This document shows positions 1 to 64,000 of a stretch of 64,000 bases of DNA, piece by piece. Location of the stretch: sequence record OQ790161.1. The stretch is one strand, 5' to 3'. How positions within the stretch are numbered: position 1 is the first letter of the stretch; each line of letters begins with the position of its first letter. The notes below the pieces were generated by a model. The model did not search any database. It was not told the DNA's origin and saw nothing but the letters and a program-made list of their open reading frames with translations. The position numbers and the translations under genes are program-made.

Positions 1-729
1 ACCAAGGGCTACCTCGGTCCGATCTACGGTGTGCTGTGGCGTCGCTGGATCGGTGCTGATGGCATCGTCTATGACCAGATCGGCACGATGCTGGCCAAGC
101 TGGGCAGCGACAACCCCAAGCTGCGCTACTCGCGCTGCAACATCGTCACCGCCTACCAGCCCTCGGTCCTGCCCGATGAAACCATCGGCGCTGAAGAGAA
201 CATCAAGATTGGTCGTCAGGCGCTGGCTGCCTGCCACACCTTCTTCCAGCTGTTCGCCGAACCGCTGACCCTGCAGGAGCGCATCGACCTGCACGCTGCT
301 CAGATCGCCGCCGGCACGGCCGTGAACACCGGCCCGACCGAGACCATGGAAGAGCATCTGGACAACCAGGGCGTTCCGCGCGATCAGCTGTCGCTGAAGC
401 TGTACCAGCGCAGTGCCGACTTCCCGGTCGGCGTGCCGTTCAACATCGCCGGCTACTCGCTGCTGCTGTTGATGTTCTGCAAGCAGCTGAACATGAAGCC
501 GGCCAAGTTCATCCACACCTTCGGCGATGCCCACATCTACGTGGACCAGGTCGAGGGCGTGAAAGAACTGCTCGCACGCGTCGAGTTCCAGGATACGGTC
601 GGCGGCGCACTGCCCACGGTCGAGATCGCCGACGGCGTGCCGTCGATGTTCGAGTACAAGCCCGAGCACTTCAAGCTGGTTGGGTACAGCCCGATCAAGC
701 CGCAGATCAAGTTCCCGGTCGCCGTCTAA
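1..729 (+). CDS. thyA: Thymidylate synthase (5'-truncated by window edge)
   Basis: Frame open from base 1 (TKGYLGPIYGVLWRRW); motifs LYQRSADFPVGVPFNIAGY and GDAHIY; C-terminal IKFPVAV. Confidence 0.95.
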   Translation, partial: TKGYLGPIYGVLWRRWIGADGIVYDQIGTMLAKLGSDNPKLRYSRCNIVTAYQPSVLPDETIGAEENIKIGRQALAACHTFFQLFAEPLTLQERIDLHAAQIAAGTAVNTGPTETMEEHLDNQGVPRDQLSLKLYQRSADFPVGVPFNIAGYSLLLLMFCKQLNMKPAKFIHTFGDAHIYVDQVEGVKELLARVEFQDTVGGALPTVEIADGVPSMFEYKPEHFKLVGYSPIKPQIKFPVAV

Positions 730-733
730 GCGG

Positions 734-770
734 CATACAGCCCCTGCCTTCGGGCAGGGGCTTTCTTTTC
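734..770 (+). terminator. Intrinsic terminator hairpin (UUCG loop) with U-tract, preceded by CATA
   Basis: agcccctgcc-ttcg-ggcaggggct followed by ttcttttc. Confidence 0.85.
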
Positions 771-777
771 CCAAGGA

Positions 778-1125
778 GTGAATGTGGATCGTCTGGAGAG
801 GTTGGAGAAAAGTAAGTGGGCCAAAAATCGCAAGTGGTTCAACGTCTGTTCCTTTGCGATGGTGTTACATGGCTGCTTGACCTTCGGTTCGGTCTTCATG
901 CTCTACGCGCTGTTCGTTCCCCGCTACGGGTTTGAACCGTGGGAACAAGTGCTCTGGACCGTCGTGGCGTTCCTTAATCTGGGACTCTGCAAGTGGGGTC
1001 AATGGAGACACGTGACCTGGGAGATCTATCTGGATGCCCATGAACGCCGGAACGGTTTGAATGCCGACTACCATGAGTTCGTGGACGACATGAAGCGTCT
1101 GGGCAAATGGCCCCGTTCCTACTGA
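778..1125 (+). CDS. Hypothetical membrane protein
   Basis: GTG start after AAGGA; two hydrophobic segments. Confidence 0.7.
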   Translation: MNVDRLERLEKSKWAKNRKWFNVCSFAMVLHGCLTFGSVFMLYALFVPRYGFEPWEQVLWTVVAFLNLGLCKWGQWRHVTWEIYLDAHERRNGLNADYHEFVDDMKRLGKWPRSY

Positions 1126-1134
1126 GGATTTGAC

Positions 1135-1308
1135 ATGGCAGACTTTCTGAAGTTCCTCACCGAAAACCCGGCCGTGGCCGACAGCCTGTTCTGGACGCTG
1201 TTCATCCTCGTCCTCGCTGCGATCATCATCCCGCTGATGATTGCTATCTTCCACCCTTCCGAAAAGAACAAGCCCCCGCGTTCGGGTGGTGGGTTCGTCG
1301 AGTTTTAA
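1135..1308 (+). CDS. Small membrane protein (57 aa, not in ORF track)
   Basis: GAGGA RBS; MADFLKFLTENPAVADSLFWTLFILVLAAIIIPLMIAIF...; fills the gap exactly. Confidence 0.65.
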   Translation: MADFLKFLTENPAVADSLFWTLFILVLAAIIIPLMIAIFHPSEKNKPPRSGGGFVEF

Positions 1309-1311
1309 ACC

Positions 1312-1755
1312 ATGTCCACTGCAATCGTCGAACCGCAGATCATCAACACCTACCTGAATCTGGATTTTGGTCTGACTACCCTTCAGATCGAATCAGACAC
1401 CGCCAACAAAGGCCGTTGGGAATTTGGCTTTGCCTTGGCCGGCACGCCGGAACCGACGCAAGAAGACTTCTATCTCTTCTTGCACTTTGCCGACAGCAAG
1501 TCGCCGGGTGTGACCACCATCACGCTGCCGTATCGTCTGCACGTAACCACCCTTGCCTGCCCGCACGGTGATTGCATTTATTTCGATGAGGAAATCCAGC
1601 TGGCACTGATGCACGCTGTGATGGCTGAAATCGACATGAAGCTGCGTCAGGTGTTCTACCGCCAAGCCGATCACCAGATCACCCATGCACGCTTGACCAA
1701 TATCGTCGGCGGTGAGTTTGCACGCACCCGCCGCGCTCGTTTCCTCCCGCGTTAA
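1312..1755 (+). CDS. Hypothetical protein
   Basis: ORF in tight operon. Confidence 0.75.
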   Translation: MSTAIVEPQIINTYLNLDFGLTTLQIESDTANKGRWEFGFALAGTPEPTQEDFYLFLHFADSKSPGVTTITLPYRLHVTTLACPHGDCIYFDEEIQLALMHAVMAEIDMKLRQVFYRQADHQITHARLTNIVGGEFARTRRARFLPR

Positions 1756-1771
1756 ATAAGGAACATACTCC

Positions 1772-2347
1772 ATGTGGTTTATGCCCAGCGATATGGAAAA
1801 ATCCGCCGATCTACAAGCACTCGATCGCGTCCTCCCGTTGTTGAAGGAACACACCTCACTTTACAACATCATCGCTTCGGTGGAGTACTACCGTGGCCAG
1901 ATCGTAGCCAAGGACGCACACGTCCAGACCTTCGAGTCTCTCGAAGATGCCACCGATCGGTTGTTCTGGTTCCGTAGCCTGCGTACGTTCTTCTTCAACT
2001 TTGGACACGGCGCCGGCACGACCATGCTTGCCCAACTGTTGGCGCACGAGAAGATGATCGTGTTCGTCCATACCGGTCCGACGAATGGACTGGCCGAATA
2101 CCGTGGCAACGGTGTGGCGCCGCCGAGCTTGCCGGCAGTGGCCTATGACGGCATTCGTGCCGCCACGGTGGTGACTGATCCTGTCAGCTTTATCGAGAAG
2201 CTCCAGTCCGGACAGTTTGAGAGTGCCATGATCTACGGCAGCCGCTCACTGCTGGACCTCGACCCCGATACCGATCCGAGTGAATTCCTCGATCTGATCG
2301 CCACCAACCTGCACGGCAACCTGCCGGCAATTCACGTGCTCCTCTAA
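1772..2347 (+). CDS. Hypothetical protein
   Basis: AAGGA RBS, tight spacing. Confidence 0.75.
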   Translation: MWFMPSDMEKSADLQALDRVLPLLKEHTSLYNIIASVEYYRGQIVAKDAHVQTFESLEDATDRLFWFRSLRTFFFNFGHGAGTTMLAQLLAHEKMIVFVHTGPTNGLAEYRGNGVAPPSLPAVAYDGIRAATVVTDPVSFIEKLQSGQFESAMIYGSRSLLDLDPDTDPSEFLDLIATNLHGNLPAIHVLL

Positions 2348-2357
2348 AAGACCCACC

Positions 2358-3203
2358 ATGACCACCGCCAATACCGCCAAAATCCTCAAGCTGCTCGCCG
2401 GCACGAACATCGCCAATCGTTACCGCGTGCATCTGAACCTGTACACCACCACCGAGCACTACGCCAAGCTGGCCTACCACAACATCGACCACGTGCGCTC
2501 GGTGCTGAACCTGTTCGAAGTCCTGCGCAAGCTGTCCGGCCAGCACTTCAGCAAGGACCAGCTCAAGGCCGCCGAACTGGCGCTGGCGTTCCATGACATC
2601 GACCACACCGGTTATCCGGACACGGCCGAAGATGAGAACGGCCTGACCAATACCCTGCGGGCGATCAAGTACGTCACCGACTGGGCCCTGCGCAACAAGA
2701 TCCCGCATGTCGTGATGGTCACGGCGCTGGACCTGATCGACGCTTCGGCCTACCCGCACGAGAAGGTGCCGTCCAAGCGCTACGGTTCGGAAGTGAATCA
2801 GGCCCTGCTGGACCTGACCCGCGACGCCGACATCCTCTGGGGCATGATGCCCGGCAACGCAGCGCACTGCATGCTCGGCCTGTGGGCAGAGTCGCACAAC
2901 GTCGGTCGCACCACCGGTGCGGTGGACATTGGCAACATCCTGACCAACCAGCTGCTGTTCCTGCGCAACTACGTCCCGCACTCCGGCGCCGGCCGTACGT
3001 TCAAGAACGCCATGGCCGATCTGGCCGGTGAAGCCTTCGCCAATGCTGCGATCCACTACCAGCGTCAGCTGATCGCTGCCGATGCCATGATGGAGATGTC
3101 CGACGATGAAGTCCTGCGGTTGCAGGATGCCATCAAGCGCGGCGTGAACATCAACGCCGAGCTGCTCAAGAACACGACCGACGTCACTCCGGCCTCGGCG
3201 TAA
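2358..3203 (+). CDS. HD-domain phosphohydrolase
   Basis: YHNIDH...AFHDIDHTG...RDAD motif order typical of HD/HDc enzymes. Confidence 0.8.
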   Translation: MTTANTAKILKLLAGTNIANRYRVHLNLYTTTEHYAKLAYHNIDHVRSVLNLFEVLRKLSGQHFSKDQLKAAELALAFHDIDHTGYPDTAEDENGLTNTLRAIKYVTDWALRNKIPHVVMVTALDLIDASAYPHEKVPSKRYGSEVNQALLDLTRDADILWGMMPGNAAHCMLGLWAESHNVGRTTGAVDIGNILTNQLLFLRNYVPHSGAGRTFKNAMADLAGEAFANAAIHYQRQLIAADAMMEMSDDEVLRLQDAIKRGVNINAELLKNTTDVTPASA

Positions 3204-3221
3204 CTACCGCGAGGAACCACC

Positions 3222-3464
3222 ATGTGTGACTGCCGTAAAGAACGCGATCCGCTCAAGGAAGCATGGCTTATCATCCTGTGCAGTTTCATCGGGTTTCCGA
3301 TGTTCTTCATCGGTCTGGTCTTACTGGCTACGGGTGCTGCCTCCGGACTGTTTCCGATGACGTTCATCGGTGGTGTCCTGATGGGAATCGGTGGTGCGCT
3401 GCTGTGGTGGTTCTTCATGCTGTGCGGGTATCCATTCGCCAACGGCGGAATAGCACGCTGGTAA
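3222..3464 (+). CDS. Hypothetical membrane protein
   Basis: GAGGA RBS; two TM segments. Confidence 0.7.
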   Translation: MCDCRKERDPLKEAWLIILCSFIGFPMFFIGLVLLATGAASGLFPMTFIGGVLMGIGGALLWWFFMLCGYPFANGGIARW

Positions 3465-3523
3465 CAAACAAACGGGACGGTCTTCGGGCCGTCCCATTTA
3501 TTCCATCGACCAAGGTAACAAAC

Positions 3524-4021
3524 ATGAAGTCCAATCCGTTCTCTTTCAGCTGGCGTGCGTTCGTGACCGCACTGACCGTGTTCGCAGTGATCATCCTGGC
3601 CACCCAGTCGCCTTCGGCGTATGCCAACGACAAGGTGATCGGTGAAGTCACCACCGGCACCCAGATCCTCGGCCCCAACCACACCGTGGGTGTGATCCGC
3701 TTCCAGGATCCCAAGATCCCCAACGCATGGTGCTATCTGGCCCGTGCCCAGACCGGCGGCTTTGCAGCCAACTTCGGTATGGCCGAGGATCCTTCCGAGT
3801 TCACCATCGACTGTTTCTCCAAGGGCGTACTGAAACTGCCCGCAGGCCTGCCGGCCAAGGAAGAAGTCTCGCGCACCAGCCGTTCGGCGGTGTTCAAGGA
3901 AATGATCGTCCAGCGCTTCGTGGATGCCGAAGCACAGCGTGTGGTGTATCTGGTCTACACCCGCCGCCTGTGGGACGGTTCGCCGAAGAATGCGATGTCC
4001 TCGATCCCCTACGAGCCCTGA
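3524..4021 (+). CDS. creA: CreA-family exported protein
   Basis: Signal peptide then IGEV..., FQDP..., CYLARAQTGG, AEDPSEFTIDC, LVYTRRLWDGSPKNAMS; collinear with E. coli CreA motifs (CYVSRAKTGG, GSPKNAIS). Confidence 0.88.
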   Translation: MKSNPFSFSWRAFVTALTVFAVIILATQSPSAYANDKVIGEVTTGTQILGPNHTVGVIRFQDPKIPNAWCYLARAQTGGFAANFGMAEDPSEFTIDCFSKGVLKLPAGLPAKEEVSRTSRSAVFKEMIVQRFVDAEAQRVVYLVYTRRLWDGSPKNAMSSIPYEP

Positions 4022-4023
4022 TC

Positions 4024-4425
4024 ATGGCCAAGTCTCAGTACCTGCACGCCGGGCACAATCCCAATCCACTCCTGCCGCCCATGAAGTACCGGCAGATGGG
4101 TTACTCGCACTGGGTGGAGCGCATCGACTACGACGGCCGCTCCTGCGGTCTAGAGGTCTACCAGTGGCAGGCCCACGCTGGGAAGTGGTGTCGTCCCAAT
4201 GAGTACGCCAGTGGCCGGGATCTGGACTTGGTGAACTACCGTTGGGTGGCCCTGTGTCCTAACCCGCCTTTCAAAGAAGAAGTCGAGGAAGTCCAGCAGA
4301 TCATCCAGCGCCTGCGCCTGTCGTTTGCTGAAGACACCCCCGACACCCCCGGTCTGTTGACCCGTGAGGAGTTCGACAAGATCTCCTTGATGTTCGCCGA
4401 GAATATCGTCCCCAGGAGTACGTGA
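4024..4425 (+). CDS. Hypothetical protein
   Basis: ATG 2 nt after creA stop. Confidence 0.7.
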   Translation: MAKSQYLHAGHNPNPLLPPMKYRQMGYSHWVERIDYDGRSCGLEVYQWQAHAGKWCRPNEYASGRDLDLVNYRWVALCPNPPFKEEVEEVQQIIQRLRLSFAEDTPDTPGLLTREEFDKISLMFAENIVPRST

Positions 4426-4661
4426 TGTGCAGTCGTTACGGTAAGTGCAGTAAGTACGTGGAACACACCTCGTACATGTTGATCACCTGCATGGTGTTGC
4501 TGATCTCTTCGCTGGGTTTCTTCTTGCGGATGGGCATGGTGTTGTTCGACGCCGGCTTGAATGCTGCGGCGTTGCCACAGCTTTGGCCGCTGCTCGCAGG
4601 TGCGAGTATCACCGGTCTGCTCGGCGTGTTGTTTGCCTTTGCAACGGTCAAGCGCTTGTAA
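4425..4661 (+). CDS. Hypothetical membrane protein
   Basis: Overlapping TGATG junction, AGGAG RBS; two TM segments. Confidence 0.65.
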   Translation: MCSRYGKCSKYVEHTSYMLITCMVLLISSLGFFLRMGMVLFDAGLNAAALPQLWPLLAGASITGLLGVLFAFATVKRL

Positions 4662-4687
4662 ATTTTCACATGGTTGTATAGCTCTAT

Positions 4688-4840
4688 GTACCAGACCGCC
4701 CTAGGCCTACTCCCGAACCTGGTTGGGTAAAACCGACCCAGACCGCGAGCACCACGTGGCGAAGCTTACGTCCTGGTTGCACTAGCCACGGCAGGATGCA
4801 CAGACACGGTCAGTACGGACTGGCCACGGCGGTCTGGTAC
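4688..4840 (+). ncRNA. Candidate structured ncRNA A (~153 nt)
   Basis: Perfect 13-bp terminal stem gtaccagaccgcc/ggcggtctggtac enclosing several hairpins; intergenic. Confidence 0.55.
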
Positions 4841-4859
4841 ACTTATTTGGGAGGATACG

Positions 4860-5081
4860 ATGAGCGACACCGAAGTGCGAGTCTCATTGGAGGATTCGCA
4901 GGACTTGATGGAGAAAGCAGAAGCGGCCCACGCTGCACTGCGAGCTCTGGCATCGGCCGATCGTCGTATCGTCCACACCGTCAGCGAAGACCCGCGCTTG
5001 ACCAAGTCGCTGGGTGAGCTGGAACTTTATCGGGCACGTCTTGAAGCGCGCCATGCACGTATCAAGATCCTCGGAAGGTAA
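4860..5081 (+). CDS. Hypothetical protein (coiled-coil-like)
   Basis: GGAGG RBS. Confidence 0.75.
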   Translation: MSDTEVRVSLEDSQDLMEKAEAAHAALRALASADRRIVHTVSEDPRLTKSLGELELYRARLEARHARIKILGR

Positions 5082-5083
5082 GT

Positions 5084-5332
5084 ATGAAGAGTTGGCGCAT
5101 TGTACAGTTCTGCGTTCAACTTGGACGCTTCACCCGTGCCTTGTGGAACGGTAAGCTGGTGATGAACGAACGCGGGGAAATCCACGCAGTCAACGTCACC
5201 GTTGGAGAGATCGCATCGTCTTCGGGCAACATCTCCCATCTGCCCATCCGCAAGTTCAAGCTCAAGGGCGGCAAACGATCACCGGAAGTGGCGGAATTGG
5301 TAGTCGCAGCAGATTCAAAATCTGCCGGGTAA
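5084..5332 (+). CDS. Hypothetical protein; 3' end overlaps tRNA-Leu
   Basis: AAGG RBS, 2 nt after upstream stop. Confidence 0.5.
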   Translation: MKSWRIVQFCVQLGRFTRALWNGKLVMNERGEIHAVNVTVGEIASSSGNISHLPIRKFKLKGGKRSPEVAELVVAADSKSAG

Positions 5333-5366
5333 CACCGTGAGGGTTCGAGTCCCTCTTTCCGGACCA
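5282..5366 (+). tRNA. tRNA-Leu(CAA)
   Basis: ccggaag/tttccgg acceptor, gcaga-tt-CAA-aa-tctgc, long variable arm, T-arm, CCA. Confidence 0.95.
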
Positions 5367-5465
5367 AACCCAAAGTGGGGCTAGAAGATCCGTGCAAGTC
5401 GGAGTGCCCTATTTGGTCACCCTCGCCCCTGGGAATCTGGGGTACCAAATAACAAAGGACTTCGA

Positions 5466-6017
5466 GTGGGTATTGAAATCGAACGGAAGTTCTTAGTGGA
5501 CGTGACGAGGCTCAGCTCGTCCCTCAACGCAACAAAGCCCGACTCCGTCAAGCGACTGAGCCAGTGGTACTTCAGCAGTCCGGAAACTCTGGAAGGTGGT
5601 CAGAAGGCGTCCGTCCGTGTCCGTACTGAACGACAGATCACCCTCTGGTCGATGGAGCGTCGTGAAGCTCTTGGCTTTGTCGATGATTACGAGAGCTGGT
5701 TGAACATCAAGTCCGTCGGTACCGGTCACACGCGCCAAGAGTACGAATATTCCATCCCCAACGAAGACGCCGACCTGATGCAGGCTTTGGCCGTGGGGGC
5801 GATCGTCACCAAAGATCGCGTGGTCATCAAACAAGGCGACCTGAAATGGGAGATCGATTTCTTCCTCGGTGAGAACAAAGGTCTGGCGGTGGCGGAGATT
5901 GAATTGCCCTGTCCGGACTATCCGTTTGAGAAGCCTGATTGGATTCTCAAAGAAGTTACCGATGATCTGCGTTACACCAACGTGGCATTGTCCTCCACAC
6001 CCTTCCAGAGTTGGTAA
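5466..6017 (+). CDS. CYTH-domain (triphosphate tunnel) enzyme
   Basis: N-terminal EIERKFL (ExExK), RxR, EYEY, WEIDFF, AEIEL, YTN motifs. Confidence 0.9.
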   Translation: MGIEIERKFLVDVTRLSSSLNATKPDSVKRLSQWYFSSPETLEGGQKASVRVRTERQITLWSMERREALGFVDDYESWLNIKSVGTGHTRQEYEYSIPNEDADLMQALAVGAIVTKDRVVIKQGDLKWEIDFFLGENKGLAVAEIELPCPDYPFEKPDWILKEVTDDLRYTNVALSSTPFQSW

Positions 6018-6028
6018 TGCTCCATTGC

Positions 6029-6189
6029 GTTAAGATGTAAGGCGGAAAGCTTGGCGGTCCTAAAAACGGGGAACATGTGGCCCCATCCGAGACTGTTAGG
6101 TTCACAAGGGGTGTCGCACTGCCCACTGACGAGTGGGATTACGGTGCGCGAAACAGACAGTGGTCAGGCTCTCCTCCTTACATCTTAAC
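6029..6189 (+). ncRNA. Candidate structured ncRNA B (~161 nt)
   Basis: Perfect 14-bp terminal stem gttaagatgtaagg/ccttacatcttaac with internal hairpins. Confidence 0.55.
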
Positions 6190-6210
6190 CAACCGAGTAT
6201 GTAGTCCCCC

Positions 6211-6510
6211 ATGAACAATACCATTCGAAAGATCCGCACGATTTCCACGGAAGGAATGGTACAGCAGGACATTGAAGTCCCCGAGGACAAGGGCCTCTAC
6301 GGCGAGCACATCATGGCCAAGGTTGTTGAGCTCTTCGAAGCCCAACCTGACGCCAAGGCCGTGCTGGTCGGCATCGATGTGAGTGGGTTCCGCTCGCGTC
6401 GTGAAGAAGGGGAGACTTTCAGCGCATTCATCGCCGCCGGCTTCGGCTGGAGTCTGGTGGGCTGGAATCCGAAGTCAGCATTCAGCGGCGTCCTTGTGAC
6501 CCGCAAGTAA
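6211..6510 (+). CDS. Hypothetical protein
   Basis: ORF with phage-typical codon usage. Confidence 0.7.
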   Translation: MNNTIRKIRTISTEGMVQQDIEVPEDKGLYGEHIMAKVVELFEAQPDAKAVLVGIDVSGFRSRREEGETFSAFIAAGFGWSLVGWNPKSAFSGVLVTRK

Positions 6511-6564
6511 CATCTCCATCCTAGACCGTTGGTTTTGGAGAGGACCGAGAAGTTCAAGTTCGTT

Positions 6565-6704
6565 CGATGAGTGGTGGAATTGGTATACGCGTGGCCGACC
6601 CCTTAATGGGGAAAAGTTGCAGCCAGAGGGGGAACTACGCTCTCTGGTGCCTGGCAGTGGGTGCGGCCTTAGGCCATCTGCGGGTTCGACTCCCGCCTCA
6701 GAAA
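6565..6704 (+). ncRNA. tRNA-Leu-like RNA with ~75-nt insert in anticodon arm; weak acceptor stem, no CCA
   Basis: Leu-type D-arm gtg-gaattggtata-cgc, tggcc/ggcca stem, T-arm gcggg-ttcgact-cccgc. Confidence 0.6.
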
Positions 6705-6856
6705 GCACTGTCCGAACGAATGAACTTGAATGAAGTGTCTAGGCCCGGAGTTGTTGAACCAGAGAGAGCTAAGGGTGCAGGCTCTGGGGATCGTGACTAT
6801 TGTAAGCCTGGTACGTCGCTAGTCACCGACGTCGTGGAAACCCGTCACAAGCAATA

Positions 6857-6885
6857 CCCCCCACCCTTCGGGGTGGGGGCTTATG
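6857..6885. terminator. UUCG hairpin followed by TATG
   Basis: ccccccaccc-ttcg-gggtggggg-c-ttatg. Confidence 0.7.
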
Positions 6886-6938
6886 CTGTCAATTTCCACA
6901 TAGAGGTCACAGACTGTGAACCTTTTCGAGACACCAAC

Positions 6939-7226
6939 ATGACTCTGTGGCAAACCATCCTCGTAATCGTTTATATGGGAGGCGCGTGGTCCTGTTTCAC
7001 ACAGGGCATGGAGCGCAACGCCGATGTAAAGTCCAAGCTGATCATGGGCTACCCTGTCCACCCCATGACCATGTCTTTCCACAAGTTGTTCTACGCCAAC
7101 ATGGTGCAGATCATCATAACGGCAGTGCTGTGGCCGATCACCATGATCATCGGCATTGGCCTGCTGTTGTACAACCTCCACAAGTTCAAACGCGAGTTCA
7201 ACGTCCGCCGCGGTCAGCGCAAGTAA
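6939..7226 (+). CDS. Hypothetical membrane protein
   Basis: ATG at 6939 chosen because the upstream part of the track ORF runs through RNA elements and a terminator; two TM segments. Confidence 0.7.
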   Translation: MTLWQTILVIVYMGGAWSCFTQGMERNADVKSKLIMGYPVHPMTMSFHKLFYANMVQIIITAVLWPITMIIGIGLLLYNLHKFKREFNVRRGQRK

Positions 7227-7340
7227 CCCGCAGGACTGAGTTAGTTTTTACCGAGCTGGCTGACACTGTGTAGGTAGCAGCCTGCTTTCTACAACTAGGG
7301 GATAGACCCCTTTCTCCACCCACCATAGATAGGAATTATC

Positions 7341-8426
7341 ATGGACACGCAACACGATTACTCGGTTTTCATTGGACGCTTCGAACCTTTCCACAACGGC
7401 CACCTGGCCGTGGCTCGCAAGGCACTGGAGATGGGCAAGAAGCTGATCGTCATCATCGGTACCGCCAACCGCCCGCGCACGATCAAGAACCCCTGGGTTG
7501 TTGAAGAACGCGCGGTCATGATCCGTTCGGCCTTGGCCGAATACGGTGATCGGGTCATCATCGGACAGGTGCGTGATCACCTGTACAACGAAGACCTGTG
7601 GCTTGCTGATGTGCAGCGCGTGGTGCGCGACGCGGTGGCTTTCGACACGGAAGCATCCGAAAAGCCCATCATTCGCATGATCGGTCAGTCCAAGGACGAC
7701 TCGAGTTACTACCTCAAGAAGTTCCCGCAATGGCCGGTGGTCGATGTGCAGCACACCACTGTACTCTCGGCGACGGATCTGCGCCGGTACCTCTTCGAGG
7801 CCCGCAAGGTGGAGACCCATGGTGGCATGATGTATATCCGTGCCAACGTCCCGGCGTCCACCTACGCCATGATCGATGCTTTCCGTCACAGCTCGCCGGA
7901 CTACGACCAGCTGTTGCGTGAGTACGATTTCATCAAGGACTACAAGGCTGGCTGGGCTGGTTCTCCGTACGATGTGTCCTTCAACACGGCCGACTCTGTC
8001 GTGACGTGCGCCGGCCACATCCTGTTGATCAAGCGCAAGCCTGAACCCGGTAAGGGCCTGTGGGCACTACCCGGTGGTTTCATCAAGCCGCACCAGACGG
8101 CGCTGCAAGCGTCCCTGGCCGAGCTGCGTGAAGAAACCCGCCTGAAGGTTCCTGAAAAGGTGATCCTCGGTTCGCTGCGCAATCAGCGTCTGTACGATCA
8201 TCCCGAACGCAGTCTGCGCGGCCGGACGTTTACCCAAACGTTCCACTACGCACTCGACTTTGATGAACGACCCAAGGTCCGTGGTGGCGATGACGCCAAA
8301 GAAGCAAGGTGGTTCCTCTTCAGCGAAGCCCTGGAAATGGGTGCGCGCCTGTTCGAGGACCACTTGGACATCTTCGAGAACGAGCTGGGCATGCATGCTC
8401 CGCCGCTTCCCTCGCTGGTGATCTAA
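7341..8426 (+). CDS. nadM: Bifunctional NMN adenylyltransferase / Nudix (ADP-ribose) hydrolase
   Basis: FIGRFEPFHNGH (HxGH), LSATDLR, Nudix box GGF-x-ELREET, FEDH C-terminus. Confidence 0.93.
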   Translation: MDTQHDYSVFIGRFEPFHNGHLAVARKALEMGKKLIVIIGTANRPRTIKNPWVVEERAVMIRSALAEYGDRVIIGQVRDHLYNEDLWLADVQRVVRDAVAFDTEASEKPIIRMIGQSKDDSSYYLKKFPQWPVVDVQHTTVLSATDLRRYLFEARKVETHGGMMYIRANVPASTYAMIDAFRHSSPDYDQLLREYDFIKDYKAGWAGSPYDVSFNTADSVVTCAGHILLIKRKPEPGKGLWALPGGFIKPHQTALQASLAELREETRLKVPEKVILGSLRNQRLYDHPERSLRGRTFTQTFHYALDFDERPKVRGGDDAKEARWFLFSEALEMGARLFEDHLDIFENELGMHAPPLPSLVI

Positions 8427-8518
8427 ATAACACCGTTCCAAAACCCACCGCAACATCACGTGAAACAGCCGGAAGGGTAGACCTCCGGTTCACACCCGAC
8501 ATGAAGGAACTTCAGTCA

Positions 8519-9907
8519 ATGAACATCGAAAACCCGATCCTGAACACCGACAGCTACAAGGCCAGCCACTGGACCCAGTACCCCGCCAACACGGATGCGA
8601 CGTTCTTCTACGCCGAATCCCGCGGTGGTGTGTATGACCAGACGGTGTGGTTCGGCCTGCAGGCCATCCTCAAGGCGAACCTGCGACCGATCACCCACGA
8701 CGATGTCAATGAAGCTGCGATGCTGTACGCAGCGCACGGCGAGCCGTTCAATGTGGACGGCTGGCGTTACATCGTTGACAAGCACAATGGTCGCCTGCCC
8801 CTGCGCATCCGCGCTGCGGCCGAAGGCTTGGTGGTGCCGGTGCATAACGCACTGTACACCGTTGAGTCCACCGACCCGAAGTGCTATTGGCTGCCCTCGT
8901 ATCTCGAAACCATCCTGATGCGCACGTGGTACCCCACCACTGTCGCCACGGTCAGCTGGGCGTGCAAGCAAGTCATCCGCTCGTACCTTCAGCAGACCAG
9001 CGACATCCCCGACGACGTCCTGCCCTTCAAGCTCCACGACTTCGGCGCGCGTGGCGTGTCGAGCACCGAGAGCTCGGGCCTGGGCGGCATGGCTCACCTG
9101 GTGAACTTCATGGGCACGGACACCGTGCTCGGCCTGGTGTACGCTACGCGCTTCTACAAGGCCGGCATGGCCGGCTTCTCGGTCCCTGCGGCCGAGCATG
9201 CCACGATCACCCCGTGGGGTCGTGACAACGAAGTGGAAGCCTACCGCAACATGCTGAAGCAATTCGGCCGTGAAGGCGGTATCGTCTCGGTGGTATCGGA
9301 CAGCTACGACATCTACCACGCTATTAGCGAGCACTGGGGTAAAACCCTTCGCGACGACGTGATCAACTCCGGGGCAACCTTGGTGATCCGTCCGGACTCG
9401 GGCGAACCGGTGGAAGTCGTACTGAAGTGCTTGGAACTCATCGATGCTGCCTTTGGCAGTACGGTCAACTCCAAGGGCTTCAAGGTCCTCAACCATGTGC
9501 GCGTGCTGCAAGGCGACGGCATCGATCCGGCCATGCTGGAGGCAATCCTCCAGGCCTGTACCCAGCGGGGTTACTCCGCTGAGAACGTGGTCTTCGGCAT
9601 GGGCGGCGGGCTGCTCCAGAAGGTCAACCGTGACACGCAAAAGTTTGCACTCAAGTGCTCGGCTGCGCGCGTCAATGGCGAATGGATCGACGTCTACAAG
9701 GACCCGATCACCGATAGCGGCAAGCGCTCCAAGCGTGGCCGGCTGTCGCTGTTCCGCCATCGCGAATACGGCACCTTCGGGACCTTCCGCACTGATGGCC
9801 AGCAGACGATCCCCGCTGGCTATGATGATGCGATGGTGACTGTGTGGGTAAACGGCGAGTTCGTGCAGGAATGGACCTTTGACCAGGTTCGTGCCAACGC
9901 AGGCTAA
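8519..9907 (+). CDS. nadV: Nicotinamide phosphoribosyltransferase
   Basis: TDSYKASH, WYPTTVAT, LHDFGARG, AAEH, VVSDSYD, IRPDSG, QGDGI, FGMGGGLLQ, KSKRGRL. Confidence 0.95.
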   Translation: MNIENPILNTDSYKASHWTQYPANTDATFFYAESRGGVYDQTVWFGLQAILKANLRPITHDDVNEAAMLYAAHGEPFNVDGWRYIVDKHNGRLPLRIRAAAEGLVVPVHNALYTVESTDPKCYWLPSYLETILMRTWYPTTVATVSWACKQVIRSYLQQTSDIPDDVLPFKLHDFGARGVSSTESSGLGGMAHLVNFMGTDTVLGLVYATRFYKAGMAGFSVPAAEHATITPWGRDNEVEAYRNMLKQFGREGGIVSVVSDSYDIYHAISEHWGKTLRDDVINSGATLVIRPDSGEPVEVVLKCLELIDAAFGSTVNSKGFKVLNHVRVLQGDGIDPAMLEAILQACTQRGYSAENVVFGMGGGLLQKVNRDTQKFALKCSAARVNGEWIDVYKDPITDSGKRSKRGRLSLFRHREYGTFGTFRTDGQQTIPAGYDDAMVTVWVNGEFVQEWTFDQVRANAG

Positions 9908-9927
9908 CCGCGCAATGCCTTTGTAAC

Positions 9928-10045
9928 GGCCGACCCCTTTTTCCGAATGCCGGCTAAAGACCCGGCGGTAGAATTTGGGGAAGGCCACCTTCGGAAAACT
10001 GTAGGTGGATAACCGAAGTAAGTCGCTCTGGCTGCCCTTGCGGCC
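9928..10045 (+). ncRNA. Structured intergenic element downstream of nadV
   Basis: ggcc-ga-cccc/gggg-aa-ggcc, gccgg/ccggc, and competing ccacct/aggtgg, cttcgg/ccgaag pairings. Confidence 0.4.
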
Positions 10046-10152
10046 AAAACTATCTGACTAGTGGTTGACATGGGTTGGCACAGCGTTTGAGCGACACCTG
10101 CCTTCTCGGATCAACGGAACCTTCACCCTCACCCCTTTTAATGGACGGACCA

Positions 10153-10491
10153 ATGAACGACGCAGTTGCAGAAACCTCGGAAGTTGAACAGCTGCGCGTG
10201 CAGTTGGCCGGTTGTGGTGTGGTTGCCATGTGCAACACCCGCGAGACCCTGAAGCAGCAGATGCCCAGCCGTGAGTCCTTCGGTTACTCGCAGTCACTGC
10301 AGGAAGTCCACGATGGCGTGCTGCGTGAGATCAATGAACGCGAACGTGCCGGCGCCTACCGTGAGGCGATCGAGAAGATCGCCCCGTTGGCCAACAAGGA
10401 AACCCTGATGGCGCTCGCCAGTACGTTCCACGATGGTCCGTACCGGGACCCGCAGCTGGTTGAGATACTGCACGCGGCCAGCCAGAAATAG
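10153..10491 (+). CDS. Hypothetical protein
   Basis: GGACGG RBS before ATG 10153. Confidence 0.7.
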   Translation: MNDAVAETSEVEQLRVQLAGCGVVAMCNTRETLKQQMPSRESFGYSQSLQEVHDGVLREINERERAGAYREAIEKIAPLANKETLMALASTFHDGPYRDPQLVEILHAASQK

Positions 10492-10493
10492 AG

Positions 10494-10771
10494 TTGGGTT
10501 AGTCCGCCCCAGTGGGATAGGGCAAGATGTGTGTTAGGCCTACGCGCCCCCAGAGTCCTCTCCAGGACCTTTCCGCTATCAACGGATCGACCACACTTGT
10601 TCTTGAACATAAAGCGGACACTAAAACAATCACGGAGTAACATCGCGGCCTCCGCGGTGCCGGATTGTTAGTAGGGGGTAAAGTCGCAGGGCCCTGCCTC
10701 CGATGCGCTAGCATCACCCCTATTTGGATTGGTCTCCTTAGTCTGTAACACATTGCGTTCTTCAGACCCAA
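10494..10771 (+). ncRNA. Candidate multi-domain ncRNA D (~280 nt)
   Basis: ttgggt/acccaa closure; gtccgc/gcggac, aacaatc/gattgtt, catcgcgg/ccgcggtg, tagggg/ccccta helices. Confidence 0.55.
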
Positions 10772-10810
10772 ACGTCAGTGTGTTATGGAGTAAGTGACCT
10801 AGGAAAGGCC

Positions 10811-11224
10811 ATGATCGCATTTGAGGAACCTATGATCGAATTGACTCGTCAGCAACAGAACTTGTCTGCGCTGCGTCATCCCCAAGTGGGTGACCGTTGG
10901 CTGGAGCGCGGTTTCCAGCCAGCAGGTGTGGTACGCGCAGTGATCTTCGGTCGCTACGTCATGGTCGACTTACAAAGCAAGCCTGAGATCAAGTACTGGA
11001 GTCTGGCCGAATACGCCAACCACTTCAAGTACAAGTCCATGGATGCAACCTGGGCCGACGTCGAACGCTCGCCGCATCCACTGACGAACCGGGACGCACT
11101 CAAGCAGATCCTGTACTTCTTCCATCGCCGCTGGCAACAGCAGTGGCAAGCGCTGAAGGGACCGTTCCCCAAGACGTTCAACATCTTGGGTTTGAAGGTG
11201 ACGCTGGAACGAACCAAACGTTAA
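10811..11224 (+). CDS. Hypothetical protein
   Basis: AGGAAAGG RBS. Confidence 0.7.
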   Translation: MIAFEEPMIELTRQQQNLSALRHPQVGDRWLERGFQPAGVVRAVIFGRYVMVDLQSKPEIKYWSLAEYANHFKYKSMDATWADVERSPHPLTNRDALKQILYFFHRRWQQQWQALKGPFPKTFNILGLKVTLERTKR

Positions 11225-11245
11225 ACTTTACACCTGCGTTTAATC

Positions 11246-11539
11246 ATGCGAGGCCACATGCAACGTTGCGCTGAATGCGGTTACCACACGCCGTGGGGTG
11301 AGTCACTCAAGCACTTCATTGGGTGCGAGCACACCAGCTCACATGGCAACGGACAAGCACAGGCATTATCTGACCTCCTGTCGGGAAAAGCCGAGCGTGC
11401 AGGTCTGAGCCGTGCCGATCAAGATCACACCTTCGAACAGTTCAAGCGTCTCTTCGGTGACCAACCGAAACTCGCAAGTCCACTGGTCGTTGGACTCGAT
11501 CAGAAACTCGTGAAACATCTGTCGGTAAATTTGCATTAG
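11246..11539 (+). CDS. Hypothetical protein with CxxC motif
   Basis: CAECG...C/H residues. Confidence 0.6.
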   Translation: MRGHMQRCAECGYHTPWGESLKHFIGCEHTSSHGNGQAQALSDLLSGKAERAGLSRADQDHTFEQFKRLFGDQPKLASPLVVGLDQKLVKHLSVNLH

Positions 11540-11559
11540 CAAACTGCCTATGGTATGTA
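11531..11559 (+). promoter_or_regulatory. Sigma70-like promoter upstream of tRNA cluster
   Basis: TTGCAT-17 nt-TATGTA with TG-N extension; TATGGTATGTAA recurs at 61807. Confidence 0.5.
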
Positions 11560-11615
11560 ACACACCTCTGCCGCAGCGCAGAGTAATACCCTGTGCCCTA
11601 AATTGGGCACAACAC

Positions 11616-11706
11616 GGATCGATGGCAGAGTCTGGCTTATCGCACCTGTCTCGAAAACAGGAGTGGGGGAAACCCACCGTAGGTTCAAATCCTACTCGGT
11701 CCGCCA
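11616..11706 (+). tRNA. tRNA-Ser(CGA)
   Basis: cctgt-ct-CGA-aa-acagg, long variable arm, CCA. Confidence 0.95.
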
Positions 11707-11711
11707 CATGA

Positions 11712-11828
11712 AACCCTCTAAAGCATCGCAACGCATCGGCACGTGAAACCGATCGTATACTCCGCGCGCCGCTCCCTCGGAGCACCGCCGGGAGGTGTAG
11801 ATGGTCGACCACTACGGTCGATGGGGTT
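11712..11828 (+). ncRNA. Structured spacer RNA between tRNA-Ser and tRNA-Gln
   Basis: aaccc/gggtt closure with atcgg/ccgat, gctcc/ggagc, cacc/ggtg, tcgacc/ggtcga hairpins. Confidence 0.45.
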
Positions 11829-11840
11829 AACCTTTTACGA

Positions 11841-11918
11841 TGGGGGAGTCGTCTAGCGGCCAAGGACCCCAGGTTTTGATCCTGGTATTCGTAGGTTCGA
11901 ATCCTACCTCCTCAGCCA
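11841..11918 (+). tRNA. tRNA-Gln(TTG)
   Basis: ccagg-tt-TTG-at-cctgg, CCA. Confidence 0.93.
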
Positions 11919-11971
11919 CACACAAGGGACCTTCGGGTCCCGCAGCGCCTAGCGCTTAGTTTTTTGTTTCA

Positions 11972-12047
11972 GGGTCGGTAGCTCAATTGGCAGAGCGGCG
12001 AGCTCCAAATTCGTCGGTTGTGGGTTCAAGTCCTTCCCGGCCCGCCA
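11972..12047 (+). tRNA. tRNA-Trp(CCA)
   Basis: gcgag-ct-CCA-aa-ttcgt, gggtcgg/ccggccc, CCA. Confidence 0.92.
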
Positions 12048-12069
12048 TAGTTACAACAACAGTTTCACT

Positions 12070-12159
12070 GGGTTGGTAGTTCGTTAACGGTAGGCGAGCC
12101 AGACTGTAAATCTGGAGCCCATAGTGGCCTTATAGGTTCGATTCCTTTACAACCCACCA
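12070..12159 (+). tRNA. tRNA-Tyr(GTA)
   Basis: ccaga-ct-GTA-aa-tctgg, long variable arm, CCA. Confidence 0.92.
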
Positions 12160-12168
12160 CGTTTCAAC

Positions 12169-12244
12169 ACAGCGTTCGTCTAGCGGTTTAGGATAACGGC
12201 CTTTCACGTCGTCAACACGGGTTCGAATCCCGTACGCTGTACCA
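12169..12244 (+). tRNA. tRNA-Glu(TTC)
   Basis: acggc-ct-TTC-ac-gtcgt, acagcgt/acgctgt, CCA. Confidence 0.95.
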
Positions 12245-12266
12245 CATTCACAAGGCTCGTTACGAC

Positions 12267-12512
12267 ATGACACGTAAAAAGTTCAAAGACCTCGAGAAGA
12301 TGGTCGATCACATTCTGGCTGATCCCAGAATGCAGAACGAAGCAGTCATGATCAACGGCGCGCCTATCAACACCGATTATCTCAAGGAATGCTTGACCGC
12401 TTTCCGTCGCATTGAAATGCGACTGATTTTGGGTGAGTCCGTTTCTCCGCTAGAACGATTGGCGGTTGAACTGATCATGCAGACATTCGGCGTTGAGTTT
12501 CAACCAAAGTAA
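12267..12512 (+). CDS. Hypothetical protein within tRNA cluster
   Basis: ORF fills the spacer between tRNA-Glu and tRNA-Ile. Confidence 0.7.
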   Translation: MTRKKFKDLEKMVDHILADPRMQNEAVMINGAPINTDYLKECLTAFRRIEMRLILGESVSPLERLAVELIMQTFGVEFQPK

Positions 12513-12515
12513 CAC

Positions 12516-12591
12516 TGTGGATTAGCTCAGTTGGTAGAGCGTTCCCCTGATAAGGGAAAGGTCGATGGTTCGAGTCCATTATCCGCAACCA
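12516..12591 (+). tRNA. tRNA-Ile(GAT)
   Basis: ttccc-ct-GAT-aa-gggaa, CCA. Confidence 0.95.
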
Positions 12592-12598
12592 GTTTCAA

Positions 12599-12688
12599 GG
12601 GCATGTGTGTGAGCGGTTTATACAAGCGGGTTGCTAACTCGCCGACCCTTAAAAAGGTCCGTAGGTTCGAATCCTACCGTGCCCGCCA
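12599..12688 (+). tRNA. tRNA-Ser(GCT)
   Basis: gcggg-tt-GCT-aa-ctcgc, long variable arm, CCA. Confidence 0.95.
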
Positions 12689-12890
12689 TCTTCGTGGAGA
12701 TCCAGGTATCGAGGCCTGGCAGGGGCTCCCATCGGGGGTAGTGCCTGTAGCGACAATAGAGAGCACCGCGATCCCCCGCACTTTCGTAGAGCTGCAAGGC
12801 TTCGGCCGGACTCTACGTCTTTGCGGGTTTAAAATGTAGGACAGTATCTTCCAGACAGCAGTAAGCTGATTCACCCGTCTGGAGATAACC

Positions 12891-13124
12891 ATGTTTGACT
12901 ATACGAAGTACTGTCCTGTTTGTGATTCACTCGACACTTGGGTTCCCTTCGGTCCCGAGGACCTGACCCTCACGTGCGGGTCGTTCTCTGAAACGATGAA
13001 GGCCGTGTACGGCTCCATCTGTACTAACTGTGGTGATCGTCGCCTGAGCGATGAAGACCATGAACGGTATGCGCAGATGGGTGACCGAGTGGTCCTCAAG
13101 TGGCAAGCCTCAAACGCGTCTTAG
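12891..13124 (+). CDS. Stand-alone YgiT/MqsA-type zinc-finger domain protein
   Basis: YCPVCD...(~33 aa)...ICTNCGD followed by a helix, the layout of the MqsA N-terminal domain; no HTH; GGAG RBS. Confidence 0.65.
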   Translation: MFDYTKYCPVCDSLDTWVPFGPEDLTLTCGSFSETMKAVYGSICTNCGDRRLSDEDHERYAQMGDRVVLKWQASNAS

Positions 13125-13190
13125 CTCAGTTGGCAGAGCAGGAGAATCATAATCTCTTTGTCCGGGGTTCGAATCCCTGAGACGCGACCA
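13115..13190 (+). tRNA. tRNA-Met/Ile2(CAT), non-initiator
   Basis: ggaga-at-CAT-aa-tctct, paired C1-G72, CCA. Confidence 0.9.
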
Positions 13191-13192
13191 AA

Positions 13193-13333
13193 ACAAGAAC
13201 CACAACTGCGGTCATCGGTCCGCAGCCCGCATAGGCCTCGGTGGGGTGGAAAATCTGAAGTACTGTCATCCGGTACTTTGGTGTCCGGCAAGCCACCCAC
13301 GCAAGTGGGACTGTCGGCCACTGTGGTTCTTGT
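13193..13333 (+). ncRNA. Candidate structured ncRNA C (~141 nt)
   Basis: Perfect 12-bp terminal stem acaagaaccaca/tgtggttcttgt; ctgcgg/ccgcag, aagtac/gtactt, cccac-GCAA-gtggg hairpins. Confidence 0.55.
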
Positions 13334-13490
13334 CTGTCCCTGAGTCAAGGCAGGTAGTCCTTGGACGGAAGCATGCTCCGCATTACCTAGAGCGAAAGGG
13401 TAGACGTTAAACCGCTGGAGGCGAACCAAGCCGACCGGGGATACGCATGTAAGTGTGGGTTGGTAGTGACCGCCTTCGGGCGGTTGCGTT
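13334..13490 (+). ncRNA. Structured element E ending in a UUCG hairpin
   Basis: tcaagg/ccttgg, gcatgc-tcc/gga-tac-gcatgt, ttacc/ggtag, accgcc-ttcg-ggcggt. Confidence 0.4.
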
Positions 13491-13502
13491 TAGTGTACTA
13501 AG

Positions 13503-13580
13503 GGTTGTCCGTAGCTCAGCTGGTAAGAGCGCCGCACTGTGAATGCGGAGGTCATGGGTTCAAACCCCATCGGGCACCCC
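13503..13580 (+). tRNA. tRNA-His(GTG), CCA not encoded
   Basis: ccgca-ct-GTG-aa-tgcgg; G-1:C73 pattern; ends CCT. Confidence 0.88.
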
Positions 13581-13600
13581 TTAGTGCATTATCAGTTTCA

Positions 13601-13690
13601 GGGTCAGTGGGTGAGAGGCTTAAACCAGCGAGTTGGAAGCTCGCCGCGCCCTGCGGGGCGCCGTAGGTTCGAATCCTACCTAATCCGCCA
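13601..13690 (+). tRNA. tRNA-Ser(GGA)
   Basis: gcgag-tt-GGA-ag-ctcgc, long variable arm, CCA. Confidence 0.93.
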
Positions 13691-13698
13691 GTTTCAAT

Positions 13699-13837
13699 GG
13701 CGTTGCTAGCTCAGTTGGTAGAGCGCTCGTATATATGGGGTTCAACTCCCCACTTGCCCACCGTGCGAAAGCACGTCTGGGCGAGCACTGGTTAAAAAGA
13801 CGAGAGGTCGTGGGTTCGAATCCCACAATACGCCCCA
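13699..13837 (+). ncRNA. tRNA-like RNA with 69-nt anticodon loop (insert or intron)
   Basis: D-arm gctc-agttggta-gagc, stem ctcgt/acgag, variable AGGTC, T-arm gtggg-ttcgaat-cccac, CCA. Confidence 0.65.
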
Positions 13838-13848
13838 ATGTTTCTATA

Positions 13849-13917
13849 GCGAATGTAGCTCAGTTTGGGAGAGCACCTGTCTCTTTGTGTCGCGGGTTCG
13901 AGTCCCGCCGTGCTGCC
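13849..13917 (+). pseudogene. Degenerate tRNA shell (anticodon arm shortened)
   Basis: Intact D-arm and T-arm, only 17 nt between them, poor acceptor stem. Confidence 0.6.
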
Positions 13918-13923
13918 TGTGTG

Positions 13924-13998
13924 CTGCACGTAGCTCAGCTGGTAGAGCAAAAGACAACTAACAGGGGGTCACAGGTTCGATTCCTGTCCTTCGCGCCA
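13924..13998 (+). pseudogene. Degenerate tRNA shell (unpaired anticodon arm)
   Basis: Intact D-arm, T-arm acagg-ttcgatt-cctgt and CCA; anticodon and acceptor stems do not pair. Confidence 0.6.
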
Positions 13999-14007
13999 AG
14001 TTTCAAA

Positions 14008-14084
14008 GCGTGTGTAACTCAGTCTGGTAGAGTCGCAGCCTTCCACGCTGTTGGTCACGAGTTCGAATCTCGTCGCACGCTCCA
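14008..14084 (+). tRNA. tRNA-Gly(TCC)
   Basis: gcagc-ct-TCC-ac-gctgt, gcgtgtg/cgcacgc, CCA. Confidence 0.95.
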
Positions 14085-14112
14085 ATTAGTAGATCCGTGA
14101 AACGCATTTGCC

Positions 14113-14188
14113 GGTCAGATGGCAGAGTGGTAATGCACCGGATTGCAAATCCGCGTACTCGCTGGTTCGAACCCAGCTCTGACCTCCA
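14113..14188 (+). tRNA. tRNA-Cys(GCA)
   Basis: cgga-tt-GCA-aa-tccg, ggtcaga/tctgacc, U73, CCA. Confidence 0.95.
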
Positions 14189-14210
14189 CCACCTCACACA
14201 GGACTTCGCC

Positions 14211-14405
14211 ATGTCGCGTCATCAGCGCTACTATGATGGACTGAATCAGCTGACCACGGAACAAGGTCTGACCACGCGCGTTGCTAACGACGTGCTCTAC
14301 TTCCGCCAGCAAGCCAACTGGAGTCAAGGGTTGGAAGACCAGTTCATCGAACAGGCTCGCGATGGTGAGGTTCCTGACATCACCCAGATCGGACGTTCGA
14401 CATGA
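14211..14405 (+). CDS. Hypothetical protein
   Basis: AGGA RBS, ATG 14211. Confidence 0.7.
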   Translation: MSRHQRYYDGLNQLTTEQGLTTRVANDVLYFRQQANWSQGLEDQFIEQARDGEVPDITQIGRST

Positions 14406-14728
14406 CCCAGAAAGTCAAGTACACCTTCACCGCAGTCACCGCCCGTCCCAATCCGGTCATTGGGATTCCCGAAGGTCTCGAGCTCACCCGTGAGCAGTTC
14501 TTCGAAGCGCTGGCCAATGCCCGCGTGACCCGGCTGTACCTGGACAGCAACACCTTCGCTCAGGTCAACTACGGGTTCGTCAAGAAGGACAACACGCTGG
14601 TGGCTGACCTGCTGCCGCACTTCCCCGATGTCTCGATCACGTTGCTGGCCAACGGCGAGGCGATCATGGAAGTGTCCAAGGATTCGCAGTACCAGCCTAA
14701 CGCCTTCGCCATCGACGTCGAGCTGTAA
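14402..14728 (+). CDS. Hypothetical protein
   Basis: ATGA overlap with upstream gene. Confidence 0.75.
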   Translation: MTQKVKYTFTAVTARPNPVIGIPEGLELTREQFFEALANARVTRLYLDSNTFAQVNYGFVKKDNTLVADLLPHFPDVSITLLANGEAIMEVSKDSQYQPNAFAIDVEL

Positions 14729-14738
14729 CGGTTGTTGC

Positions 14739-14833
14739 CCCTACCGACAGGTAGGGAACTTCCTTGGCGCCCAGGGGTACGGAGAGTTTGCCTATCATCT
14801 CGCCGTAACGACGTCAAGGCAGGTTGGGATAGG
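14739..14833 (+). ncRNA. Structured element upstream of tRNA-Asn (possible pseudoknot)
   Basis: ccctacc/ggtaggg, ccttgg/ccaggg, tacgg/ccgta hairpins; loop cctatc complementary to gatagg. Confidence 0.4.
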
Positions 14834-14845
14834 TTTCAGTTTTGA

Positions 14846-14921
14846 GGTTCATTAGCTCAGTCGGTAGAGCATGGCACTGTTAATGCCAGGGTCGTAGGTT
14901 CGAATCCTACATGAACCGCCA
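14846..14921 (+). tRNA. tRNA-Asn(GTT)
   Basis: tggca-ct-GTT-aa-tgcca, ggttcat/atgaacc, CCA. Confidence 0.96.
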
Positions 14922-14927
14922 CACAAG

Positions 14928-14954
14928 AGCCCCACCCTTCGGGGTGGGGCTTTT
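14928..14954 (+). terminator. Terminator closing tRNA cluster
   Basis: agccccaccc-ttcg-gggtggggct-ttt. Confidence 0.85.
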
Positions 14955-14971
14955 ATTCCGGGGAGTGGGTA

Positions 14972-15310
14972 ATGTTTGATGAATCACTGGTAAGCAGCGA
15001 AGTCTGTATCCAGTGCGGGGCCTGCTGCTCAGTGTATATCCGAAAGGGCACCACCGAGTTGGTATCAATGGATGAGATCGACTCCGACGAGGACGTTGAA
15101 CTTGTTACTTGTCCGCACTTGCAAGTGGAACAGGGGCGGTACGTTTGCGGGAACTACGAGAACCGACCGCAGGTGTGTCGAGATTACAGCTGTCTTCGTC
15201 GAGCCAATGAACAAGGCCTTGAGATGTCTGAGGATAAGGTCCTAGCCAGGCGGGTGCGGCAAACGGTGCGTCAGGTGCACAAACGCGAGATCGAGCTCGT
15301 GCTCCTGTAA
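14972..15310 (+). CDS. YkgJ/UPF0153-family cysteine-cluster protein
   Basis: CIQCGACC...CPHL...CGNYENRPQVCRDYSC. Confidence 0.85.
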   Translation: MFDESLVSSEVCIQCGACCSVYIRKGTTELVSMDEIDSDEDVELVTCPHLQVEQGRYVCGNYENRPQVCRDYSCLRRANEQGLEMSEDKVLARRVRQTVRQVHKREIELVLL

Positions 15311-15339
15311 CAGGCGATCAACCACTAGAGTACGTCACG

Positions 15340-16149
15340 ATGATGGCCAGTAAAGTCATCCAAGTCTGGCACGAAGATTCTCCGGGCATGCGCGTGTATG
15401 TCAAACGGGGATGGATCAAACGGTTGTTGTACAACAAGCGCTTCGCCCACGTTGGTGAGAAGCACTTGACAGTTGAACAGTTGGAGCCCACTAAAGCGAA
15501 AGCTTTGGAACTGGCGAAAATCTTCCATGCTTTATATGAACGCTATGCATCTTCTGTGGGGTACGCTACCCGCGTGGAGACGCGTGCGTTCAATCCCAAC
15601 ACGCCGAATGGACGTTTGATGCAGAAGGTCTGTTTGGATTTGATCACAGGAGGTTTTCGTTTGAACGACACTGCCGAAGATACCGGACCCAGTGCCGCTG
15701 ACATCGTGAGTGGGTTGCGGTTGATGCCCATTCGCGTGGTACGCGCTGCGGTTCCGGAGGACAATGTTGAGGGCGACCAGACCGAAGTAGAGTTGCAGAT
15801 GCATGTAGCAGACGCCGAGGCCAATGCTACGATGTCCTTGCTGTTCTCCGACGGGCAGGTCGTGTACATCCGCTTGGATGAGAACACCTTCAACGTTACT
15901 CCCGCCGAAACCAGTCGCATCCTCTATGAGCTGAGTGATTACATCAATGCTCAGTTGTTCACCCTTCAGAGCCAGCTGCGCGTGAGCGCCGCCGAGTTCT
16001 GGTGGAAAGAGGAGTCGGTGCTGGAAATGGAACATCGCTCCCGCCAACAGATCCCCCCGTCTGTCTGGGAGTCCACGCTCCAAGATCCAGCCTTCCAAGC
16101 CCAGTCCGGCATTACCCGAGTGAGTCAGTCCGAAGCCGAACCCAGCTGA
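15340..16149 (+). CDS. Hypothetical protein
   Basis: 269-aa ORF in operon. Confidence 0.75.
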   Translation: MMASKVIQVWHEDSPGMRVYVKRGWIKRLLYNKRFAHVGEKHLTVEQLEPTKAKALELAKIFHALYERYASSVGYATRVETRAFNPNTPNGRLMQKVCLDLITGGFRLNDTAEDTGPSAADIVSGLRLMPIRVVRAAVPEDNVEGDQTEVELQMHVADAEANATMSLLFSDGQVVYIRLDENTFNVTPAETSRILYELSDYINAQLFTLQSQLRVSAAEFWWKEESVLEMEHRSRQQIPPSVWESTLQDPAFQAQSGITRVSQSEAEPS

Positions 16150-16176
16150 TCCTATGGAGGCTGTACCTCCTGAAGG

Positions 16177-16410
16177 ATGATACCCATGTTTACCCTGTTC
16201 TCGTTCCTGCTCCAGCTGGTGGGAGTGATCGGTCTGCTGTTCTCGCTGTTCGTTTTCTACCACGTCGCTCGTCCGCAGAAAGGACCGGCTGACACCAGCA
16301 ATCGGATCAACAAGATCCGCCTGTTGTGGTTCTGCTTGACTCGGGAAAATCTCTTTGTGGATACCTTCCCGTGGTTGAAGAACGACGAGCTGGAAAACGT
16401 CACCAAGTGA
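16177..16410 (+). CDS. Hypothetical membrane protein
   Basis: N-terminal TM helix. Confidence 0.7.
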   Translation: MIPMFTLFSFLLQLVGVIGLLFSLFVFYHVARPQKGPADTSNRINKIRLLWFCLTRENLFVDTFPWLKNDELENVTK

Positions 16411-16411
16411 G

Positions 16412-16446
16412 CATATGGCCCCCTGCCTTCGGGCAGGGGGCCTATG
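16412..16446. terminator. CATA-hairpin-TATG module
   Basis: cata-t-ggccccctgcc-ttcg-ggcagggggcc-tatg. Confidence 0.75.
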
Positions 16447-16504
16447 TCCTGATGTTCATTTTTACTGTGAAGGCTAACCGTATAACCCTAACCAATGAAT
16501 AGCC

Positions 16505-17002
16505 ATGCTCGTTCAATCCCACCGTAAGTTTGTGGTCGACTGCGAATACAGCGGCGAGACCAACCAGATCATCTCCGTGGCTATCGTGCCGTTGTGGTAT
16601 GACCACTTCAGCAAGCCCGGCCTGATCGTTGAGGTTCCCGAACGGGAGTTCTACGAAGTGATCTCTCCGCTGCCGCAAGGAATGAGCGAGTGGGTCAAGA
16701 CCAAAGTGGTGCCGCACCTGAACAAGCCGGGGATCAGCTACCAGCAGTTCCAAGAGAAGCTGGCAGCGTTCTTCTCGGCCCACCAGATCGAAGAGCTCCA
16801 TTACGACTGGTGCGATGACATCGCCTACATCAACCGCCTGATGATCACCGGGCCGGGTGAGCGTATCGGGATGGGTGGACGCTTCCTCAGCCATATCCAC
16901 CACCCGGACATCGAATACACCTCCAAGACCGCACACAACGCGCTCCACGACGCACGCGCATTGGCAGCGGCCATTCGTGAACGCATCTTTGAGCTGGCCT
17001 GA
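16505..17002 (+). CDS. DEDDh 3'-5' exonuclease (Rv2179c-like)
   Basis: VDCEY (exo I), DWCDD (exo II), HNALHDA (exo III). Confidence 0.85.
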   Translation: MLVQSHRKFVVDCEYSGETNQIISVAIVPLWYDHFSKPGLIVEVPEREFYEVISPLPQGMSEWVKTKVVPHLNKPGISYQQFQEKLAAFFSAHQIEELHYDWCDDIAYINRLMITGPGERIGMGGRFLSHIHHPDIEYTSKTAHNALHDARALAAAIRERIFELA

Positions 17003-17020
17003 GTACGGCTTTAAATGCGT

Positions 17021-17034
17021 TTCAGACCCATACT
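17021..17034 (+). promoter_or_regulatory. Phage promoter-like box TTCARA-NN-YATAMY
   Basis: ttcagacccatact; related copies at 19058, 28743, 30922, 34400, 41052, 54162, 57662, all intergenic ahead of + strand genes. Confidence 0.55.
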
Positions 17035-17089
17035 ACCTATGGGATAACCTTTGCGCTTGAATTAGTGCACCATCCCAGGAGAGTTTGAA

Positions 17090-17539
17090 GTGGCATTTGA
17101 AACATTGGCAAAAGAAGCAACCGATCAACGCGAGGTGTTCAATACCCTCTACGGCTATCTGCCGCGCGTGCAGTTCGAAGAAAGCTGGCTGGCCCGTAAC
17201 GGTGATCCGATCTACCTGCTCAAGGAACGGTCGCTGACCACCTCGGCATCCAGCACGATGCCCGATGGTCGTCGGGTGTTGTTCATCCTCACCCAAGGCG
17301 GCTTGCCGCTGGTGGCCTTCGACAAGTGGGCCGGTCGGTCGGACATGTCTCCGCTGGAGTACGTCTACCCGGAAGGCTTCGATATGATCGATGCCCCGTT
17401 CGAGTTCCTGCGTCGTTCTTACGAGAACGTCCTGGCGCAATGGGTGGAAGGCAATCGGCAGGCGATCGGTGTCAGCGACATCATCATGCCGTCCATCCAG
17501 AAGGCACTGTCTGAAGAACTGCCGACCGTCGACTTCTGA
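17090..17539 (+). CDS. Hypothetical protein
   Basis: AGGAG RBS, GTG start. Confidence 0.75.
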   Translation: MAFETLAKEATDQREVFNTLYGYLPRVQFEESWLARNGDPIYLLKERSLTTSASSTMPDGRRVLFILTQGGLPLVAFDKWAGRSDMSPLEYVYPEGFDMIDAPFEFLRRSYENVLAQWVEGNRQAIGVSDIIMPSIQKALSEELPTVDF

Positions 17540-17550
17540 GGAGTAACTAC

Positions 17551-17724
17551 ATGCACGGACCCCGTCAATGGTTGGGCATTGCTGAAGTGCGCAGCCTTGA
17601 ACGCAACAAGATCAAACCCAACGCCGCCAACCCGCCCAAGGTCGCTCCACCCCAGCGTGTCTTCGGCGGTAAGCATGGGCCCCAACCGCACGCGACCGGA
17701 GAACTGTCGCTCTACTTCTGGTAA
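17551..17724 (+). CDS. Small hypothetical protein (57 aa)
   Basis: GAGGAG RBS; not in ORF track. Confidence 0.55.
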   Translation: MHGPRQWLGIAEVRSLERNKIKPNAANPPKVAPPQRVFGGKHGPQPHATGELSLYFW

Positions 17725-17728
17725 CCTC

Positions 17729-18034
17729 ATGTACGACCTGTTCAATGTCTTGGCTTGGATCTGGATTGTCGTCCTTGCCTTCATGCTGATCGTGGGAATA
17801 TGGGCGACGCTCTACCGGATCTTTGTTTCCGGCTACCCACGTTCCCTCAAACTGCGCATAGCCACTTTCGGTCAGCTCTACGGCAGAACTTGGCTCATCC
17901 CGGCGCTGGCTACGGCGGTCGCCTTGACCGTCGACTTCGATCCGGACCTTCAATGGTGGGTGGTCGTCACTTCGGTGGCGTTCATCATTTTGCGTTTCAT
18001 CAACGTCTTTGCAACCAAGGTAGTCAATCCGTGA
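17729..18034 (+). CDS. Hypothetical membrane protein
   Basis: Three hydrophobic segments from ATG 17729. Confidence 0.7.
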   Translation: MYDLFNVLAWIWIVVLAFMLIVGIWATLYRIFVSGYPRSLKLRIATFGQLYGRTWLIPALATAVALTVDFDPDLQWWVVVTSVAFIILRFINVFATKVVNP

Positions 18035-18096
18035 GCAACTCTGCATACAAGGCATTCTCGTTAGGTGGCTAGAGCCACTTAACTAGGAGCCTCAAA

Positions 18097-18432
18097 ATGT
18101 CCCGTACCACCCGTCGTAAACACAACAACGCAACCTGGCATTACTACGGCGGTTTCGACCGCTACGCAGGATATTGGTGGATGGAGGATGCGGCAGCGCG
18201 CAAGGGACTGACCGTCCGCGAACTGTACGAACGCGATGTCCGCCACTACCACATGGATCGCAGCGGCGAAGGTCGCCGCAAGCCGCCGCGTTGGTTCCGC
18301 AATATGTACGGCAGTGAATGGGTGCGTCGCCGTAATCGCGACCAGCTCATCTGCCATCTGCGTGACGATAGTTTCGACAATCATCTGCCGGAACCCTTCA
18401 AGGGCCGTGCCGGTTTTCGTATCTACCTCTAA
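18097..18432 (+). CDS. Basic hypothetical protein
   Basis: AGGAG RBS; Arg-rich. Confidence 0.75.
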   Translation: MSRTTRRKHNNATWHYYGGFDRYAGYWWMEDAAARKGLTVRELYERDVRHYHMDRSGEGRRKPPRWFRNMYGSEWVRRRNRDQLICHLRDDSFDNHLPEPFKGRAGFRIYL

Positions 18433-18448
18433 TCGTGAGATCTGTCTG

Positions 18449-18592
18449 ATGTGGAAGCGTATTCGTTCTTTCTACCGTGGCCTGCGTGAGTGGCGTCCCG
18501 GTATGACCACCAAGTACAAGTGCGAGTCCCGTCAGGCAGCTTACGAGCTGGGCCGTGTGTGGGGACGTCGCCTGTCTCCTGCACGTTACTAA
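18449..18592 (+). CDS. Small basic hypothetical protein
   Basis: MWKRIRSFYRGLREW... Confidence 0.55.
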   Translation: MWKRIRSFYRGLREWRPGMTTKYKCESRQAAYELGRVWGRRLSPARY

Positions 18593-18687
18593 GGAACTGA
18601 CAACATGAAGCGAGTGCTTCCGAAGACTCCGTTCAGAGGCAGCCCCTGCACGCGATGTGCAGGGGGCCCTAACGGAGGAAACCGTAC

Positions 18688-18948
18688 ATGTCGTTCAACC
18701 GCGCAGAGCGCCGCCATCACTACCGCCGCATGATCGTTAAACGTGCAAAGCAGGACTCCCGTTACGGGGTCGCATTGCCGAACGAAAAAGAGTGGCGTTT
18801 CATGAACGCACGCGTCCGTGCCCGCACGGGTACGTTGTGTTCGTGCTCGATGTGCTGCAGTCCGCGTCGTACCTACGGTAACTCCCGCGCATCCTTGACC
18901 TTCCAGGAATTGGCCGCGTTGGAGAACCTGAAGGAGCGCGACGAATAA
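18688..18948 (+). CDS. Basic hypothetical protein with CSCSMCC
   Basis: GGAGG RBS. Confidence 0.75.
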   Translation: MSFNRAERRHHYRRMIVKRAKQDSRYGVALPNEKEWRFMNARVRARTGTLCSCSMCCSPRRTYGNSRASLTFQELAALENLKERDE

Positions 18949-18953
18949 GTTCT

Positions 18954-18983
18954 ACCCTCCCCCGAAAGGGGGAGGGGGTTATG
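18954..18983. terminator. GAAA hairpin followed by TATG
   Basis: accctccccc-gaaa-gggggagggggt-tatg. Confidence 0.7.
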
Positions 18984-18999
18984 CCCTCATTCTTTTTTG

Positions 19000-19028
19000 T
19001 TGTCTTCTCAATTGGACGCTGCTACAAT
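19000..19028 (+). promoter_or_regulatory. Sigma70-like promoter
   Basis: TTGTCT-17 nt-TACAAT with TG-N extension. Confidence 0.5.
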
Positions 19029-19117
19029 AGAGCCATGGAAGAACGAATCAAACGGATTTGAGACATATAACACTCTAGTGTAGTAGGCCCCATCCAATCG
19101 ATCAAGGATCAGAAACA

Positions 19118-19345
19118 ATGAATGGAAAGTACGAAGGTCCCGGCGCATTTCTCAAGAACTATCTGGAAGAGAAAGCAAAGGAACCCAAGCCGCCAAAGCG
19201 TATGTCGCGTCACCCTCACGCTTTGGAAGAGGATGAGCCCACCATGTCGCTGGACAGTTCGATGGACTTGCTGTATATCCACGACGAGTTGATCATCGAC
19301 GAAGACGACATCCGTCCCTACGGACCTGAGTTCGACTTCGAATAA
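19118..19345 (+). CDS. Acidic hypothetical protein
   Basis: AAGGA RBS. Confidence 0.7.
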   Translation: MNGKYEGPGAFLKNYLEEKAKEPKPPKRMSRHPHALEEDEPTMSLDSSMDLLYIHDELIIDEDDIRPYGPEFDFE

Positions 19346-19398
19346 CCCACCCACAGGGTCGACCCGCCGGTCGGCCCTTCTCGTATGCGGAGCTTTGA

Positions 19399-19560
19399 AT
19401 GTCTCACTGGACTGAAATCAAGATGGACGGAATCATCAAGGGCAACGCTGATATTGAAGACCCGGCGCAGGAAGAGCTGCGGCAAGCGTTGTTGGAGAAG
19501 GAAATGAAACAGCGTTTCCCCGAGTTCTTCCTGTCGTCAACCACTATTGAACGGAGCTGA
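19399..19560 (+). CDS. Small hypothetical protein (53 aa)
   Basis: GGAG RBS; MSHWTEIKMDG...; not in ORF track. Confidence 0.55.
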   Translation: MSHWTEIKMDGIIKGNADIEDPAQEELRQALLEKEMKQRFPEFFLSSTTIERS

Positions 19561-19562
19561 CC

Positions 19563-20744
19563 GTGAATACCGACATCAAGTACAACCCGCAAGACATCTG
19601 CAGCCTGTTGAACTCCTACTGGACCTTGCGGTTCCAGATGCACGTCCTGGAGCCGTTCACTGTGTCGGCCACCTACGGTTTGAGTGGGACAGGTTACACC
19701 CCGCGTCCGGTCGGTCTGACCATCATCACCAACGCGCCCGGTTGGCGCACATCGTTCTCCGACAACGGCATGATCAAACCGATCGGCTATGATCTCATGG
19801 CGGCAATTGCCGTAGTGCCCGGCACGGATGGATCGTTGTTGTCGGTGGAGTTGTTCGACACCGGTGCCAGCCACAGTCTCCTGATGACGCTGCTGAAGGC
19901 CGGCCATTACGTCGACAACCGCCGCTTGTTCTTGGACGGTAGTGACACCACGTGGGATCAGCTGGACCTGCAACTTTATGGTCCGTGGTTGACTGCTGAA
20001 GTCACCCGCCTGTTGGAGCTGCGTTCCTCCCAGCACCAGGCATTCCAGAAGGTGGGCCTGCAAGGGAAGTCCGAGTCCCTGCACCTGACCCGCCTAATCC
20101 ATGACTACGTGCTGTTGCGTCAGTCGCTGGAGCCGCGCTTTGAAATCCCCAAGATCCGCACCGTGGAAGTGAACATCCTCGATCCGGGGCTCTTCCGTTA
20201 CGGCGATCCGGTGGAAAGCGGTCAGGAGGTCGAACGTGAGACCTACTTGGACACGCCCGACTCCAACGGCGGCGTTGTTGTCGATACCGATACCAGCAAG
20301 CACGATCAGCTGGTCTATCAGATCCCGCAGGCATCCAACTGGCATGACGCTACCGAGAACGAAGAACCGATCGTGCTGACGGTGTTCGTTTCCGGTGCGA
20401 TCGATGGCCGGGTGTGCGAACTGTCCACGTTGGGGCTGGAGGGCAGCAACCGCAACAACGCCCGGCTGTTCTTGGGTGACACGCCGGTACAGTGGTCGGA
20501 GCTGGGTGCGCTGAAGGGCTTCATCCAGTCGGTGGAGGGTGACCTGGAACATTGGCAGGCGATCGCCGATGCCAACAAGCCCGAACCTGTCGTGGCCCGT
20601 CCGGCCAATGCCCTGGCCACTGAACTGCGTGAATTGGCCGATCTGCTGGATGCCCACGGCACTCCCAGCGTTGAAGCTGAAAAGATGATCCGCAGTGTTG
20701 TGGACTACGGTAAGTCGGTGATTACGCAGTTGGTGCAGAAGTAA
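19563..20744 (+). CDS. Hypothetical protein
   Basis: 393-aa ORF, GTG start. Confidence 0.8.
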   Translation: MNTDIKYNPQDICSLLNSYWTLRFQMHVLEPFTVSATYGLSGTGYTPRPVGLTIITNAPGWRTSFSDNGMIKPIGYDLMAAIAVVPGTDGSLLSVELFDTGASHSLLMTLLKAGHYVDNRRLFLDGSDTTWDQLDLQLYGPWLTAEVTRLLELRSSQHQAFQKVGLQGKSESLHLTRLIHDYVLLRQSLEPRFEIPKIRTVEVNILDPGLFRYGDPVESGQEVERETYLDTPDSNGGVVVDTDTSKHDQLVYQIPQASNWHDATENEEPIVLTVFVSGAIDGRVCELSTLGLEGSNRNNARLFLGDTPVQWSELGALKGFIQSVEGDLEHWQAIADANKPEPVVARPANALATELRELADLLDAHGTPSVEAEKMIRSVVDYGKSVITQLVQK

Positions 20745-20748
20745 GCGG

Positions 20749-20786
20749 CATACGCCCTGCTCCCTTCGGGGAGCAGGGCGGTTATG
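20749..20786. terminator. Bidirectional CATA-hairpin-TATG module between convergent genes
   Basis: cata-cgccctgctccc-ttcg-gggagcagggcg-gt-tatg. Confidence 0.8.
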
Positions 20787-20803
20787 CTGTCTTTCTTTTT
20801 GCT

Positions 20804-21343
20804 TTAGTCAGCCGGCGGCACGTAGGTCAGCCCGCTCAGGGTGTTGTTGGGAATGGCATCAGCCAACGCCACCTGCGGCAGATACAGCGTAACCACGCCG
20901 GTGCCGATGAAGATCAACGAGCCCGCCTTGGCCGTCAAGGTGACGGTGTGCTCTTCGTTGGGGACCAGCTCCCACGTGGGGAACTCGGTAGCCGTGAAGT
21001 CATCGCTGGTCAGGTTGATCTTGTACCGCGCATTGATCGCAGCGATCACATGGGCGACGGTGGTAACTTCATCGGTCTTCTCAAACCGCGCCGACTTCAG
21101 CGCCAGTACGGCAGCGAGGTCCAGGCGATCGTAGTAAACCGAACGTTGACCCAAGTAAGGGCCACCGACGACAGAGCTCAGTTCCAGCGAGGTGTTCTTC
21201 GCACCGTCTTCAACGGCCGGCACTGCAAAGGTGACCTGCGCATCGGTCAACGGCGAGGTCAGGGTACTGCTGTTTTCAGCATTGATCAGGTCAAGCAGAA
21301 TCTGCTTGGGCGCTTTGGTGAAATCGAGTACAGGGTTCGACAT
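20804..21343 (-). CDS. Virion structural protein, phiKZ-like paralog family (L-x-x-LIN...Y-x-R-L-D-L...SL-x-F-x-G)
   Basis: LLDLINAEN, YYDRLDL, INARYKINLTSDD, AGSLIFIG; same motifs in 22883, 23996 and 25109 genes. Confidence 0.7.
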   Translation of the reverse strand: MSNPVLDFTKAPKQILLDLINAENSSTLTSPLTDAQVTFAVPAVEDGAKNTSLELSSVVGGPYLGQRSVYYDRLDLAAVLALKSARFEKTDEVTTVAHVIAAINARYKINLTSDDFTATEFPTWELVPNEEHTVTLTAKAGSLIFIGTGVVTLYLPQVALADAIPNNTLSGLTYVPPAD

Positions 21344-21387
21344 GGTAAAGGTATCCTAGAGGCCAGCATAAAATAGGGGACTATTCT

Positions 21388-22581
21388 ATGACTCAATCAA
21401 GCCTAGAGGCTTTAAACATGACTGTTAAATTGATGATGGGCTTCGATCTGATCCCCGGTGCTTTCGCCGGCTCGCAGTTCTACCCCACTCCGGCGGGCAA
21501 CGGTCTCCAGCCATTCACCCTGTCGCACAACATCACCTTCACCGGTAGCGGTACCGCTACCGATTCGGTCGGTGTGACCGGACGTGTGGAAGACAGTATG
21601 GCCGATGGTCGACCGGGTATCGTCTGCTATCGCAGTACCGCCAATTATCGCCCCACTTTCAGCTTGGGCCTTGCCGCTACCGATCGTCCGATGCGGTCGG
21701 ACTTGGCGTATCGCTATACCGTGGGCTTCCGTTGGCGGGCAGGTGAAGGAAGCACCGCCACTCCCCTCAACGGCGATGCACTGCTCTCGGGTATGGGTCT
21801 GTCCAATCAGATCACCGTAACCACGACTTGGCTGGTTGCGCTTTACGGCACCAGCACGACTGCACGCTTGGTGAAGGGCCAAGAGTATTACTTCGAGTTC
21901 ACCATGGAACACAATGGTGTTTCTTCGGGCAGTACCTATATCCCGACGCTCACCCTGCGTATCGATGGTGAACTCATCATGACGCGCGAAGGCCCCACCA
22001 TGGCAACCAATACCACGGTGCAGTTCGCGCCGATGTTGGGTATCTTCCGGGCATCTTTGAGCGCGACCGCCAACGTCCAGCGCTGGCTGTTCAATGACAT
22101 CTACATCACCGACAACCAAGGTGATGCGCCGTTCAACGGCCCGCTCGGTCCGCAGCGCGTGCGACTGATCCATCCGGATGAAGTGGTGGCCAACACGTGG
22201 AACCTGTCTGAAGGTACCAACCCGCTCGCACTGATTGGTCAGGCCAACGGTCGCGATGACACCAAGTTCCTGACCGCCCCGGATGATGCGTCCCTGAGCA
22301 GCTATCACTTCGGCATTCCGACCAACGCCAAGTCCATCGTCAATGGCATTCAGCTCTATGCACGTGCCAAGCGCGAAGACGGCGCCAGTCGTCCGCTGCA
22401 AGGTGTGTTTGCCAAGGACGATGGGACGGTGATTGCCGAGACCGCACCGGTGTCGTTGAGCACGGTCTTCTCCGATGTGATGGTCGGCGGCTATACTCCC
22501 ACCAACGCTGCCGAAGCGGCGAACCTGCGCGACAGCGTGCTGCAGAATATGGTCATCTCTCTCAAGGCCCCCACGCCCTAA
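21388..22581 (+). CDS. Putative tail/virion beta-rich structural protein
   Basis: Gly/Thr-rich beta-sandwich-like sequence inside structural block. Confidence 0.55.
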   Translation: MTQSSLEALNMTVKLMMGFDLIPGAFAGSQFYPTPAGNGLQPFTLSHNITFTGSGTATDSVGVTGRVEDSMADGRPGIVCYRSTANYRPTFSLGLAATDRPMRSDLAYRYTVGFRWRAGEGSTATPLNGDALLSGMGLSNQITVTTTWLVALYGTSTTARLVKGQEYYFEFTMEHNGVSSGSTYIPTLTLRIDGELIMTREGPTMATNTTVQFAPMLGIFRASLSATANVQRWLFNDIYITDNQGDAPFNGPLGPQRVRLIHPDEVVANTWNLSEGTNPLALIGQANGRDDTKFLTAPDDASLSSYHFGIPTNAKSIVNGIQLYARAKREDGASRPLQGVFAKDDGTVIAETAPVSLSTVFSDVMVGGYTPTNAAEAANLRDSVLQNMVISLKAPTP

Positions 22582-22588
22582 GGAGTGA

Positions 22589-22870
22589 ATGATGGCTACT
22601 CAACCAAAAGTAGGGCAGTTGTTTGCCTACGCAGCCACCAAGCAGATCTCCAAAGTACAGCTGCCGGATTTCTACGGCTATGCGTTGATCAGTGACACCG
22701 AGCTGGGTTTTGTCCCCTCACTCAATGCATCTGCTCTTTATGGATACGCGCTTGTGGGGTCGACAGGCACCAATCGTGTTGGTGGAACATACGGCTATGT
22801 TTTGGTTTCCGACAAAGAACTACGCATTGCCGATGCCACCGGTGAACTTCTTCAGCAACGTCAAATCTAG
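22589..22870 (+). CDS. Putative small virion protein with repeated YGYAL motif
   Basis: FYGYAL, LYGYAL, TYGYVL repeats; AAGGAG RBS. Confidence 0.6.
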   Translation: MMATQPKVGQLFAYAATKQISKVQLPDFYGYALISDTELGFVPSLNASALYGYALVGSTGTNRVGGTYGYVLVSDKELRIADATGELLQQRQI

Positions 22871-22882
22871 GAGTAAGTGACC

Positions 22883-23438
22883 ATGAGCGATCTGTCGCTT
22901 ACCCCCAAGGCCGGGTTGTTGGCCTTGATCAACCAGAACACCACGGCCCCAGCGGCCGTGGAGGACGTACAGGAGTTTTATCCACCGGAGGTCATCGAGG
23001 ACGCCGTCGCGGGACAGCCCAATACGCGCATCACCTTGAAGACCACGATGGACTTCAGTCATGCAGGCCGTGCGACGTTTGAATACGAGCGTATCGATCT
23101 GGCAGGGTTCACACCCTACAACCTCACCGCCACTGTGGAAGACGTCGGTACCTTGGAGCAGTATCAAACGATGCTGACCAATCGCTACGGTATCTACCTG
23201 GGCGCGGAGGAGATCGAACCGGATGTTCCCTTTGACGTCAGTGGGGGGTGAGCTTGAATACACCCTGACCTTCAATGCCAAACCCAACGCGCTGATGTAT
23301 ATCGGCTCGGGGCAGTTCAAGGTGAAGGTCAACTGGCGCTTTGATGATCCTGAGTGGATCGAGCAAAACATCAACCGACTGCGCGTGCTGTTCCAAAACG
23401 ACCTGCCCCTGTCCATCCTTTCTTTCATGAATAAATAG
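22883..23438 (+). pseudogene. Virion paralog-family gene split by an extra G in a G6 run (23243-23248)
   Basis: N-half LLALIN/YERIDL ends at TGA 23249-23251; C-half TFNAKPNALMYIGSG continues in the next frame. Confidence 0.65.
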
Positions 23439-23445
23439 GTGAGCC

Positions 23446-23985
23446 GTGGCTACCCAAACTGAACTCTTGGAACGCCAAGAGGTTGCAACCAACGAGCTGG
23501 AAGTGCTCAAGGGTTTGTTCCACCAATTCCTCAACGGCCCGGCCAATGCTTCTGTGGTGACCGAGGCTGGCACGATCCCCACCTTGAGTGGTCTGATCGA
23601 AGAGGTGCGTTTGCGCGTTGGTCAACGCCGCAACCCCATCAACTACTCGGTCTTTGAACTGCTGCGTTACGAAGAGCAGGCCGAACCGATGTTCATGCTG
23701 GTCACCGACGTGCCGTTGTGGTTCACCGCGGACTTGCTCAATTCGTATTTCCGCTTGGGCACTGCGCCCAGCGGTGCCGAGGTCAAGTTCAACCTGAACA
23801 TCAATGGCACCGTGTATGTCATCACCTTCGCTGCCGGTTCCACGGTGGGTACGGTGGCGGCACTGGGTGCAGCCATTGCAGTGCCGGCAGGTTCTGTGAT
23901 CACGCTGTCGCTGGCTGGCCCTTCCTATGCGGCCAAGGGGTTTGCCATGACCTTGGTTGGTCTGGTGGAAGCCCCCACGCCCTAA
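23446..23985 (+). CDS. Putative virion structural protein
   Basis: In structural operon; N-terminal LHQFLNGPANASVVTEAGTIPTLSGL typical of phage fibre-associated proteins. Confidence 0.6.
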   Translation: MATQTELLERQEVATNELEVLKGLFHQFLNGPANASVVTEAGTIPTLSGLIEEVRLRVGQRRNPINYSVFELLRYEEQAEPMFMLVTDVPLWFTADLLNSYFRLGTAPSGAEVKFNLNINGTVYVITFAAGSTVGTVAALGAAIAVPAGSVITLSLAGPSYAAKGFAMTLVGLVEAPTP

Positions 23986-23995
23986 GAGGTGACTC

Positions 23996-25099
23996 ATGTC
24001 GTTGAACAAACCCAGTGAGCTGTTGGTCATCGACTTGATCAACCAAGACAACAACCGCAGTTTCACCGATGCGCAAATCAACATTCGCAGCGTGCTTCCT
24101 TACAACGGTGCGCGCGATCGCAACAGTCGGGCAGTGGGCGAAGGCATTGAAGGCAGTGGGTACTTCGGTACCCAACCGCTGTTTTACAACCGCTTGGAAT
24201 TGGACACGGTACTGGCCAACAACGATCCGGAAGGATTGGAGTTGATGGTACCCAATGACGGACAGATCGATACGGTCGAAGTACTGGATCGACTGAACCG
24301 CATGTTCAGTCTGCAACTGCGCGAAGATGACGTCATCAAGACGGCCGTGGACACTGAAGCATTGCCTGCCACGATCACCCTGCAAGCCAGTCCCGACTCC
24401 CTGGCGTGGCTCGGGTCCAAGATCATGACGTTCGTACCGGATCGCCCCATGTGGGCGCCCACGTTCGCCTCCTTGGTCCTTGATGGCTTTAAGCTCCCCA
24501 CTGGCGATGTCAGTGCCTTGACCGACCCGGTGGCGACGCCCAATAGCGGACCCACCTTCCGTGACGAAGAAGGCCACATGATGTTTGGCACGGACGTGCC
24601 GGCCACGGCGATGTTGATGTCTACCAATTCGGAGTTGGAGTTGGGCATTGGTGCGCGCAATGCGGATGGTTCGATTGTCTTCCCCGACAGCGACAACAGC
24701 TACACGCTGGCCTTGCTGGATCAGGCAACGTGGAAGGTGGTGTATTCGGTCGGACTGCTGGACGAAGGCGATCTCAATGACCTCTACACCACGTGTCTGG
24801 TCATTACCCGCACAGACAACACCACCTGTACGTTGGTCTTGAAAAAGACCGGCGCTGTCTACGAGTGGGAATGTGTGGACAAGGGCGTGTTGATCCCGGT
24901 GGACCACACCGATGGCGATGGTGGACTGATCCAAGGCTTCTTGGATGCCGAGACGCTTCGGGAAGCACTGATGCCTGCAGCCAACAGTTCGGCCGGTGCC
25001 CCGTTGGGCGCCTACAGCGTACGTCTGCAAGCACGCCGCAAGAACAGCATCGCACCCCGCCTGATCGCCACGATCTTGATCAAGGCCTACAACAACTAA
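23996..25099 (+). CDS. Virion paralog-family protein with extra C-terminal domain
   Basis: VIDLINQDN, FYNRLEL, LNRMFSLQL, PDSLAWLG then ~220 aa extension. Confidence 0.7.
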   Translation: MSLNKPSELLVIDLINQDNNRSFTDAQINIRSVLPYNGARDRNSRAVGEGIEGSGYFGTQPLFYNRLELDTVLANNDPEGLELMVPNDGQIDTVEVLDRLNRMFSLQLREDDVIKTAVDTEALPATITLQASPDSLAWLGSKIMTFVPDRPMWAPTFASLVLDGFKLPTGDVSALTDPVATPNSGPTFRDEEGHMMFGTDVPATAMLMSTNSELELGIGARNADGSIVFPDSDNSYTLALLDQATWKVVYSVGLLDEGDLNDLYTTCLVITRTDNTTCTLVLKKTGAVYEWECVDKGVLIPVDHTDGDGGLIQGFLDAETLREALMPAANSSAGAPLGAYSVRLQARRKNSIAPRLIATILIKAYNN

Positions 25100-25108
25100 G
25101 GACCGCCC

Positions 25109-25549
25109 ATGGCTATCTTCGATGTAAGTCCGCCAGAGGCCGAAATGCTGGCGCCGTTGATTGCTGCCAAGATCGGATCGGCAGTCAGTCCCGGTGGTAT
25201 TGTGTTGGGCGAACCGGAAGTACTGGTTGGCCATCGCAACACTGCTGTGTCCTGCGCCTTCCGTGACGGCAGCGGTCGCCCGCCCCGTCGTCTGAAGTAC
25301 CACCGCTATGAATTGAACCGCCTGTTCCCACAGGCAGTTCGGCATGTGCGTGTGGCCCAGATCGAGATCCAAGAGATCTTGTACCGCTTCATGGAGACCT
25401 TTAGCATCCGCTTTTCGGCAGATGACTTTGTGATCCATTCGGTGGTGGACAACGGCCTGTACAAGGATGTGACCTTGCGCCCTGTGGAGGGCTCACTGAA
25501 GTTTGTCGGTGAGATTACCTTCCAGTGTGAGATCTTCATCCCCGACTGA
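25109..25549 (+). CDS. Virion paralog-family protein
   Basis: YHRYELNRL, FSIRFSADD, EGSLKFVGE. Confidence 0.7.
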   Translation: MAIFDVSPPEAEMLAPLIAAKIGSAVSPGGIVLGEPEVLVGHRNTAVSCAFRDGSGRPPRRLKYHRYELNRLFPQAVRHVRVAQIEIQEILYRFMETFSIRFSADDFVIHSVVDNGLYKDVTLRPVEGSLKFVGEITFQCEIFIPD

Positions 25550-25583
25550 CATAGACCCCCGCCCCGAAGGGCGGGGGCTTATG
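25550..25583. terminator. Bidirectional CATA-hairpin-TATG module
   Basis: cata-ga-cccccgccc-cgaa-gggcggggg-ct-tatg. Confidence 0.8.
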
Positions 25584-25586
25584 CCG

Positions 25587-27713
25587 TCAAACGTGTACCA
25601 GTCGTTCAAAGCCATTGCCGTAGGGCAGGGCCACGTTGAACGATTCGAACGAAGGCATGCCCTCATCCAAGATCTCGTTCATGGTTGCTTCAAAGCTGAT
25701 GACGCTCTCATCGATCTCCAGACTTTCCAGCGACGCGATATAGCCATCCATGGTCTTGGCCGCTTCCCCGTTGTAGTCAGCGCCCATGATCAGTGCAACC
25801 TGCTCACGGGACCACTCCAAGATTTCCTTGGAACGGGTGGAGATATTCGGCTCCTTGCCAGTGTCCAGATAGATGAAGACGAACTTGACCGGCGTGTCCT
25901 GACCCAGACGATCCACACGGGCCTTGGCCTGCACCAGCTCGTGATCGCGGAAGGGTACGTTCAAGAAGATCTCTTGGTCGGCCATGATCAACGGCACCGC
26001 GGTGGAGAGCGAGGGGAAGGTCGCCACCAACGGATTGACGGTGGGATCGTGTTCAAAGCTACCCACGTTCTGCGCCAAGTCCTTGTTGGTCTCACCGAAC
26101 ACCAGCATCGGCTTCATGCCCATGCCCTTGAAGATCTCGCTGGCCTTCTTGACCACCTCAACGTAACTGGTGAACACCACGGTCTTCTTTTCCGAGGCTG
26201 CCATGATCGACTTAAAATCGATGTATTGGAGCATCTCGGTGTGCAAGCGCGAGCGTGCCTTACCCAGCACCGAACCCAGTGCCTCGCCCATCACCTTCAG
26301 GTTGACGTACTTGATGACCGACTTGGCCGACTTGAACAGCTTCTTGTCTTCATTGGACAAGGTGGGCATGATCAGCTTGACTTCGTAGTCGTTGCAGTAC
26401 TTCATCTCATCTTTGGTGTAGCGCGGATCAGGATTCTTCTTGACGATCTCCACGTTGGTCTTGTAGAGCTTGAATCCTTCGGCCACCTGCGAGGTCCAAC
26501 CACGTCCGTTCTTGAGCGAGCTGACGTAGTGTTCCAGACACGCGTTGTAGGTGTCTTCGTAGGTCTTGTAGTTCTTCTTGTAGTACTCCATGCGCTCGGC
26601 GATGAACTCACTCATGGCCTTGGAGATCGAGGCCAAGGTATACTCGTTGCCGTTGGGCATCTGGACAGCGATGGTCTTCTCGGTGGGCTTGTTGTCCACC
26701 ACAGCCGCCTTCTCAACCTTGAAGTTGATCTTGGCCATGCGATGACGCAAGATGTCCAGCGCACGCTGCGCGTTGATGCCAAAGACCTGACGGAAGCTAC
26801 CTTCGGCGTCCTTGTCAAACAGCGGATCGATGGTCTTGAGCAGCGGGATGCACTCACCACCCAACGCCTTGATCGGGGTACCCGAGGACCAGATCACGTT
26901 CTCACTCTTGGCCGTGGCACACATGTCGATGAACATGTTGGTCCGGTTGGACTTCATGTCATTGAAGTTGTGCGACTCATCGAGGATGATGGTCACCTTA
27001 CCGCTGAGCTGACGCACCACGTGCATCACCTTCTCCAGCGACTCAAAGTGGGTCAGCAGGAACTTCTCACGAGCGTAGGGTTTGCCCTCACCGGCGATCC
27101 ACACTTTCTGGGCCACCTTGTACTCGGGCTTTTCCTTACCGCACAGTGCTTCGTTCCAGACGCGGTAGACTGCGTTCTTGGGTGAGACGATGATGACATA
27201 ATCCGAATGCAGCATTTCAGCCAGCATCAGATTGGTCAGGGTCTTACCCGAACCGGCCGCTGCCGAGAGCAGGTAACCATGCAGACCCAAGGCCACACGT
27301 CCGTACTCGTAGACATCGAAGAACTCGGCTTGGTGAGGCAGTGGGGTCTTGTGGAACAAGCTCAGCTTGGAGCGATCCAGCAGCTTGGGGTGTTGCTTAC
27401 CCTCTTCCAGGTTGGCCAGCCACGTGTTGGCCTCCAGTTCCCGGATGGCTTGTTGGATGACTTTGGTGGAGGTGAAGTTACGCCGGTTCTTGAGTAACCG
27501 GGTGAGCATGTAGTGGACTTCCAGTGCATAGAACAGCTTGAACTGGATCGAACGTCGCCCGAACTCCGTGAACATGTACTTGTTGATCTTGGAGGTGGAC
27601 CAGGTCTGCTCGATGTCCTTGGCCAGCGACAGAGCACCTACGCCGCCGATGGTAATGCGGTCATTCTTTTGCTCGACATGTACAATGCCCAGCATGTTCT
27701 TAAGGAAGGCCAT
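25587..27713 (-). CDS. SF2 (SNF2/DEAD-like) helicase
   Basis: Walker A AAGSGKT, DESH, SGTP, QAKARVDRLGQ. Confidence 0.9.
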   Translation of the reverse strand: MAFLKNMLGIVHVEQKNDRITIGGVGALSLAKDIEQTWSTSKINKYMFTEFGRRSIQFKLFYALEVHYMLTRLLKNRRNFTSTKVIQQAIRELEANTWLANLEEGKQHPKLLDRSKLSLFHKTPLPHQAEFFDVYEYGRVALGLHGYLLSAAAGSGKTLTNLMLAEMLHSDYVIIVSPKNAVYRVWNEALCGKEKPEYKVAQKVWIAGEGKPYAREKFLLTHFESLEKVMHVVRQLSGKVTIILDESHNFNDMKSNRTNMFIDMCATAKSENVIWSSGTPIKALGGECIPLLKTIDPLFDKDAEGSFRQVFGINAQRALDILRHRMAKINFKVEKAAVVDNKPTEKTIAVQMPNGNEYTLASISKAMSEFIAERMEYYKKNYKTYEDTYNACLEHYVSSLKNGRGWTSQVAEGFKLYKTNVEIVKKNPDPRYTKDEMKYCNDYEVKLIMPTLSNEDKKLFKSAKSVIKYVNLKVMGEALGSVLGKARSRLHTEMLQYIDFKSIMAASEKKTVVFTSYVEVVKKASEIFKGMGMKPMLVFGETNKDLAQNVGSFEHDPTVNPLVATFPSLSTAVPLIMADQEIFLNVPFRDHELVQAKARVDRLGQDTPVKFVFIYLDTGKEPNISTRSKEILEWSREQVALIMGADYNGEAAKTMDGYIASLESLEIDESVISFEATMNEILDEGMPSFESFNVALPYGNGFERLVHV

Positions 27714-27752
27714 GGCCTATGGTCCTGTGAAAAGACAAAGTCATAAGATGGG

Positions 27753-27780
27753 CATAAGCCCCCGCCCGAAGGCGGGGGTT
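27753..27780. terminator. Hairpin terminator (minus strand UUCG loop)
   Basis: cata-agcccccgcc-cgaa-ggcgggggtt. Confidence 0.7.
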
Positions 27781-27785
27781 GATAC

Positions 27786-28679
27786 TCAGGCACCGCTCCA
27801 ATCGATGGAGTGGAACATCCACTCTTCGATAGCTTCCACGGCAAGCTCGGCATCGAGCTGGAGAGACCACAGCAAGCCGGTCCAACCGTACTCGACGTAC
27901 TTGCGAGCAAACAGTTCCAGCAAGCGATCGTCGTTGGCGTCAAAGGCCAGCTCCACTACACGACGCAGCGGTGCGCGTTCACCTTCGTACGGACCGTACA
28001 GCTCCACCGGACGCGGCGCGCGGCAGTTCTCCAAACGCTTGACGACGTCCTTGACGGCCTTGGCCAGGGTTTGGATTTCCGCCGCCGTCAATGCCGGCAA
28101 CTGCTCCGGCAGAGGAGCCGGTTTGGGGTTGTAACCGGTGACCGGATTCCCGTGACGATCAAAACCGATGTTGTCCACACCGATCAGTTGGTTCGCTTCA
28201 CTGCGTGCCAGCTTGTAAGGGAACAGCCGTCCACCGTCTGCCGACTTGAGCATGATCTGCAACGCCTGATCATCGTCATGTCCTTCGATCGCTCGCGCCA
28301 TCTCAAACATCCACGCCAGGATGCGCTTTTCACCCTTGGCCGCTTCTTTGAGCAGGCGCTCCAAGATAGTGACGTGGGTGCGCAAACGGGTGGCCACGTC
28401 ATTGGCCTTGGTAGCATCACCCAGCAGCCGTCCAGCAATGCGCTTGCCCGGTACGCTATCGGTACGCAACTTGAGCTTGCGCATTTCATTGGCGTTGCTG
28501 AGTGAGGCCAACAACTGGTCTTGCTGAAGATAATCCAGCTTGGTGGTGACCTCATCTTTCTTAACGGTCTTCTCTGGTTCAGGCTTACCACCGAACAGAT
28601 TTTTGAGTTTGTCGAAGAATCCTTCTTGACTAACCGTCAGTCTTTGTTGCTGGAAATGTTGCTGAAGTTTGGTGGCCAT
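27786..28679 (-). CDS. Putative internal head protein of phiKZ type
   Basis: N-terminal VSQE-GFFDKLKNLFG resembles S-x-E prohead-protease processing sites of phiKZ head proteins. Confidence 0.6.
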   Translation of the reverse strand: MATKLQQHFQQQRLTVSQEGFFDKLKNLFGGKPEPEKTVKKDEVTTKLDYLQQDQLLASLSNANEMRKLKLRTDSVPGKRIAGRLLGDATKANDVATRLRTHVTILERLLKEAAKGEKRILAWMFEMARAIEGHDDDQALQIMLKSADGGRLFPYKLARSEANQLIGVDNIGFDRHGNPVTGYNPKPAPLPEQLPALTAAEIQTLAKAVKDVVKRLENCRAPRPVELYGPYEGERAPLRRVVELAFDANDDRLLELFARKYVEYGWTGLLWSLQLDAELAVEAIEEWMFHSIDWSGA

Positions 28680-28854
28680 GTCCGTATTGGTAAGGTGGTT
28701 GACATACTATTGAGCGGTTGTGAAGACGCGATTGAACCGTATTTCAGAACTATAACACTACAGTGAACCAGCAACGGAAACAGTAATAAATCCCCTAGCT
28801 GCGCTAGCGTATATTCCGCCCATGTCAAAGAGGTCAACCTCAGAGGAGACACCC

Positions 28855-29109
28855 ATGGTTAACACCGAACGCGAACGGCTGAATCGTCGTATCCGCACTT
28901 TGCCCAAAGACAAGAAGCGCTCGCTCAAGAGCTATCGGCAGTACCTCACTGCTGAACACAATGTGCGCAAGCGCAAGGTCCCCATGGCCTTCGTTCCGCG
29001 CACCAACAAGCCGGGGTTCTTCGAAGCAGTGGATGTCATCCCGCTGTGTCACAAGTTCCTGGACGATCTGGACGTCCCGGCTGATACGCCCGCACCCCGC
29101 GTGCACTGA
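28855..29109 (+). CDS. Basic hypothetical protein
   Basis: GAGGAG RBS before ATG 28855. Confidence 0.7.
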   Translation: MVNTERERLNRRIRTLPKDKKRSLKSYRQYLTAEHNVRKRKVPMAFVPRTNKPGFFEAVDVIPLCHKFLDDLDVPADTPAPRVH

Positions 29110-29157
29110 AAGCTCTGTACATCGAAGTATCCCAAAGGTAAACCTTAAGGACCTGTA

Positions 29158-30864
29158 ATGAAAATTGGAATCATCGGCCTGCGTCCCCGTCAGATCAGCG
29201 ATATGCAGAAGCGTAAGCTGCAAGGCGACTTCGTCTACTACAATGAGAAGTACCTCAGCGCTGCTGCCTCGCTCAGTTTCACGCGGGATAAGGACTTGGT
29301 GTTTGTCCAGAACTCGGGCATGCCCAAAACGAGCATCCAAGCGATTCCGCGTGGTGAGAACACTTACTTCAATGTCAACCAAGGCGGCAGCATCAGCTCG
29401 CTGCTGACGATCATGGAAGAAGCGTTCGCAGAACGTGGCTTGGAGCTCTACGAGAAAGAGGCAACGGCTCCTGAGGCCGCCGAGGAACCCAAGCGCAAAG
29501 CCGAACCCGCCACTGCCAAAGCACAGGCAGTCGCTAACGGCAAGCCCAAGCGCGATAAGATGGTGGTCAATGCCACCTTGGGTGATCTGCTGGTGGAAGC
29601 CTTGGCTCGCAAGGGTAAGGACCAGCAGTTGAGTTCGGTCGTCCCTGAAGGCCGCACCACCGAGTACACCGCGCCGGTGGCTGAACTGTACGTCTATGAC
29701 GGCAGCACCACGGCGAACGTTGAAGCGCGTCTGGCTCGTGCCTCTATTGGCGAGATCACCCGCTTCAGCTATACCCCGCAGGCCGATACGTTCTCGGCTC
29801 GCTTGGTAACGGTGCGTAACTTGGTGGAGTATCTCAACCGTAAACACTTGGTGGACATCGAAGCCCATCTGTACGATGAGTTCGTGGACTTCCAGGTGAT
29901 GACGCCGTTTGAGACGCTGCTGCCCAAGCAGGAAGAGCCCGCTCCGGTGGAAACGGTGACTGAAGCACCCGTTCAGGAAAAGCCGGCGGTGGCATTGCCG
30001 GTGGATGAGGTGGTGGAGCAGTCCATCGCTTCGGACGTTCCTGAAGGTCGCCGTTCGCAGTACCTGCTGCCCAAGACGGACATCGACATCAACTACCCCA
30101 ACTCGGGTGGCGTGCAGAACTACAGCATCTTGCAGGCGGCTTTGCCGGGTGATGTGGTTCGCTTTGCTCGTCCGGAACACCTGAGCCTGTCCTTGTGGCG
30201 CAGTCGTATCACCTCTATGCGTCACTATCAGTGGAGGCACAAGGGTATCTTGCTGGAAGCGCACTTCTACAACGAGTACGTGGACATCAAGGTCATGCAC
30301 ATTGATGAATCTCAGATCCCGACCAACACCGACAACTGGACCCTCAAGGAACGGGCGGAGCCGATCAACGAGTCGCGCGACATGGGCGAACGTGAGAGCT
30401 TCCTCGTAACTGAAGAAGGTCTGCCGGCTGAACGTGTGGGTGCGGAGATGGAGTTCGATGACCTGATCGATACTACGGATGAGGATAAGTTGCGTCGGGA
30501 GTTTGACGCAGTGATGTCCGACCCGAAGGTGGCTCAGCAGATCGGCACCGAAATCAACAACGCAGGGATGGTTGTGTTGGAAGATGCCGACAGCATCGAC
30601 CCGAGCCATCACCAAGCGTTGCTGGGTTTGACGGTCGTCCCCAATCCGGATGCTGAAATCGAGGCGCTGGGTGAGGCGGGCAATATCGCCGAACAGCAAC
30701 AGCCGGTCGTTCCGGAAAGCCCGAAGTTCCTCGACGCCACCAAGGGTGAGAAGAAGTTCTGGCGCATCATCTTCCTGGCTGAGTTTGACATCACCGGGGA
30801 CATTGACGTAGCAACGGCGAAAGCTGACGCTGCTATGGCAGTGCATAAGGCGCGGTTCGGCTAA
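29158..30864 (+). CDS. Hypothetical protein with duplicated ~60-aa domain
   Basis: 568 aa; two copies of L..A..G..RF...EAH.Y.E.VD..VM. Confidence 0.8.
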   Translation: MKIGIIGLRPRQISDMQKRKLQGDFVYYNEKYLSAAASLSFTRDKDLVFVQNSGMPKTSIQAIPRGENTYFNVNQGGSISSLLTIMEEAFAERGLELYEKEATAPEAAEEPKRKAEPATAKAQAVANGKPKRDKMVVNATLGDLLVEALARKGKDQQLSSVVPEGRTTEYTAPVAELYVYDGSTTANVEARLARASIGEITRFSYTPQADTFSARLVTVRNLVEYLNRKHLVDIEAHLYDEFVDFQVMTPFETLLPKQEEPAPVETVTEAPVQEKPAVALPVDEVVEQSIASDVPEGRRSQYLLPKTDIDINYPNSGGVQNYSILQAALPGDVVRFARPEHLSLSLWRSRITSMRHYQWRHKGILLEAHFYNEYVDIKVMHIDESQIPTNTDNWTLKERAEPINESRDMGERESFLVTEEGLPAERVGAEMEFDDLIDTTDEDKLRREFDAVMSDPKVAQQIGTEINNAGMVVLEDADSIDPSHHQALLGLTVVPNPDAEIEALGEAGNIAEQQQPVVPESPKFLDATKGEKKFWRIIFLAEFDITGDIDVATAKADAAMAVHKARFG

Positions 30865-30868
30865 GTGC

Positions 30869-30898
30869 CATAGGTCCCCACCCTTCGGGGTGGGGACC
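30869..30898. terminator. UUCG hairpin terminator
   Basis: ggtccccaccc-ttcg-gggtggggacc. Confidence 0.75.
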
Positions 30899-30989
30899 GT
30901 GAAAGTAGTAACGAAGAGATTTTCAGAACTATACTGTTCTGGTGAACTCAGTCGCAATTGATCCATCTCACTGTAAACAGGAGTAGTGC

Positions 30990-31385
30990 ATGTACAAGCT
31001 GGTAGATTCAGAGAAAGTGCAAGAGTTGGAAACCGCTCTTGCTTCGGTGTGAGTCCATGCGGACTGCATGCATTACCTGCCATTGGCCGGTCAGTTGGAT
31101 GTGCTGCGTACGCTGCCCTTGAGGACTGCTCAGCGTCGCCTGGTCGACCAGAAGTTGTTGGACATGCCGGTGGTGGTCGAGTTCGACGCTACCAGCTTCC
31201 ACAACAAGGTCTACGTCAAGTCGCCTGCTGGTTGGGCCGATGTGACCTCGGCACTGCAAGAAGATCTGTGCAACCTCACGATGGGGATGATTCCGATCGA
31301 CCCCGCCGATGCTGCCGACTTCTTGACGGGCCATCGCAATTCGTTGTACACGCTGCAAGCCCTGGCGGCAATCCGTCACGGTTAA
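30990..31385 (+). pseudogene. Gene with in-frame TGA at codon 21; paralog of 31459..31872
   Basis: CAGGAG RBS at ATG 30990, same frame as 31068 ORF, TGA at 31050-31052; VYVKSPAGWADVT vs VYVLSPIGWVNVT. Confidence 0.6.
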
Positions 31386-31396
31386 CCCCTCTTCCC

Positions 31397-31424
31397 AAGC
31401 CCCGCTCTCAGAGCGGGGTTTATG
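31397..31424. terminator. Hairpin followed by TATG
   Basis: aagccccgctc-tca-gagcggggtt-tatg. Confidence 0.7.
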
Positions 31425-31458
31425 CCGTCTTCCACCTCACTGTCAACAGGAGTTTCCC

Positions 31459-31872
31459 ATGATCGTTCTCAATCCCACCGAATCCAACGTCGCCCTCGAT
31501 GAAATCCTGGTCAAGGGTAAGCGTATCTTCACCAGCGCCCATTCCTTCTCCAACGATTCGGAGAAGCTGGCTGCCTGCCGTACGGCCACGATGTTCTTCT
31601 CCCGCCACGGTTTGGCCGACATCAAGATCGGCGACATGATGACGGTCGTGATCGCGGTGAGTGAGCAGTCCAATGCGGTCTATGTTCTCTCTCCGATCGG
31701 CTGGGTCAATGTCACCAACGCCACGGCGCTGGAACTGGCGGAAGTCTCGCTGGGTATCATGCATGACCGCCCGACCGCCCGTCAGGTGTTTAACCCCACC
31801 GGTTCGCTGTTGGGTGATCTGTTCATGGCTGTCCTCGCCGGCGTCGGCGAAGCAGTTACCAAAACCAAGTAA
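31459..31872 (+). CDS. Hypothetical protein
   Basis: CAGGAG RBS. Confidence 0.8.
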   Translation: MIVLNPTESNVALDEILVKGKRIFTSAHSFSNDSEKLAACRTATMFFSRHGLADIKIGDMMTVVIAVSEQSNAVYVLSPIGWVNVTNATALELAEVSLGIMHDRPTARQVFNPTGSLLGDLFMAVLAGVGEAVTKTK

Positions 31873-31899
31873 TCCCTCACTGTCAATCAGGAGTTTCCA

Positions 31900-32187
31900 A
31901 TGGCCGCTCGCCAGATCCGCGAAATCAGCGTCAACAGTATTGCCAAGTTCCATGCCACCACCATCGGTGACACCGTACAAGTGTACAACAATGAACAGCT
32001 GAGTCGCGTTGAGAAGGGCGTGCCGTTCAAGGCCCTGTTCAACCATGACCAGGCTGTGGGTCTGATGACCGAGCGTGGCTTGGCTCTGATCTACGCCAGC
32101 CCGCGTCAGGGTCGTGTCTTCGGTGATGCCGACGATACGGTCAACTGGAGCGAAGCCATGGGTCGTCTGTCCCAGTCGCTCAACTAG
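31900..32187 (+). CDS. Hypothetical protein
   Basis: CAGGAG RBS. Confidence 0.8.
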   Translation: MAARQIREISVNSIAKFHATTIGDTVQVYNNEQLSRVEKGVPFKALFNHDQAVGLMTERGLALIYASPRQGRVFGDADDTVNWSEAMGRLSQSLN

Positions 32188-32266
32188 AACGTAGATACAG
32201 TCCCTGGTTCGCCGGGGACTGCAGTGTACGTTTTACCCACCCCTCTCTTTTCCAAGGAGCTTCACC

Positions 32267-32590
32267 ATGTTCGCTTCCCTGACTACTGTTGACAAGCTGT
32301 TCGGCTTTGGTTTCCTGACCGTGGCCGTGCTGACCTTCATTGGCCTGACTGTGATCACCGCCAACCTGCACCGCAACATCCACAGCGATGCCATCTACAA
32401 CTGCATGATGTCGCGTCTGGCCATCGGTGCACTGTTCGTGCTGTTCATCCTCCCGGCCTTCTATTTCGCCGCCAAGGGCTTCCCCTTCGCCGGCGCTTGC
32501 ACTATGATCCTGGCTGGTATCGCCAGCTACTCCACTGACCGCCTGAGCATCCGTGCGCGTCAGATCCTGATTCAGCGTCACTACATCTAA
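32267..32590 (+). CDS. Hypothetical membrane protein
   Basis: AAGGAG RBS; three TM segments. Confidence 0.8.
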   Translation: MFASLTTVDKLFGFGFLTVAVLTFIGLTVITANLHRNIHSDAIYNCMMSRLAIGALFVLFILPAFYFAAKGFPFAGACTMILAGIASYSTDRLSIRARQILIQRHYI

Positions 32591-32644
32591 TCCCCCACCC
32601 CATTGCGTCGAAACGAATCGACGTTTACTACAAGGAGTTTCACC

Positions 32645-33073
32645 ATGCTTACTTCCGCCGCTGAGATCCCCAAGGTCGGCTTCAACGAGATGCTGACCAA
32701 CGTGCACATCAAGTGCCACGAAGATTCCCGCACCATCCTGGCACGCGTCCACAGCGCGCTGCCGCTGCACCCGTTCGATCCCAAGTGGAAGGGCGCCACT
32801 GGCTACTTTGATGGGCTCTCCCGTCAGCTCGACTTCGACTGCGGTACCGGCTTTGCCTCCATCGATGACAACGGTCGTCGCTTGGTGGTGCTGCCGGGTG
32901 AGTATGGTCCGATGATCTACTTCGATCGTTTCGGTGACCACACCGGTCCGGTGGTGTGCAATGGACACATGGCTGACCTGGCTCCGTCGTGGAGTGCGGT
33001 GGGCAATACCAACTCCGGTTGGTGTGCCGATACCGATCAGGTGATGGAGCCGCTGATCCGTCAGCTGCGCTAA
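32645..33073 (+). CDS. Hypothetical protein
   Basis: AAGGAG RBS before ATG 32645. Confidence 0.75.
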   Translation: MLTSAAEIPKVGFNEMLTNVHIKCHEDSRTILARVHSALPLHPFDPKWKGATGYFDGLSRQLDFDCGTGFASIDDNGRRLVVLPGEYGPMIYFDRFGDHTGPVVCNGHMADLAPSWSAVGNTNSGWCADTDQVMEPLIRQLR

Positions 33074-33080
33074 GGCACAC

Positions 33081-33106
33081 GCCCCAGTCCCTTCGGGGAC
33101 TGGGGT
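33081..33106. terminator. UUCG hairpin
   Basis: ccccagtccc-ttcg-gggactgggg. Confidence 0.7.
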
Positions 33107-33172
33107 CGTCTGAGATCTCTTTTCTTTTGGTTATCCTATGGACCAACGTCTATAACGCAACGGAGAAGGGAC

Positions 33173-33853
33173 ATGATTCCCATCGCTTGGCTCGCAGCAC
33201 TCAAGAAAGCGTGGGAGTATGTCACGCTTCGCAACATCGCCTACGTGGCTGGCCTGATCGTTTTGATCTTCGCCATGCACAAAGGCTACAACTGGATCTA
33301 TGACCGCGGCGCCTCTTCCCGCGATCAGGAAGTGGTTGATGCCCAGAAGTCTCAAAAGGACGCCGAGGACCGGTACGAGAAGTACAAGGGTACCTACGAC
33401 AACTGGGTTGCCAATACCAAGAAGGCTCAGGAGCAATACCTGAAGGAACAACTGGCCGACGTCGCTGCCCGACAGACGCGGTTGGAAGAAGCCGAGAAGG
33501 CTGCCCGCAACAAACCCACTACCATCAAAGAGGTTATCAAGTATGTCCCTGCCCAAGTGGATGCTACTTATCGTCTGCCTGTTGGTCTTGTCCGCCTGTA
33601 CGGGGAAAGTCTCCAAGGACGACCCGCCCGCACCGATTCCTTCGCTGAGCTTTCCCACGGCCTCGCCCTCAATGTTGGAGACGCGTCCGGCCTTGCTGTG
33701 TCCGAATTCGGACGAATCACAGCTTTCAACAACGCCGAGTGTGTCGTGCGTGGAGCGGTGATCTTGGAATGGCAGGACTGGTACAAGGTCAACAAGGCCA
33801 AGTTCGACGCTCTCCAGAAGCAGCAAGTCGACTCTGCTCCCAAGGCAGAGTAA
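33173..33853 (+). CDS. i-spanin (Rz-like)
   Basis: Single N-terminal TM then long coiled-coil; hosts an embedded lipoprotein ORF. Confidence 0.7.
   Translation: MIPIAWLAALKKAWEYVTLRNIAYVAGLIVLIFAMHKGYNWIYDRGASSRDQEVVDAQKSQKDAEDRYEKYKGTYDNWVANTKKAQEQYLKEQLADVAARQTRLEEAEKAARNKPTTIKEVIKYVPAQVDATYRLPVGLVRLYGESLQGRPARTDSFAELSHGLALNVGDASGLAVSEFGRITAFNNAECVVRGAVILEWQDWYKVNKAKFDALQKQQVDSAPKAE
33543..33761 (+). CDS. o-spanin (Rz1-like lipoprotein), fully embedded in the +1 frame
   Basis: GAGG RBS; signal peptide with lipobox LSAC; Pro-rich mature part (PPAPIPSLSFPTASP). Confidence 0.75.
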   Translation: MSLPKWMLLIVCLLVLSACTGKVSKDDPPAPIPSLSFPTASPSMLETRPALLCPNSDESQLSTTPSVSCVER

Positions 33854-33890
33854 TGCTGTGAGGTAACACTTTCGCACCAGGGGAAACACC

Positions 33891-34349
33891 ATGCACCAGA
33901 GCGCAGCTAAATTGGGAACGTTGGCAGAACTGGGTTTTACCCATCAGCTGCCGGCCAATGAACACAACCCGGCATTTACTGCCATGGCCTCGATCAGCCA
34001 TCACCGCGTCAGCGAAGATGACATCGAAGACCTGGAGCCGGAGCTGCTCACCTACGATCAGATCACCAAAGACGCCAAGATCCCCCAATTCAAATTGGGC
34101 GACAAGGTGTGGGTACCGGAATGGGACGATGACGGTGTACCGGTGGATCACTTCGAGGTGTTCATCGTGGGCATGGAGGTCTACCACGACAAGATTTTCT
34201 ACATGATCGGTTTCTTCGATCCCAGCGATGGCATGATCGATACGAACTTCGAAACGGTCGATGACGAGGACGTCTTCGCCGAGAAGCCGAACTTGGAGCA
34301 AGCGCAGAAGCGTGCGCAGGGTAAGCCCAAGTTGAGTGTAGTGCGCTAA
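33891..34349 (+). CDS. Acidic SH3-like hypothetical protein with C-terminal KPKLSVVR
   Basis: FKLGDKVW motif; very acidic. Confidence 0.7.
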   Translation: MHQSAAKLGTLAELGFTHQLPANEHNPAFTAMASISHHRVSEDDIEDLEPELLTYDQITKDAKIPQFKLGDKVWVPEWDDDGVPVDHFEVFIVGMEVYHDKIFYMIGFFDPSDGMIDTNFETVDDEDVFAEKPNLEQAQKRAQGKPKLSVVR

Positions 34350-34351
34350 GT

Positions 34352-34384
34352 CATAAGCCCCACCCTTCGGGGTGGGGTTTTATG
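34352..34384. terminator. CATA-hairpin-TATG module
   Basis: cata-agccccaccc-ttcg-gggtggggtt-t-tatg. Confidence 0.8.
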
Positions 34385-34464
34385 CCGCCTTAACAGTATT
34401 TCAAAACTATAATACCTTAGTAATAGGCATAAGACCTATAATCTCGACCACCTCTGGATCTCAT

Positions 34465-34854
34465 ATGGAAACCCTCATCAGTCCATCATTAAGGCTGGAC
34501 GACCGCCGTCTGACTGTAGTGATCAATCGACACCTCTGCCTTCGCCGCGCCGCAAAAGCACTGCCCGATTGTGACTTGAAGATATTTGCCCAGATCATGG
34601 ACGAATATACCGGGTATAAGTTCGAGCCGGATTTCAACCTCATTCGCGGTCGTTCCAAGGTCTTTGAGTGGCTGGCCGAACTCCTGCGTGAAGTGCGCGA
34701 TCCCAACGATCCGCGTTGGGAAGCTATCCTGCGCTTTCCGCACCGGCAAAGCCGCATCTTGGAAACCCGTCGGGTTTTTCGGATCAACCCTACCCTGGCT
34801 GCCTTGGTCGTGCGTTTGATCGATTACAAACAACCTTTGGAAAAGAAGGAGTGA
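34465..34854 (+). CDS. Hypothetical protein
   Basis: ATG 34465 downstream of promoter box at 34400. Confidence 0.65.
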   Translation: METLISPSLRLDDRRLTVVINRHLCLRRAAKALPDCDLKIFAQIMDEYTGYKFEPDFNLIRGRSKVFEWLAELLREVRDPNDPRWEAILRFPHRQSRILETRRVFRINPTLAALVVRLIDYKQPLEKKE

Positions 34855-35231
34855 CTGTGCGCAATACCCTCGGAATGGATCTGGCACTGCTTGCCAACGG
34901 CGATTACGGAAGGATCACCGCGTGGAATGAAAAGCAGGTTACCGAACGTCTGCGCTGCCTGATCAATTACCACCATGAACATCACCTGCTCACCGGTACG
35001 CCGGATGTGTTGGTGTTGCAGCTGTCGGTGGCAGCCCTTGTACGTGACTTGCCTGAAGTGGCCAAGCGCATGCACATTGAAAAGCTCATGGAAGGGCTTA
35101 ACGAGCAGGACACTCAGCTTTACCGTGATTGCCTGCTCTCTTCGTTGGTCAACAATCTGGAAACGGAGCTGATCGGAATCCAGACCGACAAAGAGTTCTT
35201 TAATCTGCTGCGCCAAGCGCAACTCTCCTAA
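34851..35231 (+). CDS. Hypothetical protein
   Basis: AAGGA-GTGA overlap. Confidence 0.65.
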   Translation: MTVRNTLGMDLALLANGDYGRITAWNEKQVTERLRCLINYHHEHHLLTGTPDVLVLQLSVAALVRDLPEVAKRMHIEKLMEGLNEQDTQLYRDCLLSSLVNNLETELIGIQTDKEFFNLLRQAQLS

Positions 35232-35261
35232 ACTGCAACACCAATCGACACGGAGTTTCAA

Positions 35262-36134
35262 ATGGACCAGAACACCAAGAAGATCTACGACGTGCGCCTG
35301 AACGAACAGGACCGCATGACCATCATCGGTACCAGCCCCAACGTCGCCGGCCAGGCCGTGTTCTTCGACCTCACCGGCAAGAATGAGCCGTCGACCAATG
35401 GCGAGCGTCGTGTCTACGGCACGCTCAACGAGCACGATACCGGCTTCGATGATCGTGCCTTCCTCTCCAAGCTCGTGGAGTTTGCGGTGAGTCATTTCGC
35501 CCCGAACTACCCCGATGACGCGAACAAGTCCTACTTCACCGGCAGCAAATACAACTTCGATTTTGCCAAGCCGTTGGACTGGACTGAACTGTCCCAGTGG
35601 GCCGATTTCTTTGACGTCGAACTGACCAACGTTCCCACGGTCGATGTCGAGCGCATGACGCGCAAGTACGACACTGGCCGTGCGTTCCAGTTTGAGTTCA
35701 TGTCCGGCGACAACGGCGACTACCTGCACTTGGACGGGACCAGCTTGGAAACCCTGAACATGCAGGTCGAGCTGAAGTACGCCGTGAAGGATGATGCCAT
35801 CTACTTCTACAAGATCTTCGACAACAAGGCCAAATCCGTCGGTCCCCGTTTGATTCCGCTGTCGTGGGTGCTGATGGGGATGGTGGTTGCCCATGTCACC
35901 AAAGACGAAGGGGAGCAGACCCGCCTGGTGGTTGTGGATGAAAGCCTGATCTCTGGTGATATGGATCCGGGTCAGCTGGTGCGGCTGCTGGGCATCAGCG
36001 AATACTACCCGCAGTCCGGTATCCCCGAGGAAGGGAACTACGTCATCGATCCGCGACTCATCGAGCTGGGCAATGAAGCCCTGCGCAAGCTGGAGTTCAA
36101 GCTCTCCCCGGTGAAAGTCGAACCGACGGCATAA
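35262..36134 (+). CDS. Hypothetical protein
   Basis: GGAG RBS; strong C-ending codon bias. Confidence 0.85.
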   Translation: MDQNTKKIYDVRLNEQDRMTIIGTSPNVAGQAVFFDLTGKNEPSTNGERRVYGTLNEHDTGFDDRAFLSKLVEFAVSHFAPNYPDDANKSYFTGSKYNFDFAKPLDWTELSQWADFFDVELTNVPTVDVERMTRKYDTGRAFQFEFMSGDNGDYLHLDGTSLETLNMQVELKYAVKDDAIYFYKIFDNKAKSVGPRLIPLSWVLMGMVVAHVTKDEGEQTRLVVVDESLISGDMDPGQLVRLLGISEYYPQSGIPEEGNYVIDPRLIELGNEALRKLEFKLSPVKVEPTA

Positions 36135-36140
36135 AAGCAA

Positions 36141-36164
36141 GAGGGCTCCCTTCGGGGAGCCCTC
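36141..36164. terminator. Bidirectional UUCG hairpin
   Basis: gagggctccc-ttcg-gggagccctc between convergent genes. Confidence 0.75.
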
Positions 36165-36187
36165 TCACGGCATCCTTTTGTTTTTGG

Positions 36188-36421
36188 TCACCGCGAGCGC
36201 CGGCGAGTCGGCTTGCTCTGCAGATGCGCCAACGGGTAGTCCGACAGGAACCGCTCAGCAGCGGGCTTGTCTTGGAACCGGCCCAGTACTACGCCAGTCT
36301 TTTCCTTGATGAGACGACACGGCAGTTCGCTACCTGCAGCATTTTCGAACGTGACCAGTTTAAGCTTCTTCCTGTACTCTTGTGCCCTGTCGGAGGCGGT
36401 TGGTGCGACTACTGTCGACAT
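36188..36421 (-). CDS. Hypothetical protein
   Basis: 77-aa ORF converging on terminator. Confidence 0.6.
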   Translation of the reverse strand: MSTVVAPTASDRAQEYRKKLKLVTFENAAGSELPCRLIKEKTGVVLGRFQDKPAAERFLSDYPLAHLQSKPTRRRSR

Positions 36422-36524
36422 TGTAGGGGTCCCCTGGATTGCGTGGTTGCGGTTTTGTATGAAGTGGTGGTTCCTCTCGGGACCATAGAATTACGTATTT
36501 TTTTACATGCAGATGTGATGATGT

Positions 36525-37235
36525 GGTGAAAGCCGGTCAGTACAGCTCATCGCATAGCGAAGACCCGAAGCCCGACTCAAACCTGCGTGCTAGATCCGCC
36601 ACCTCTCGAAGGCGTTTCTCCAAAGCAACACTTCGTCACTGTTCTCGCGTCGAAAGATACGAGACTTCCAACCTTGGGATCGAAGCACGCCTTATTGAAT
36701 GTCTGGAGTTACCAGTCTGGCCTTGGAGCCCGCATGACTGCTGATTCCTTACTAAGCACTCCCGGCAACTTACGGTGACGGGGTTAAAGTGCGCGTTGAG
36801 TTGTGAGCCCCTGCGAAGGCTTCCACAACTCTTAACCGTGCGGCTGGATCTCGCAGACCAGCAAGTTGTACGCGCTCAGTAAGCCTCACGAATCGCTTAG
36901 CTCAATAGGGCGAGCTTTCGACGGTGCACAGTCCATCCTACGAGTGGAAAACCCCAGGGGCTTCGGCCGCGGGGACTCACGAGAGTCGGTCGATACCCGA
37001 TGATGGATTGGTAACGCACTGGTAGATGAAGTGAGTGAAAGCTTTAGGGCAGTACGTGTGCAGCCTTCAGTGGTTTCTTTCGTCGGAAGAGCTCCCGACC
37101 ATTGAGACTACTGTGGGAAGTACATGGGTAGGAAAGGGGTGTAAGAGCCAGGCCTGGGCGGCCTGGCTCTTATGCCGTCGAGTGCGTAAAAGGAAACACC
37201 CCATCCACAGTCTATGTATTGAACTGCCTTTCAAG
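36525..37235. ncRNA. Candidate large (~700 nt) multi-domain structured RNA
   Basis: No credible ORF; at least 15 nested helices with GNRA/UUCG loops (see findings). Confidence 0.6.
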
Positions 37236-37269
37236 CCCGTACTATCCACTCGTGCCCAAGGAGTCAGCA

Positions 37270-37524
37270 ATGACCCAGCAAGATGAACCCAAGGTCAATC
37301 CGGTTGAGGCTTACAAGCATCACATCCATCTGATGTTGCGTGCCCGCTTCAACAAGGACTTCCGCGAAGAAGATCAACAGCTGGCCGCGATGGACCACTA
37401 TTACCTCCAGTGCGATGAAGTCGGTCGCAACCTGACCAAGGAATACGTGGCCACCGTCATCAAGCCGTACACCAAGATCAACGGCGTCCCCACCGAACTA
37501 CCGCCCCTGTATACCCCGACATAA
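37270..37524 (+). CDS. Hypothetical protein
   Basis: AAGGAG RBS before ATG 37270. Confidence 0.75.
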   Translation: MTQQDEPKVNPVEAYKHHIHLMLRARFNKDFREEDQQLAAMDHYYLQCDEVGRNLTKEYVATVIKPYTKINGVPTELPPLYTPT

Positions 37525-37535
37525 CGGAAAGTCCA

Positions 37536-38075
37536 ATGACCGACGAAGCCAAGATCACTGTTCCCTACGACCAGTTCCACATCACCTCGTTCCTGTACTG
37601 GATCGAGTCCAACGGCTACAAGCCCCATCTGGTTGTACTCACCGGGTATCCGGGTGTGCGTCTGCCGCCGGCGTCGATGTCCAAGGAAATGGAAGTGATC
37701 AACGCCCACAGCGATGCCGTGCACAAGATGCAATGGCACGATGATCGCGTGGAGTTCAACGCACGCTTCGGCGGTAAGGACCACCGGCTGGTCATTCCCT
37801 ATCGCGCGATCCGGGCCGTCACCTTCGCCCACACCTCCACCGGCGTAGCCATGCCGTGGGCCAATGATCCGCTGCCGACGCCGACCAGTGTACTGGACCC
37901 GGTCTTCGAGCAGGTCGGTCAGGCACTGGTAGGTGAGCCGCCCCAAGCCGAGGCGGTTGCCGAACCGGAAGTGGTTGCCGAAGACGCCGTGCCGAACAAG
38001 GACGCTGAAACCGAAGCGCCCAAGTCCAACGTGCGCACCGTGGACTTCCGTGCTCCGCGCAAGCCCAAGAGCTAA
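37536..38075 (+). CDS. sspB: ClpXP adaptor SspB (stringent starvation protein B)
   Basis: YWIESNGYKPHLVV...VINAHSDAV...VEFNARFGG...IPYRAI...TG.AMPW, acidic/Pro tail. Confidence 0.88.
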   Translation: MTDEAKITVPYDQFHITSFLYWIESNGYKPHLVVLTGYPGVRLPPASMSKEMEVINAHSDAVHKMQWHDDRVEFNARFGGKDHRLVIPYRAIRAVTFAHTSTGVAMPWANDPLPTPTSVLDPVFEQVGQALVGEPPQAEAVAEPEVVAEDAVPNKDAETEAPKSNVRTVDFRAPRKPKS

Positions 38076-38080
38076 GCCAA

Positions 38081-38114
38081 CATAAGCCCCCACCCCGAAG
38101 GGTGGGGGTCTATG
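38081..38114. terminator. Bidirectional CATA-hairpin-TATG module
   Basis: cata-agcccccaccc-cgaa-gggtgggggtc-tatg. Confidence 0.8.
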
Positions 38115-38119
38115 CCGCT

Positions 38120-38509
38120 TTATCTAAAGCTTAGAGCAATCCAGATGTAGCCAGCGTAGGCGAGTGCGAACGCAATGCGGATGAGCGTGATCGTCTTAAT
38201 GTACTGGCGACGTTCCAGATCGAACAACTTGATCCGGCGTGCGTAGTACCCAGAAGCTACGTGTAACGTAGCGTCCATCAAGGCCAGATAACCAGACCAC
38301 GGACAACCGACGAACTTGTGGAAGATCAAAAAGGTTCCCAGTCCAGCGGCTACGGCCATCACAAGGACGGCCCAGTGCCAGTAGGGAGCCCGCATCATCT
38401 GTTGATACCACTTGGTGTAAACCAGCCGTTTGACGGCGGTGTGCTTTACGGCACAACTGATCACCATCAATGCGGCGAGTACGCCTGTGGGCAGCTGGTC
38501 GAAGAGCAT
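38120..38509 (-). CDS. Hypothetical membrane protein
   Basis: Likely start MLFDQLPTG (38509); 3-4 TM segments. Confidence 0.65.
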   Translation of the reverse strand: MLFDQLPTGVLAALMVISCAVKHTAVKRLVYTKWYQQMMRAPYWHWAVLVMAVAAGLGTFLIFHKFVGCPWSGYLALMDATLHVASGYYARRIKLFDLERRQYIKTITLIRIAFALAYAGYIWIALSFR

Positions 38510-38599
38510 AACAGTCACACCTGTAACGAGGGTCCAATCCTCATAGATTGGGTAAAAAATCACGCCAATGTCCAGTCCTATGTCACAAGGAAGAAATCC

Positions 38600-39079
38600 A
38601 TGAGTATCGAAATTGACCAACAGCATGTGCTGGACGTTCTGGCCAAAGAGCTGGCTGTTGAAGAACCTGCACCCTTGCGCCGTGTTGAAGTGATGGTCAT
38701 TGGCAGCGGGATGGATGAGACCCTTCTTCGTCACCTGCGCCTGTTGGGTGTAGGTCGTGGACTTGACATTATCGCCCACGTCGCACGGGATGCGGAGGAA
38801 GCAAAGCGTGAACAGCGCGTCCTGTTGGTGGACGCCGTCGCCAGCGCCTCACACCGCCGTGAGGAATTGGCCGACATCATTCGCAGCATCCAACTCGAAG
38901 ACGACTGGCCGATGCCGACCGTACACATCGAGGAAGTGGAGCCGCCCACCTTCCAACGCCACATCAAACAGCACTCCTTGCCCAAGCTCAACCAGTTCTT
39001 GAACAACCAGCGTAGCAAGGGCCCGCCGACTCGCAAGCAATTCTCCATGCAGCGTCCTCCCCGCCGTGGCGGACGTTAG
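38600..39079 (+). CDS. Hypothetical protein with basic C-terminus
   Basis: AAGGAAG RBS before ATG 38600. Confidence 0.7.
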   Translation: MSIEIDQQHVLDVLAKELAVEEPAPLRRVEVMVIGSGMDETLLRHLRLLGVGRGLDIIAHVARDAEEAKREQRVLLVDAVASASHRREELADIIRSIQLEDDWPMPTVHIEEVEPPTFQRHIKQHSLPKLNQFLNNQRSKGPPTRKQFSMQRPPRRGGR

Positions 39080-39095
39080 TCTCAAAGGAACCATC

Positions 39096-39638
39096 ATGCA
39101 ACAGAACGAATTCCTGCTCCTGACCAAGAACCCGGACGAAGCGATCCTGCTCGACCCCGAAGGTAAGACGCCGCTGACCTTCACCAACCTGCGTGAGCCG
39201 TTGGTGCTGCGGATCGGTGAAACTGCCACGGTACTGGTGGCTGCTCTGCGTGGGTATGATTACCTCACCGGAGCCAACGTCCATCAAGGTTCGCCGACCA
39301 TGCACCACATGCTCCACCATGCACTGGACAATCCGGGCGTGCTGGACTTGCAGGGTATGTACCGCGAGCTGTGTACCGCCACGCGTCTGAAGGGTGAGGC
39401 TTATGTCTTGGTGCGTGACGACCAAGGCACCGTTCATCAGCTGGTCCTGAACGATCAGGGTGACATCGCCCTCAACACCTTCGCCGAGCCGGCCATCTAC
39501 CAGCAGGGTCGAGTGATCTCCGAGTACAACCTGCTCGCGCAGCTGGACGCCGCCCAGGCCAAACGCATCGACCTGGTCAAATCCGCCTTCAACCCCACCC
39601 TGCTCGATACCGGCTTCATCATGCCGCGCATCGACTGA
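39096..39638 (+). CDS. Hypothetical protein
   Basis: AAGGA RBS before ATG 39096. Confidence 0.75.
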   Translation: MQQNEFLLLTKNPDEAILLDPEGKTPLTFTNLREPLVLRIGETATVLVAALRGYDYLTGANVHQGSPTMHHMLHHALDNPGVLDLQGMYRELCTATRLKGEAYVLVRDDQGTVHQLVLNDQGDIALNTFAEPAIYQQGRVISEYNLLAQLDAAQAKRIDLVKSAFNPTLLDTGFIMPRID

Positions 39639-39665
39639 CCCTTTCCCAACCAGCGAAACAACGAC

Positions 39666-40472
39666 ATGATCCAGTCACAGAAGCACCACCTGCACCTGAA
39701 CGGCCACATCAACTTCATCGTCGGCAACGAGCCGGTCGATTCCCTGCTGTTCAAGGACTTCGAGAAGTTCTTGGCCAAGGTCAAGGAAGTGGGTGCCCGC
39801 CAGCACAAGCTCATCAACGATGAGTACAAGGAACTGCGCGACCGTGGCATGGCTGCCCAGAACGTGAAGGAGGTGCGCGACGGCCTGGGCGACATCATCG
39901 TCACCCTCGACGGTCTGCTGTACCGCCTGGACATCCCGTACACCAACATCTTCGCTCCGGCCTTGCCGGTGCTGGACTACGAAATCCTCAACCGCCAGCG
40001 TCGGGCCACGATCAGCAACCTGTCCAACCGCCTGTCGTTCCTGGAGATGGCCCTGCGTACGCTGAATGAGCGCCTGCAGGATTCCAACTACGGCGACTAT
40101 CAAGGCTACCTGCGTACGGTGGCCAACACTGCCGAGGTGATCTACGCGCAGGTCTACGCACTGGCCTACGATCTCGGCGTGGACATCGCCGCCGACCAGC
40201 GTGCCATCTACGCCTCGAACCTGACCAAGTTCGACACCGACGAAGCCGTCGCCCAGCAGGGCCTGGCCAAGTACGAAGCCATGGGCGTGGCCGCTGCCCT
40301 GTTCCCGAAGGAAGTGGACGGTGTGGTCTACCACGTGATCAAGTCCACCGAAGATCGTGAAGTCGGCGGTCGTCCGTTCCCGGCCGGCAAGTTCCTCAAG
40401 TCCGTGCTGTTCCAGGAGCCGGTCCTCGACCCGCTGCCGGAAGGCGCGCTGCTCAACGTGCTGTTCGCCTGA
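39666..40472 (+). CDS. MazG-like/HisE-like NTP pyrophosphohydrolase
   Basis: DEYKEL...EVRDGLGDI...IYASNLTK acidic helical motifs. Confidence 0.8.
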   Translation: MIQSQKHHLHLNGHINFIVGNEPVDSLLFKDFEKFLAKVKEVGARQHKLINDEYKELRDRGMAAQNVKEVRDGLGDIIVTLDGLLYRLDIPYTNIFAPALPVLDYEILNRQRRATISNLSNRLSFLEMALRTLNERLQDSNYGDYQGYLRTVANTAEVIYAQVYALAYDLGVDIAADQRAIYASNLTKFDTDEAVAQQGLAKYEAMGVAAALFPKEVDGVVYHVIKSTEDREVGGRPFPAGKFLKSVLFQEPVLDPLPEGALLNVLFA

Positions 40473-40987
40473 TGCGTGCCGTCGATTTCGACGGGCTGTT
40501 GCGGGAGGGATTGAAGAAGTTCTTCAGTTCCGAGGCTCTCGCTCAGGCCATCGCTGAAGCAGGTACTCAGGATCCCGAGCAGATCCACCAGCGCAACGTG
40601 GAACTGGCCCATGCGTATTTCATGGGTCGCATCCACGAGCAAGAGCAGACACGCGTCCTGCTCCCGGTGGACCGCGCCAATACGGTCTACATCGCCGGTC
40701 CCATGACGGGCTTGCCGGAGTACAACTTCCCGGCGTTCAATGCCGCTGCTGAAGAACTGCGTGCCACTGGCGCGACGGTGTACAACCCGGCTGACCACGG
40801 CTTGATCGACGGCGCTGCATGGGATGACTACCTGCGCTTTGACATCGGCAACCTTGTCAAGTGCGAGAGCATCTACCTGCTGCCGGGCTGGTCCAACTCC
40901 AAGGGTGCCCGCATGGAGTACAAGCTGGCTCGCAAGCTGGACATCGCCGTGCGCTTTGCACCCGGTGCCGAGCAACCGATGGAATGA
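40472..40987 (+). CDS. DUF4406 (nucleoside deoxyribosyltransferase-like) protein
   Basis: VYIAGPMTGLPEYNFPAF...VYNPA...CESIYLLPGWSNSKGARME. Confidence 0.85.
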   Translation: MRAVDFDGLLREGLKKFFSSEALAQAIAEAGTQDPEQIHQRNVELAHAYFMGRIHEQEQTRVLLPVDRANTVYIAGPMTGLPEYNFPAFNAAAEELRATGATVYNPADHGLIDGAAWDDYLRFDIGNLVKCESIYLLPGWSNSKGARMEYKLARKLDIAVRFAPGAEQPME

Positions 40988-40990
40988 TGG

Positions 40991-41022
40991 CATACACCCC
41001 GCCTTCGGGCGGGGGTTCTATG
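40991..41022. terminator. CATA-hairpin-TATG module
   Basis: cata-caccccgcc-ttcg-ggcgggggt-tc-tatg. Confidence 0.75.
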
Positions 41023-41104
41023 GTGCTTTTTTCTTTGGGATATAGACGGAATTCAAACCCATACTATCGCATTGATAGGTACTCACACCAAACAAGGAAA
41101 GTCA

Positions 41105-41716
41105 ATGATCCTTTTCAGCTGCAACAATCCCAACAACATCGACGCCCATGTCCTGTGCCAGGATGATCGGACAACGCCAGTACAGCTGACTCGTCTGGCA
41201 CGAGCTGTCGAGTTGGAGAAAGTCGTCTTCACCCACGAATGGCAGTTCAGTCCCACCGACTTCCGTCGTGAGGGTATCTCTGGAGTACGTCATGTGGGGC
41301 AGGTGGCCAAAGACTTCCAGTCGCTCTACAGTCTCTATCGTGACCGTGTCGGCAATACGGGCCTGACCTTCGAACAGTGGCTGTCGGTATTGCCCGGTAT
41401 TGGTTCGGGTCAAGCGCCGGTGGACTACATCGGTCTGTACATGTGCCAAGACGGCAAGCAATGGATCGTCTCCGTCACCAAGGCCAAGCTCCACCTGACG
41501 GAAATCACCGAATCGATCCTGATCAAGAACTACGTCGTGATGCCCTTGCGCGATGTCATCGCCGGCGCACGCCAGCGGACCGAGAAGCGACTGGCATTGA
41601 TCGAGAGCTTCGGTCAACGGCTCAATGATGGGGAGTATCTGGGGGACATCACTTGGCGGGGCGATCAGGAGATCGACATGGAATCGTTCATAACCGACTA
41701 CCTGCTCAAGGACTAG
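41105..41716 (+). CDS. Hypothetical protein
   Basis: AAGGA RBS before ATG 41105. Confidence 0.75.
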   Translation: MILFSCNNPNNIDAHVLCQDDRTTPVQLTRLARAVELEKVVFTHEWQFSPTDFRREGISGVRHVGQVAKDFQSLYSLYRDRVGNTGLTFEQWLSVLPGIGSGQAPVDYIGLYMCQDGKQWIVSVTKAKLHLTEITESILIKNYVVMPLRDVIAGARQRTEKRLALIESFGQRLNDGEYLGDITWRGDQEIDMESFITDYLLKD

Positions 41717-41770
41717 TCATTTCTTACTGACCTGTCCTCATCTTACGTATACACTCCACCTGAGACCGCT

Positions 41771-42646
41771 ATGGGCATTCTTGCCGACCACCAAATCCTC
41801 AAGCTGTGTGACTTGGGACCGATCATCACCTACGCCGCAATGCGTGAGGAGATGGAAAAGGACGAACAGCTACTGGCCGAGATCAAGGCCCACGTTGCCG
41901 CCCAACCCAACAAGAACCATCCCAAGTTCTTCGAAGCGGCCGAGATGTCCAACCGCATTCACGATCGCTGGCGTACACAGCCGTTCGGAATGATCCACCC
42001 CTTCAACGCCAACCTGATCCGCGAAGTCATCGATGAAGGAAGTGAGCATCGGCAGAATGCAGCGATTGCCAACTGGGCGCGTGCCAACCCCACCGAAGTA
42101 CCCTCACAGGAGCTGCAGGCTGAGTTTCGCGAGAAGTTCCCATTGCAGTCGCGCAAGATCGTCAGCAAGGGACTGACCTCCTACGGCTATGACGTGAGTT
42201 TGTCTGACCGGGTCAAGTTGTTCACCAACATCAACTCGGCCACGATCGACCCCAAGCGCTTCAACGAAGAAGAATCGCTGGTGGACGCTGTGGTCAAGAC
42301 CGATCCCTGCGACGGCAGTCAGTACGTGATGCTTCCGCCGAACAGCTACTTGCTGGGCGTCACCAACGAGTACTTCCGCATTCCGCGCAATGTCATGGTG
42401 ATCTGTCTGGGTAAGTCCACCTACGCACGCTGTGGTGCGATCGTCAATGCCACGCCGATCGAGCCGGGCTTCCACGGTAACGTGGTGATCGAGATCAGCA
42501 ACTCGACACCTTCACCCATGCGCATCTACGTCAACGAAGGTATTGCCCAGTTCCTGTTCTTCGAAGGCGAGGAATGCCAGACCAGCTACGCCGACCGCGG
42601 TGGAAAATACCAAGGTCAGACCGGCGTCACTCTCCCGAAGGTGTAA
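41771..42646 (+). CDS. dcd: dCTP deaminase with N-terminal insertions
   Basis: [66 protein letters not shown]. Confidence 0.95.
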
Positions 42647-42921
42647 TGATGAAAACCATGTTTTTCACCGCAGTGTGCGGATATGCGGGGTTGGAGAAGT
42701 TCAGCTTCTTCAGCGTTGATTTCTCGGTGGAGCAGTGGTCGGATCTGGAAAAAGTCGGCCAAGCGATGGTTGAGGAAGAGTGGGCGAAGATCTCGCCCCA
42801 CCCGGCACCGACCATCCTACAATACGTACCGGGCGGTATCGTCCAGTTGTCCGATGAGGAGTACAAGTCCGTCCGTGACGATCTCCTTGCCCGCGCCAAA
42901 GAAGTACTTGCCAAGGTCTAA
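42646..42921 (+). CDS. Hypothetical protein
   Basis: TAATG overlap with dcd. Confidence 0.7.
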   Translation: MMKTMFFTAVCGYAGLEKFSFFSVDFSVEQWSDLEKVGQAMVEEEWAKISPHPAPTILQYVPGGIVQLSDEEYKSVRDDLLARAKEVLAKV

Positions 42922-42927
42922 ACTCCC

Positions 42928-43296
42928 ATGGGGATCGAATACGAAAACATCGGTGAGGTTATTGCCGGTGATGTCAAGCAGTATCTGATCCGCAACGAAC
43001 TCTGTACGCCTGACGAAGCCGATGTACTTTGTCAGGTGTATCAGGACCAGCCCAACGAAATCACCAGCATGAGCTGGTGGGACGTGCTTGGGTTGGCGAT
43101 GAAACAGAACAGCTACCTGTTCTCGTTCTGGGAGGAGCGGGCCAAACGCATCAATGTTCGTACGCCTCACCCCAATGAGCGCCGCGTCGTTCCTGGGTTG
43201 GTATCGGCGCCTGAGGGCTTGCTGATCTTACCTAATCCGGACAGCTCGGTGCAGTCCTTGAAACGTTTGACAGGAGTATGCAATGGCAATGGCTGA
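42928..43296 (+). CDS. Hypothetical protein
   Basis: Operon context. Confidence 0.7.
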   Translation: MGIEYENIGEVIAGDVKQYLIRNELCTPDEADVLCQVYQDQPNEITSMSWWDVLGLAMKQNSYLFSFWEERAKRINVRTPHPNERRVVPGLVSAPEGLLILPNPDSSVQSLKRLTGVCNGNG

Positions 43297-43996
43297 AGAT
43301 GGCGGTGGGGTGTACGTTGGAGAGAAGGTCAGTCGCCAAGGTGATATGGGTGAAGGCCTGAAGCTAGAGATCCTGCGTGAGGAGGACGGCGATTTGATCG
43401 TGAGCATCATGGGGGTGCACGATCGTTTCAGTCCTGACCACGCCATCCAGTTCTGTGTGCCGGGTACGGGCGGTGGTAGCAGTCGCCACACCTTCAAGGC
43501 ACTGCAAGACCTGCGCGTGGCCATGGCCCTGGACGAACAGGAACGCAAACAACCGGTGCCTGATCGCTCCATCAATGTCGTGTTGTCGAACTTGAATGAC
43601 GAGCGGCCGAACTACGGTGGCGTGGTTATTCCACGTGAAGCGATGCAGGCCGCCTTCCTGAAGTTCAATGAACGCCTGAGCGCCGCCGGCGGTCTGCGGG
43701 TGGAGTTGGGAACTCCGAAGCCTGATCTGTTTGAGAAACCCGGCGACTATGCCAGGCGTATCGTCAGTACGGTGGATGAGACCAAGGTCTGCGGTAAGTT
43801 GGAGGCTATCCGCATCGAAGGCAACCAAGTCGTCGCCAAGTTCACCAAGACCGGACCTATGGCTCACGTGCTCACGGACTTGTCCTACCCGAAGGACTAT
43901 GTCTTCGGGATTCGTTACTTGAGCGGGATTGACGGAGAAGGAAAGAAAACCTTCGTAGGTCCGATGACGTGGTCTGTCGTTGCGCCCGAGCGTTAA
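43283..43996 (+). CDS. Two-domain protein; C-terminal half resembles T4 gp21-type prohead protease (probably inactive)
   Basis: ELGTP...VCGKL..IRIEGNQVVAKF..TGP...FGIRY, with catalytic His/Ser positions apparently substituted. Confidence 0.45.
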   Translation: MAMAEDGGGVYVGEKVSRQGDMGEGLKLEILREEDGDLIVSIMGVHDRFSPDHAIQFCVPGTGGGSSRHTFKALQDLRVAMALDEQERKQPVPDRSINVVLSNLNDERPNYGGVVIPREAMQAAFLKFNERLSAAGGLRVELGTPKPDLFEKPGDYARRIVSTVDETKVCGKLEAIRIEGNQVVAKFTKTGPMAHVLTDLSYPKDYVFGIRYLSGIDGEGKKTFVGPMTWSVVAPER

Positions 43997-44021
43997 CAAC
44001 AAGAACCTTAAGGGGATGTAA

Positions 44022-44804
44022 GTGCAAGTCGTACAGATGGAGCGCCCAACGCGCAGCAGCTATTACAAGAACGATTACAACAAGGGCGATGTCAAGTTCC
44101 GGCAACGGGCTTTGGTGATGCGGTTCATGGAAAAGCATCTGGGCGATATGCCCAATCCGACCTTTCTCACATTGCCAGGGGAGAGCTGGCTGTTTGAGAT
44201 GATGATGCTGCAGCGTTGGCCGCAAGCCTCGTTTGTGGGTGTGGAGAAATCGGCCAGCACCTACGCACGTTCGCGCCTGAGCATCCCGCGCAATGCGCTG
44301 GCGATGTACCACAACCGCGACGAAGTGCAAGACCGTGAGTACGCATACGGGCGCTCCAGTCTCGTGTACAGTCGTATCTCCAACGGAGTGGACAACAAGG
44401 GTTGGTCCCCTGCTGGCACCCGTCGTCGCTCCAATCGTTTGGTGTTGATGGATGTCAACAACTACCTGACGATGATCGCTGAAGATCACGGCGCGACGCT
44501 GCCTCAGAAGAAGGCATTCGTTTACAAGTTCCTCCACAAGCACGGTGTGTGGTTGGACTACACCGGCACTCTTTCACCCAAGACCTTGCGGGGCATTGCG
44601 CACTTGCACATGTGTTTGGGCGACACCCGCTTCCCCAAGCCGGTGGTAATCACCGTGTTCAATGGCCGCGATAAGTTCAAGTCCAAGGAAGAGCGCGTAG
44701 CGGCTATCAAAGCTGCGCAGCCGGGTTTGGACGTGCGTCGTGTGTGGACCTACAAAGGCGCAGGCGGCTGCTCGATGCTGACCGTCTGTGGCGTCATGAT
44801 CTAA
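44022..44804 (+). CDS. Putative SAM-dependent methyltransferase-fold protein
   Basis: FLTLPG, VGVEK, LMDV, VWLDYTG order mirrors class I MTase motifs. Confidence 0.45.
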   Translation: MQVVQMERPTRSSYYKNDYNKGDVKFRQRALVMRFMEKHLGDMPNPTFLTLPGESWLFEMMMLQRWPQASFVGVEKSASTYARSRLSIPRNALAMYHNRDEVQDREYAYGRSSLVYSRISNGVDNKGWSPAGTRRRSNRLVLMDVNNYLTMIAEDHGATLPQKKAFVYKFLHKHGVWLDYTGTLSPKTLRGIAHLHMCLGDTRFPKPVVITVFNGRDKFKSKEERVAAIKAAQPGLDVRRVWTYKGAGGCSMLTVCGVMI

Positions 44805-44813
44805 GGAAACCAG

Positions 44814-45224
44814 ATGACTGTTCAACCCCCGAAGCCCCGCGTTATCAAAACCCGCATCTTTGTTGGGCGTAGCGTGGAGGAAGTCAACAAGATCCACGCC
44901 GTAGTCGGCGGCCCTGCACCGGTGTCGTATGACACGTATCGCGAAACCCACGGGTTCACCGGTGATCCCTTCGAGTGGGCGCCGCGGTTGCTCAAACACT
45001 GGGGCACTGAACGTCCCTTGGCCACGGTCTACTATATCCGTCCCCATCTGGAGCGGATCGACAGTGAACGCCCGCCGTACAAATCGATCATGAAATTGCC
45101 CGGTACGCCGGAGCAGTTTGGTTTCCTCACCGATGAAATGTGGGTTGTCAATCCCGACGCCAACTGCGTCCACAATTGGCGCGGTATGAACCCGACCCAC
45201 CCCTCCAACAGTTTGGACCTGTAA
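44814..45224 (+). CDS. Hypothetical protein
   Basis: AAGGA RBS. Confidence 0.75.
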   Translation: MTVQPPKPRVIKTRIFVGRSVEEVNKIHAVVGGPAPVSYDTYRETHGFTGDPFEWAPRLLKHWGTERPLATVYYIRPHLERIDSERPPYKSIMKLPGTPEQFGFLTDEMWVVNPDANCVHNWRGMNPTHPSNSLDL

Positions 45225-45226
45225 CC

Positions 45227-45508
45227 ATGGAACTCACTCTCAACAAACCGACGGCGCCTTTCGATCGCGTGGAGCAGATGATCGCCTACGTCAACCTCCA
45301 GTGGGCCATCAACCGCGTTCGTCGGCGTGTCAGCAACGACAACGTCACCGGTTTGCTGGGACTGGCGGTCTTCATGCAGGAGAACTTCCCGCGCCCGCCA
45401 CTGACGTTCGGGCAGAAGTTGTTGCAGCCGTTCCGTCAGCTGAAGCATCGCTTCATGCTCAAGTTCTTCCCGGAGCCGATCGATAACTCCTGCCCCTGCT
45501 GCCCCTAA
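45227..45508 (+). CDS. Hypothetical protein
   Basis: ATG 2 nt after upstream stop. Confidence 0.65.
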   Translation: MELTLNKPTAPFDRVEQMIAYVNLQWAINRVRRRVSNDNVTGLLGLAVFMQENFPRPPLTFGQKLLQPFRQLKHRFMLKFFPEPIDNSCPCCP

Positions 45509-45527
45509 GGACGATGAAGGAGTAAGT

Positions 45528-46172
45528 ATGCGCATCTCCCTCGTACGTCATGGTCAGTCCGAATCGAATATCGGCATCCATGACCACAGTGCCGCAGGTG
45601 ACCACAAAGTCAACCTGACGGGCACCGGGATGACCCAAGCCCGTGGTGCCGGTTATCTGCTCCAAGAAGAACTGCAGGCGACCGAAGAAGGCCATACGCT
45701 GATTTACTGCTCGCCCTATCGGCGTACGCGTCAGACGCTCGAGCAGATGCTCCTAGGTGGGGAAGTCCGTCAGCTTCCCCGTGTGTTCGAAGATGCCCGT
45801 CTGCGTGAGATCGAACGGGGCTACGGAAACTCGGAAGAACAGCAGGCCCTGCGTAAGATTCATGGTTGGTTCTATTACCGCTACGCTGGCGGTGAGAGTC
45901 CGGCCGATTGTTTCGATCGCATCAGTAGCTTCCTGGAAAGCATGATGCGTCAGGTCGAACGTAAGAAACCTGATGACGTGGTGATCGTGACGCACGGGCT
46001 GGCCATTCGTTGCTTCATCATGCGCTTCATGCACTTGACGGTGGAGCAGTTCGAATCGCTGGACAATCCCGACAACTGCGACATCATTACCATCGACCTG
46101 AAAGAGAACATCGAAGCGCCGGTGTTTGTCAGTGGCCGTTGGGCTGTGGAAGGCATTCGCCTGAGGAGTTGA
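45528..46172 (+). CDS. Histidine phosphatase (phosphoglycerate mutase family)
   Basis: RHGQSESN, SPYRRTRQT, LRE, GES, VTHG. Confidence 0.92.
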   Translation: MRISLVRHGQSESNIGIHDHSAAGDHKVNLTGTGMTQARGAGYLLQEELQATEEGHTLIYCSPYRRTRQTLEQMLLGGEVRQLPRVFEDARLREIERGYGNSEEQQALRKIHGWFYYRYAGGESPADCFDRISSFLESMMRQVERKKPDDVVIVTHGLAIRCFIMRFMHLTVEQFESLDNPDNCDIITIDLKENIEAPVFVSGRWAVEGIRLRS

Positions 46173-46173
46173 T

Positions 46174-46440
46174 ATGCCCCTGCGCCGCTTTTACCTGATC
46201 GCCGATCCGATGCAGACCGTCCACGCTGAATCGATGGCGGCCCTGCACGGAGGTGACTCTGCTGTTCGCAAGTGCTTGCCTGCATGGGCGGCACGTGCCA
46301 TGAGCCAAGGCAAGCTGGTTGAACCCTGCGCCTGTTGCAACAAGCTCACGGACATGGTCACCGACCAAGACCCCACTGTCGCCATCCCGCGTGAAAGGTT
46401 CTACAGCCTCTATCGCGAAATTACCCTGACCAAGCACTGA
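46174..46440 (+). CDS. Hypothetical protein
   Basis: GAGGAG RBS. Confidence 0.7.
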   Translation: MPLRRFYLIADPMQTVHAESMAALHGGDSAVRKCLPAWAARAMSQGKLVEPCACCNKLTDMVTDQDPTVAIPRERFYSLYREITLTKH

Positions 46441-46745
46441 TGATCATCGCCCAGGAAGTATTGGTTCCCCGTTTTGCCAAGATCCGCCAGTATGCTGTCA
46501 AGTCACTCAACTACAGCCTGCCGTATATCGCACGGCAGTTGGGAGTGGCGTTCGCTGGCCTGACGTTCGAAATCACCGAATGGAAGCGCATGAGTCGCGC
46601 CCATGCGCTGGTGACGGTCAAGGTGACTCGTGACACGGAGGAGCAGATCCTCCAGTTTGAAATCCCCGCCAAGAAAGTCCCCTCCCGCACGGCACTGCAC
46701 TTGCCGTTACTGTCCAAGACCCGGAGTAGCCATGCAAAAGCCTGA
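46440..46745 (+). CDS. Hypothetical protein
   Basis: TGATG overlap. Confidence 0.65.
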   Translation: MIIAQEVLVPRFAKIRQYAVKSLNYSLPYIARQLGVAFAGLTFEITEWKRMSRAHALVTVKVTRDTEEQILQFEIPAKKVPSRTALHLPLLSKTRSSHAKA

Positions 46746-46950
46746 AAGGACCTTACTGCGCCTGCGCACCAGCATGAAAGGGCGCACCGAAGAAGAAGCG
46801 CAGACCCAGCTGCAAATCCAAGCGGCGATCCCCGGCGCGTTTGTGGCCTACCGGGATGGTGATGATGTCATCAGCTTGCATGAGGACAGCCTCCCGGAAT
46901 CGCAGGACAACGCAAAGGCGCGCCGTGTTACGGCGGTGGTGCCGTGGTGA
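46732..46950 (+). CDS. Hypothetical protein
   Basis: GGAG RBS before ATG 46732. Confidence 0.65.
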   Translation: MQKPERTLLRLRTSMKGRTEEEAQTQLQIQAAIPGAFVAYRDGDDVISLHEDSLPESQDNAKARRVTAVVPW

Positions 46951-47216
46951 GCCGTCTTCGCGTTTACACCGGCCGCATGAGTATTGCGATGCTTGCCGCT
47001 GCTGGTCTGGCCGCAGCCGCTGGTGCAGCGCTGCCCAAGCCGACGGGTCACCGCCCGCAGGATGATGACTACGACGAATCCCAGCACACCGGCGGTCGCC
47101 GTCATTACGAGTCCGAACCTGCCGAATGCGAAAGTGAGTCTCGCGACGATCGGCCGGAATGGCAGAAGATCGGTGATCGCAAAGGACGCTCTCGCCCCAA
47201 CAAGAGCCGACGCTGA
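46944..47216 (+). CDS. Hypothetical protein with C-terminal RPEWQK motif
   Basis: Operon context; motif shared with next gene. Confidence 0.65.
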   Translation: MVSRLRVYTGRMSIAMLAAAGLAAAAGAALPKPTGHRPQDDDYDESQHTGGRRHYESEPAECESESRDDRPEWQKIGDRKGRSRPNKSRR

Positions 47217-47413
47217 TGTACGGTCAAACTCCGGAAGGGTATTACACCCAAGACGTTCGTGGTGGGTTTAGTGCGGCCCGTCATACCTACCACATTCGCC
47301 GTCCCAGTCAGAAAATCCAAATGGACGATAAGCTCCATCTCGTGGACCGCCGTCCCGAGTGGCAGAAACTGCGCGACCGTAAAGGTCATTTGCGCACCCA
47401 GAAGAAACGCTAA
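47216..47413 (+). CDS. Small basic protein with RPEWQK motif
   Basis: TGATG overlap. Confidence 0.65.
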   Translation: MYGQTPEGYYTQDVRGGFSAARHTYHIRRPSQKIQMDDKLHLVDRRPEWQKLRDRKGHLRTQKKR

Positions 47414-47415
47414 CC

Positions 47416-47634
47416 ATGCCCGAGTATCACACCCAACGCGCACCGTGCGGTCACCACATCGAAACCTGCGTGCATTACAACCTGCGTCATGACGTCTACT
47501 ACGTAAGTGCCCGTAACGTAGAGCGCGTCACTCGGCTGGTGGGTCCGCTGACCCTGCGCCGTGACATCAACCGCCATGTCCTCACTCAGTCGCAGGTTGA
47601 CTGGCTGCACGACAACAACTACATCATCGCCTGA
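47416..47634 (+). CDS. Hypothetical protein
   Basis: Operon context. Confidence 0.65.
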   Translation: MPEYHTQRAPCGHHIETCVHYNLRHDVYYVSARNVERVTRLVGPLTLRRDINRHVLTQSQVDWLHDNNYIIA

Positions 47635-47641
47635 GGTAAGT

Positions 47642-48154
47642 ATGTCCGATACCAATGAAGCATCCTTCTCCGAGCGCTGGGCCAAGCGGGACCCCGACAA
47701 GCTCTCCACCTTCCTAGGGGGCAAGCGTACGCCACTCCAGTTGATCATTGCCAATTCCATCGAAGATGCCATGAAATGCGCCACGGTGCTGGGTGCGCCG
47801 ATGGCGGATTCGCTGGAGAGCCTGTTCAATGCCAAGGGCGTGAAGCTGCTCCCGCCGCACGGTCAGCAGCGCACGGGCTACGAAGAACGCCTGACCATGA
47901 TCACCGACTTGCTGAGTGCAGGGCAGTCGGGCGTTTACGTCGCCGCACCGGATCGCCAGTCCGGCGAATCGATCTCGGCACTGGCCGCACGCTACAATTG
48001 GCCGGAGAAGCTGTTCTTCCTGACCGACGAGATGTGGATCTGTGAGAACGGTATCGCCGCCCCGACGCGTGCTCGCGACGGTGATCGTGTGGCGTTCGAC
48101 TATTCCCAAGCCATTCTGAACGAAGGCTCTGGCCACGCCGCAATGCCCGAATAA
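47642..48154 (+). CDS. Hypothetical protein
   Basis: GAGG RBS before ATG 47642. Confidence 0.75.
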   Translation: MSDTNEASFSERWAKRDPDKLSTFLGGKRTPLQLIIANSIEDAMKCATVLGAPMADSLESLFNAKGVKLLPPHGQQRTGYEERLTMITDLLSAGQSGVYVAAPDRQSGESISALAARYNWPEKLFFLTDEMWICENGIAAPTRARDGDRVAFDYSQAILNEGSGHAAMPE

Positions 48155-48157
48155 GTC

Positions 48158-48184
48158 CATAGCCCGCCTTCGGGCGGGTCTATG
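48158..48184. terminator. CATA-hairpin-TATG module
   Basis: cata-gcccgcc-ttcg-ggcgggt-c-tatg. Confidence 0.75.
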
Positions 48185-48244
48185 CCGTCGATACGTCATT
48201 CCCTACACAACCGCTTCACCCTGTAAGCCTTAAGGAGTTATCCC

Positions 48245-48382
48245 ATGGAACGTTTCCTTGCCATCGTTGGCGGGTGCACCCTGTTCTATGCCGCCGTCAA
48301 GCTCAACAACTGGATCGTGGCCGTCCGTGTGGATGATGCCCTGCGCAACCGTGGCATCAACCCGCATGAGAGGACCCCATGA
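48245..48382 (+). CDS. Small membrane protein (45 aa)
   Basis: TAAGGAG RBS; not in ORF track. Confidence 0.6.
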   Translation: MERFLAIVGGCTLFYAAVKLNNWIVAVRVDDALRNRGINPHERTP

Positions 48383-48720
48383 CCATTCGCGGATACACTG
48401 CGTGCCTGTCCTTACCCACCGAGGAGAGTTTCTCTTCGTTGGACTACGTCAAGCTCCGGGCACGCAGTAAGAAGGACGCCAAGGCTCAAGCAGAGCAACT
48501 GGCACTTGACGCTAAGGGCGAGATGTTGGCGGTGTACTCGGACTCCTTCGCCAATGCCACCAAGCGTGATATGCGAGCGGCGCACCGTAACATCAATCCA
48601 CACCTGCGTCCTGCGTTTGATCTCAAGTACCGGCATAAAGGCCGGCCCATCAAGGGCCGGCGTAATGTCCCACGCCCCAAGCGGGGTCTGACCATCACGA
48701 TCTCCGACTTCGGTAACTGA
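48379..48720 (+). CDS. Basic protein with YxHKGRPxKGR motif
   Basis: ATGA overlap; motif shared with next gene. Confidence 0.75.
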   Translation: MTIRGYTACLSLPTEESFSSLDYVKLRARSKKDAKAQAEQLALDAKGEMLAVYSDSFANATKRDMRAAHRNINPHLRPAFDLKYRHKGRPIKGRRNVPRPKRGLTITISDFGN

Positions 48721-48721
48721 G

Positions 48722-49135
48722 ATGACCATCAAGAAAACCTACGAACTGCAAGTCGATCACCACGACGGCAGTATCGACCATATCGAGCGCAAGGGTAAGA
48801 CCGCCGAGGATGCCCTCAAGCACGCCGAGCAGGAATTCCCCGAAGCGTCCTATATCAGCATCACTGGGCGCAAGAACGATGCCAAGTGGCGACGACTCTA
48901 CATGAGTCTCGAGGACCGACCTGTCTTCCCTCACAAAAGTGCTCGGTTTGGCGAATACGTCTACCTGCACAAAGGTCGTCCGGCCAAAGGACGTAAGGTG
49001 CAGTCCTCGCGTCGTTACGGCGCTCGCCGCGTCGTTGCTGTGTGGGTGGAGTCCTATTCCGCACCTGTCACCAAATTCCTCCAAGATTGGATCGGCTTGA
49101 TTGCCGAAGATCTCCCCATCCAGGTACCCGCATGA
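48722..49135 (+). CDS. Basic protein with YxHKGRPxKGR motif
   Basis: Tandem paralog. Confidence 0.75.
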   Translation: MTIKKTYELQVDHHDGSIDHIERKGKTAEDALKHAEQEFPEASYISITGRKNDAKWRRLYMSLEDRPVFPHKSARFGEYVYLHKGRPAKGRKVQSSRRYGARRVVAVWVESYSAPVTKFLQDWIGLIAEDLPIQVPA

Positions 49136-50379
49136 ACGACATCACCCCCTCCACCATCCAGCCTGACAACCACCCTGCCCTGCTGGCCTCAGTGAGCGAA
49201 CTCAAAACCAAGGTCGTCAGCACCTACAAGGAACAGGTCTACCGCAAGTCACTGTCGGACCTGGCCGGTATGACCTTCGAGCCGCTGGCTGGTTTGCGGG
49301 TGACGTTCCTTCCCTCGATGTTCCCCACCAGTTCTTTCGAGCAGCCGGAAAACAGCAACGTCGTTTACACCGTCCATTACGTTGAGTACCTGACGGGCCA
49401 TCAGCGTATCTTGATGGCCGTGGTGGATCTGGCAGAAGGTTACGTGCCGTTAAACGTGAGCCGCACTGCGTTTAAGGACGCCTTGAAGCACTCGTTGGAG
49501 TTCCACCTCAACGAGTCAGGCTACTCCTTGGCGGACACGCCGCCGGATGGCCTGCGTAAGGTTAGTAACGTCCATATCGGCCACGAGCGCTTGGAAGCAC
49601 TCTTCAACCCCACCGCGTTCGTTAAGAACATGGTGCTGCGTTACGGCGTGCGTACGACCCGCGAAAAGATCTCGGTGGAAATCGTGGGCAACCACTTGGT
49701 CAGTAGCGCCCCGGCGGTTGCCCTGAAGACCTTGGAATACCGACTGCCGGGCGTGTCTTCGGTAAGTGGACATCTGATGGCGCAGGAGTTGGCAGTAGAG
49801 TTGGCTCCTTATGTCGACAAGGACCTGATCGCATTCTTCGCAGATGAAACGTTGGTTTATCTGGTAACGATCGATCGCGATGAGGAATTGTTGCCCAAGG
49901 ACTATCCCAACGCCAACTTCCGGTACCTGAATGTCTACCGGTTCCGTATGGTACCGGCACTTCCAACCTACGAGACCATTTCCCGCGGTAATTTCAAGCT
50001 GGAAAACAAGATTCTCTCCCACCATCTTGATGTGACACTGATCGATCCGAGCGAAGAGGGCAAGATCGAAGTGTTGGATCCGGACAACTGGGTCTTCTTG
50101 GCCCATGTCACTTCGGCCAGCTACTACATCACCTCTGAATACGATCGACTCACCCCGTTCGGTGATGAAATGAGTTTCGCTCAATTCGAGCGCCTGACCG
50201 CCGCCCTCAATACCGGCGCCATCACACCCACACATTTCAGCCCTCCTCAGCCTGCGCCGGAACGGGTGGTGGAAGTTCCTGATGCCGTGGAAGAACGCAT
50301 CCTGCCGTGGACGTTCTTCGATCGCATCCGCATGGCCTGGCGGGCGTTCAACACGCCTGACCCCATCCACAAGGAGTAA
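49132..50379 (+). CDS. Hypothetical protein (paralog of 51110..52255)
   Basis: EQVYRKSLSDLAGMTFEPLAGLRVTF. Confidence 0.8.
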   Translation: MNDITPSTIQPDNHPALLASVSELKTKVVSTYKEQVYRKSLSDLAGMTFEPLAGLRVTFLPSMFPTSSFEQPENSNVVYTVHYVEYLTGHQRILMAVVDLAEGYVPLNVSRTAFKDALKHSLEFHLNESGYSLADTPPDGLRKVSNVHIGHERLEALFNPTAFVKNMVLRYGVRTTREKISVEIVGNHLVSSAPAVALKTLEYRLPGVSSVSGHLMAQELAVELAPYVDKDLIAFFADETLVYLVTIDRDEELLPKDYPNANFRYLNVYRFRMVPALPTYETISRGNFKLENKILSHHLDVTLIDPSEEGKIEVLDPDNWVFLAHVTSASYYITSEYDRLTPFGDEMSFAQFERLTAALNTGAITPTHFSPPQPAPERVVEVPDAVEERILPWTFFDRIRMAWRAFNTPDPIHKE

Positions 50380-50381
50380 GT

Positions 50382-50735
50382 ATGTCCTCTTTCGAACGCG
50401 TCAAGCCCATCGACTTCTTCTCGCAACTGGGTCGTCCCGCGCCGCTGGATTTGATGGGTCCCCGGTTGCCGAAGTACGTCACACAGGCCGAACGGGAAGA
50501 AGCCGAAGAGGCGATGCGCAAGCTGTGGGCACGTGTACGTGTTTTCCCCGGCGTGGTGACGGAACTGCCGACCGTCAAGGCAAGTGACCTGACCACCGCT
50601 GATGTCCTGATCACGCTCGACAGCCTCAGCATGCATGAAGATCAGAAGCAACTGACCGTCGTGCACTCCAAGCGCCGCACTGCCGGACGACCGATGTTCA
50701 AGCTGGCATTCGATCCGCATGCGTCTGGTCACTGA
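50382..50735 (+). CDS. Hypothetical protein
   Basis: AAGGAG RBS. Confidence 0.75.
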   Translation: MSSFERVKPIDFFSQLGRPAPLDLMGPRLPKYVTQAEREEAEEAMRKLWARVRVFPGVVTELPTVKASDLTTADVLITLDSLSMHEDQKQLTVVHSKRRTAGRPMFKLAFDPHASGH

Positions 50736-51108
50736 GCCCGAGTTCAACCAGCGTATCAAGGAACTGTTGGCCGACCCACGCTTTGATAGCGTGGGCTCGG
50801 TTACCGGTCCCGGTCGGTCAGGCGCCATCGCCGCGGTGTATGCCTCGCATATCCTGCGGGTGCCGTTTGTAACGTACGGCGGTAAGCCGCCGTTACAACA
50901 TGGCAAGTTGTTGATCATCGATACCGCAATCGAAACGGGATCGACCATGGAACGTGCCGTCAAGCGTTACGGGGCAGAAGACACCCTGACGCTGGCGTGC
51001 TATCACGAACCGCCTCGTGTGATGTTCTGGTACGAATCCCCCAAACCCCAAACCTATCGCCACGAGAAGAAAATGTCTCGTGCGCAATACGAACTCTCAA
51101 GGATGTAA
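50719..51108 (+). CDS. Type I phosphoribosyltransferase-fold protein
   Basis: GPGRSGAIAA and PRPP-loop-like LLIIDTAIETGSTM. Confidence 0.7.
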   Translation: MRLVTEPEFNQRIKELLADPRFDSVGSVTGPGRSGAIAAVYASHILRVPFVTYGGKPPLQHGKLLIIDTAIETGSTMERAVKRYGAEDTLTLACYHEPPRVMFWYESPKPQTYRHEKKMSRAQYELSRM

Positions 51109-51109
51109 A

Positions 51110-52255
51110 ATGAGTAAGAGTGAAATCTCGCTGTGGGCCGCTGGTGGGGATATGCGTCAACGTGCGCTCAAAGCGATTGAGCATTCCCACTACACCGTTC
51201 TGCAAAACCGAATGGTGGAGGAGGTCTACCCGCTGAAGATCGCCGACTTGGCGGGCAAGTCCTTCCGTCCGCTGTCCGGTTTCACGGTGAGTTTCGATGA
51301 AGTTCTGCCGATGGCACAAGCCCGCGAACCTTCCGTCGCTGATGTGGCCAGTTTCGATTATGTCGAATACGGCACCGGCTACCGTCTGAAGGTTTACCTG
51401 ACGGTCGAACTGGATGAAGACTACCTGCCCCTCGGTGTGGAGCTCCAAGCTTTCATCGATGCGGTGAAAGTCCAGACCGAACAAATGATCAATGCGTGCG
51501 GGTATACGTTCAATGACGCACCGATCATGGGACTGCGCAGTGTCAACAACTACGTCGGGGACTGCAATGCTCTTTTCGAGAATCTCTTCGTCGTGGACGA
51601 GGCACTGACAAGACTGGTCAAGCATAACCTCAATGACCAACAACCGCTGATCTTTGAAGAGACCGCAAGTGACTTCCGCTTCAGTGCCGCTATCAACGCC
51701 CTGCAGTTCCACACGCGTCTGGGCAACGAAGTGGTGATGGTCCACGTCGATGAACTCGGCGCGCTGGCAGCTCTTGATGAACGCCGCATCTGGATCACGA
51801 CAACTATTGTCGATGACGGGACCGGCATGCAGAAGAGGGTCACGAGCTATGCACTTGACGTGTGCCCGGAGAAAGGCGACGTCCACTACTGCTTGGACAT
51901 CCGTCCTTTTGATAGCGCTGTCAAACATTCCTTCGCTCTGGAAACGCAGGTGGTGGGTAAGGACGCCATTGTCATCCAACCGCGTGACTGGAAAGGTCGT
52001 GAGAGAACCTACGATCTGGCAGTGGATGATCCGGGTAGCTGGCGCATCCTGCATTACCACCGCGGTGTTCATCGTTACAACCACGAGTACCCCGAGTACA
52101 TCAACCGTGAACTTTTCAAGGGCCTGAATCTGGCACTGCCGGCACTGCTGAGTGCGCCGGCGCGCTCGATTCCCGTTGGGGTCCCGCGTTTTTCCATCCG
52201 TCGGTGGCTTGCCGATCTGTTCCGTTCGTGGTCGGACCGTCTCAACCGTGGTTAA
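51110..52255 (+). CDS. Hypothetical protein (paralog of 49132..50379)
   Basis: EEVYPLKIADLAGKSFRPLSGFTVSF. Confidence 0.8.
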   Translation: MSKSEISLWAAGGDMRQRALKAIEHSHYTVLQNRMVEEVYPLKIADLAGKSFRPLSGFTVSFDEVLPMAQAREPSVADVASFDYVEYGTGYRLKVYLTVELDEDYLPLGVELQAFIDAVKVQTEQMINACGYTFNDAPIMGLRSVNNYVGDCNALFENLFVVDEALTRLVKHNLNDQQPLIFEETASDFRFSAAINALQFHTRLGNEVVMVHVDELGALAALDERRIWITTTIVDDGTGMQKRVTSYALDVCPEKGDVHYCLDIRPFDSAVKHSFALETQVVGKDAIVIQPRDWKGRERTYDLAVDDPGSWRILHYHRGVHRYNHEYPEYINRELFKGLNLALPALLSAPARSIPVGVPRFSIRRWLADLFRSWSDRLNRG

Positions 52256-52265
52256 GGAGCGTGGA

Positions 52266-52739
52266 ATGAGCACTCGGTTTCGTCTGACCATCTACGTCAC
52301 CCTCGAACGGTTGGTGCAGCTGCTCACCCCGTACAAGGGCGAGATCACCAATGCGCAAGCGCTGGATTTCATTCCCCAGTTCAACACCCTGGTGGCTGAC
52401 AACTTCATTTGGGAACTCATGCTCGATGTACCGCATGCTCCCGAAGAACACAACCCGCACATCAATGGCATCGACATGATCATTGATGAGTACTTCAACA
52501 TGCATCGTCCGGAGGAACAATCTTCGGCGGTGTTGGCTCGAGAGGTGCGCACCCTGCGTCGCCTCTTCGGGACCGTGAACAGCTCCGGACTGCTCTACAC
52601 CGACGATGGTGAACTGTCCGACAGCTCCCAGCATCCGGCGATCGATTACCGCCGCGATTCTCTGGCCACCATTCAGGCCAAACTCAAGCGACGCGCTGAA
52701 CGGCTCGCTTACTACAAACAACACGGCAAAATGCCGTAG
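52266..52739 (+). CDS. Hypothetical protein
   Basis: TAAGGAG RBS. Confidence 0.75.
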   Translation: MSTRFRLTIYVTLERLVQLLTPYKGEITNAQALDFIPQFNTLVADNFIWELMLDVPHAPEEHNPHINGIDMIIDEYFNMHRPEEQSSAVLAREVRTLRRLFGTVNSSGLLYTDDGELSDSSQHPAIDYRRDSLATIQAKLKRRAERLAYYKQHGKMP

Positions 52740-52749
52740 GAGAAGTGTC

Positions 52750-53196
52750 ATGGGTGCTCACAGCACTGTCCATATCGCCAAGTCTGTTGCACGCTCGCTG
52801 TACAAAGCGCACGTGGGTTCAGACCTGGAAGTCACCAACAAGCAGATGGAAGATTTCTACGATCGTGTTCTGGATGATCGTCTCTACAACTGCATCTTGG
52901 TGGACGATGACGATGATCGTCTCAAGCCGGGAAAGTACGACAACGCCACCATGTCCGAATGGCAGCTGAAAGCCTATCTGATCCAGCACCTGGACGAAAA
53001 TCCCGGTGAGCGTCAGAACAGCGTCACTGCCGAGAACGCGGTGTTGCGTCAGATGCTCTCCCGTGTCTACCGGGGCATTGTCACTTCGATCGACTTCGAA
53101 AAGGACAGTGCCAGTGAGATCCAGCGTAAGTTGGATACCCACTACACTGACGCCCAGCGTCAATGGGAAGCACGCGAAACCAACCTGCGCGGCTAA
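52750..53196 (+). CDS. Hypothetical protein
   Basis: AGGAG RBS before ATG 52750. Confidence 0.75.
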   Translation: MGAHSTVHIAKSVARSLYKAHVGSDLEVTNKQMEDFYDRVLDDRLYNCILVDDDDDRLKPGKYDNATMSEWQLKAYLIQHLDENPGERQNSVTAENAVLRQMLSRVYRGIVTSIDFEKDSASEIQRKLDTHYTDAQRQWEARETNLRG

Positions 53197-53205
53197 GGAG
53201 CCATC

Positions 53206-53571
53206 ATGCTGTCCAATCGAAAAGTTGCAACAGGGATGGAGGTCACGTACTTCATCCCGGCGTTCTGGGCCGGTAGTTCTGACAACCTGCACCACGGGCG
53301 CTTCTTGTTCCGCCACAAGGGCAAGAAACGTAAGGGTAAGCCCAACTACCCGCCAACCAAACTGATCGTCAAAACACGGCGTCAGTGGCGGAAGGCGGAT
53401 CGGGGTCGTACGATCCGGGAACGCGACGAGGTCCGCCAAGCTCGTCGCGACTGGACCGCAGCGATCAAGAAGGAAAACGCACGCAAGCGTCGTGAGCGTA
53501 AGATCGCACGCTCGCCCAACGTGGTCCACCTGTTCATCGACAAGCACTCGCGCTTGTTCTCCAAGGGGTAA
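53206..53571 (+). CDS. Very basic hypothetical protein
   Basis: TAAGGAG RBS. Confidence 0.75.
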   Translation: MLSNRKVATGMEVTYFIPAFWAGSSDNLHHGRFLFRHKGKKRKGKPNYPPTKLIVKTRRQWRKADRGRTIRERDEVRQARRDWTAAIKKENARKRRERKIARSPNVVHLFIDKHSRLFSKG

Positions 53572-53574
53572 CGC

Positions 53575-53862
53575 ATGGAAGTGTATGTCTACGGGACGCT
53601 GGGTGTGATCTTGCTCTACGGAGTGATCGCCCAGTTGCTGGATTCGTATTCCTCCTACACCCACGATGAAGCGTGGCTGTGGCCGCTGTGGTTCCTCTTG
53701 GCATTGGTGTGCTGGTTGGTGATCTCCGTCATTACTGTCCATGCAGTGGTGGTGATCGTCTACAGCACGGGCGCTACTTGGTATCACCGCATCACATTGC
53801 GACTGTCGCTGTGGCGACAAAAGCGTGCCTACCTCAAACGTAGCTACAAAGTGGAGATGTGA
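53575..53862 (+). CDS. Hypothetical membrane protein
   Basis: Two TM segments. Confidence 0.7.
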   Translation: MEVYVYGTLGVILLYGVIAQLLDSYSSYTHDEAWLWPLWFLLALVCWLVISVITVHAVVVIVYSTGATWYHRITLRLSLWRQKRAYLKRSYKVEM

Positions 53863-54095
53863 TGGCCATTGGTCCGTGTGACTATGAGAAGCTGAAGGGT
53901 GTTTTCGAGAAGGCAGGTCTGACGGTTGCTGAACATCGCGAAGAAGGACTGGACATGCGTTGCCTCCAGTTACATGAGGATGCCCAGGAACGCAGCCATC
54001 AACACGATGGTAACACCGGTTACGCAGCTCGGTTCTTTTTCGATGACCGCGGTAATCTGGTGAAGTTTGCCGCAGGTGTCGACACCTGGCCTTGA
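53862..54095 (+). CDS. Hypothetical protein
   Basis: TGATG overlap. Confidence 0.7.
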   Translation: MAIGPCDYEKLKGVFEKAGLTVAEHREEGLDMRCLQLHEDAQERSHQHDGNTGYAARFFFDDRGNLVKFAAGVDTWP

Positions 54096-54104
54096 TGTGC
54101 ATGA

Positions 54105-54127
54105 CCCCCGCCCTTCGGGGCGGGGGA
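54105..54127. terminator. UUCG hairpin
   Basis: cccccgccc-ttcg-gggcggggg. Confidence 0.7.
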
Positions 54128-54210
54128 GTTGTGGGTGTTTTCGTTTTGTACTCAACTTGATTTCAAAACTACAACATCCCCTTGACCAACCACCTTCAAT
54201 TGAGAGAACC

Positions 54211-54627
54211 ATGCCCTATTTCACCGTAGTTGCCCAAGACACCCGCACTGGCCACAGTAAGACCGTTACCGGTGTCAAAGCGCCGAACAAGTTTGCCGCT
54301 GTGGACCAAGTTGCGCTGTCCGGCAACAAGAACATGGTCTACGACGTGTGGATGACCAAACACCACAAGCGCAACAACCGTGTCCGGAACTGGACCAAGG
54401 GTCGCGAACGTCACGAGGTTCGCGCACAGGGCCGTCCCTACTGGGCGGTGCTGGCCCGCCTGGGTCGGGGCGGTCACATGCGTCACATCAAGTCCAACGG
54501 TACGATGTGCTATCGCTACTACATGCAGATGGCCACCGATTCTTGGCGTGATAGCTCTTCTTTCGCCGCCGACCTTCTCCGGCAGCGTCTGCTCTCTGTC
54601 AAACACATGGAAGCACTGCATGAATGA
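54211..54627 (+). CDS. Basic hypothetical protein
   Basis: ATG 54211 downstream of promoter box at 54162. Confidence 0.7.
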   Translation: MPYFTVVAQDTRTGHSKTVTGVKAPNKFAAVDQVALSGNKNMVYDVWMTKHHKRNNRVRNWTKGRERHEVRAQGRPYWAVLARLGRGGHMRHIKSNGTMCYRYYMQMATDSWRDSSSFAADLLRQRLLSVKHMEALHE

Positions 54628-55105
54628 AAGGATGCTTAGTCCGATTACCTCTTCGGATGAAGAGTGGTGTCGGGCCCGTTACGATGACATGTTCGCACTG
54701 GCTAATCGACTGCACGGTAAGCAGACCGACCGTGCCGGTGTTTCCTACATCGTCCACCTGCATTACGTTAGCGTACGTCAAGGAAGCTACGCTGGGCGCG
54801 TGATCGCTCTTCTTCATGACAGCATCGAAGACAACTGTGTCACGGCGATGCAGTTGCGTAATTTGGGTATGCCAGAATCGATCATCGAGCGTGTGGAGGC
54901 ATTAGCCAAGAAGGAAGATGAAACCTACGAGGCCTACGTGGCACGTGTGATCATCGACCAGACCATGCGTCTGGTGAAGCGGGCCGATCTGGAACACAAC
55001 ATGACCTTGACCCGCCTCAAGATCATCACGGCCCGCGATCTGGAGCGGATGCAGAAATACCATCGGGCTTATGCCCTCATTCAGGAATATGGTCATGTCC
55101 GATAA
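54620..55105 (+). CDS. Stand-alone SpoT/Mesh1-type HD hydrolase ((p)ppGpp pyrophosphohydrolase-like)
   Basis: HGKQTDRAGVSYIVHL, ALLHDSIED, VEAL, VKRADLEHN. Confidence 0.82.
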   Translation: MNERMLSPITSSDEEWCRARYDDMFALANRLHGKQTDRAGVSYIVHLHYVSVRQGSYAGRVIALLHDSIEDNCVTAMQLRNLGMPESIIERVEALAKKEDETYEAYVARVIIDQTMRLVKRADLEHNMTLTRLKIITARDLERMQKYHRAYALIQEYGHVR

Positions 55106-55466
55106 ACCACTGCACAACGGGGCAAGCCCGCTGAGTCACGCCCTTGGCTTTGTCGGCGAGGAAGGAAACGAGATCGCACAAGAGATCTTCAAGATCCTGC
55201 GCTTTGGCCTGATGGACAAGCGTCCCAGTGCGCCTGATGGTGACTGCAATCTCAATCTCTTGCAGAAAGAGCTGTGGGACCTGGTGGCTACCGTGCGTGT
55301 GGTCAATCTGGAACTGGAGGCTCGGGGCTTGCCGCCGCTTACCCTGGACAATGAAAACGCCATCCAGAAGAAAATCACCAAGCTAGCCTACTACGGTCAT
55401 CGCGCTTTGCGAAACGGGACGTTGTCCGAACCGTTGCTGATCATGCCCACCCAATCCCCGGAGTAA
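55095..55466 (+). CDS. MazG-like NTP pyrophosphohydrolase
   Basis: GEEGNEIAQEIFKILRFG...LQKELWDL (EExxE...ExxD). Confidence 0.75.
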   Translation: MSDKPLHNGASPLSHALGFVGEEGNEIAQEIFKILRFGLMDKRPSAPDGDCNLNLLQKELWDLVATVRVVNLELEARGLPPLTLDNENAIQKKITKLAYYGHRALRNGTLSEPLLIMPTQSPE

Positions 55467-55469
55467 TCA

Positions 55470-56180
55470 ATGTCGCAGAACCTGTCCTCTTCACGCCTCG
55501 TTGTCGCACTGAATGACGTCCTGGAAATCACGGAAAATTTGAGGCTGATCGCCAACCATGACATGGAGAATGGCCTCGATGCGATTCGTGAGAAAGTCAA
55601 TCAGGCTTTGAAACCCGAACCGTTGATCCAAGACATCGATCCGACCCGCAAGGAACGCGACCCGCTGGACTACCGCCACATCGATGAGTTCCTCGATGAC
55701 ACGATGATCCAGTTCTCGCATCCGGAACTGAAGTACGTCAACTTCTTCCTCTCCCATGCCCGCAAGTCGGCATCGGAGCGGCTGATGCACGACCCGTTCA
55801 TGGCGCAGTTCCAGCTGTTTGCTGACTACGAAGGCAAGACCTACCAGATCACCGGCGCCAGCCGGCTGGGTGACATTTGGCTGACCGAGGACTTCCGCAA
55901 GGACGCTCAGTACAGCCATCGTGTCGAACCGGACTTCCGCAAGTTCTCCAACTGGCGTGACAAGGCCGACTGGAAGCTGAGCCATGACGAACGCATGGTG
56001 TTGGCCTATGCCAGTGGTTTTGAAATCACCCGGTTGGTCGGCAAGCGCACTCCGACCACGTACACACTGAACTGGATGTCCAGCAATGGCATTCCGGAAT
56101 GGTACAGCGAAACCACTCCGGAACAGCGCAAGGCTCTCTACGATCACATGCTCGCCGACGCCAAGCGCCGCGCCTCGTAA
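55470..56180 (+). CDS. Hypothetical protein
   Basis: GGAG RBS. Confidence 0.8.
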   Translation: MSQNLSSSRLVVALNDVLEITENLRLIANHDMENGLDAIREKVNQALKPEPLIQDIDPTRKERDPLDYRHIDEFLDDTMIQFSHPELKYVNFFLSHARKSASERLMHDPFMAQFQLFADYEGKTYQITGASRLGDIWLTEDFRKDAQYSHRVEPDFRKFSNWRDKADWKLSHDERMVLAYASGFEITRLVGKRTPTTYTLNWMSSNGIPEWYSETTPEQRKALYDHMLADAKRRAS

Positions 56181-56207
56181 GTTCTGTATACCCAAGAGAA
56201 GGACATC

Positions 56208-57581
56208 ATGTACAAACTCTCCGCTTTCGAGTTGGATCGCCTGTTCTGGATGAATGCCCACGTGGGCACACCGATGGGTATCCTCTACTCGGCACCTGAG
56301 CTGGAAGAAGTCAAGGACATCGTCTACCCCATTGCCATCATGAACATGGTCACCCACATCGGCCATTTCAACGGCCGTAGTTACCTGTTCACTTTCCCGT
56401 TCAAGGACGATGCCGCTGCTGCTGAGCATGCTGCACTCCACCGCGAAAACGGAATGGCAACAGCGCTGCCGGTGTTGTGGGAACTGTGCCGTCGTCCGTT
56501 CCCCAAGCGGTTGGAAGTGGGCGCAGGCCACCAACGTGGTCTCAAGGATCGTGATTTCAGCCGCCTGCTGGATCTGTTCATTGAAGAGCGCATTTACTCC
56601 CTGATCGGCAAGACCAATCCGACGCAAGATACGGACTGGTGGATCGGGGCGTTCTGTGGTGATGTGTTCTTGATGGGCGCTGACTCGCAGTACATCCCCT
56701 TCAGCCTGCTGTCGACGCTGTCGGAGATCAACAAGCTCCATGACGTGCACGGCGTGCGTGCTTTGATCGGCCATCTGCGTGGTATGGAACCGCGTCAGTG
56801 GGCGGACAGTCCAGCCTACCATGCCGCTCTGAAGTGGATCGCCGAGTCTGAGCTCAAGCGCGAAGAGGTTCCGGTCGAGCCGAAGAAACGCAACCCGCCC
56901 AAGCCCAAGCTCCCGCCGGAGCCGGCCCTGCTTCCGCGTTATCAGGAAGTGTTGGCGAAGATGCGCGAAGCAGGCGGGACGATCAAAGGACCGAAGGACT
57001 CTGTTACCTTCGGCCCTGAACGCTTGTTCGAAGGCGCGCGTCTGTGCGTGATGCCCATCGAGATGGCCGCTGCTGTGTGGTTGGTCATCAAAGAAGAGAT
57101 CACGATGGCGCAGGCTGGTCGGCTGACCGGTCGTACCGGCACACGGGTCAGTCAGCTGATTGCCAAGTCCAACCGGGTCAACAACTGGTATCTGCGTCGG
57201 GATGAACTGGCCCAGCTCAAGGCCTACGCTGATGGGCTGAAACTGACCACCTTCAGTGGTTGGGACATCACCCCGATGATGTGGGATCCCACTGACATCC
57301 GCCACTGCTATGACGGCAGTGGCAAGCGCATCTATCTCAACCATCGCGAGACCGAGACGATCTTCAGTCAGGTGTTGCCGGTGGTCACCACCACGCCGGA
57401 AGAGTGGTACGTGGCAGCAGCGGTAGATGACTACGGTCTGGTGTTGGCACTGGGCGTCCGTCGCAAGGTCGAAGATCCCAATGAGACCTTCCGTCTGTTC
57501 AGTATGGATGCGGAGATGGACAAGCTGGGGCTGATGGAGCGCATTCACGAGTACCTGCGTGGATTGGCTCCGCTGGAATAA
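56208..57581 (+). CDS. Hypothetical protein
   Basis: AAGGA RBS; 457 aa. Confidence 0.8.
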   Translation: MYKLSAFELDRLFWMNAHVGTPMGILYSAPELEEVKDIVYPIAIMNMVTHIGHFNGRSYLFTFPFKDDAAAAEHAALHRENGMATALPVLWELCRRPFPKRLEVGAGHQRGLKDRDFSRLLDLFIEERIYSLIGKTNPTQDTDWWIGAFCGDVFLMGADSQYIPFSLLSTLSEINKLHDVHGVRALIGHLRGMEPRQWADSPAYHAALKWIAESELKREEVPVEPKKRNPPKPKLPPEPALLPRYQEVLAKMREAGGTIKGPKDSVTFGPERLFEGARLCVMPIEMAAAVWLVIKEEITMAQAGRLTGRTGTRVSQLIAKSNRVNNWYLRRDELAQLKAYADGLKLTTFSGWDITPMMWDPTDIRHCYDGSGKRIYLNHRETETIFSQVLPVVTTTPEEWYVAAAVDDYGLVLALGVRRKVEDPNETFRLFSMDAEMDKLGLMERIHEYLRGLAPLE

Positions 57582-57587
57582 GGTGAA

Positions 57588-57618
57588 CCCCCTGCCCTTC
57601 GGGGCAGGGGGGCATATG
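57588..57618. terminator. UUCG hairpin followed by TATG
   Basis: ccccctgccc-ttcg-gggcaggggg-gca-tatg. Confidence 0.75.
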
Positions 57619-57711
57619 TCGTTTCTTATTTTTCTGCCCTATTCCTTAGAAGCAAAACTGGGTCAAACCCATACTATCGAGATGAGCTTAATCCGAACCG
57701 AAGGAACCCCT

Positions 57712-60435
57712 ATGTTGGACCCTCGCCTCGCCACGCAGTTGGCTAAGTTTGAGATCCGTGACGGCAAGTACATTGCCTATCACAACGAAGGTTGCGAGCC
57801 GTTCATCTTGGGCGGCGGTGAACGACTGGACCAGCGCGAATTGCTGGATGATCGTGTCCTGTACTGCCATTACGCCATGGACGGACAGTGGGTGGCCACC
57901 CGTGTCTATGAACTGGCCATCAATGCTACGGTGGATCAGGTCTGGTACACTGAATCACTCAACGAATGGCAAAGTCTGTCAGCCCGTGATCTGCGTCCCG
58001 GTTTTGGCATGCCGCCCACCGAGAAACTGTTGAAGCTGGTCGAGCAAGGTAAGCGGTTCTTCCTGTTCCGCGACACCAAGAACGATGAGGATGAAGCAAT
58101 GGTGTTCCCGCCCACCGCCGTAGTGACCAAGATCACCGAAGTGTCCAAGGGCCTGACCTCGCAGGACTATGTGGGTGGTGAGATCGACCTGTTGACCACG
58201 GTCATCGCCAAGGCGCAGAAGGATTATCATGATCTGGATGCCCCCACGATGTCTGATGCTCAGTACGATGCGTTCATCAAATCCGCCCACACCTACATCA
58301 AGGACTACCCCGGTGAGCGTACGGCGGCGCTGAAGGAAGCCGTCACGCGCGTAGGTGCCAAACCCACCCGTGGTTTGTATCCGGTGCGTCATAACGAACC
58401 GATGCTGTCGCTGGATAACGTGTTCACTGCTGCTGAGTTGCAGGACATGTTCACCAGCTGGGGCATCCAAGACGGAGAGGTGATCGAGTCGTCCTACAAG
58501 TACGACGGCCTGGCGTGTTCGCTGCTGTACAACGCTTGGCGGTTGGTGGAAGCAGCTACCCGTGGCGATCGCTTTGAAGGAGAGAGCATCCTCCACAACG
58601 TGGTTAGCTTTGATTCCATTCCCAAGTCGCTTCCGCCCAAGGCGCCGGACGGGCTGGAAGTACGTGGCGAGCTGGTCATGTTCGATGATGAGTTTGAACG
58701 CTACAACGAACGACTGACTGCACTGAACCGTGCCACCGCCGTTAACCCGCGCAACGCTGCTGCCGGCATTGCACGTCGTCTCAACAGCGACAAGCTCCCC
58801 GGTGCCCAGTTGGTGTTCTTCCCCTACGGTGTGCGCTTCCCTGAAGGCGGCCAGCCGGCCAGTCATGGTGAGGCACTGGCCAAGTTGCAACAGTGGGGCT
58901 TTGGTGATCCGTGGCTGCCGCCGCAGTTGGTGTATGACAGCAAGAATCCCGAAGCCCTGATCGACTACCTCGATGCCCGGTTGAAGGAACGCAGTACCTT
59001 GCCGTTTGGCATTGATGGGATGGTGTTCCGTGTGGGCAACTACGCCCGTTGTAAGGAGCTGGGCTTTACCTCGCGCGCACCGCGCTGGGGTATCGCCTAC
59101 AAGTTCCCGGCTGAGGAGAAGACCACGTTCGTGCGCAACATCCGGTTGCAGATCGGCCGTACCGGCAACGCCACCCCGGTGGCAGAAGTCGATCCGGTAC
59201 TGGTCGGTGGGGTGACGGTTACCAATGCGACGTTGCACAACGAAGACCATATCGCCCGGCTGAATCTGGCCATCGGCGATGAAGTGATTATCCGACGGGC
59301 AGGTGATGTCGTGCCGGAGATCGCTGCGGTGGTCCATCGTCCTCAAGACCGTGTGTGGTGGGCATTCCCTGATCACTGCGAGTGTGGTGGTGATCTGGTG
59401 CGAGTGAACGGTCAGGCCAACCACATCTGTGTCAATCCGGACTGTGACTTCAAGATCCTGCGGGGCTTGGAGCATTTCGTGTCCCGCAACGCCATGGACA
59501 TTGAAGGACTCGGTGAGGAGTTGCTGGAAAAGCTCTTCATGGCCAACAAGGTACGTACCTTCATCGAGCTGTACACCTTGAGGGCACAGGACATCTTGGA
59601 GGTAACCAGCGAAACTTCCACGCGCTACGCCCAGTCGATCATCGAGGCCATCAACAAGAGTCGTACCACAACGGTCCGACGCTTCCTCTACGCCTTGGGC
59701 ATTCCCAACGCCGGCGAAGGCACGGCCAAGCGACTGCACGAGTACCTGGGCTCGCTCCGGGCGATTTACGGTGCACCCATGCCGGTGCTCAAGGCGATTC
59801 CGGACATTGGACCGGTGGTGGCTGAAAGCATCCGCAACTTCATGAAAGGTGGCAGCTGGATCGTGGATCTGTCAAGCCATGGAGGGTTGAAGTTCACCGA
59901 CGAAATGGGCCCCTCACCTGAGTTGGGTACCTTGGAAGTTCCGCAGCTGCTGAAGCTGTCGGGGATCAAGGGACTGACGGCAAAGCGACTGGAGCAGATC
60001 CAACGCTGGGCTCACCATTACGGTTGGTGGGAGATCATGGCGCCGGAGGCCGAACCGTTGCCGGACGAGGAACACGCTCACGCAGATGCCTTCTACACCC
60101 AATGGCAAGACGAACTCCAAGAAGTGGCCAAGGCCGTTCAGTTCGTCAAGTACTACGGTCGACAGGTGCGTCAAGTCGAAGGTAACCAGCCGCTGGCGGG
60201 AATGACCTACGTGATCACCGGTGGGTTTGATGACACCTTCGGCACCCGTGAGCAACTGGGTAAGCTGTTGGAAGATCTGGGCGCCAAAGTCTCCAGCAGT
60301 GTGTCGGCCAAGACCTCTGCGGTGATTGTCGGTGAAAGCCCTGGTGCCAGTAAGCTGGACAAAGCCAAAGCACTGGGCATTCCCACGCTGTTCCACAACG
60401 ACCTGCGCGAGCTGTTGTCCAAGCACTCGCAGTAA
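57712..60435 (+). CDS. ligA: NAD+-dependent DNA ligase with N-terminal extension
   Basis: YHDLDAPTMSDAQYD, HNEPMLSLDN, KYDG, EVRGE, NPRNAAAG, DGMV, RAPRWGIAYKF, IGRTG, C4 Zn finger, HhH, BRCT. Confidence 0.97.
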   Translation: MLDPRLATQLAKFEIRDGKYIAYHNEGCEPFILGGGERLDQRELLDDRVLYCHYAMDGQWVATRVYELAINATVDQVWYTESLNEWQSLSARDLRPGFGMPPTEKLLKLVEQGKRFFLFRDTKNDEDEAMVFPPTAVVTKITEVSKGLTSQDYVGGEIDLLTTVIAKAQKDYHDLDAPTMSDAQYDAFIKSAHTYIKDYPGERTAALKEAVTRVGAKPTRGLYPVRHNEPMLSLDNVFTAAELQDMFTSWGIQDGEVIESSYKYDGLACSLLYNAWRLVEAATRGDRFEGESILHNVVSFDSIPKSLPPKAPDGLEVRGELVMFDDEFERYNERLTALNRATAVNPRNAAAGIARRLNSDKLPGAQLVFFPYGVRFPEGGQPASHGEALAKLQQWGFGDPWLPPQLVYDSKNPEALIDYLDARLKERSTLPFGIDGMVFRVGNYARCKELGFTSRAPRWGIAYKFPAEEKTTFVRNIRLQIGRTGNATPVAEVDPVLVGGVTVTNATLHNEDHIARLNLAIGDEVIIRRAGDVVPEIAAVVHRPQDRVWWAFPDHCECGGDLVRVNGQANHICVNPDCDFKILRGLEHFVSRNAMDIEGLGEELLEKLFMANKVRTFIELYTLRAQDILEVTSETSTRYAQSIIEAINKSRTTTVRRFLYALGIPNAGEGTAKRLHEYLGSLRAIYGAPMPVLKAIPDIGPVVAESIRNFMKGGSWIVDLSSHGGLKFTDEMGPSPELGTLEVPQLLKLSGIKGLTAKRLEQIQRWAHHYGWWEIMAPEAEPLPDEEHAHADAFYTQWQDELQEVAKAVQFVKYYGRQVRQVEGNQPLAGMTYVITGGFDDTFGTREQLGKLLEDLGAKVSSSVSAKTSAVIVGESPGASKLDKAKALGIPTLFHNDLRELLSKHSQ

Positions 60436-60437
60436 GG

Positions 60438-60468
60438 CATAACGCCCCGGCTACGGCCGGGGCTTTTC
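60438..60468 (+). terminator. Terminator with UACG loop, preceded by CATA
   Basis: gccccggc-tacg-gccggggc-ttttc. Confidence 0.8.
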
Positions 60469-60479
60469 TTGAGGACGTA

Positions 60480-61256
60480 ATGACCATCATTGCAGTGACC
60501 CAAGGTTTGGTGTTGGCCGATGCCTTGCGTATGGATAAGGATGGCAAGCCGTACTACCAGAGTGGGAAGATCCACACCTACTCCAAACCGGTGCGCTTGC
60601 GCAGTACCGAGCAGGGCTTCTCTGACTTGTTCTACGGCTTTGCCGGGTCAGGGGAAGACGAGGCCATCCACGCTGCCGGTAAGGCGGCTGGGATTTGCCA
60701 GATGGACCTGTGGTTGGCAGGCTACAACGACGCAGATCGTTTGCGGTTGCTGACTGACCAGACCAGCTTCTCGATCATGTTCTTCGGGCTCAACGGAGTG
60801 ATCTTGGCTGAGATCATTTCCGGGTCGATCTCGATGATGTATTACAGCTACGGTGATTACGTCCGCCTTGCCACCGGTTCAGGGTGTGCGGCGTGGAATC
60901 GCCTGATGCGCGATGGCAAAGACAACATTTGTCCGATCCGTGCCATGTACGGTACGTTCGCCATGGAGCCCACCTGTGGCGGAGAGATCGAGGTGTGGGC
61001 CCTACCCAACGAGGCGAAGGGTGCTTTTACCAAGATCGCCACGTATCCGCACCGTACCCTGTTCGAAAGTTTTCGAATGGCCGGTTCACCCAAGAAGTTT
61101 CATCACCTGAAGGAATCGAAAGAATGGCTGAAGTCACTTATCCCGCGCTTGGAGCAAAACTCAGCAAAGCGCTCAAAGGGAAAGACAAAACCGCCGCCGC
61201 AGGGGCTGCTGGACTTACTGTACAGCACCTGGAGCAAGCGGCCGCCGGAACCTTGA
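60480..61256 (+). CDS. Ntn-hydrolase (HslV/proteasome beta-like) protein
   Basis: N-terminal MTIIA, LADA, K, GFAGSG, ATGSG, TCGGEIEV. Confidence 0.6.
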   Translation: MTIIAVTQGLVLADALRMDKDGKPYYQSGKIHTYSKPVRLRSTEQGFSDLFYGFAGSGEDEAIHAAGKAAGICQMDLWLAGYNDADRLRLLTDQTSFSIMFFGLNGVILAEIISGSISMMYYSYGDYVRLATGSGCAAWNRLMRDGKDNICPIRAMYGTFAMEPTCGGEIEVWALPNEAKGAFTKIATYPHRTLFESFRMAGSPKKFHHLKESKEWLKSLIPRLEQNSAKRSKGKTKPPPQGLLDLLYSTWSKRPPEP

Positions 61257-61429
61257 TGCCCGAGCTGGAGCAGATGCACCGGCTGGCCAAGTTCCTGGGT
61301 GTCCGACCCAAGACCCTTTCCGATGCGGCGATGGATGACCTGGCCGCAGCGGCCAAGGCCAAGATCCGCCCGTCCGTGCCCAAGCTGCCGGAAAGCCGCT
61401 CGCCCAACAAGCCGGTCAATAGCTGGTAA
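61124..61429 (+). CDS. XRE-type helix-turn-helix protein
   Basis: KLSKAL...AAGAAGLTVQHLEQAAAGTLMPELEQMHRLAKFLGV; AAGGA RBS. Confidence 0.7.
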   Translation: MAEVTYPALGAKLSKALKGKDKTAAAGAAGLTVQHLEQAAAGTLMPELEQMHRLAKFLGVRPKTLSDAAMDDLAAAAKAKIRPSVPKLPESRSPNKPVNSW

Positions 61430-61438
61430 GGAGTTCCC

Positions 61439-61792
61439 GTGCAACAGACCCGTATCAGCGATACCGGCTATTCCTCCCCGCCGCTGGCCACACAAGGCGA
61501 GTGCTTCTTGGTCCGACGTTCGGCCGGCTGCGGCTGCTGTCCTGAAGAGGTTCGTTTCTTCGGGCCGTGGCTGAACAAGGACGAAGCCGAAGAGTACGCC
61601 GTCGAACAGCGCAAGGATGAGCGCTACAGCAACCGCGAGTTCTCCGTGGGTTCGGTCTCCTATGAGATCGCCAACAACTGGCTGATCCTCAAGGAGCGTT
61701 ACGCCTTGCAGGATACCTTCATCGACTTGCCGGGACGGGAGAGCTGGAACAAGGAACTGGAAGACTTCGAAAAGCTCTTCAGCTATTTCTGA
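61439..61792 (+). CDS. Hypothetical protein
   Basis: TAAGGAG RBS, GTG start. Confidence 0.75.
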   Translation: MQQTRISDTGYSSPPLATQGECFLVRRSAGCGCCPEEVRFFGPWLNKDEAEEYAVEQRKDERYSNREFSVGSVSYEIANNWLILKERYALQDTFIDLPGRESWNKELEDFEKLFSYF

Positions 61793-61827
61793 TTACGCAA
61801 GCGCCGTATGGTATGTAAGAGGTGGTG

Positions 61828-61860
61828 CCCTCCTAGCTCAGGCTAGGAGGGTATTATTTT
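61828..61860 (+). terminator. Hairpin with U-rich tail
   Basis: ccctcctagc-tcag-gctaggaggg-tattatttt. Confidence 0.65.
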
Positions 61861-61890
61861 GCCGCTTATGCGGTTTTCAAGGAAACGACT

Positions 61891-62229
61891 ATGTTCAGTA
61901 TGGAAATGGGTTCGGTCCACAGCAAGGGCAACGTGCGTGGCCACATCTTCAGTTGCCGTCCCGATGACACCGGTCGTGACGGGACGGTCACCCTGGCGTA
62001 CTACCACACCTACCAAGATGGCTCGCAGATCACCGGCACTGCACTGCACACCTTCGAAGTGGGCTTTCGTGTCACCAACCTGTACGACTATCAGGCCGAG
62101 CTGAAGATGGACTTGCAAGACATCCGAGTCTTCCTCAATGGTCTGGTGCGACGGCACTTCGAGATCCAGATGCTGTTGGGTACCAGTCATCGGGGGTTTG
62201 TCATCCGCGACCTCGAGTGGCGTCTGTAA
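61891..62229 (+). CDS. Hypothetical protein
   Basis: AAGGA RBS. Confidence 0.75.
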   Translation: MFSMEMGSVHSKGNVRGHIFSCRPDDTGRDGTVTLAYYHTYQDGSQITGTALHTFEVGFRVTNLYDYQAELKMDLQDIRVFLNGLVRRHFEIQMLLGTSHRGFVIRDLEWRL

Positions 62230-62293
62230 GGGTAAGGTGAAAACTTACGGGCGGGCGGGATAGTACGTACCCCGTTATGCCCTTGGAATGAAC

Positions 62294-64000
62294 ATGTCCC
62301 TGAAGATTGAACCGCGTATCGTACCGACGTACAACGATGCGGATTGGCCCGCTTCGATTCCGCCTGTGATCAGGCGGATTTATGCTGCACGCGGCTCGGT
62401 TCGTCCGGAAACCGTGGAGCACACTCTCAAGAAGATGCTCCACTGGAAAGAACTCGGGGGCATCATTCCCGCTGCCAAGCTGATCGCTCAAGCCATCCGT
62501 GAACAGTGGTGGATCACCATTGCAGGCGACTTTGACTGCGACGGAGCCACCGGCACCTCGGTGGCCTATCGCGGGTTGAAGATGATGGGCGCACAGAACG
62601 TCAAGTACATCGTCCCCAATCGCTTCAAGCACGGCTACGGCCTGTCGCCGGGGTTGGTGGATGACATGGACGCACGGACCCAGTTGATCATCACGGTCGA
62701 CTCGGGTGTGTCCAACGTTGATGGGGTAGCCCGTGCCAAAGAGCTCGGCCGTAAGGTCGTGATCACCGACCACCATCTACCCGGTGACGTTCTGCCGGAT
62801 GCTGATGCCATCGTCAATCCCAACCTGCGTGGCGATCCGTTCCCCTCCAAGGCCTTGGCCGGTGTGGGGGTGATGTTCTACGTGCTGCTGGCTACCCGCC
62901 ATGTCATGCGCATGGACGATGATCCGCAGCGTGGGGAGCCGGATCTGGTGGACCTGTTGGATCTGGTGGCACTGGGGACGATTGCCGATCTGGTACCGCT
63001 GGATCAGAACAACCGCATCCTCGTGGCCGCTGGCCTGCGTCGTATCCGGGCCGGTAAGATCAGTCCGGGTCTGAAGGGGTTGATCGAGCGGGCCGGCAAG
63101 AACATCGCCGAGCTGACCGCCACCGACTTTGCCTTTGCCGTGGGTCCGCGTTTGAATGCGGCCGGCCGGATGGATGACATGTCCATTGGCATCACCGCAC
63201 TGGTCAGTACCGATCCGGATCAGATCATCTACTACACCGACATGCTGGAGGACATCAACAACTCCCGTAAAGAACGTCAGCAGGAAATGATCGGTGAGGC
63301 CGAGCAGTTGCTGGCTGTCTCCGGTGACTCCACGGCCAAGGGCGTGGTGGTCTACGATCCCAGCTGGCATTCGGGCATCGTGGGCTTGGTTTCCTCCAAG
63401 CTGAAAGAGTCGCTGTATCGTCCGGTGATTGCACTGGCGCCGGCAGAAGCAGGCAGCACGGAACTGCGTGGTTCGTGCCGTTCGATCCCCGGCTTCCATC
63501 TGCGCGATGCACTGGCGCTGGTGGATGCACGTAATCCCGGCTTGATGAAGAAGTTCGGTGGTCATGCCATGGCCGCTGGCTTGAGCATGCACATCGATGG
63601 CGTGGAGCAGTTCTCCAAGGCCTTTGCTGAAGTGGCCGAAGAGATGCTCACCGATGACTTGCTCAATGCGGTGATCCACACCGACGGGGAGTTGCCGGAA
63701 GGGTGCTTCAATGCCGACTTTGTGGACATGCTCGACAGCTACGGTCCGTGGGGCCAAGGCTTCCCGCAGCCGATCTTTGAGAACGTCTTTGACATCGACG
63801 GTCAGTACTGCCGCGTTCTCAACAACAAAGCCACCCAACAGCCTGCTCACTTGAAGCTTGCCTTGATCGATCCGCGCGATGGTAGTTACGTGGAGGGCAT
63901 CCAGTTCAACTCGGAGTTCCTCGAGAACATCCCCCACAAAGCCAAGATCGTTTTTGAAATGAGCATCAACAGCTTCCGCGGTGAACGCAAACCGCAGTTG
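62294..64000 (+). CDS. recJ: Single-stranded DNA exonuclease RecJ (runs off window; absent from ORF track)
   Basis: GDFDCDG, PNRFKHGYGL, ITVDSG, TDHH, AGVGV, GTIADLV, GPRLNAAGR, RGSCRS, FGGHAMAAG, PWGQGFP. Confidence 0.96.
   Translation, partial: MSLKIEPRIVPTYNDADWPASIPPVIRRIYAARGSVRPETVEHTLKKMLHWKELGGIIPAAKLIAQAIREQWWITIAGDFDCDGATGTSVAYRGLKMMGAQNVKYIVPNRFKHGYGLSPGLVDDMDARTQLIITVDSGVSNVDGVARAKELGRKVVITDHHLPGDVLPDADAIVNPNLRGDPFPSKALAGVGVMFYVLLATRHVMRMDDDPQRGEPDLVDLLDLVALGTIADLVPLDQNNRILVAAGLRRIRAGKISPGLKGLIERAGKNIAELTATDFAFAVGPRLNAAGRMDDMSIGITALVSTDPDQIIYYTDMLEDINNSRKERQQEMIGEAEQLLAVSGDSTAKGVVVYDPSWHSGIVGLVSSKLKESLYRPVIALAPAEAGSTELRGSCRSIPGFHLRDALALVDARNPGLMKKFGGHAMAAGLSMHIDGVEQFSKAFAEVAEEMLTDDLLNAVIHTDGELPEGCFNADFVDMLDSYGPWGQGFPQPIFENVFDIDGQYCRVLNNKATQQPAHLKLALIDPRDGSYVEGIQFNSEFLENIPHKAKIVFEMSINSFRGERKPQL

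What the first reader, a model, noticed from the sequence alone, without database searches (positions are those of the whole stretch)
13699..13837. tRNA scaffold whose anticodon loop is a 69-nt two-hairpin insert
It has a canonical D-arm (gctc-agttggta-gagc), an anticodon stem ctcgt(13726-30)/acgag(13800-04), variable loop AGGTC, a perfect T-arm and encoded CCA. The loop is 69 nt instead of 7. It holds a T-arm-like hairpin (tgggg-ttcaact-cccca) and a long GAAA-capped hairpin (cttgccca-c-cgtgc-GAAA-gcacg-tc-tgggcgag). Only 4 of 7 acceptor pairs form. The insert is far too short for a group I/II intron, and I see no clear bulge-helix-bulge. Possible explanations are a protein-spliced tRNA intron, a tRNA-scaffolded functional RNA, or a nested tRNA fusion. 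The element at 6565 has the same layout.
Basis: seen in the sequence. Interest (0 to 1): 0.75.

Follow-up and report, generated by a model that had tools for sequence, protein, structure and literature searches.

The report
Phage tRNA shell carrying second tRNA-like module
A giant Xanthomonas phage keeps, among its tRNA genes, a 138-base RNA that looks like a tRNA whose anticodon loop has been replaced by a second, rearranged tRNA-like module, so it cannot read codons and most likely acts as a tRNA look-alike; its job is unknown.

Summary
The window is Xanthomonas jumbo phage RTH11. At 13700-13837 there is a tRNA shell: acceptor with 4 of 7 pairs, D-arm, 5-bp anticodon stem, AGGTC, T-arm and encoded CCA. 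Its anticodon loop is replaced by 69 nt.

The insert has tRNA-like parts in permuted order: a T-arm, a closed GNRA-capped hairpin where an acceptor stem would be, then ACUGGUU, the D-loop mimic seen in permuted tmRNA genes.

The next gene, E2 (13849-13998), has the same nested layout with a complete permuted tRNA-like insert. It scores 45 bits on Rfam YrlA, below the cut-off of 69.

A related 311-kb phage contig (G001) carries homologues of both:
- E2: 14 of 41 pairs changed on both sides and stayed paired (0 of 500 shuffles).
- E1: 78% identical, 92% of pairs kept, but only 3 compensatory pairs. Its own support is thin.

Independent assemblies rule out an assembly artefact. Splicing is poorly supported: there is no bulge-helix-bulge, RTH11 cannot rebuild a canonical anticodon loop, and neither a splicing endonuclease nor an RNA ligase was found.

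My best reading is a non-decoding tRNA mimic processed like a tRNA. Any decoy or adaptor role is inferred. It is a new variant of known tRNA mimics, found so far only in this phage lineage.

The parts
13691..13697 (+). Inter-tRNA spacer motif GTTTCAA between tRNA-Ser(GGA) and E1; probable precursor-processing spacer
   Evidence: Six of the seven GTTTC[AT]A occurrences in the 64-kb window lie directly next to tRNA, E1 or E2 ends.
13700..13706 (+). Outer acceptor stem, 5' strand (gcgttgc)
   Evidence: Pairs with 13827-33 at 4 of 7 positions. G1-C72, C2-G71, G3-C70 and U4-A69 are conserved in the G001 homologue.
13709..13724 (+). Outer D-arm (gctc agttggta gagc)
   Evidence: Canonical sequence. 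Matched by the Rfam tRNA model over positions 8-25. All 4 pairs are kept in G001.
13726..13730 (+). Outer anticodon stem, 5' strand (ctcgt)
   Evidence: Five Watson-Crick pairs with 13800-04, invariant in G001.
13731..13735 (+). A/U-rich hinge on the 5' side (atata)
   Evidence: Unpaired. Its sequence is not conserved: T13732C in the metagenome variant and 'aga' in G001.
13736..13752 (+). Inner T-arm (tgggg ttcaact cccca)
   Evidence: Five-bp stem with a T-loop consensus. Conserved in G001, with U-A changed to U.G at the closing pair.
13753..13785 (+). Closed acceptor-like long hairpin: cttgccc/gggcgag, then cgtgc-GAAA-gcacg
   Evidence: Predicted in the MFE of both E1 and E1'. The GNRA cap is kept (GAAA, GCAA in G001). 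The variant changes C13761G, C13777T and T13778C re-register the helix and keep it paired.
13786..13799 (+). D-loop mimic without a stem; conserved ACTGGTT at 13787-93, followed by aaaaag
   Evidence: ACTGGTT is invariant in G001. The same motif follows the acceptor 5' strand in permuted tmRNA genes. Rfam tmRNA_permuted gives 21.6 bits over 13736-93.
13800..13804 (+). Outer anticodon stem, 3' strand (acgag)
13805..13809 (+). Variable loop AGGTC
   Evidence: identical in G001.
13810..13826 (+). Outer T-arm (gtggg ttcgaat cccac)
   Evidence: Two pairs changed on both sides in G001 (G-C to A-U, U-A to C-G).
13827..13837 (+). Outer acceptor 3' strand (aatacgc), discriminator C, encoded CCA
13840..13846 (+). 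Spacer motif GTTTCTA between E1 and E2
13849..13998 (+). E2, the sister element. Outer tRNA shell (gcgaatg/ccttcgc plus GCCA) whose anticodon loop is replaced by a complete permuted tRNA-like module: variable loop, T-arm, 7-bp acceptor hairpin, D-arm
   Evidence: Rfam YrlA matches full length at 45 bits, below the cut-off of 69. Against the G001 homologue, 95% of cells are paired and 14 of 41 pairs changed on both sides; 0 of 500 shuffles reach this.

Best explanation
E1 is a real, selectively maintained gene for a 138-nt composite tRNA-like RNA. It sits in the His-Ser-E1-E2-Gly-Cys part of the phage's tRNA cluster.

Shown:
- The outer part is an ordinary tRNA body, probably derived from tRNA-Gly, with a 5' acceptor end, D-arm, T-arm and encoded CCA.
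- Its 5-bp anticodon stem does not close on a 7-nt loop. It opens through an unpaired A/U-rich hinge into a second tRNA-like module in circularly permuted order: a T-arm, then a closed GNRA-capped helix of about 13 bp where the acceptor stem would be, then a stemless D-loop mimic, ACUGGUU.
- This is the arrangement seen in the tRNA-like domain of permuted tmRNA and, with a D-stem added, in YrlA-type Y RNAs.
- The RNA therefore has two tRNA 'elbows' and no anticodon.

Inferred:
- It is cut out of the polycistronic precursor like its tRNA neighbours, by RNase P at the 5' end and by trimming to the encoded CCA at the 3' end.
- It accumulates as a stable RNA that cannot decode.
- It works as a tRNA mimic: it binds, titrates or recruits a host or phage factor that recognises the tRNA body or elbow. 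Candidates are a tRNA-targeting defence nuclease or a tRNA processing or modifying enzyme. The tRNA shell supplies processing and stability, much as engineered 'tRNA scaffolds' do.

The partner and the biological effect are unknown.
For: Anatomy and fold.

Not a decoder: ARAGORN and Rfam call no tRNA here under standard settings. The best Rfam tRNA match is 20.4 bits and only partial.

The same nested architecture occurs next door in E2. Its insert matches the whole Rfam YrlA model at 45 bits. Its nested fold is kept in the relative G001 with 14 of 41 doubly compensated pairs (0 of 500 shuffles; slid controls give 0-3).

E1 has a full-length homologue in G001:
- 100.8 bits with a model built from E1 alone.
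- All seven helices are retained and 92% of cells are paired.
- Two compensatory pairs lie in the outer T stem and one in the long hairpin.
- The GNRA cap and ACTGGTT are conserved.

A third version from metagenome runs has three changes that re-register the long hairpin and keep it paired.

E1 is 78% identical between the two phages. The flanking ORFs are 60-71% identical and the true tRNAs 84-100%.

E1 and E2 are bounded by the same GTTTC[AT]A spacers as the real tRNAs.

The T-arm, hairpin and ACUGGUU order is the one seen in permuted tmRNA genes found with the same pattern.

Published work shows that YrlA-type permuted tRNA-like domains are handled by tRNA enzymes (TruB, DusA, RNase P, the CCA-adding enzyme) (PMC4201824, read).
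Against: Direct covariation support for E1 itself is thin. There are only two or three sequences and 3 double changes, and 154 of 500 shuffles do as well.

The outer acceptor stem is weak (4-5 of 7 pairs), which could mean decay.

The MFE of the G001 homologue prefers an alternative pairing between the two T-arms.

In RTH11 the discriminator and the former anticodon positions differ from G001 (C73 and UUAAAAAG against U73 and UUGCCAA). That pattern also fits a tRNA-Gly gene losing function.

There are no expression data, no partner protein, and no homologue outside the RTH11/G001 lineage. None was found in LucasX, XaC1, Gurke, about 300 further viral loci, or one metagenome scan.
Confidence: 0.55

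Rival explanations
1. E1 is an intron-containing tRNA gene. The 59-69-nt insert is removed after transcription by an unknown protein pathway or by host tRNA-processing enzymes plus a ligase. The product is a normal tRNA, for example tRNA-Gly(GCC).
For: - With introns allowed, ARAGORN calls E1, E2 and their G001 homologues.
- In G001 the 7 nt directly 5' of the anticodon-stem 3' strand are UUGCCAA. The shell has G1-C72, C2-G71, G3-C70 and U73, the textbook tRNA-Gly identity set (the identity set is from my own knowledge).
- G001 N1 keeps CC...UCCAA around a complete inner tRNA. E2' keeps CUUAUAA.
Against: - In RTH11 no exon junction gives a canonical loop. The stretch is UUAAAAAG, and ARAGORN needs a different, unconvincing stem.
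- In E2 position 37 would always be U.
- The implied insertion sites differ between elements (31/32, about 33/34, 38/39).
- There is no bulge-helix-bulge and no group I features, and 69 nt is far too short for a group I intron.
- No tRNA_int_endo, RtcB, Rnl1 or Rnl2-family domain was found in RTH11. The endonuclease and the Rnl2 family were also searched for in G001, without a match.
- Compensatory evolution maintains the insert's own tRNA-like helices in E2.
Confidence: 0.12
2. E1 is a non-functional chimera. It arose by illegitimate recombination or endonuclease-triggered repair among near-identical tandem tRNA genes, and it is tolerated and slowly decaying.
For: - Weak outer acceptor stem (4 of 7 pairs).
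- Loss of the GCC loop and of U73 in RTH11 relative to G001.
- The order of E1 and E2 differs between the two phages, and other odd tRNA-like genes appear or disappear: N1 and a UUCG-capped Ser-like gene exist only in G001.
- LucasX has an unannotated HNH-like ORF next to a tRNA fragment.
- Covariation for E1 alone is not significant.
Against: - E1 is more conserved (78%) than the neighbouring ORFs (60-71%).
- All seven helices survive 22% divergence, and most one-sided changes are wobble-compatible.
- The GNRA cap and ACTGGTT are kept.
- The three changes in the metagenome variant preserve the hairpin.
- The sister element E2 shows 14 compensated pairs.
- The processing spacers are retained.
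Confidence: 0.18
3. E1 and E2 are precursors. RNase P cuts inside the inner acceptor-like hairpin, and trimming or CCA addition follows. The result is two tRNA-sized pieces that stay paired as a domain-swapped two-piece particle with two acceptor ends.
For: - In G001 E2' the inner hairpin is exactly 7 bp closed by GCCA, that is, a discriminator plus CCA running straight into the 5' strand.
- RTH11 E2 has a 7-position inner acceptor with 6 pairs.
- M. smegmatis YrlA, which has a 7-bp acceptor-like stem, is cut by RNase P and receives CCA in vivo (PMC4201824).
Against: - In E1 the hairpin continues as a 13-14-bp GNRA-capped helix.
- 'ACC' after the 7th pair is not conserved: it is AGC in the variant.
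- In G001 the helix has no break at the 7/8 boundary.
- Cleavage is therefore plausible for E2 but not for E1.
- No end-mapping data exist.
Confidence: 0.08
4. E1 is a tmRNA-like element, or a decoy of the tmRNA tRNA-like domain, acting in or against trans-translation.
For: - The order T-arm, acceptor hairpin, ACUGGUU and part of the sequence match permuted tmRNA genes.
Against: - Rfam tmRNA_permuted gives 21.6 bits against a cut-off of 47.
- There is no tag reading frame and no pseudoknots.
- There is no G3.U70. The acceptor is closed by a hairpin, so it cannot be charged.
- The UCGAC that follows GGUU in tmRNA is absent.
- No SmpB gene is present in either phage.
Confidence: 0.04

Closest known systems
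YrlA-type bacterial Y RNAs (Rfam RF02553; Chen et al. 2014, PMC4201824)
   Same: Both have a circularly permuted tRNA-like domain (T-arm, closed acceptor-like stem, D region) attached through an 'anticodon-stem' helix to a second module. YrlA is recognised by tRNA enzymes. E2's insert matches the full model at 45 bits. Free-standing relatives at 39-52 bits occur in other Xanthomonas, Xylella and Brevundimonas phages.
   Different: All these scores are below the Rfam cut-off of 69, and E1 reaches only 21.9 bits. The second module here is a complete tRNA shell, not a Ro60-binding stem. No Ro60/TROVE gene is present in the phage, and only weak partial matches appear in 17 of 201 Xanthomonadaceae genomes sampled. 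E1 lacks the D-stem.
tRNA-like domain of permuted (two-piece) tmRNA (Rfam RF04321)
   Same: Same 5'-to-3' order: T-arm, acceptor 3' strand, intervening loop, acceptor 5' strand, then a stemless D-loop mimic (A/C)ACUGGUU.
   Different: No mRNA-like part, no pseudoknots and no alanine identity pair. The intervening loop is a stable GNRA hairpin rather than an excised spacer. The score is 21.6 bits against a cut-off of 47.
Engineered 'tRNA scaffold' RNAs (recombinant RNA placed in a tRNA anticodon stem); from my own knowledge
   Same: A cargo RNA replaces the anticodon loop of a tRNA whose body gives correct processing and stability.
   Different: Those are artificial. E1 is natural, its cargo is itself tRNA-like, and no processing data exist for it.
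Phage T4 stable RNAs, species 1 (rnaC, 139 nt) and species 2 (rnaD)
   Same: Stable RNAs of unknown function encoded at the end of a phage tRNA cluster. Species 1 is the same length as E1 and has a tRNA-like 3' part with a T-arm.
   Different: No sequence similarity. T4 rnaC has one T-arm, no nested permuted module and no canonical D-arm.
Intron-containing and permuted tRNA genes of archaea and red algae (bulge-helix-bulge dependent)
   Same: Extra sequence interrupts the anticodon region, and tRNA parts appear in permuted order.
   Different: No bulge-helix-bulge, no splicing endonuclease, and no reconstitutable anticodon loop in RTH11. The host is a bacterium.

Membership tests
Canonical tRNA (Rfam RF00005) | Score at or above the 29-bit gathering cut-off, or a call by ARAGORN under standard settings | tested here: not met
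   No call. The best match is partial: 20.4 bits over model positions 8-63.
Canonical tRNA (Rfam RF00005) | Acceptor stem, D-arm, T-arm, variable loop, 3' CCA | tested here: met
   All are present. The acceptor has only 4-5 of 7 pairs.
Canonical tRNA (Rfam RF00005) | 7-nt anticodon loop with U33 and a purine at position 37 | tested here: not met
   The loop is 69 nt, and no 7-nt junction in RTH11 is canonical.
Protein-spliced (bulge-helix-bulge) tRNA intron | Bulge-helix-bulge motif at the exon-intron borders | tested here: not met
   The borders lie in an unpaired A/U-rich internal loop (atata / aaaaag) with no 4-bp central helix.
Protein-spliced (bulge-helix-bulge) tRNA intron | Splicing endonuclease and RNA ligase available | tested here: not met
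   No tRNA_int_endo, RtcB, Rnl1 or Rnl2-family match in RTH11. The endonuclease and the Rnl2 family were also searched for in G001, without a match. Host enzymes were not examined.
Group I intron in a tRNA anticodon loop | A catalytic core of at least about 200 nt, detectable by Rfam | tested here: not met
   The insert is 69 nt. No Intron_gpI match even at E up to 10.
YrlA / Y RNA | Rfam RF02553 score at or above 69 bits | tested here: not met
   E1 region 21.9 bits; E2 45 bits.
YrlA / Y RNA | Encoded next to, and bound by, a Ro60 (TROVE) protein | tested here: not met
   No TROVE match in the phage. Only weak partial matches appear in 17 of 201 Xanthomonadaceae genomes sampled. Binding cannot be tested with these tools.
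YrlA / Y RNA | Permuted tRNA-like domain (T-arm, closed acceptor-like stem, D region) | tested here: met
   Present in E1, without a D-stem, and complete in E2.
tmRNA (one-piece or permuted) | Rfam score at or above 47 bits; tag reading frame; G3.U70; chargeable CCA end | tested here: not met
   21.6 and 21 bits. There is no tag frame. The inner acceptor has G3-C70 and is closed by a hairpin.

The most novel reading that the evidence does not exclude
RTH11-like jumbo phages encode a previously undescribed class of 'double-headed' tRNA mimics. These are tRNA shells whose anticodon loop carries a second tRNA-like body, which may be permuted, tmRNA-like, or even a complete tRNA. They would be made and processed by the host tRNA machinery. 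Some members may then be cut by RNase P into domain-swapped two-piece particles. The phage would use them to jam or redirect a host system that reads tRNA shape, such as a tRNA-cleaving anti-phage nuclease or a sensor of damaged tRNA.
Probability: 0.2. Interest if true: 0.85.

Novelty: new variant of a known kind. Interest (0 to 1): 0.66.

Why it matters
Phage tRNA clusters are usually read as codon-usage helpers or as spare parts against anticodon nucleases. Here a cluster also holds RNAs that keep everything about a tRNA except the anticodon and carry a second tRNA-like body in its place.

If these RNAs are functional, three things follow:
- Nature uses the 'tRNA scaffold' trick that RNA engineers invented.
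- Y-RNA-like tRNA mimicry extends to phages and hosts that lack Ro60.
- There is a concrete handle (E1, E2, and N1 in the relative) for finding which host tRNA-reading factor a jumbo phage needs to decoy or recruit.

The finding also warns annotators that intron-tolerant tRNA finders will mislabel such genes.

Tried and rejected
Searches for more E1 homologues:
- Exact and degenerate pattern scans of IMG/VR returned only the G001 homologue. The other hits were permuted tmRNA genes or ordinary tandem tRNAs.
- The single metagenome scan returned only a contig identical to G001 and one unrelated hit.
- Model R1 run over the whole genomes of RTH11, LucasX, G001, XaC1 and Gurke found full-length matches only for E1 and E1'.
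- Model R2 run over 80 further phage loci gave only tandem tRNAs.
- A scan for a D-arm followed closely by a T-arm found tRNA-like genes with a truncated anticodon arm, but no nested ones.

Other checks that led nowhere:
- The closest named relative, LucasX, has no E1 or E2 at the syntenic locus.
- No Pfam match to the CCA-adding-enzyme domain (PolyA_pol), RNA ligases, RtcB, splicing endonuclease, Ro60 or SmpB was found in the phage.
- Pfam scans of ten small ORFs in and around the tRNA cluster gave nothing relevant to tRNA.
- T4 species 1 RNA was examined as a possible homologue and rejected.
- ARAGORN's intron models (tRNA-Gln(ctg) for E1, tRNA-Leu(cag) for E2) were rejected as forced.
- RNAalifold on the raw MAFFT alignments misaligned the stems and was not used.
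- Public runs gave contigs only. The RNA-labelled wastewater runs matched other organisms' tRNAs, so there is no expression evidence.
- Literature searches found no description of nested or double tRNA-like genes in phages.

Full report
**Identity of the window**

The window is 100% identical to Xanthomonas phage RTH11 (OQ790161.1, 312 kb, circular record). Window position equals record position minus 62,000. The record annotates no tRNAs. ARAGORN and Rfam find 14, all between 5282 and 14921. The finding lies in the run tRNA-His, tRNA-Ser(GGA), E1 (13700-13837), E2 (13849-13998), tRNA-Gly(UCC), tRNA-Cys.

**Check of the observation**

- acceptor gcgttgc/aatacgc, 4 of 7 pairs
- D-arm 13709-24
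- anticodon stem ctcgt/acgag
- AGGTC
- T-arm 13810-26
- C73 plus CCA
- a 69-nt 'loop' containing a T-arm-like hairpin (13736-52) and a GAAA-capped long hairpin (13753-85)

The minimum-free-energy fold reproduces this nested structure at -57.2 kcal/mol, z = -3.96 against shuffles.

Standard tRNA finders do not call it. With introns allowed, ARAGORN calls it tRNA-Gln(ctg). To do so it uses a different anticodon stem and leaves a long unpaired extra arm, which is not convincing.

**What the insert is**

Read 5' to 3', the insert is a tRNA-like module in circularly permuted order:
- a T-arm with a canonical T-loop
- a helix in the position of the acceptor stem: 7 bp cttgccc/gggcgag, extended by cgtgc-GAAA-gcacg
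- cACUGGUU with no D-stem

Rfam's permuted-tmRNA model aligns exactly this stretch, at 21.6 bits against a cut-off of 47. A viral-contig pattern search brought up many genuine permuted tmRNA genes with the same order and the same ACUGGUU. In architecture, then, the insert resembles the tRNA-like domain of tmRNA. It has no tag frame, no G3.U70 and no free acceptor end.

**The neighbour E2 has the same design**

E2 (13849-13998) has a good outer acceptor (gcgaatg/ccttcgc, 6 of 7 pairs, then GCCA), a D-arm, a 5-bp anticodon stem (cctgt/acagg), GGGTC and a T-arm. Its insert is a complete permuted tRNA-like domain: a 4-bp stem, variable loop, T-arm, acceptor hairpin of 7 positions, UA, and D-arm.

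Rfam's YrlA (Y RNA-like) model matches it over its full length at 45 bits. The cut-off is 69, and tandem tRNAs in the same cluster give only 18-27 bits.

Free-standing YrlA-like RNAs, closed by plain stems, lie unannotated in phages Tabio and Usme (50-52 bits), XaC1 (41 bits) and Brevundimonas phage Gurke (39 bits).

No Ro60/TROVE gene is present in RTH11. Only weak partial TROVE matches occur in 17 of 201 Xanthomonadaceae genomes sampled. This is therefore not a classical Ro60/Y-RNA system.

**Relatives**

LucasX, whose NadM protein is 64% identical, lacks E1 and E2 at the syntenic locus.

A 310,882-bp IMG/VR contig, G001, has a nicotinate phosphoribosyltransferase 92% identical to RTH11's. 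It carries the cluster across its ends. An independent metagenome contig shows the same stretch contiguously. After tRNA-His, G001 has four unusual genes:
1. N1: a shell with a perfect 7-bp acceptor and U73-CCA. Its anticodon loop holds a complete, normally ordered tRNA, which ARAGORN calls tRNA-Ile(AAU).
2. A Ser-like tRNA whose anticodon stem is extended and capped by UUCG.
3. E2', the homologue of E2. Its inner acceptor hairpin is exactly 7 bp closed by GCCA.
4. E1', the homologue of the finding.

**Strength of the structural evidence**

For E2 against E2', a model built from E2 with the nested structure aligns E2' at 94 bits. On that alignment 95% of cells pair. Fourteen of 41 pairs changed on both sides and stayed paired: three in the outer anticodon stem, three in the inner stem and five in the inner acceptor. 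None of 500 shuffles reaches this, and slid controls give 0-3. The alignment was fitted to the model, which favours the structure, but the effect is large.

For E1 against E1', the model gives 100.8 bits over the full length. All seven helices persist and 92% of cells pair. Only three pairs are doubly compensated, and the shuffle control is not significant at 154 of 500.

Further support for E1 comes from three observations:
- The GNRA cap (GAAA against GCAA) and ACTGGTT are conserved.
- A variant about 97% identical, found in two metagenome runs, has changes at 13761, 13777 and 13778 that re-register the long hairpin and keep it paired.
- E1 is 78% identical between the phages. The flanking ORFs are 60-71% identical and the true tRNAs 84-100%.

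I conclude that the nested class is under structural selection. E1 probably is as well, but its own support is thin.

**Processing context**

E1 and E2 are separated from their neighbours by GTTTC[AT]A spacers. The same spacers follow or precede true tRNAs, and six of the seven occurrences in 64 kb are in the cluster. A terminator-like hairpin at 13466-87 precedes tRNA-His. This fits co-transcription and tRNA-type processing, which is inferred rather than shown.

**The intron reading**

Against:
- There is no bulge-helix-bulge.
- The insert is far too small for a group I intron and gives no Rfam hit.
- RTH11 offers no junction that yields a canonical 7-nt loop. The stretch is UUAAAAAG.
- In E2 position 37 would always be U.
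- The implied insertion points differ between elements.
- No tRNA splicing endonuclease, RtcB, Rnl1 or Rnl2-family ligase is detectable in RTH11. The endonuclease and the Rnl2 family were also searched for in G001, without a match.

For:
- G001 E1' keeps UUGCCAA next to the anticodon-stem 3' strand, together with G1-C72, C2-G71, G3-C70 and U73, a tRNA-Gly-like set.
- N1 keeps CC...UCCAA.
- E2' keeps CUUAUAA.

I read these as traces of origin: tRNA-like DNA was inserted into the anticodon loops of tRNA genes, and the E1 shell is probably tRNA-Gly-derived. Shell comparisons support this only weakly. I do not read them as evidence of present-day splicing, and I put that reading at about 12%.

**Other rivals**

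- Decaying chimera: supported by the weak acceptor stem and the divergent former anticodon, opposed by the conservation pattern. About 18%.
- RNase P cleavage inside the inner hairpin, giving a domain-swapped two-piece particle: attractive for E2', given its GCCA loop and the published precedent of M. smegmatis YrlA (PMC4201824). It fits E1 poorly, because E1's hairpin is a continuous capped helix.
- A tmRNA-type role: unlikely. Neither phage has an SmpB gene.

**Best explanation**

E1 is a non-decoding, tRNA-scaffolded tRNA mimic with two elbows, made and trimmed like a tRNA. What it binds is unknown. A decoy or adaptor role for a factor that reads tRNA shape is my inference.

**Comparison with what is known**

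E1 fails the membership tests for tRNA, YrlA, tmRNA, group I introns and bulge-helix-bulge introns. It works most like YrlA or the tmRNA tRNA-like domain fused into a tRNA. T4 species 1 RNA has the same length and the same genomic setting, but it has a different structure and no similarity. Seven literature searches found no description of nested tRNA-like genes in phages.

**Verdict**

The feature is real, and the architecture is a new variant of known tRNA mimics. Evidence is good for the class and modest for E1 itself. The function is unknown. So far the class is found only in the RTH11/G001 lineage.

Noticed in passing
window 13849-13998: E2, directly downstream of the finding. It is a tRNA shell whose anticodon loop holds a complete circularly permuted tRNA-like (YrlA-like) module. 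Against the G001 homologue, 14 of 41 pairs are doubly compensated.
   Followed up: yes
window ~6565-6704 (T-arm at 6680); L006:3558-3695: E3, a tRNA-Leu-derived RNA (D-arm GGTGGAATTGGTATAC). It has an insert of about 75 nt made of hairpins and a degenerate acceptor stem, and it is flanked by a long-range helix. It is conserved with changes in phage LucasX. It has no second T-arm, so its layout matches E1 only loosely.
   Followed up: partly
window 13191-13504: The 314-nt gene-free stretch between tRNA-Met and tRNA-His is 92% identical to G001. That is far above the flanking ORFs (60-71%). It ends in a terminator-like hairpin at 13466-87 and is probably another conserved non-coding RNA or regulatory region.
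   Followed up: no
L087:1992-2145 (G001 310654-310807); L260, reverse strand: N1 in the relative. A complete tRNA, which ARAGORN calls Ile(AAU) with an unusual C33, sits inside the anticodon loop of a Gly-like tRNA shell. The shell has a perfect 7-bp acceptor stem and U73-CCA.
   Followed up: partly
L089:59-169: A Ser-type tRNA-like gene in the relative. Its anticodon stem is extended and capped by a UUCG tetraloop, so it has no anticodon. It keeps a long variable arm and a perfect acceptor stem.
   Followed up: no
L006:4825-4944: LucasX has a 120-nt element between tRNA-Thr and tRNA-Ser with a perfect outer acceptor (ggaccag/ctggtcc) and two T-arms. It is another composite tRNA-like gene.
   Followed up: no
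L002:1481-1583 and 1947-2055; L003:1489-1584, 1716-1822, 1965-2073; L004:2994-3090; L005:2962-3101 and 3438-3589: Unannotated free-standing YrlA-like (permuted tRNA-like) RNAs in the small Xanthomonas/Xylella phages Tabio and Usme, the jumbo phage XaC1 and Brevundimonas phage Gurke. Most score 37-52 bits on Rfam YrlA. No Ro60 was found in the sampled host family.
   Followed up: partly
window 12161, 12497, 12592, 13691, 13840, 14000: The motif GTTTC[AT]A recurs in the short spacers of the tRNA cluster and occurs only once elsewhere in the 64 kb. It is a candidate processing signal for the polycistronic precursor.
   Followed up: partly
L006:~10890-11310 and 11395-11433: LucasX has an unannotated HNH-endonuclease-like ORF just upstream of tRNA-Gln and an orphan tRNA 3' fragment (T-arm plus acceptor and CCA) just downstream. 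This hints at endonuclease-driven remodelling of tRNA arrays.
   Followed up: no
window 5282-14921 (record OQ790161.1): The GenBank record of RTH11 annotates none of its 14 tRNA genes.
   Followed up: yes
L401, L397, L439, L494 (IMG/VR contigs): Several unrelated viral contigs carry tRNA-like genes in which the anticodon arm is replaced by a 10-17-nt stub. Each lies next to a normal tRNA. Anticodon-less tRNA look-alikes may be widespread in phage tRNA arrays.
   Followed up: no

What the first reader, a model, noticed from the sequence alone, without database searches (positions are those of the whole stretch)
36525..37235. Candidate ~700-nt multi-domain structured RNA upstream of the 37270/sspB operon
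About 700 nt between divergent genes carries no credible ORF but is almost fully pairable into nested helices. Domain 1 helices: cttcg/cgaag (36631/36681) enclosing tctcgcgtc-GAAA-gatacgaga; ctgg/ccag; cagtc/gactg; gcact/agtgc enclosing cccg/cggg; gagttgtg/cacaactc enclosing cct-GCGA-agg; gctgg/ccagc; gtgc..tccatc/gatgga..gcac enclosing gagt/actc, cccc/gggg and ggc-UUCG-gcc. Domain 2 (37036-37233): tgaaag/ctttca, ggcagt/actgcc, actgtgg/ccacagt, ggggtgt/acacccc and a 12-bp aagagccaggcc/ggcctggctctt hairpin. Size and GNRA-rich architecture put it in the class of large phage ncRNAs such as ROOL or GOLLD (established classes), but I cannot match it to one. It has no T-arm/CCA, so it is not a tmRNA, and it lacks RNase P CR-I/CR-V motifs. 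A P7-like GAGACTA/CAGTCT pair (near 37104/37208) hints weakly at a group I-derived fold. Inference: a novel large phage ncRNA or ribozyme.
Basis: partly seen in the sequence, partly recalled or inferred. Interest (0 to 1): 0.85.

Follow-up and report, generated by a model that had tools for sequence, protein, structure and literature searches.

The report
New large structured jumbo-phage RNA
The gene-free gap upstream of the phage's sspB gene encodes a large, intricately folded non-coding RNA that is conserved, with many compensating base-pair changes, in about a dozen related giant phages and matches no catalogued RNA family, so it looks like a new class of large phage RNA whose job is still unknown.

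Summary
The window is Xanthomonas jumbo phage RTH11. The gap between a 77-aa gene on the minus strand and the sspB operon is non-coding, and its conservation is that of an RNA. I found the same element in the same gene order in about 11 lineages: phage LucasX and metagenomic contigs of 180-325 kb.

Covariation is strong. In the 3' domain 95.5% of cells are paired and 13 of 44 pairs have compensatory changes. In the central domain 24 of 37 pairs do. A loop-loop kissing interaction switches from CUGCGA/UCGCAG to CUACAA/UUGUAG. G-U pairs far outnumber A-C, so the RNA is read from the + strand.

Rfam 15 and ARAGORN give no match: it is not ROOL, GOLLD, RNase P, tmRNA or a group I or II intron.

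The conserved unit is about 36510-37181, roughly 670 nt. The shared core is about 390 nt, and the 5' and middle domains vary between lineages. A conserved box lies upstream. A recurring phage promoter box lies between the RNA and sspB, so the RNA is probably its own transcription unit.

The outer domain-2 helices and the group-I hint do not. Function is unknown. My best guess is a trans-acting architectural RNA or RNP, like GOLLD or ROOL.

The parts
36188..36421 (-). Divergent 77-aa basic protein gene, always next to the RNA. Candidate RNA-binding partner (inferred).
   Evidence: A homolog is present in every lineage, including L085 and L093. The AF2 model has pLDDT 81 and an alpha-beta-beta-beta-alpha topology with a KPTRRRSR tail. 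Foldseek gives only weak hits, to a HicB-like protein and to dsRBDs (E 0.4-3). No Pfam or PHROG family matches.
36493..36508 (+). Conserved upstream box ACGTATTTTTTTACAT. Putative promoter of the RNA (inferred).
   Evidence: CGTATTTTTNWACA occurs once per locus in 10 loci, always just 5' of the RNA. It is unique in the 64-kb window. L085 has the variant ACGTA-A7-TAC.
36510..37181 (+). The structured non-coding RNA as a whole, about 670 nt. The 5' end is inferred from the box and the 3' end from the loss of conservation.
   Evidence: Conservation boundaries. nhmmer hits in all syntenic loci. z-scores. Strand from G-U against A-C counts, 46:1 and 47:15.
36515..36530 (+). 5' block GTGATGATGTGGTGAA, identical in 8 of the 12 aligned sequences. 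Its pairing partner is unresolved.
   Evidence: Alignments. The duplex scan gave no consistent partner.
36531..36742 (+). Variable 5' domain. It contains a long-range helix GCGTGC (36585-90) with GCACGC (36685-90), hairpin P3 CGCC/GGCG (36597-36614) with loop ACCTCTCGAA, a GNRA hairpin (36643-36664), and CAGTC/GACTG (36713-17 with 36736-40). It is short or absent in L093/L091 and L102.
   Evidence: The helices keep pairing with changed sequence: GCGUGU/ACACGC in L101 and L108, GGUGCAC/GUGCACC in LucasX, and a different hairpin stem with a GCAA loop in L111 and L012 (sequences; read by eye, not scored formally).
36743..36755 (+). Conserved pyrimidine-rich joiner GATTCCTTACTAA, 5' of H1. Candidate partner of GGAAAGGGG in a nested long-range helix (inferred).
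   Evidence: Complementarity: ACUCCUU with AAGGGGU (7 bp), and UCCUUUCU with GGAAAGGG (8 bp) in L108 and L105.
36756..36792 (+). H1: GCACT/AGTGC plus CCCG/CGGG, with the near-invariant loop ACTTACGGTG.
   Evidence: CM alignment A7: 6 of 8 pairs show changes on both sides, for example GCGCC/GGCGC in L085.
36798..36831 (+). H2: GAGTTGTG+AGCC with GGCT+CACAACTC, loop CCTGCGAA.
   Evidence: 11 of 12 pairs have compensatory changes.
36811..36856 (+). Kissing interaction between the H2 loop CTGCGA (36811-16) and the H3 loop TCGCAG (36851-56).
   Evidence: L102 has CUACAA/UUGUAG, a double compensatory switch. 3 of 6 pairs have changes on both sides and 84.6% of cells are paired. Whether the contact is intra- or intermolecular cannot be told.
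36837..36872 (+). H3: inner GCTGG/CCAGC (36843-47 with 36858-62), plus a possible base helix CGTGCG/TGTACG. Flanked by the invariant AACCGT and GAAGTTGT.
   Evidence: Inner helix: 98.4% paired, 4 of 5 pairs compensatory. Base helix: 84.6% paired, no compensatory change.
36873..37052 (+). Variable middle domain, 70-190 nt across lineages. In RTH11 it holds a small three-way junction (GCTC 36874-77 with GAGC 36912-15) and a long hairpin GGTGC..CAGTCCATC / GATGGATTG..GCACT (36923-37020) carrying a 49-nt lineage-specific insertion.
   Evidence: RNAalifold on three sequences found compensatory pairs. Per-lineage folds. 49-nt indel against L111 and L101.
37053..37130 (+). H4: long bent helix. TAC/GTA, TGTGC/GTACA, an AG/AA internal loop, CCT..TCAGTGGTTTC / GAGACTACTGT..GGG, and tip GTCGG/CCGAC. 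ACGTGTGCAGCCT is invariant in all lineages.
   Evidence: In alignment A4 the long helix has 19 pairs, 6 of them compensatory. The tip helix is 100% paired.
37131..37139 (+). Purine strand GGAAAGGGG, invariant in all lineages except L108/L105 (one change) and L102 (absent). It is single-stranded in the nested model.
   Evidence: Candidate partners.
37138..37181 (+). H5: 17-bp terminal hairpin GGTGTAAGAGCCAGGCC / GGCCTGGCTCTTATGCC, then the tail GTCGA. No U-tract follows.
   Evidence: 100% of cells paired, 5 of 17 pairs compensatory, for example GAGAGGAGGC/GCCUCCUCUC in L091 and L093. The terminator scan found nothing here.
37230..37247 (+). Phage promoter-like box TTCAAGCCCGTACTATCC, between the RNA and the sspB operon. 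Not part of the RNA.
   Evidence: The same box, tcaaaCCCATACTATCG, lies 25-35 nt upstream of an RBS and ATG at 41061 and 57671. An equivalent box follows the RNA in the other lineages.
37270..38075 (+). Downstream operon: an 84-aa ORF (37270-37524) and the SspB-like adaptor gene (37536-38075).
   Evidence: Pfam SspB 9e-15 and phrog_8945. The gene order is conserved in all loci.

Best explanation
Shown: window 36510-37181 (+ strand) encodes a member of a previously uncatalogued family of large structured non-coding RNAs. The family is confined, as far as the databases show, to a clade of roughly 180-325-kb jumbo phages: Xanthomonas phages RTH11 and LucasX plus about 9 metagenomic lineages.

All members share a core of about 390 nt. 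It consists of three consecutive hairpins H1-H3, with the H2 and H3 loops forming a covarying 6-bp kissing interaction, then a variable linker domain, a long bent helix H4 with an invariant internal loop, an invariant purine strand GGAAAGGGG, and a 17-bp terminal hairpin H5. The RTH11 lineage adds about 240 nt of 5' domain and a larger middle domain.

Inferred (about 0.7): the RNA is its own transcription unit. It is driven from the conserved ACGTATTTTTTTACAT box. It is separated from the sspB operon by that operon's own promoter box.

Inferred (about 0.3-0.4 for each element): it acts in trans as a compactly folded architectural RNA, in the manner of GOLLD and ROOL. It may self-associate through its loop-loop contacts. 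It may form an RNP with the adjacent 77-aa basic protein, whose predicted fold resembles a dsRBD. Its biochemical role during infection is not known. A link to tRNA or translation is suggested only by its position at the end of a tRNA array in one lineage.
For: Homologs in the same gene order (77-aa gene on the - strand, then the RNA, then sspB) in every locus fetched.

In LucasX, DNA similarity is confined to the intergenic region.

Covariation:
- 3' domain: 44 pairs, 95.5% paired, 13 compensatory, 0 of 500 shuffles as good, slid controls 40-49% paired.
- Central domain plus kissing loop: 37 pairs, 85.5% paired, 24 compensatory, 0 of 500 shuffles, slid controls 34-46%.
- RNAalifold on only three sequences: 36 of 164 pairs compensatory.

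G-U against A-C counts are 46:1 and 47:15, which fixes the strand.

There is no coding signal.

MFE z-scores are -4.2 to -6.1 in three lineages.

No Rfam family matches at the gathering score or at E<=10, in the window or in five homologous loci. No tmRNA is found.

The upstream box occurs once per locus. The downstream box recurs at other gene starts.

In L093 the RNA directly follows a five-tRNA array.

77-aa protein model.

GOLLD and ROOL properties, from 10.1101/2024.12.08.627333: phage-encoded, near tRNA islands, a conserved 3' region with a variable 5' region, and covarying kissing loops that turned out to be intermolecular.
Against: There are no expression data, so the transcript ends are inferred only from conservation.

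No canonical terminator follows H5, so read-through into the sspB operon cannot be excluded.

The upstream box is not shown to be a promoter, and it is absent in the L091/L093 and L102 lineages.

Central-domain counts were made on an alignment fitted to the model, which leans towards the structure.

Only about 11 lineages are available. Some are close relatives, so the shuffle controls overstate significance.

The topology of the 5' domain and the partner of GGAAAGGGG are unresolved.

The dsRBD-like call for the 77-aa protein is weak (E>=0.4, TM about 0.44). Its adjacency may simply reflect inherited gene order.
Confidence: 0.72

Rival explanations
1. The element is a very long cis-acting 5' leader of the sspB operon. 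It would act as a riboswitch-like, thermosensing or protein-binding leader that controls transcription or translation of the downstream genes.
For: It is always on the same strand as sspB and upstream of it. No terminator with a U-tract follows H5. In L093 and L102 sspB follows within about 100 nt.
Against: A promoter-like box that recurs at other gene starts lies between the RNA and the operon in all lineages. The genes immediately downstream differ: 0-2 unrelated small ORFs, and a DUF7448 protein in L012. No conserved pairing reaches an RBS. Conservation stops 20-60 nt before the box. A size of 390-680 nt and this tertiary complexity exceed known leaders.
Confidence: 0.12
2. It is a highly diverged member of a known large RNA class: RNase P RNA, tmRNA, a group I or II intron, ROOL or GOLLD.
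For: Its size, a phage rich in tRNA genes (14 in the window), its position after a tRNA array in L093, and an SspB neighbour that is suggestive of tmRNA. There are short motif resemblances to RNase P conserved regions (AGGAAAG, GGUGAAAG), recalled from memory and only a lead.
Against: cmscan against all 4227 Rfam 15 families gives nothing at the gathering score or at E<=10, on six lineages including the minimal 390-nt forms. ARAGORN finds no tmRNA. There is no T-arm or CCA end. The RNase-P-like strings are not conserved across lineages (GUAAGAGC only in RTH11; GGUGAA followed by A, G or U). The element is not inserted in any gene, so it is not an intron.
Confidence: 0.05
3. It is a DNA-level element, such as a replication origin, packaging site or regulatory region with inverted repeats, or it is decayed coding sequence, and not a functional RNA.
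For: It is a large gene-free region between divergent genes, with many inverted repeats. The - strand also folds somewhat better than shuffles (z -2.2 to -3.2).
Against: Pairing tolerates G-U but not A-C (46:1 and 47:15), which is an RNA signature on the + strand. Compensatory changes preserve hairpins of differing sequence. A loop-loop interaction covaries. There is no codon periodicity and no conserved ORF.
Confidence: 0.04

Closest known systems
GOLLD RNA (Rfam RF01998)
   Same: Phage-encoded, very large (hundreds of nt), function unknown, and often next to tRNA genes. It has a universally conserved 3' part and a less conserved 5' part. It has covarying loop-loop contacts (10.1101/2024.12.08.627333). 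Here the core lies in the 3' two-thirds, the 5' domain is variable, the H2-H3 kissing loop covaries, and the RNA follows a tRNA array in L093.
   Different: There is no detectable sequence or structure similarity (no cmscan hit even at E<=10). The hosts differ: Xanthomonas-type jumbo phages rather than Lactobacillales or lake phages. The core is smaller, about 390 nt. Oligomerisation has not been tested.
ROOL RNA (Rfam RF03087)
   Same: A large, ornate RNA of phages and prophages, found near tRNA islands, with multiple pseudoknots, no known protein partner and no known function. Its covariation-supported 'tertiary' pairs proved to be intermolecular bridges of a nanocage.
   Different: No match to the ROOL model. 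The helix layout is different. Here a small basic protein gene is constantly adjacent.
OLE RNA / OLE RNP
   Same: A structured RNA of about 600 nt with highly conserved single-stranded stretches. It works as an RNP with small dedicated proteins and forms a dimer via kissing loops (abstracts listed).
   Different: OLE is a cellular RNA of Bacillota extremophiles, with a different structure and membrane-associated partners. No similarity was found by Rfam.
Bacterial RNase P RNA / tmRNA
   Same: A core of similar size (350-400 nt). The genomic setting is related to tRNA, or to SspB, which is the adaptor for the tag that tmRNA adds.
   Different: None of the defining elements was found: no model match, no P4-type conserved regions shared across lineages, no tRNA-like domain, no tag reading frame.

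Membership tests
ROOL (RF03087) | Match to the family covariance model (sequence plus consensus structure) | tested here: not met
   No hit at the gathering score in the window. No hit at E<=10 in 36100-37600 or at E<=5 in five homologous loci.
GOLLD (RF01998) | Match to the family covariance model, with its conserved 3' multistem region | tested here: not met
   Same scans, no hit.
GOLLD/ROOL-like large phage RNAs (as a kind, not a homologous family) | Phage-encoded, over 350 nt, multi-helix structure supported by covariation, non-coding | tested here: met
   Phage origin.
GOLLD/ROOL-like large phage RNAs (as a kind) | Adjacent to tRNA genes | tested here: inconclusive
   In L093 the RNA lies directly after a five-tRNA array, and in L091 it is near a tRNA. 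In RTH11 the tRNA cluster is about 22 kb away. None is adjacent in the other loci.
GOLLD/ROOL-like large phage RNAs (as a kind) | RNA-only homo-oligomeric assembly (nanocage) | not testable with these tools
   Needs native gels, SEC-MALS or cryo-EM. The covarying kissing loop is compatible with either an intra- or an intermolecular contact.
tmRNA | tRNA-like domain (acceptor stem, T-arm, CCA) and a tag reading frame | tested here: not met
   ARAGORN reports tRNAs only. No tmRNA-clan hit in Rfam.
Bacterial RNase P RNA | Model match, and a conserved P4 with CR-I/CR-V | tested here: not met
   No Rfam hit. The strings that resemble RNase P are not conserved across lineages.
Group I / group II introns | Model match, insertion within a host gene with exon flanks, and a P7 G-binding site or domain V | tested here: not met
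   No Rfam hit. The element lies between divergent genes. The proposed P7 strands pair inside H4 with covariation. H5 lacks the domain V bulge, and its AGC is not conserved (AGA in L091 and L093).
cis-regulatory leader / riboswitch | Continuous with the regulated mRNA, with an expression platform (a terminator or an RBS-sequestering helix) | tested here: not met
   A promoter-like box lies between the RNA and the operon. No terminator follows. Conservation ends before the RBS. The transcript map itself has not been tested.

The most novel reading that the evidence does not exclude
The RNA is the founding member of a new functional class. It would be either a catalytic RNA or a self-assembling or protein-bound RNA machine specific to a clade of jumbo phages, working with the adjacent dsRBD-like protein. 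It would act on the translation, tRNA or proteolysis axis, for example by binding ribosomes through its invariant Shine-Dalgarno-like GGAAAGGGG strand or by handling phage tRNAs, rather than being a functional analogue of GOLLD or ROOL.
Probability: 0.2. Interest if true: 0.9.

Novelty: new variant of a known kind. Interest (0 to 1): 0.74.

Why it matters
Very few large natural RNAs (over 350 nt) with complex tertiary structure are known, and each one found has opened new biology: the ribosome, RNase P, introns, tmRNA, and more recently the OLE, ROOL and GOLLD assemblies.

This element adds an unrelated family that has two cultivable phage-host pairs, RTH11 and LucasX on Xanthomonas. That makes it directly testable by genetics, RNA-seq, chemical probing and cryo-EM.

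Its minimal 390-nt forms and its lineage-specific expansions give a natural deletion series. The covarying kissing loop offers an immediate mutate-and-rescue experiment.

It also shows that annotated 'empty' gaps in jumbo phage genomes can hide conserved RNA genes.

Tried and rejected
- **Rfam.** I ran the gathering threshold on the whole window and permissive E-value scans on the region and on five homologous loci. Only tRNAs and chance hits came back.
- **ARAGORN for tmRNA.** None found.
- **sigma-70 promoter and intrinsic terminator scan.** Nothing in the gap.
- **Single 15-16-mer scans of IMG/VR.** These gave mostly chance hits. A loose three-block pattern gave only chance hits.
- **The one genome-contig scan.** It gave a single chance hit in Gordonia.
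- **The search for related loci with SspB in IMG/VR.** It found nothing.
- **mafft-qinsi.** It is not usable on the machine, so structure-aware alignment relied on a covariance model.
- **Ralstonia jumbo phages with SspB-like genes.** I checked FLC4-3B and it lacks the RNA; its 'gap' holds an unannotated ORF. FLC1-1B was not checked.
- **Partner search for the invariant 5' block.** No consistent partner was found.
- **Partner search for GGAAAGGGG.** There are two candidates, the P3 loop and the pyrimidine joiner 5' of H1, and I could not decide between them.
- **H1 loop pairing with AACCGU.** This competes with the H3 base helix. Each is compatible with 11 of 13 sequences, so it is undecided.
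- **RNase P idea from motif resemblance.** Rejected, because the motifs are not conserved.
- **Mini-ORF GUG-AUG-AUG-UGG-UGA in the 5' block.** Rejected: there is no SD, and the stop codon is lost in L109.
- **Structure searches for the 77-aa protein.** Only weak or uncharacterised matches.
- **Literature searches.** No description of this RNA was found.

Full report
**Source and setting.** The window is Xanthomonas phage RTH11 (OQ790161.1, 312 kb; window 36100 = record 98100). The finding lies in an unannotated gap. On one side is a 77-aa ORF on the minus strand (36188-36421). On the other is an 84-aa ORF (37270-37524) followed by an SspB-family gene (37536-38075; Pfam SspB 9e-15, phrog_8945).

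As RNA, the + strand of 36525-37235 folds to -279.5 kcal/mol, z = -6.1 against 20 dinucleotide shuffles. The - strand gives z = -3.2. With my own shuffles, the revised unit 36510-37181 gives z = -4.7 (+) and -2.2 (-). The short homologs L093 and L102 give -4.2 and -5.6. There is no coding signal. Substitutions against three relatives fall evenly on the three codon positions, most indels are 1-2 nt, and the longest ORFs differ between lineages.

**Relatives.**
- blastn against 50,697 phage records finds only RTH11 itself and Xanthomonas phage LucasX. In LucasX, similarity is confined to the equivalent unannotated gap.
- Pattern scans built from invariant blocks found IMG/VR contigs of 311 and 324 kb (L012, L093) and metagenome contigs L084, L085, L090 and L091.
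- Going through SspB homologs and the contigs that encode them gave L101 (315 kb), L102-104 (183 kb, the same phage as IMG/VR contig L097, 203 kb), L105-107, L108, L109 and L111/112.
- Every one of these has the same layout: a 77-80-aa gene on the minus strand, a 600-800-nt gene-free gap, 0-2 small ORFs, sspB, and a gene of about 130 aa on the minus strand. An HMM of the 3' domain hits each gap (E 1e-9 to 1e-44).
- That gives about 11 lineages.
- I checked one of the two Ralstonia jumbo phages with SspB-like genes, FLC4-3B. It lacks the element.

**Boundaries.**
- Conservation starts at a box ACGTATTTTTNTACAY (RTH11 36493-36508). The box occurs once per locus and once in the window.
- It is followed by GTGATGATGTGGTGAA (36515-36530).
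- Conservation ends at TATGCYGTCGA (RTH11 37171-37181).
- About 20-60 nt further on lies tcaaRCCCrTACTATCs (RTH11 37230-37247). In this window the same box also sits 25-35 nt upstream of an RBS and ATG at 41061 and 57671. I read it as the phage promoter of the sspB operon.
- The RNA is therefore most likely a separate unit of about 670 nt in RTH11.
- Measured from the upstream box, RNA lengths run from about 390 nt (L093/L091, L102) through about 570-600 nt (L105, L108, L109, L085) to about 620-680 nt (L111, L101, LucasX, L012, RTH11).
- In L093 the RNA starts right after a five-tRNA array instead of the box.

**Structure of the 3' domain.** This rests on alignment A4.
- Helix H4 consists of TAC/GTA, UGUGC/GUACA, an invariant AG/AA internal loop, and then a stem of about 14 bp with a GUCGG/CCGAC tip.
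- The 17-bp hairpin H5 follows.
- Together they give 44 pairs, with 95.5% of cells paired and 13 pairs carrying changes on both sides. None of 500 shuffles does as well, and slid controls pair at 40-49%.

**Structure of the central domain.** I aligned this with a covariance model, so the counts lean somewhat towards the model.
- It holds H1 (GCACU/AGUGC plus CCCG/CGGG, loop ACUUACGGUG), H2 (12 bp) and H3.
- With the H2-loop/H3-loop interaction included there are 37 pairs, 85.5% paired and 24 with compensatory changes. None of 500 shuffles does as well, and slid controls pair at 34-46%.
- The loop-loop pairing CUGCGA/UCGCAG becomes CUACAA/UUGUAG in L102.
- G-U cells outnumber A-C cells 46:1 and 47:15, so the selected molecule is the + strand RNA.

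**Structure of the variable domains.**
- Between H3 and H4 lies a variable domain of 70-190 nt.
That hairpin covaries with L111 and L101, but its inner branch is a 49-nt insertion.
- In the 5' domain several helices keep pairing with changed sequence, by inspection of the aligned sequences. They are the long-range helix GCGUGC/GCACGC, the hairpin that presents a pyrimidine loop, the GNRA hairpin and CAGUC/GACUG.
- The overall topology of the 5' domain is not settled.
- The invariant purine strand GGAAAGGGG has two possible pyrimidine partners.

- Confirmed: the H1, H2 and H3 helices, the long hairpin of the middle domain, the GAAA hairpin, cagtc/gactg and the terminal hairpin.
- Rejected: the four closing helices of 'domain 2' and the P7-like pair.
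- The 3' arms of the rejected helices lie outside the conserved RNA. One arm is part of the promoter box. The 5' arms are used in the covarying H4.

**What is it not?** All 4227 Rfam 15 models were run on the window at the gathering score. Permissive scans were run on the region and on five other lineages, including the minimal forms. Only tRNAs were returned. ARAGORN finds 14 tRNAs and no tmRNA. The element is not inside a gene, so it is not an intron. Strings that resemble RNase P motifs are not conserved. Literature searches found no description of it.

**What might it do?**
- *Shown:* it is a conserved, complex fold with tertiary pairing and invariant single-stranded blocks. That is the hallmark of RNAs that act through their shape.
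- *Inferred:* it is transcribed on its own and acts in trans.
- *Closest analogues:* GOLLD and ROOL. They are phage-encoded, large and often beside tRNA genes. GOLLD has a conserved 3' part and a variable 5' part. In both, covarying kissing loops proved to be bridges between subunits of RNA-only cages. Homology to them was tested and not found, so the relation is one of kind, not of family.
- *A possible RNP:* the constantly adjacent 77-aa protein is basic. Its model (pLDDT 81) has the alpha-beta-beta-beta-alpha order of dsRBD and HicA/HicB-type folds. The structural matches are weak, and the adjacency may be inherited gene order.
- *The SspB neighbour:* this is intriguing because SspB is the adaptor for the tag that tmRNA adds, but nothing in the RNA resembles tmRNA.

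**Verdict.** This is a real, apparently undescribed family of large structured phage RNA. The function remains open.

Noticed in passing
window 5282-5366 and 11616-14921: There are fourteen phage tRNA genes: one tRNA-Leu at 5282 and a dense cluster of 13 at 11.6-14.9 kb, about 22 kb upstream of the RNA.
   Followed up: partly
window 37230-37247, 41052-41069, 57662-57679 (also 55057, 62258 on the minus strand): A recurring box tcaaaCCCATACTATCG lies 25-35 nt upstream of an RBS and ATG. It is probably a phage-specific promoter consensus. Equivalent boxes follow the RNA in all related loci.
   Followed up: partly
window 36137-36168: A perfect 14-bp GC-rich hairpin with T- and A-runs on either side lies between the convergent genes 35262-36134 (+) and 36188-36421 (-). 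It looks like a bidirectional terminator.
   Followed up: no
L093 3488-4822: In the 324-kb IMG/VR phage, an HNH-endonuclease-like ORF (3488-4186), five tRNA genes and a small ORF are inserted between the 77-aa-family gene and the RNA. In L091 a small ORF with a twin-arginine-like N-terminus lies between a tRNA and the RNA.
   Followed up: partly
L113 (Ralstonia phage FLC4-3B) 2394-3026: The 770-nt 'unannotated gap' upstream of this phage's SspB-like operon contains an intact ORF of about 210 aa that the record does not annotate. It does not contain the RNA.
   Followed up: partly
window 37536-38075 and homologs P0002-P0013: SspB-family adaptor genes are conserved in this jumbo-phage clade. More distant ones occur in Ralstonia jumbo phages and in Pseudomonas phage pf16. 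A phage-encoded ClpXP adaptor is itself little studied.
   Followed up: partly
window 36515-36529: The invariant 5' block reads GUG-AUG-AUG-UGG-UGA, a three- or four-codon mini-ORF. It has no Shine-Dalgarno sequence and the stop codon is lost in L109, so it is probably coincidental.
   Followed up: yes
window 36837-36842 / 36867-36872 and 37056-37061 / 37120-37125: Two similar conserved strand pairs, CGUGCG...UGUACG and CGUGUGC...GUACAUG, could in principle swap partners and form alternative conformations. Covariation cannot decide this because all four strands are nearly invariant.
   Followed up: no
window 36597-36614 and 36743-36755 against 37131-37140: The RNA carries anti-Shine-Dalgarno-like pyrimidine blocks (CACCUCU, CUCCUUA) and a Shine-Dalgarno-like purine block (AGGAAAGGGG). 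These may pair with each other, or conceivably with ribosomal or messenger RNA.
   Followed up: partly
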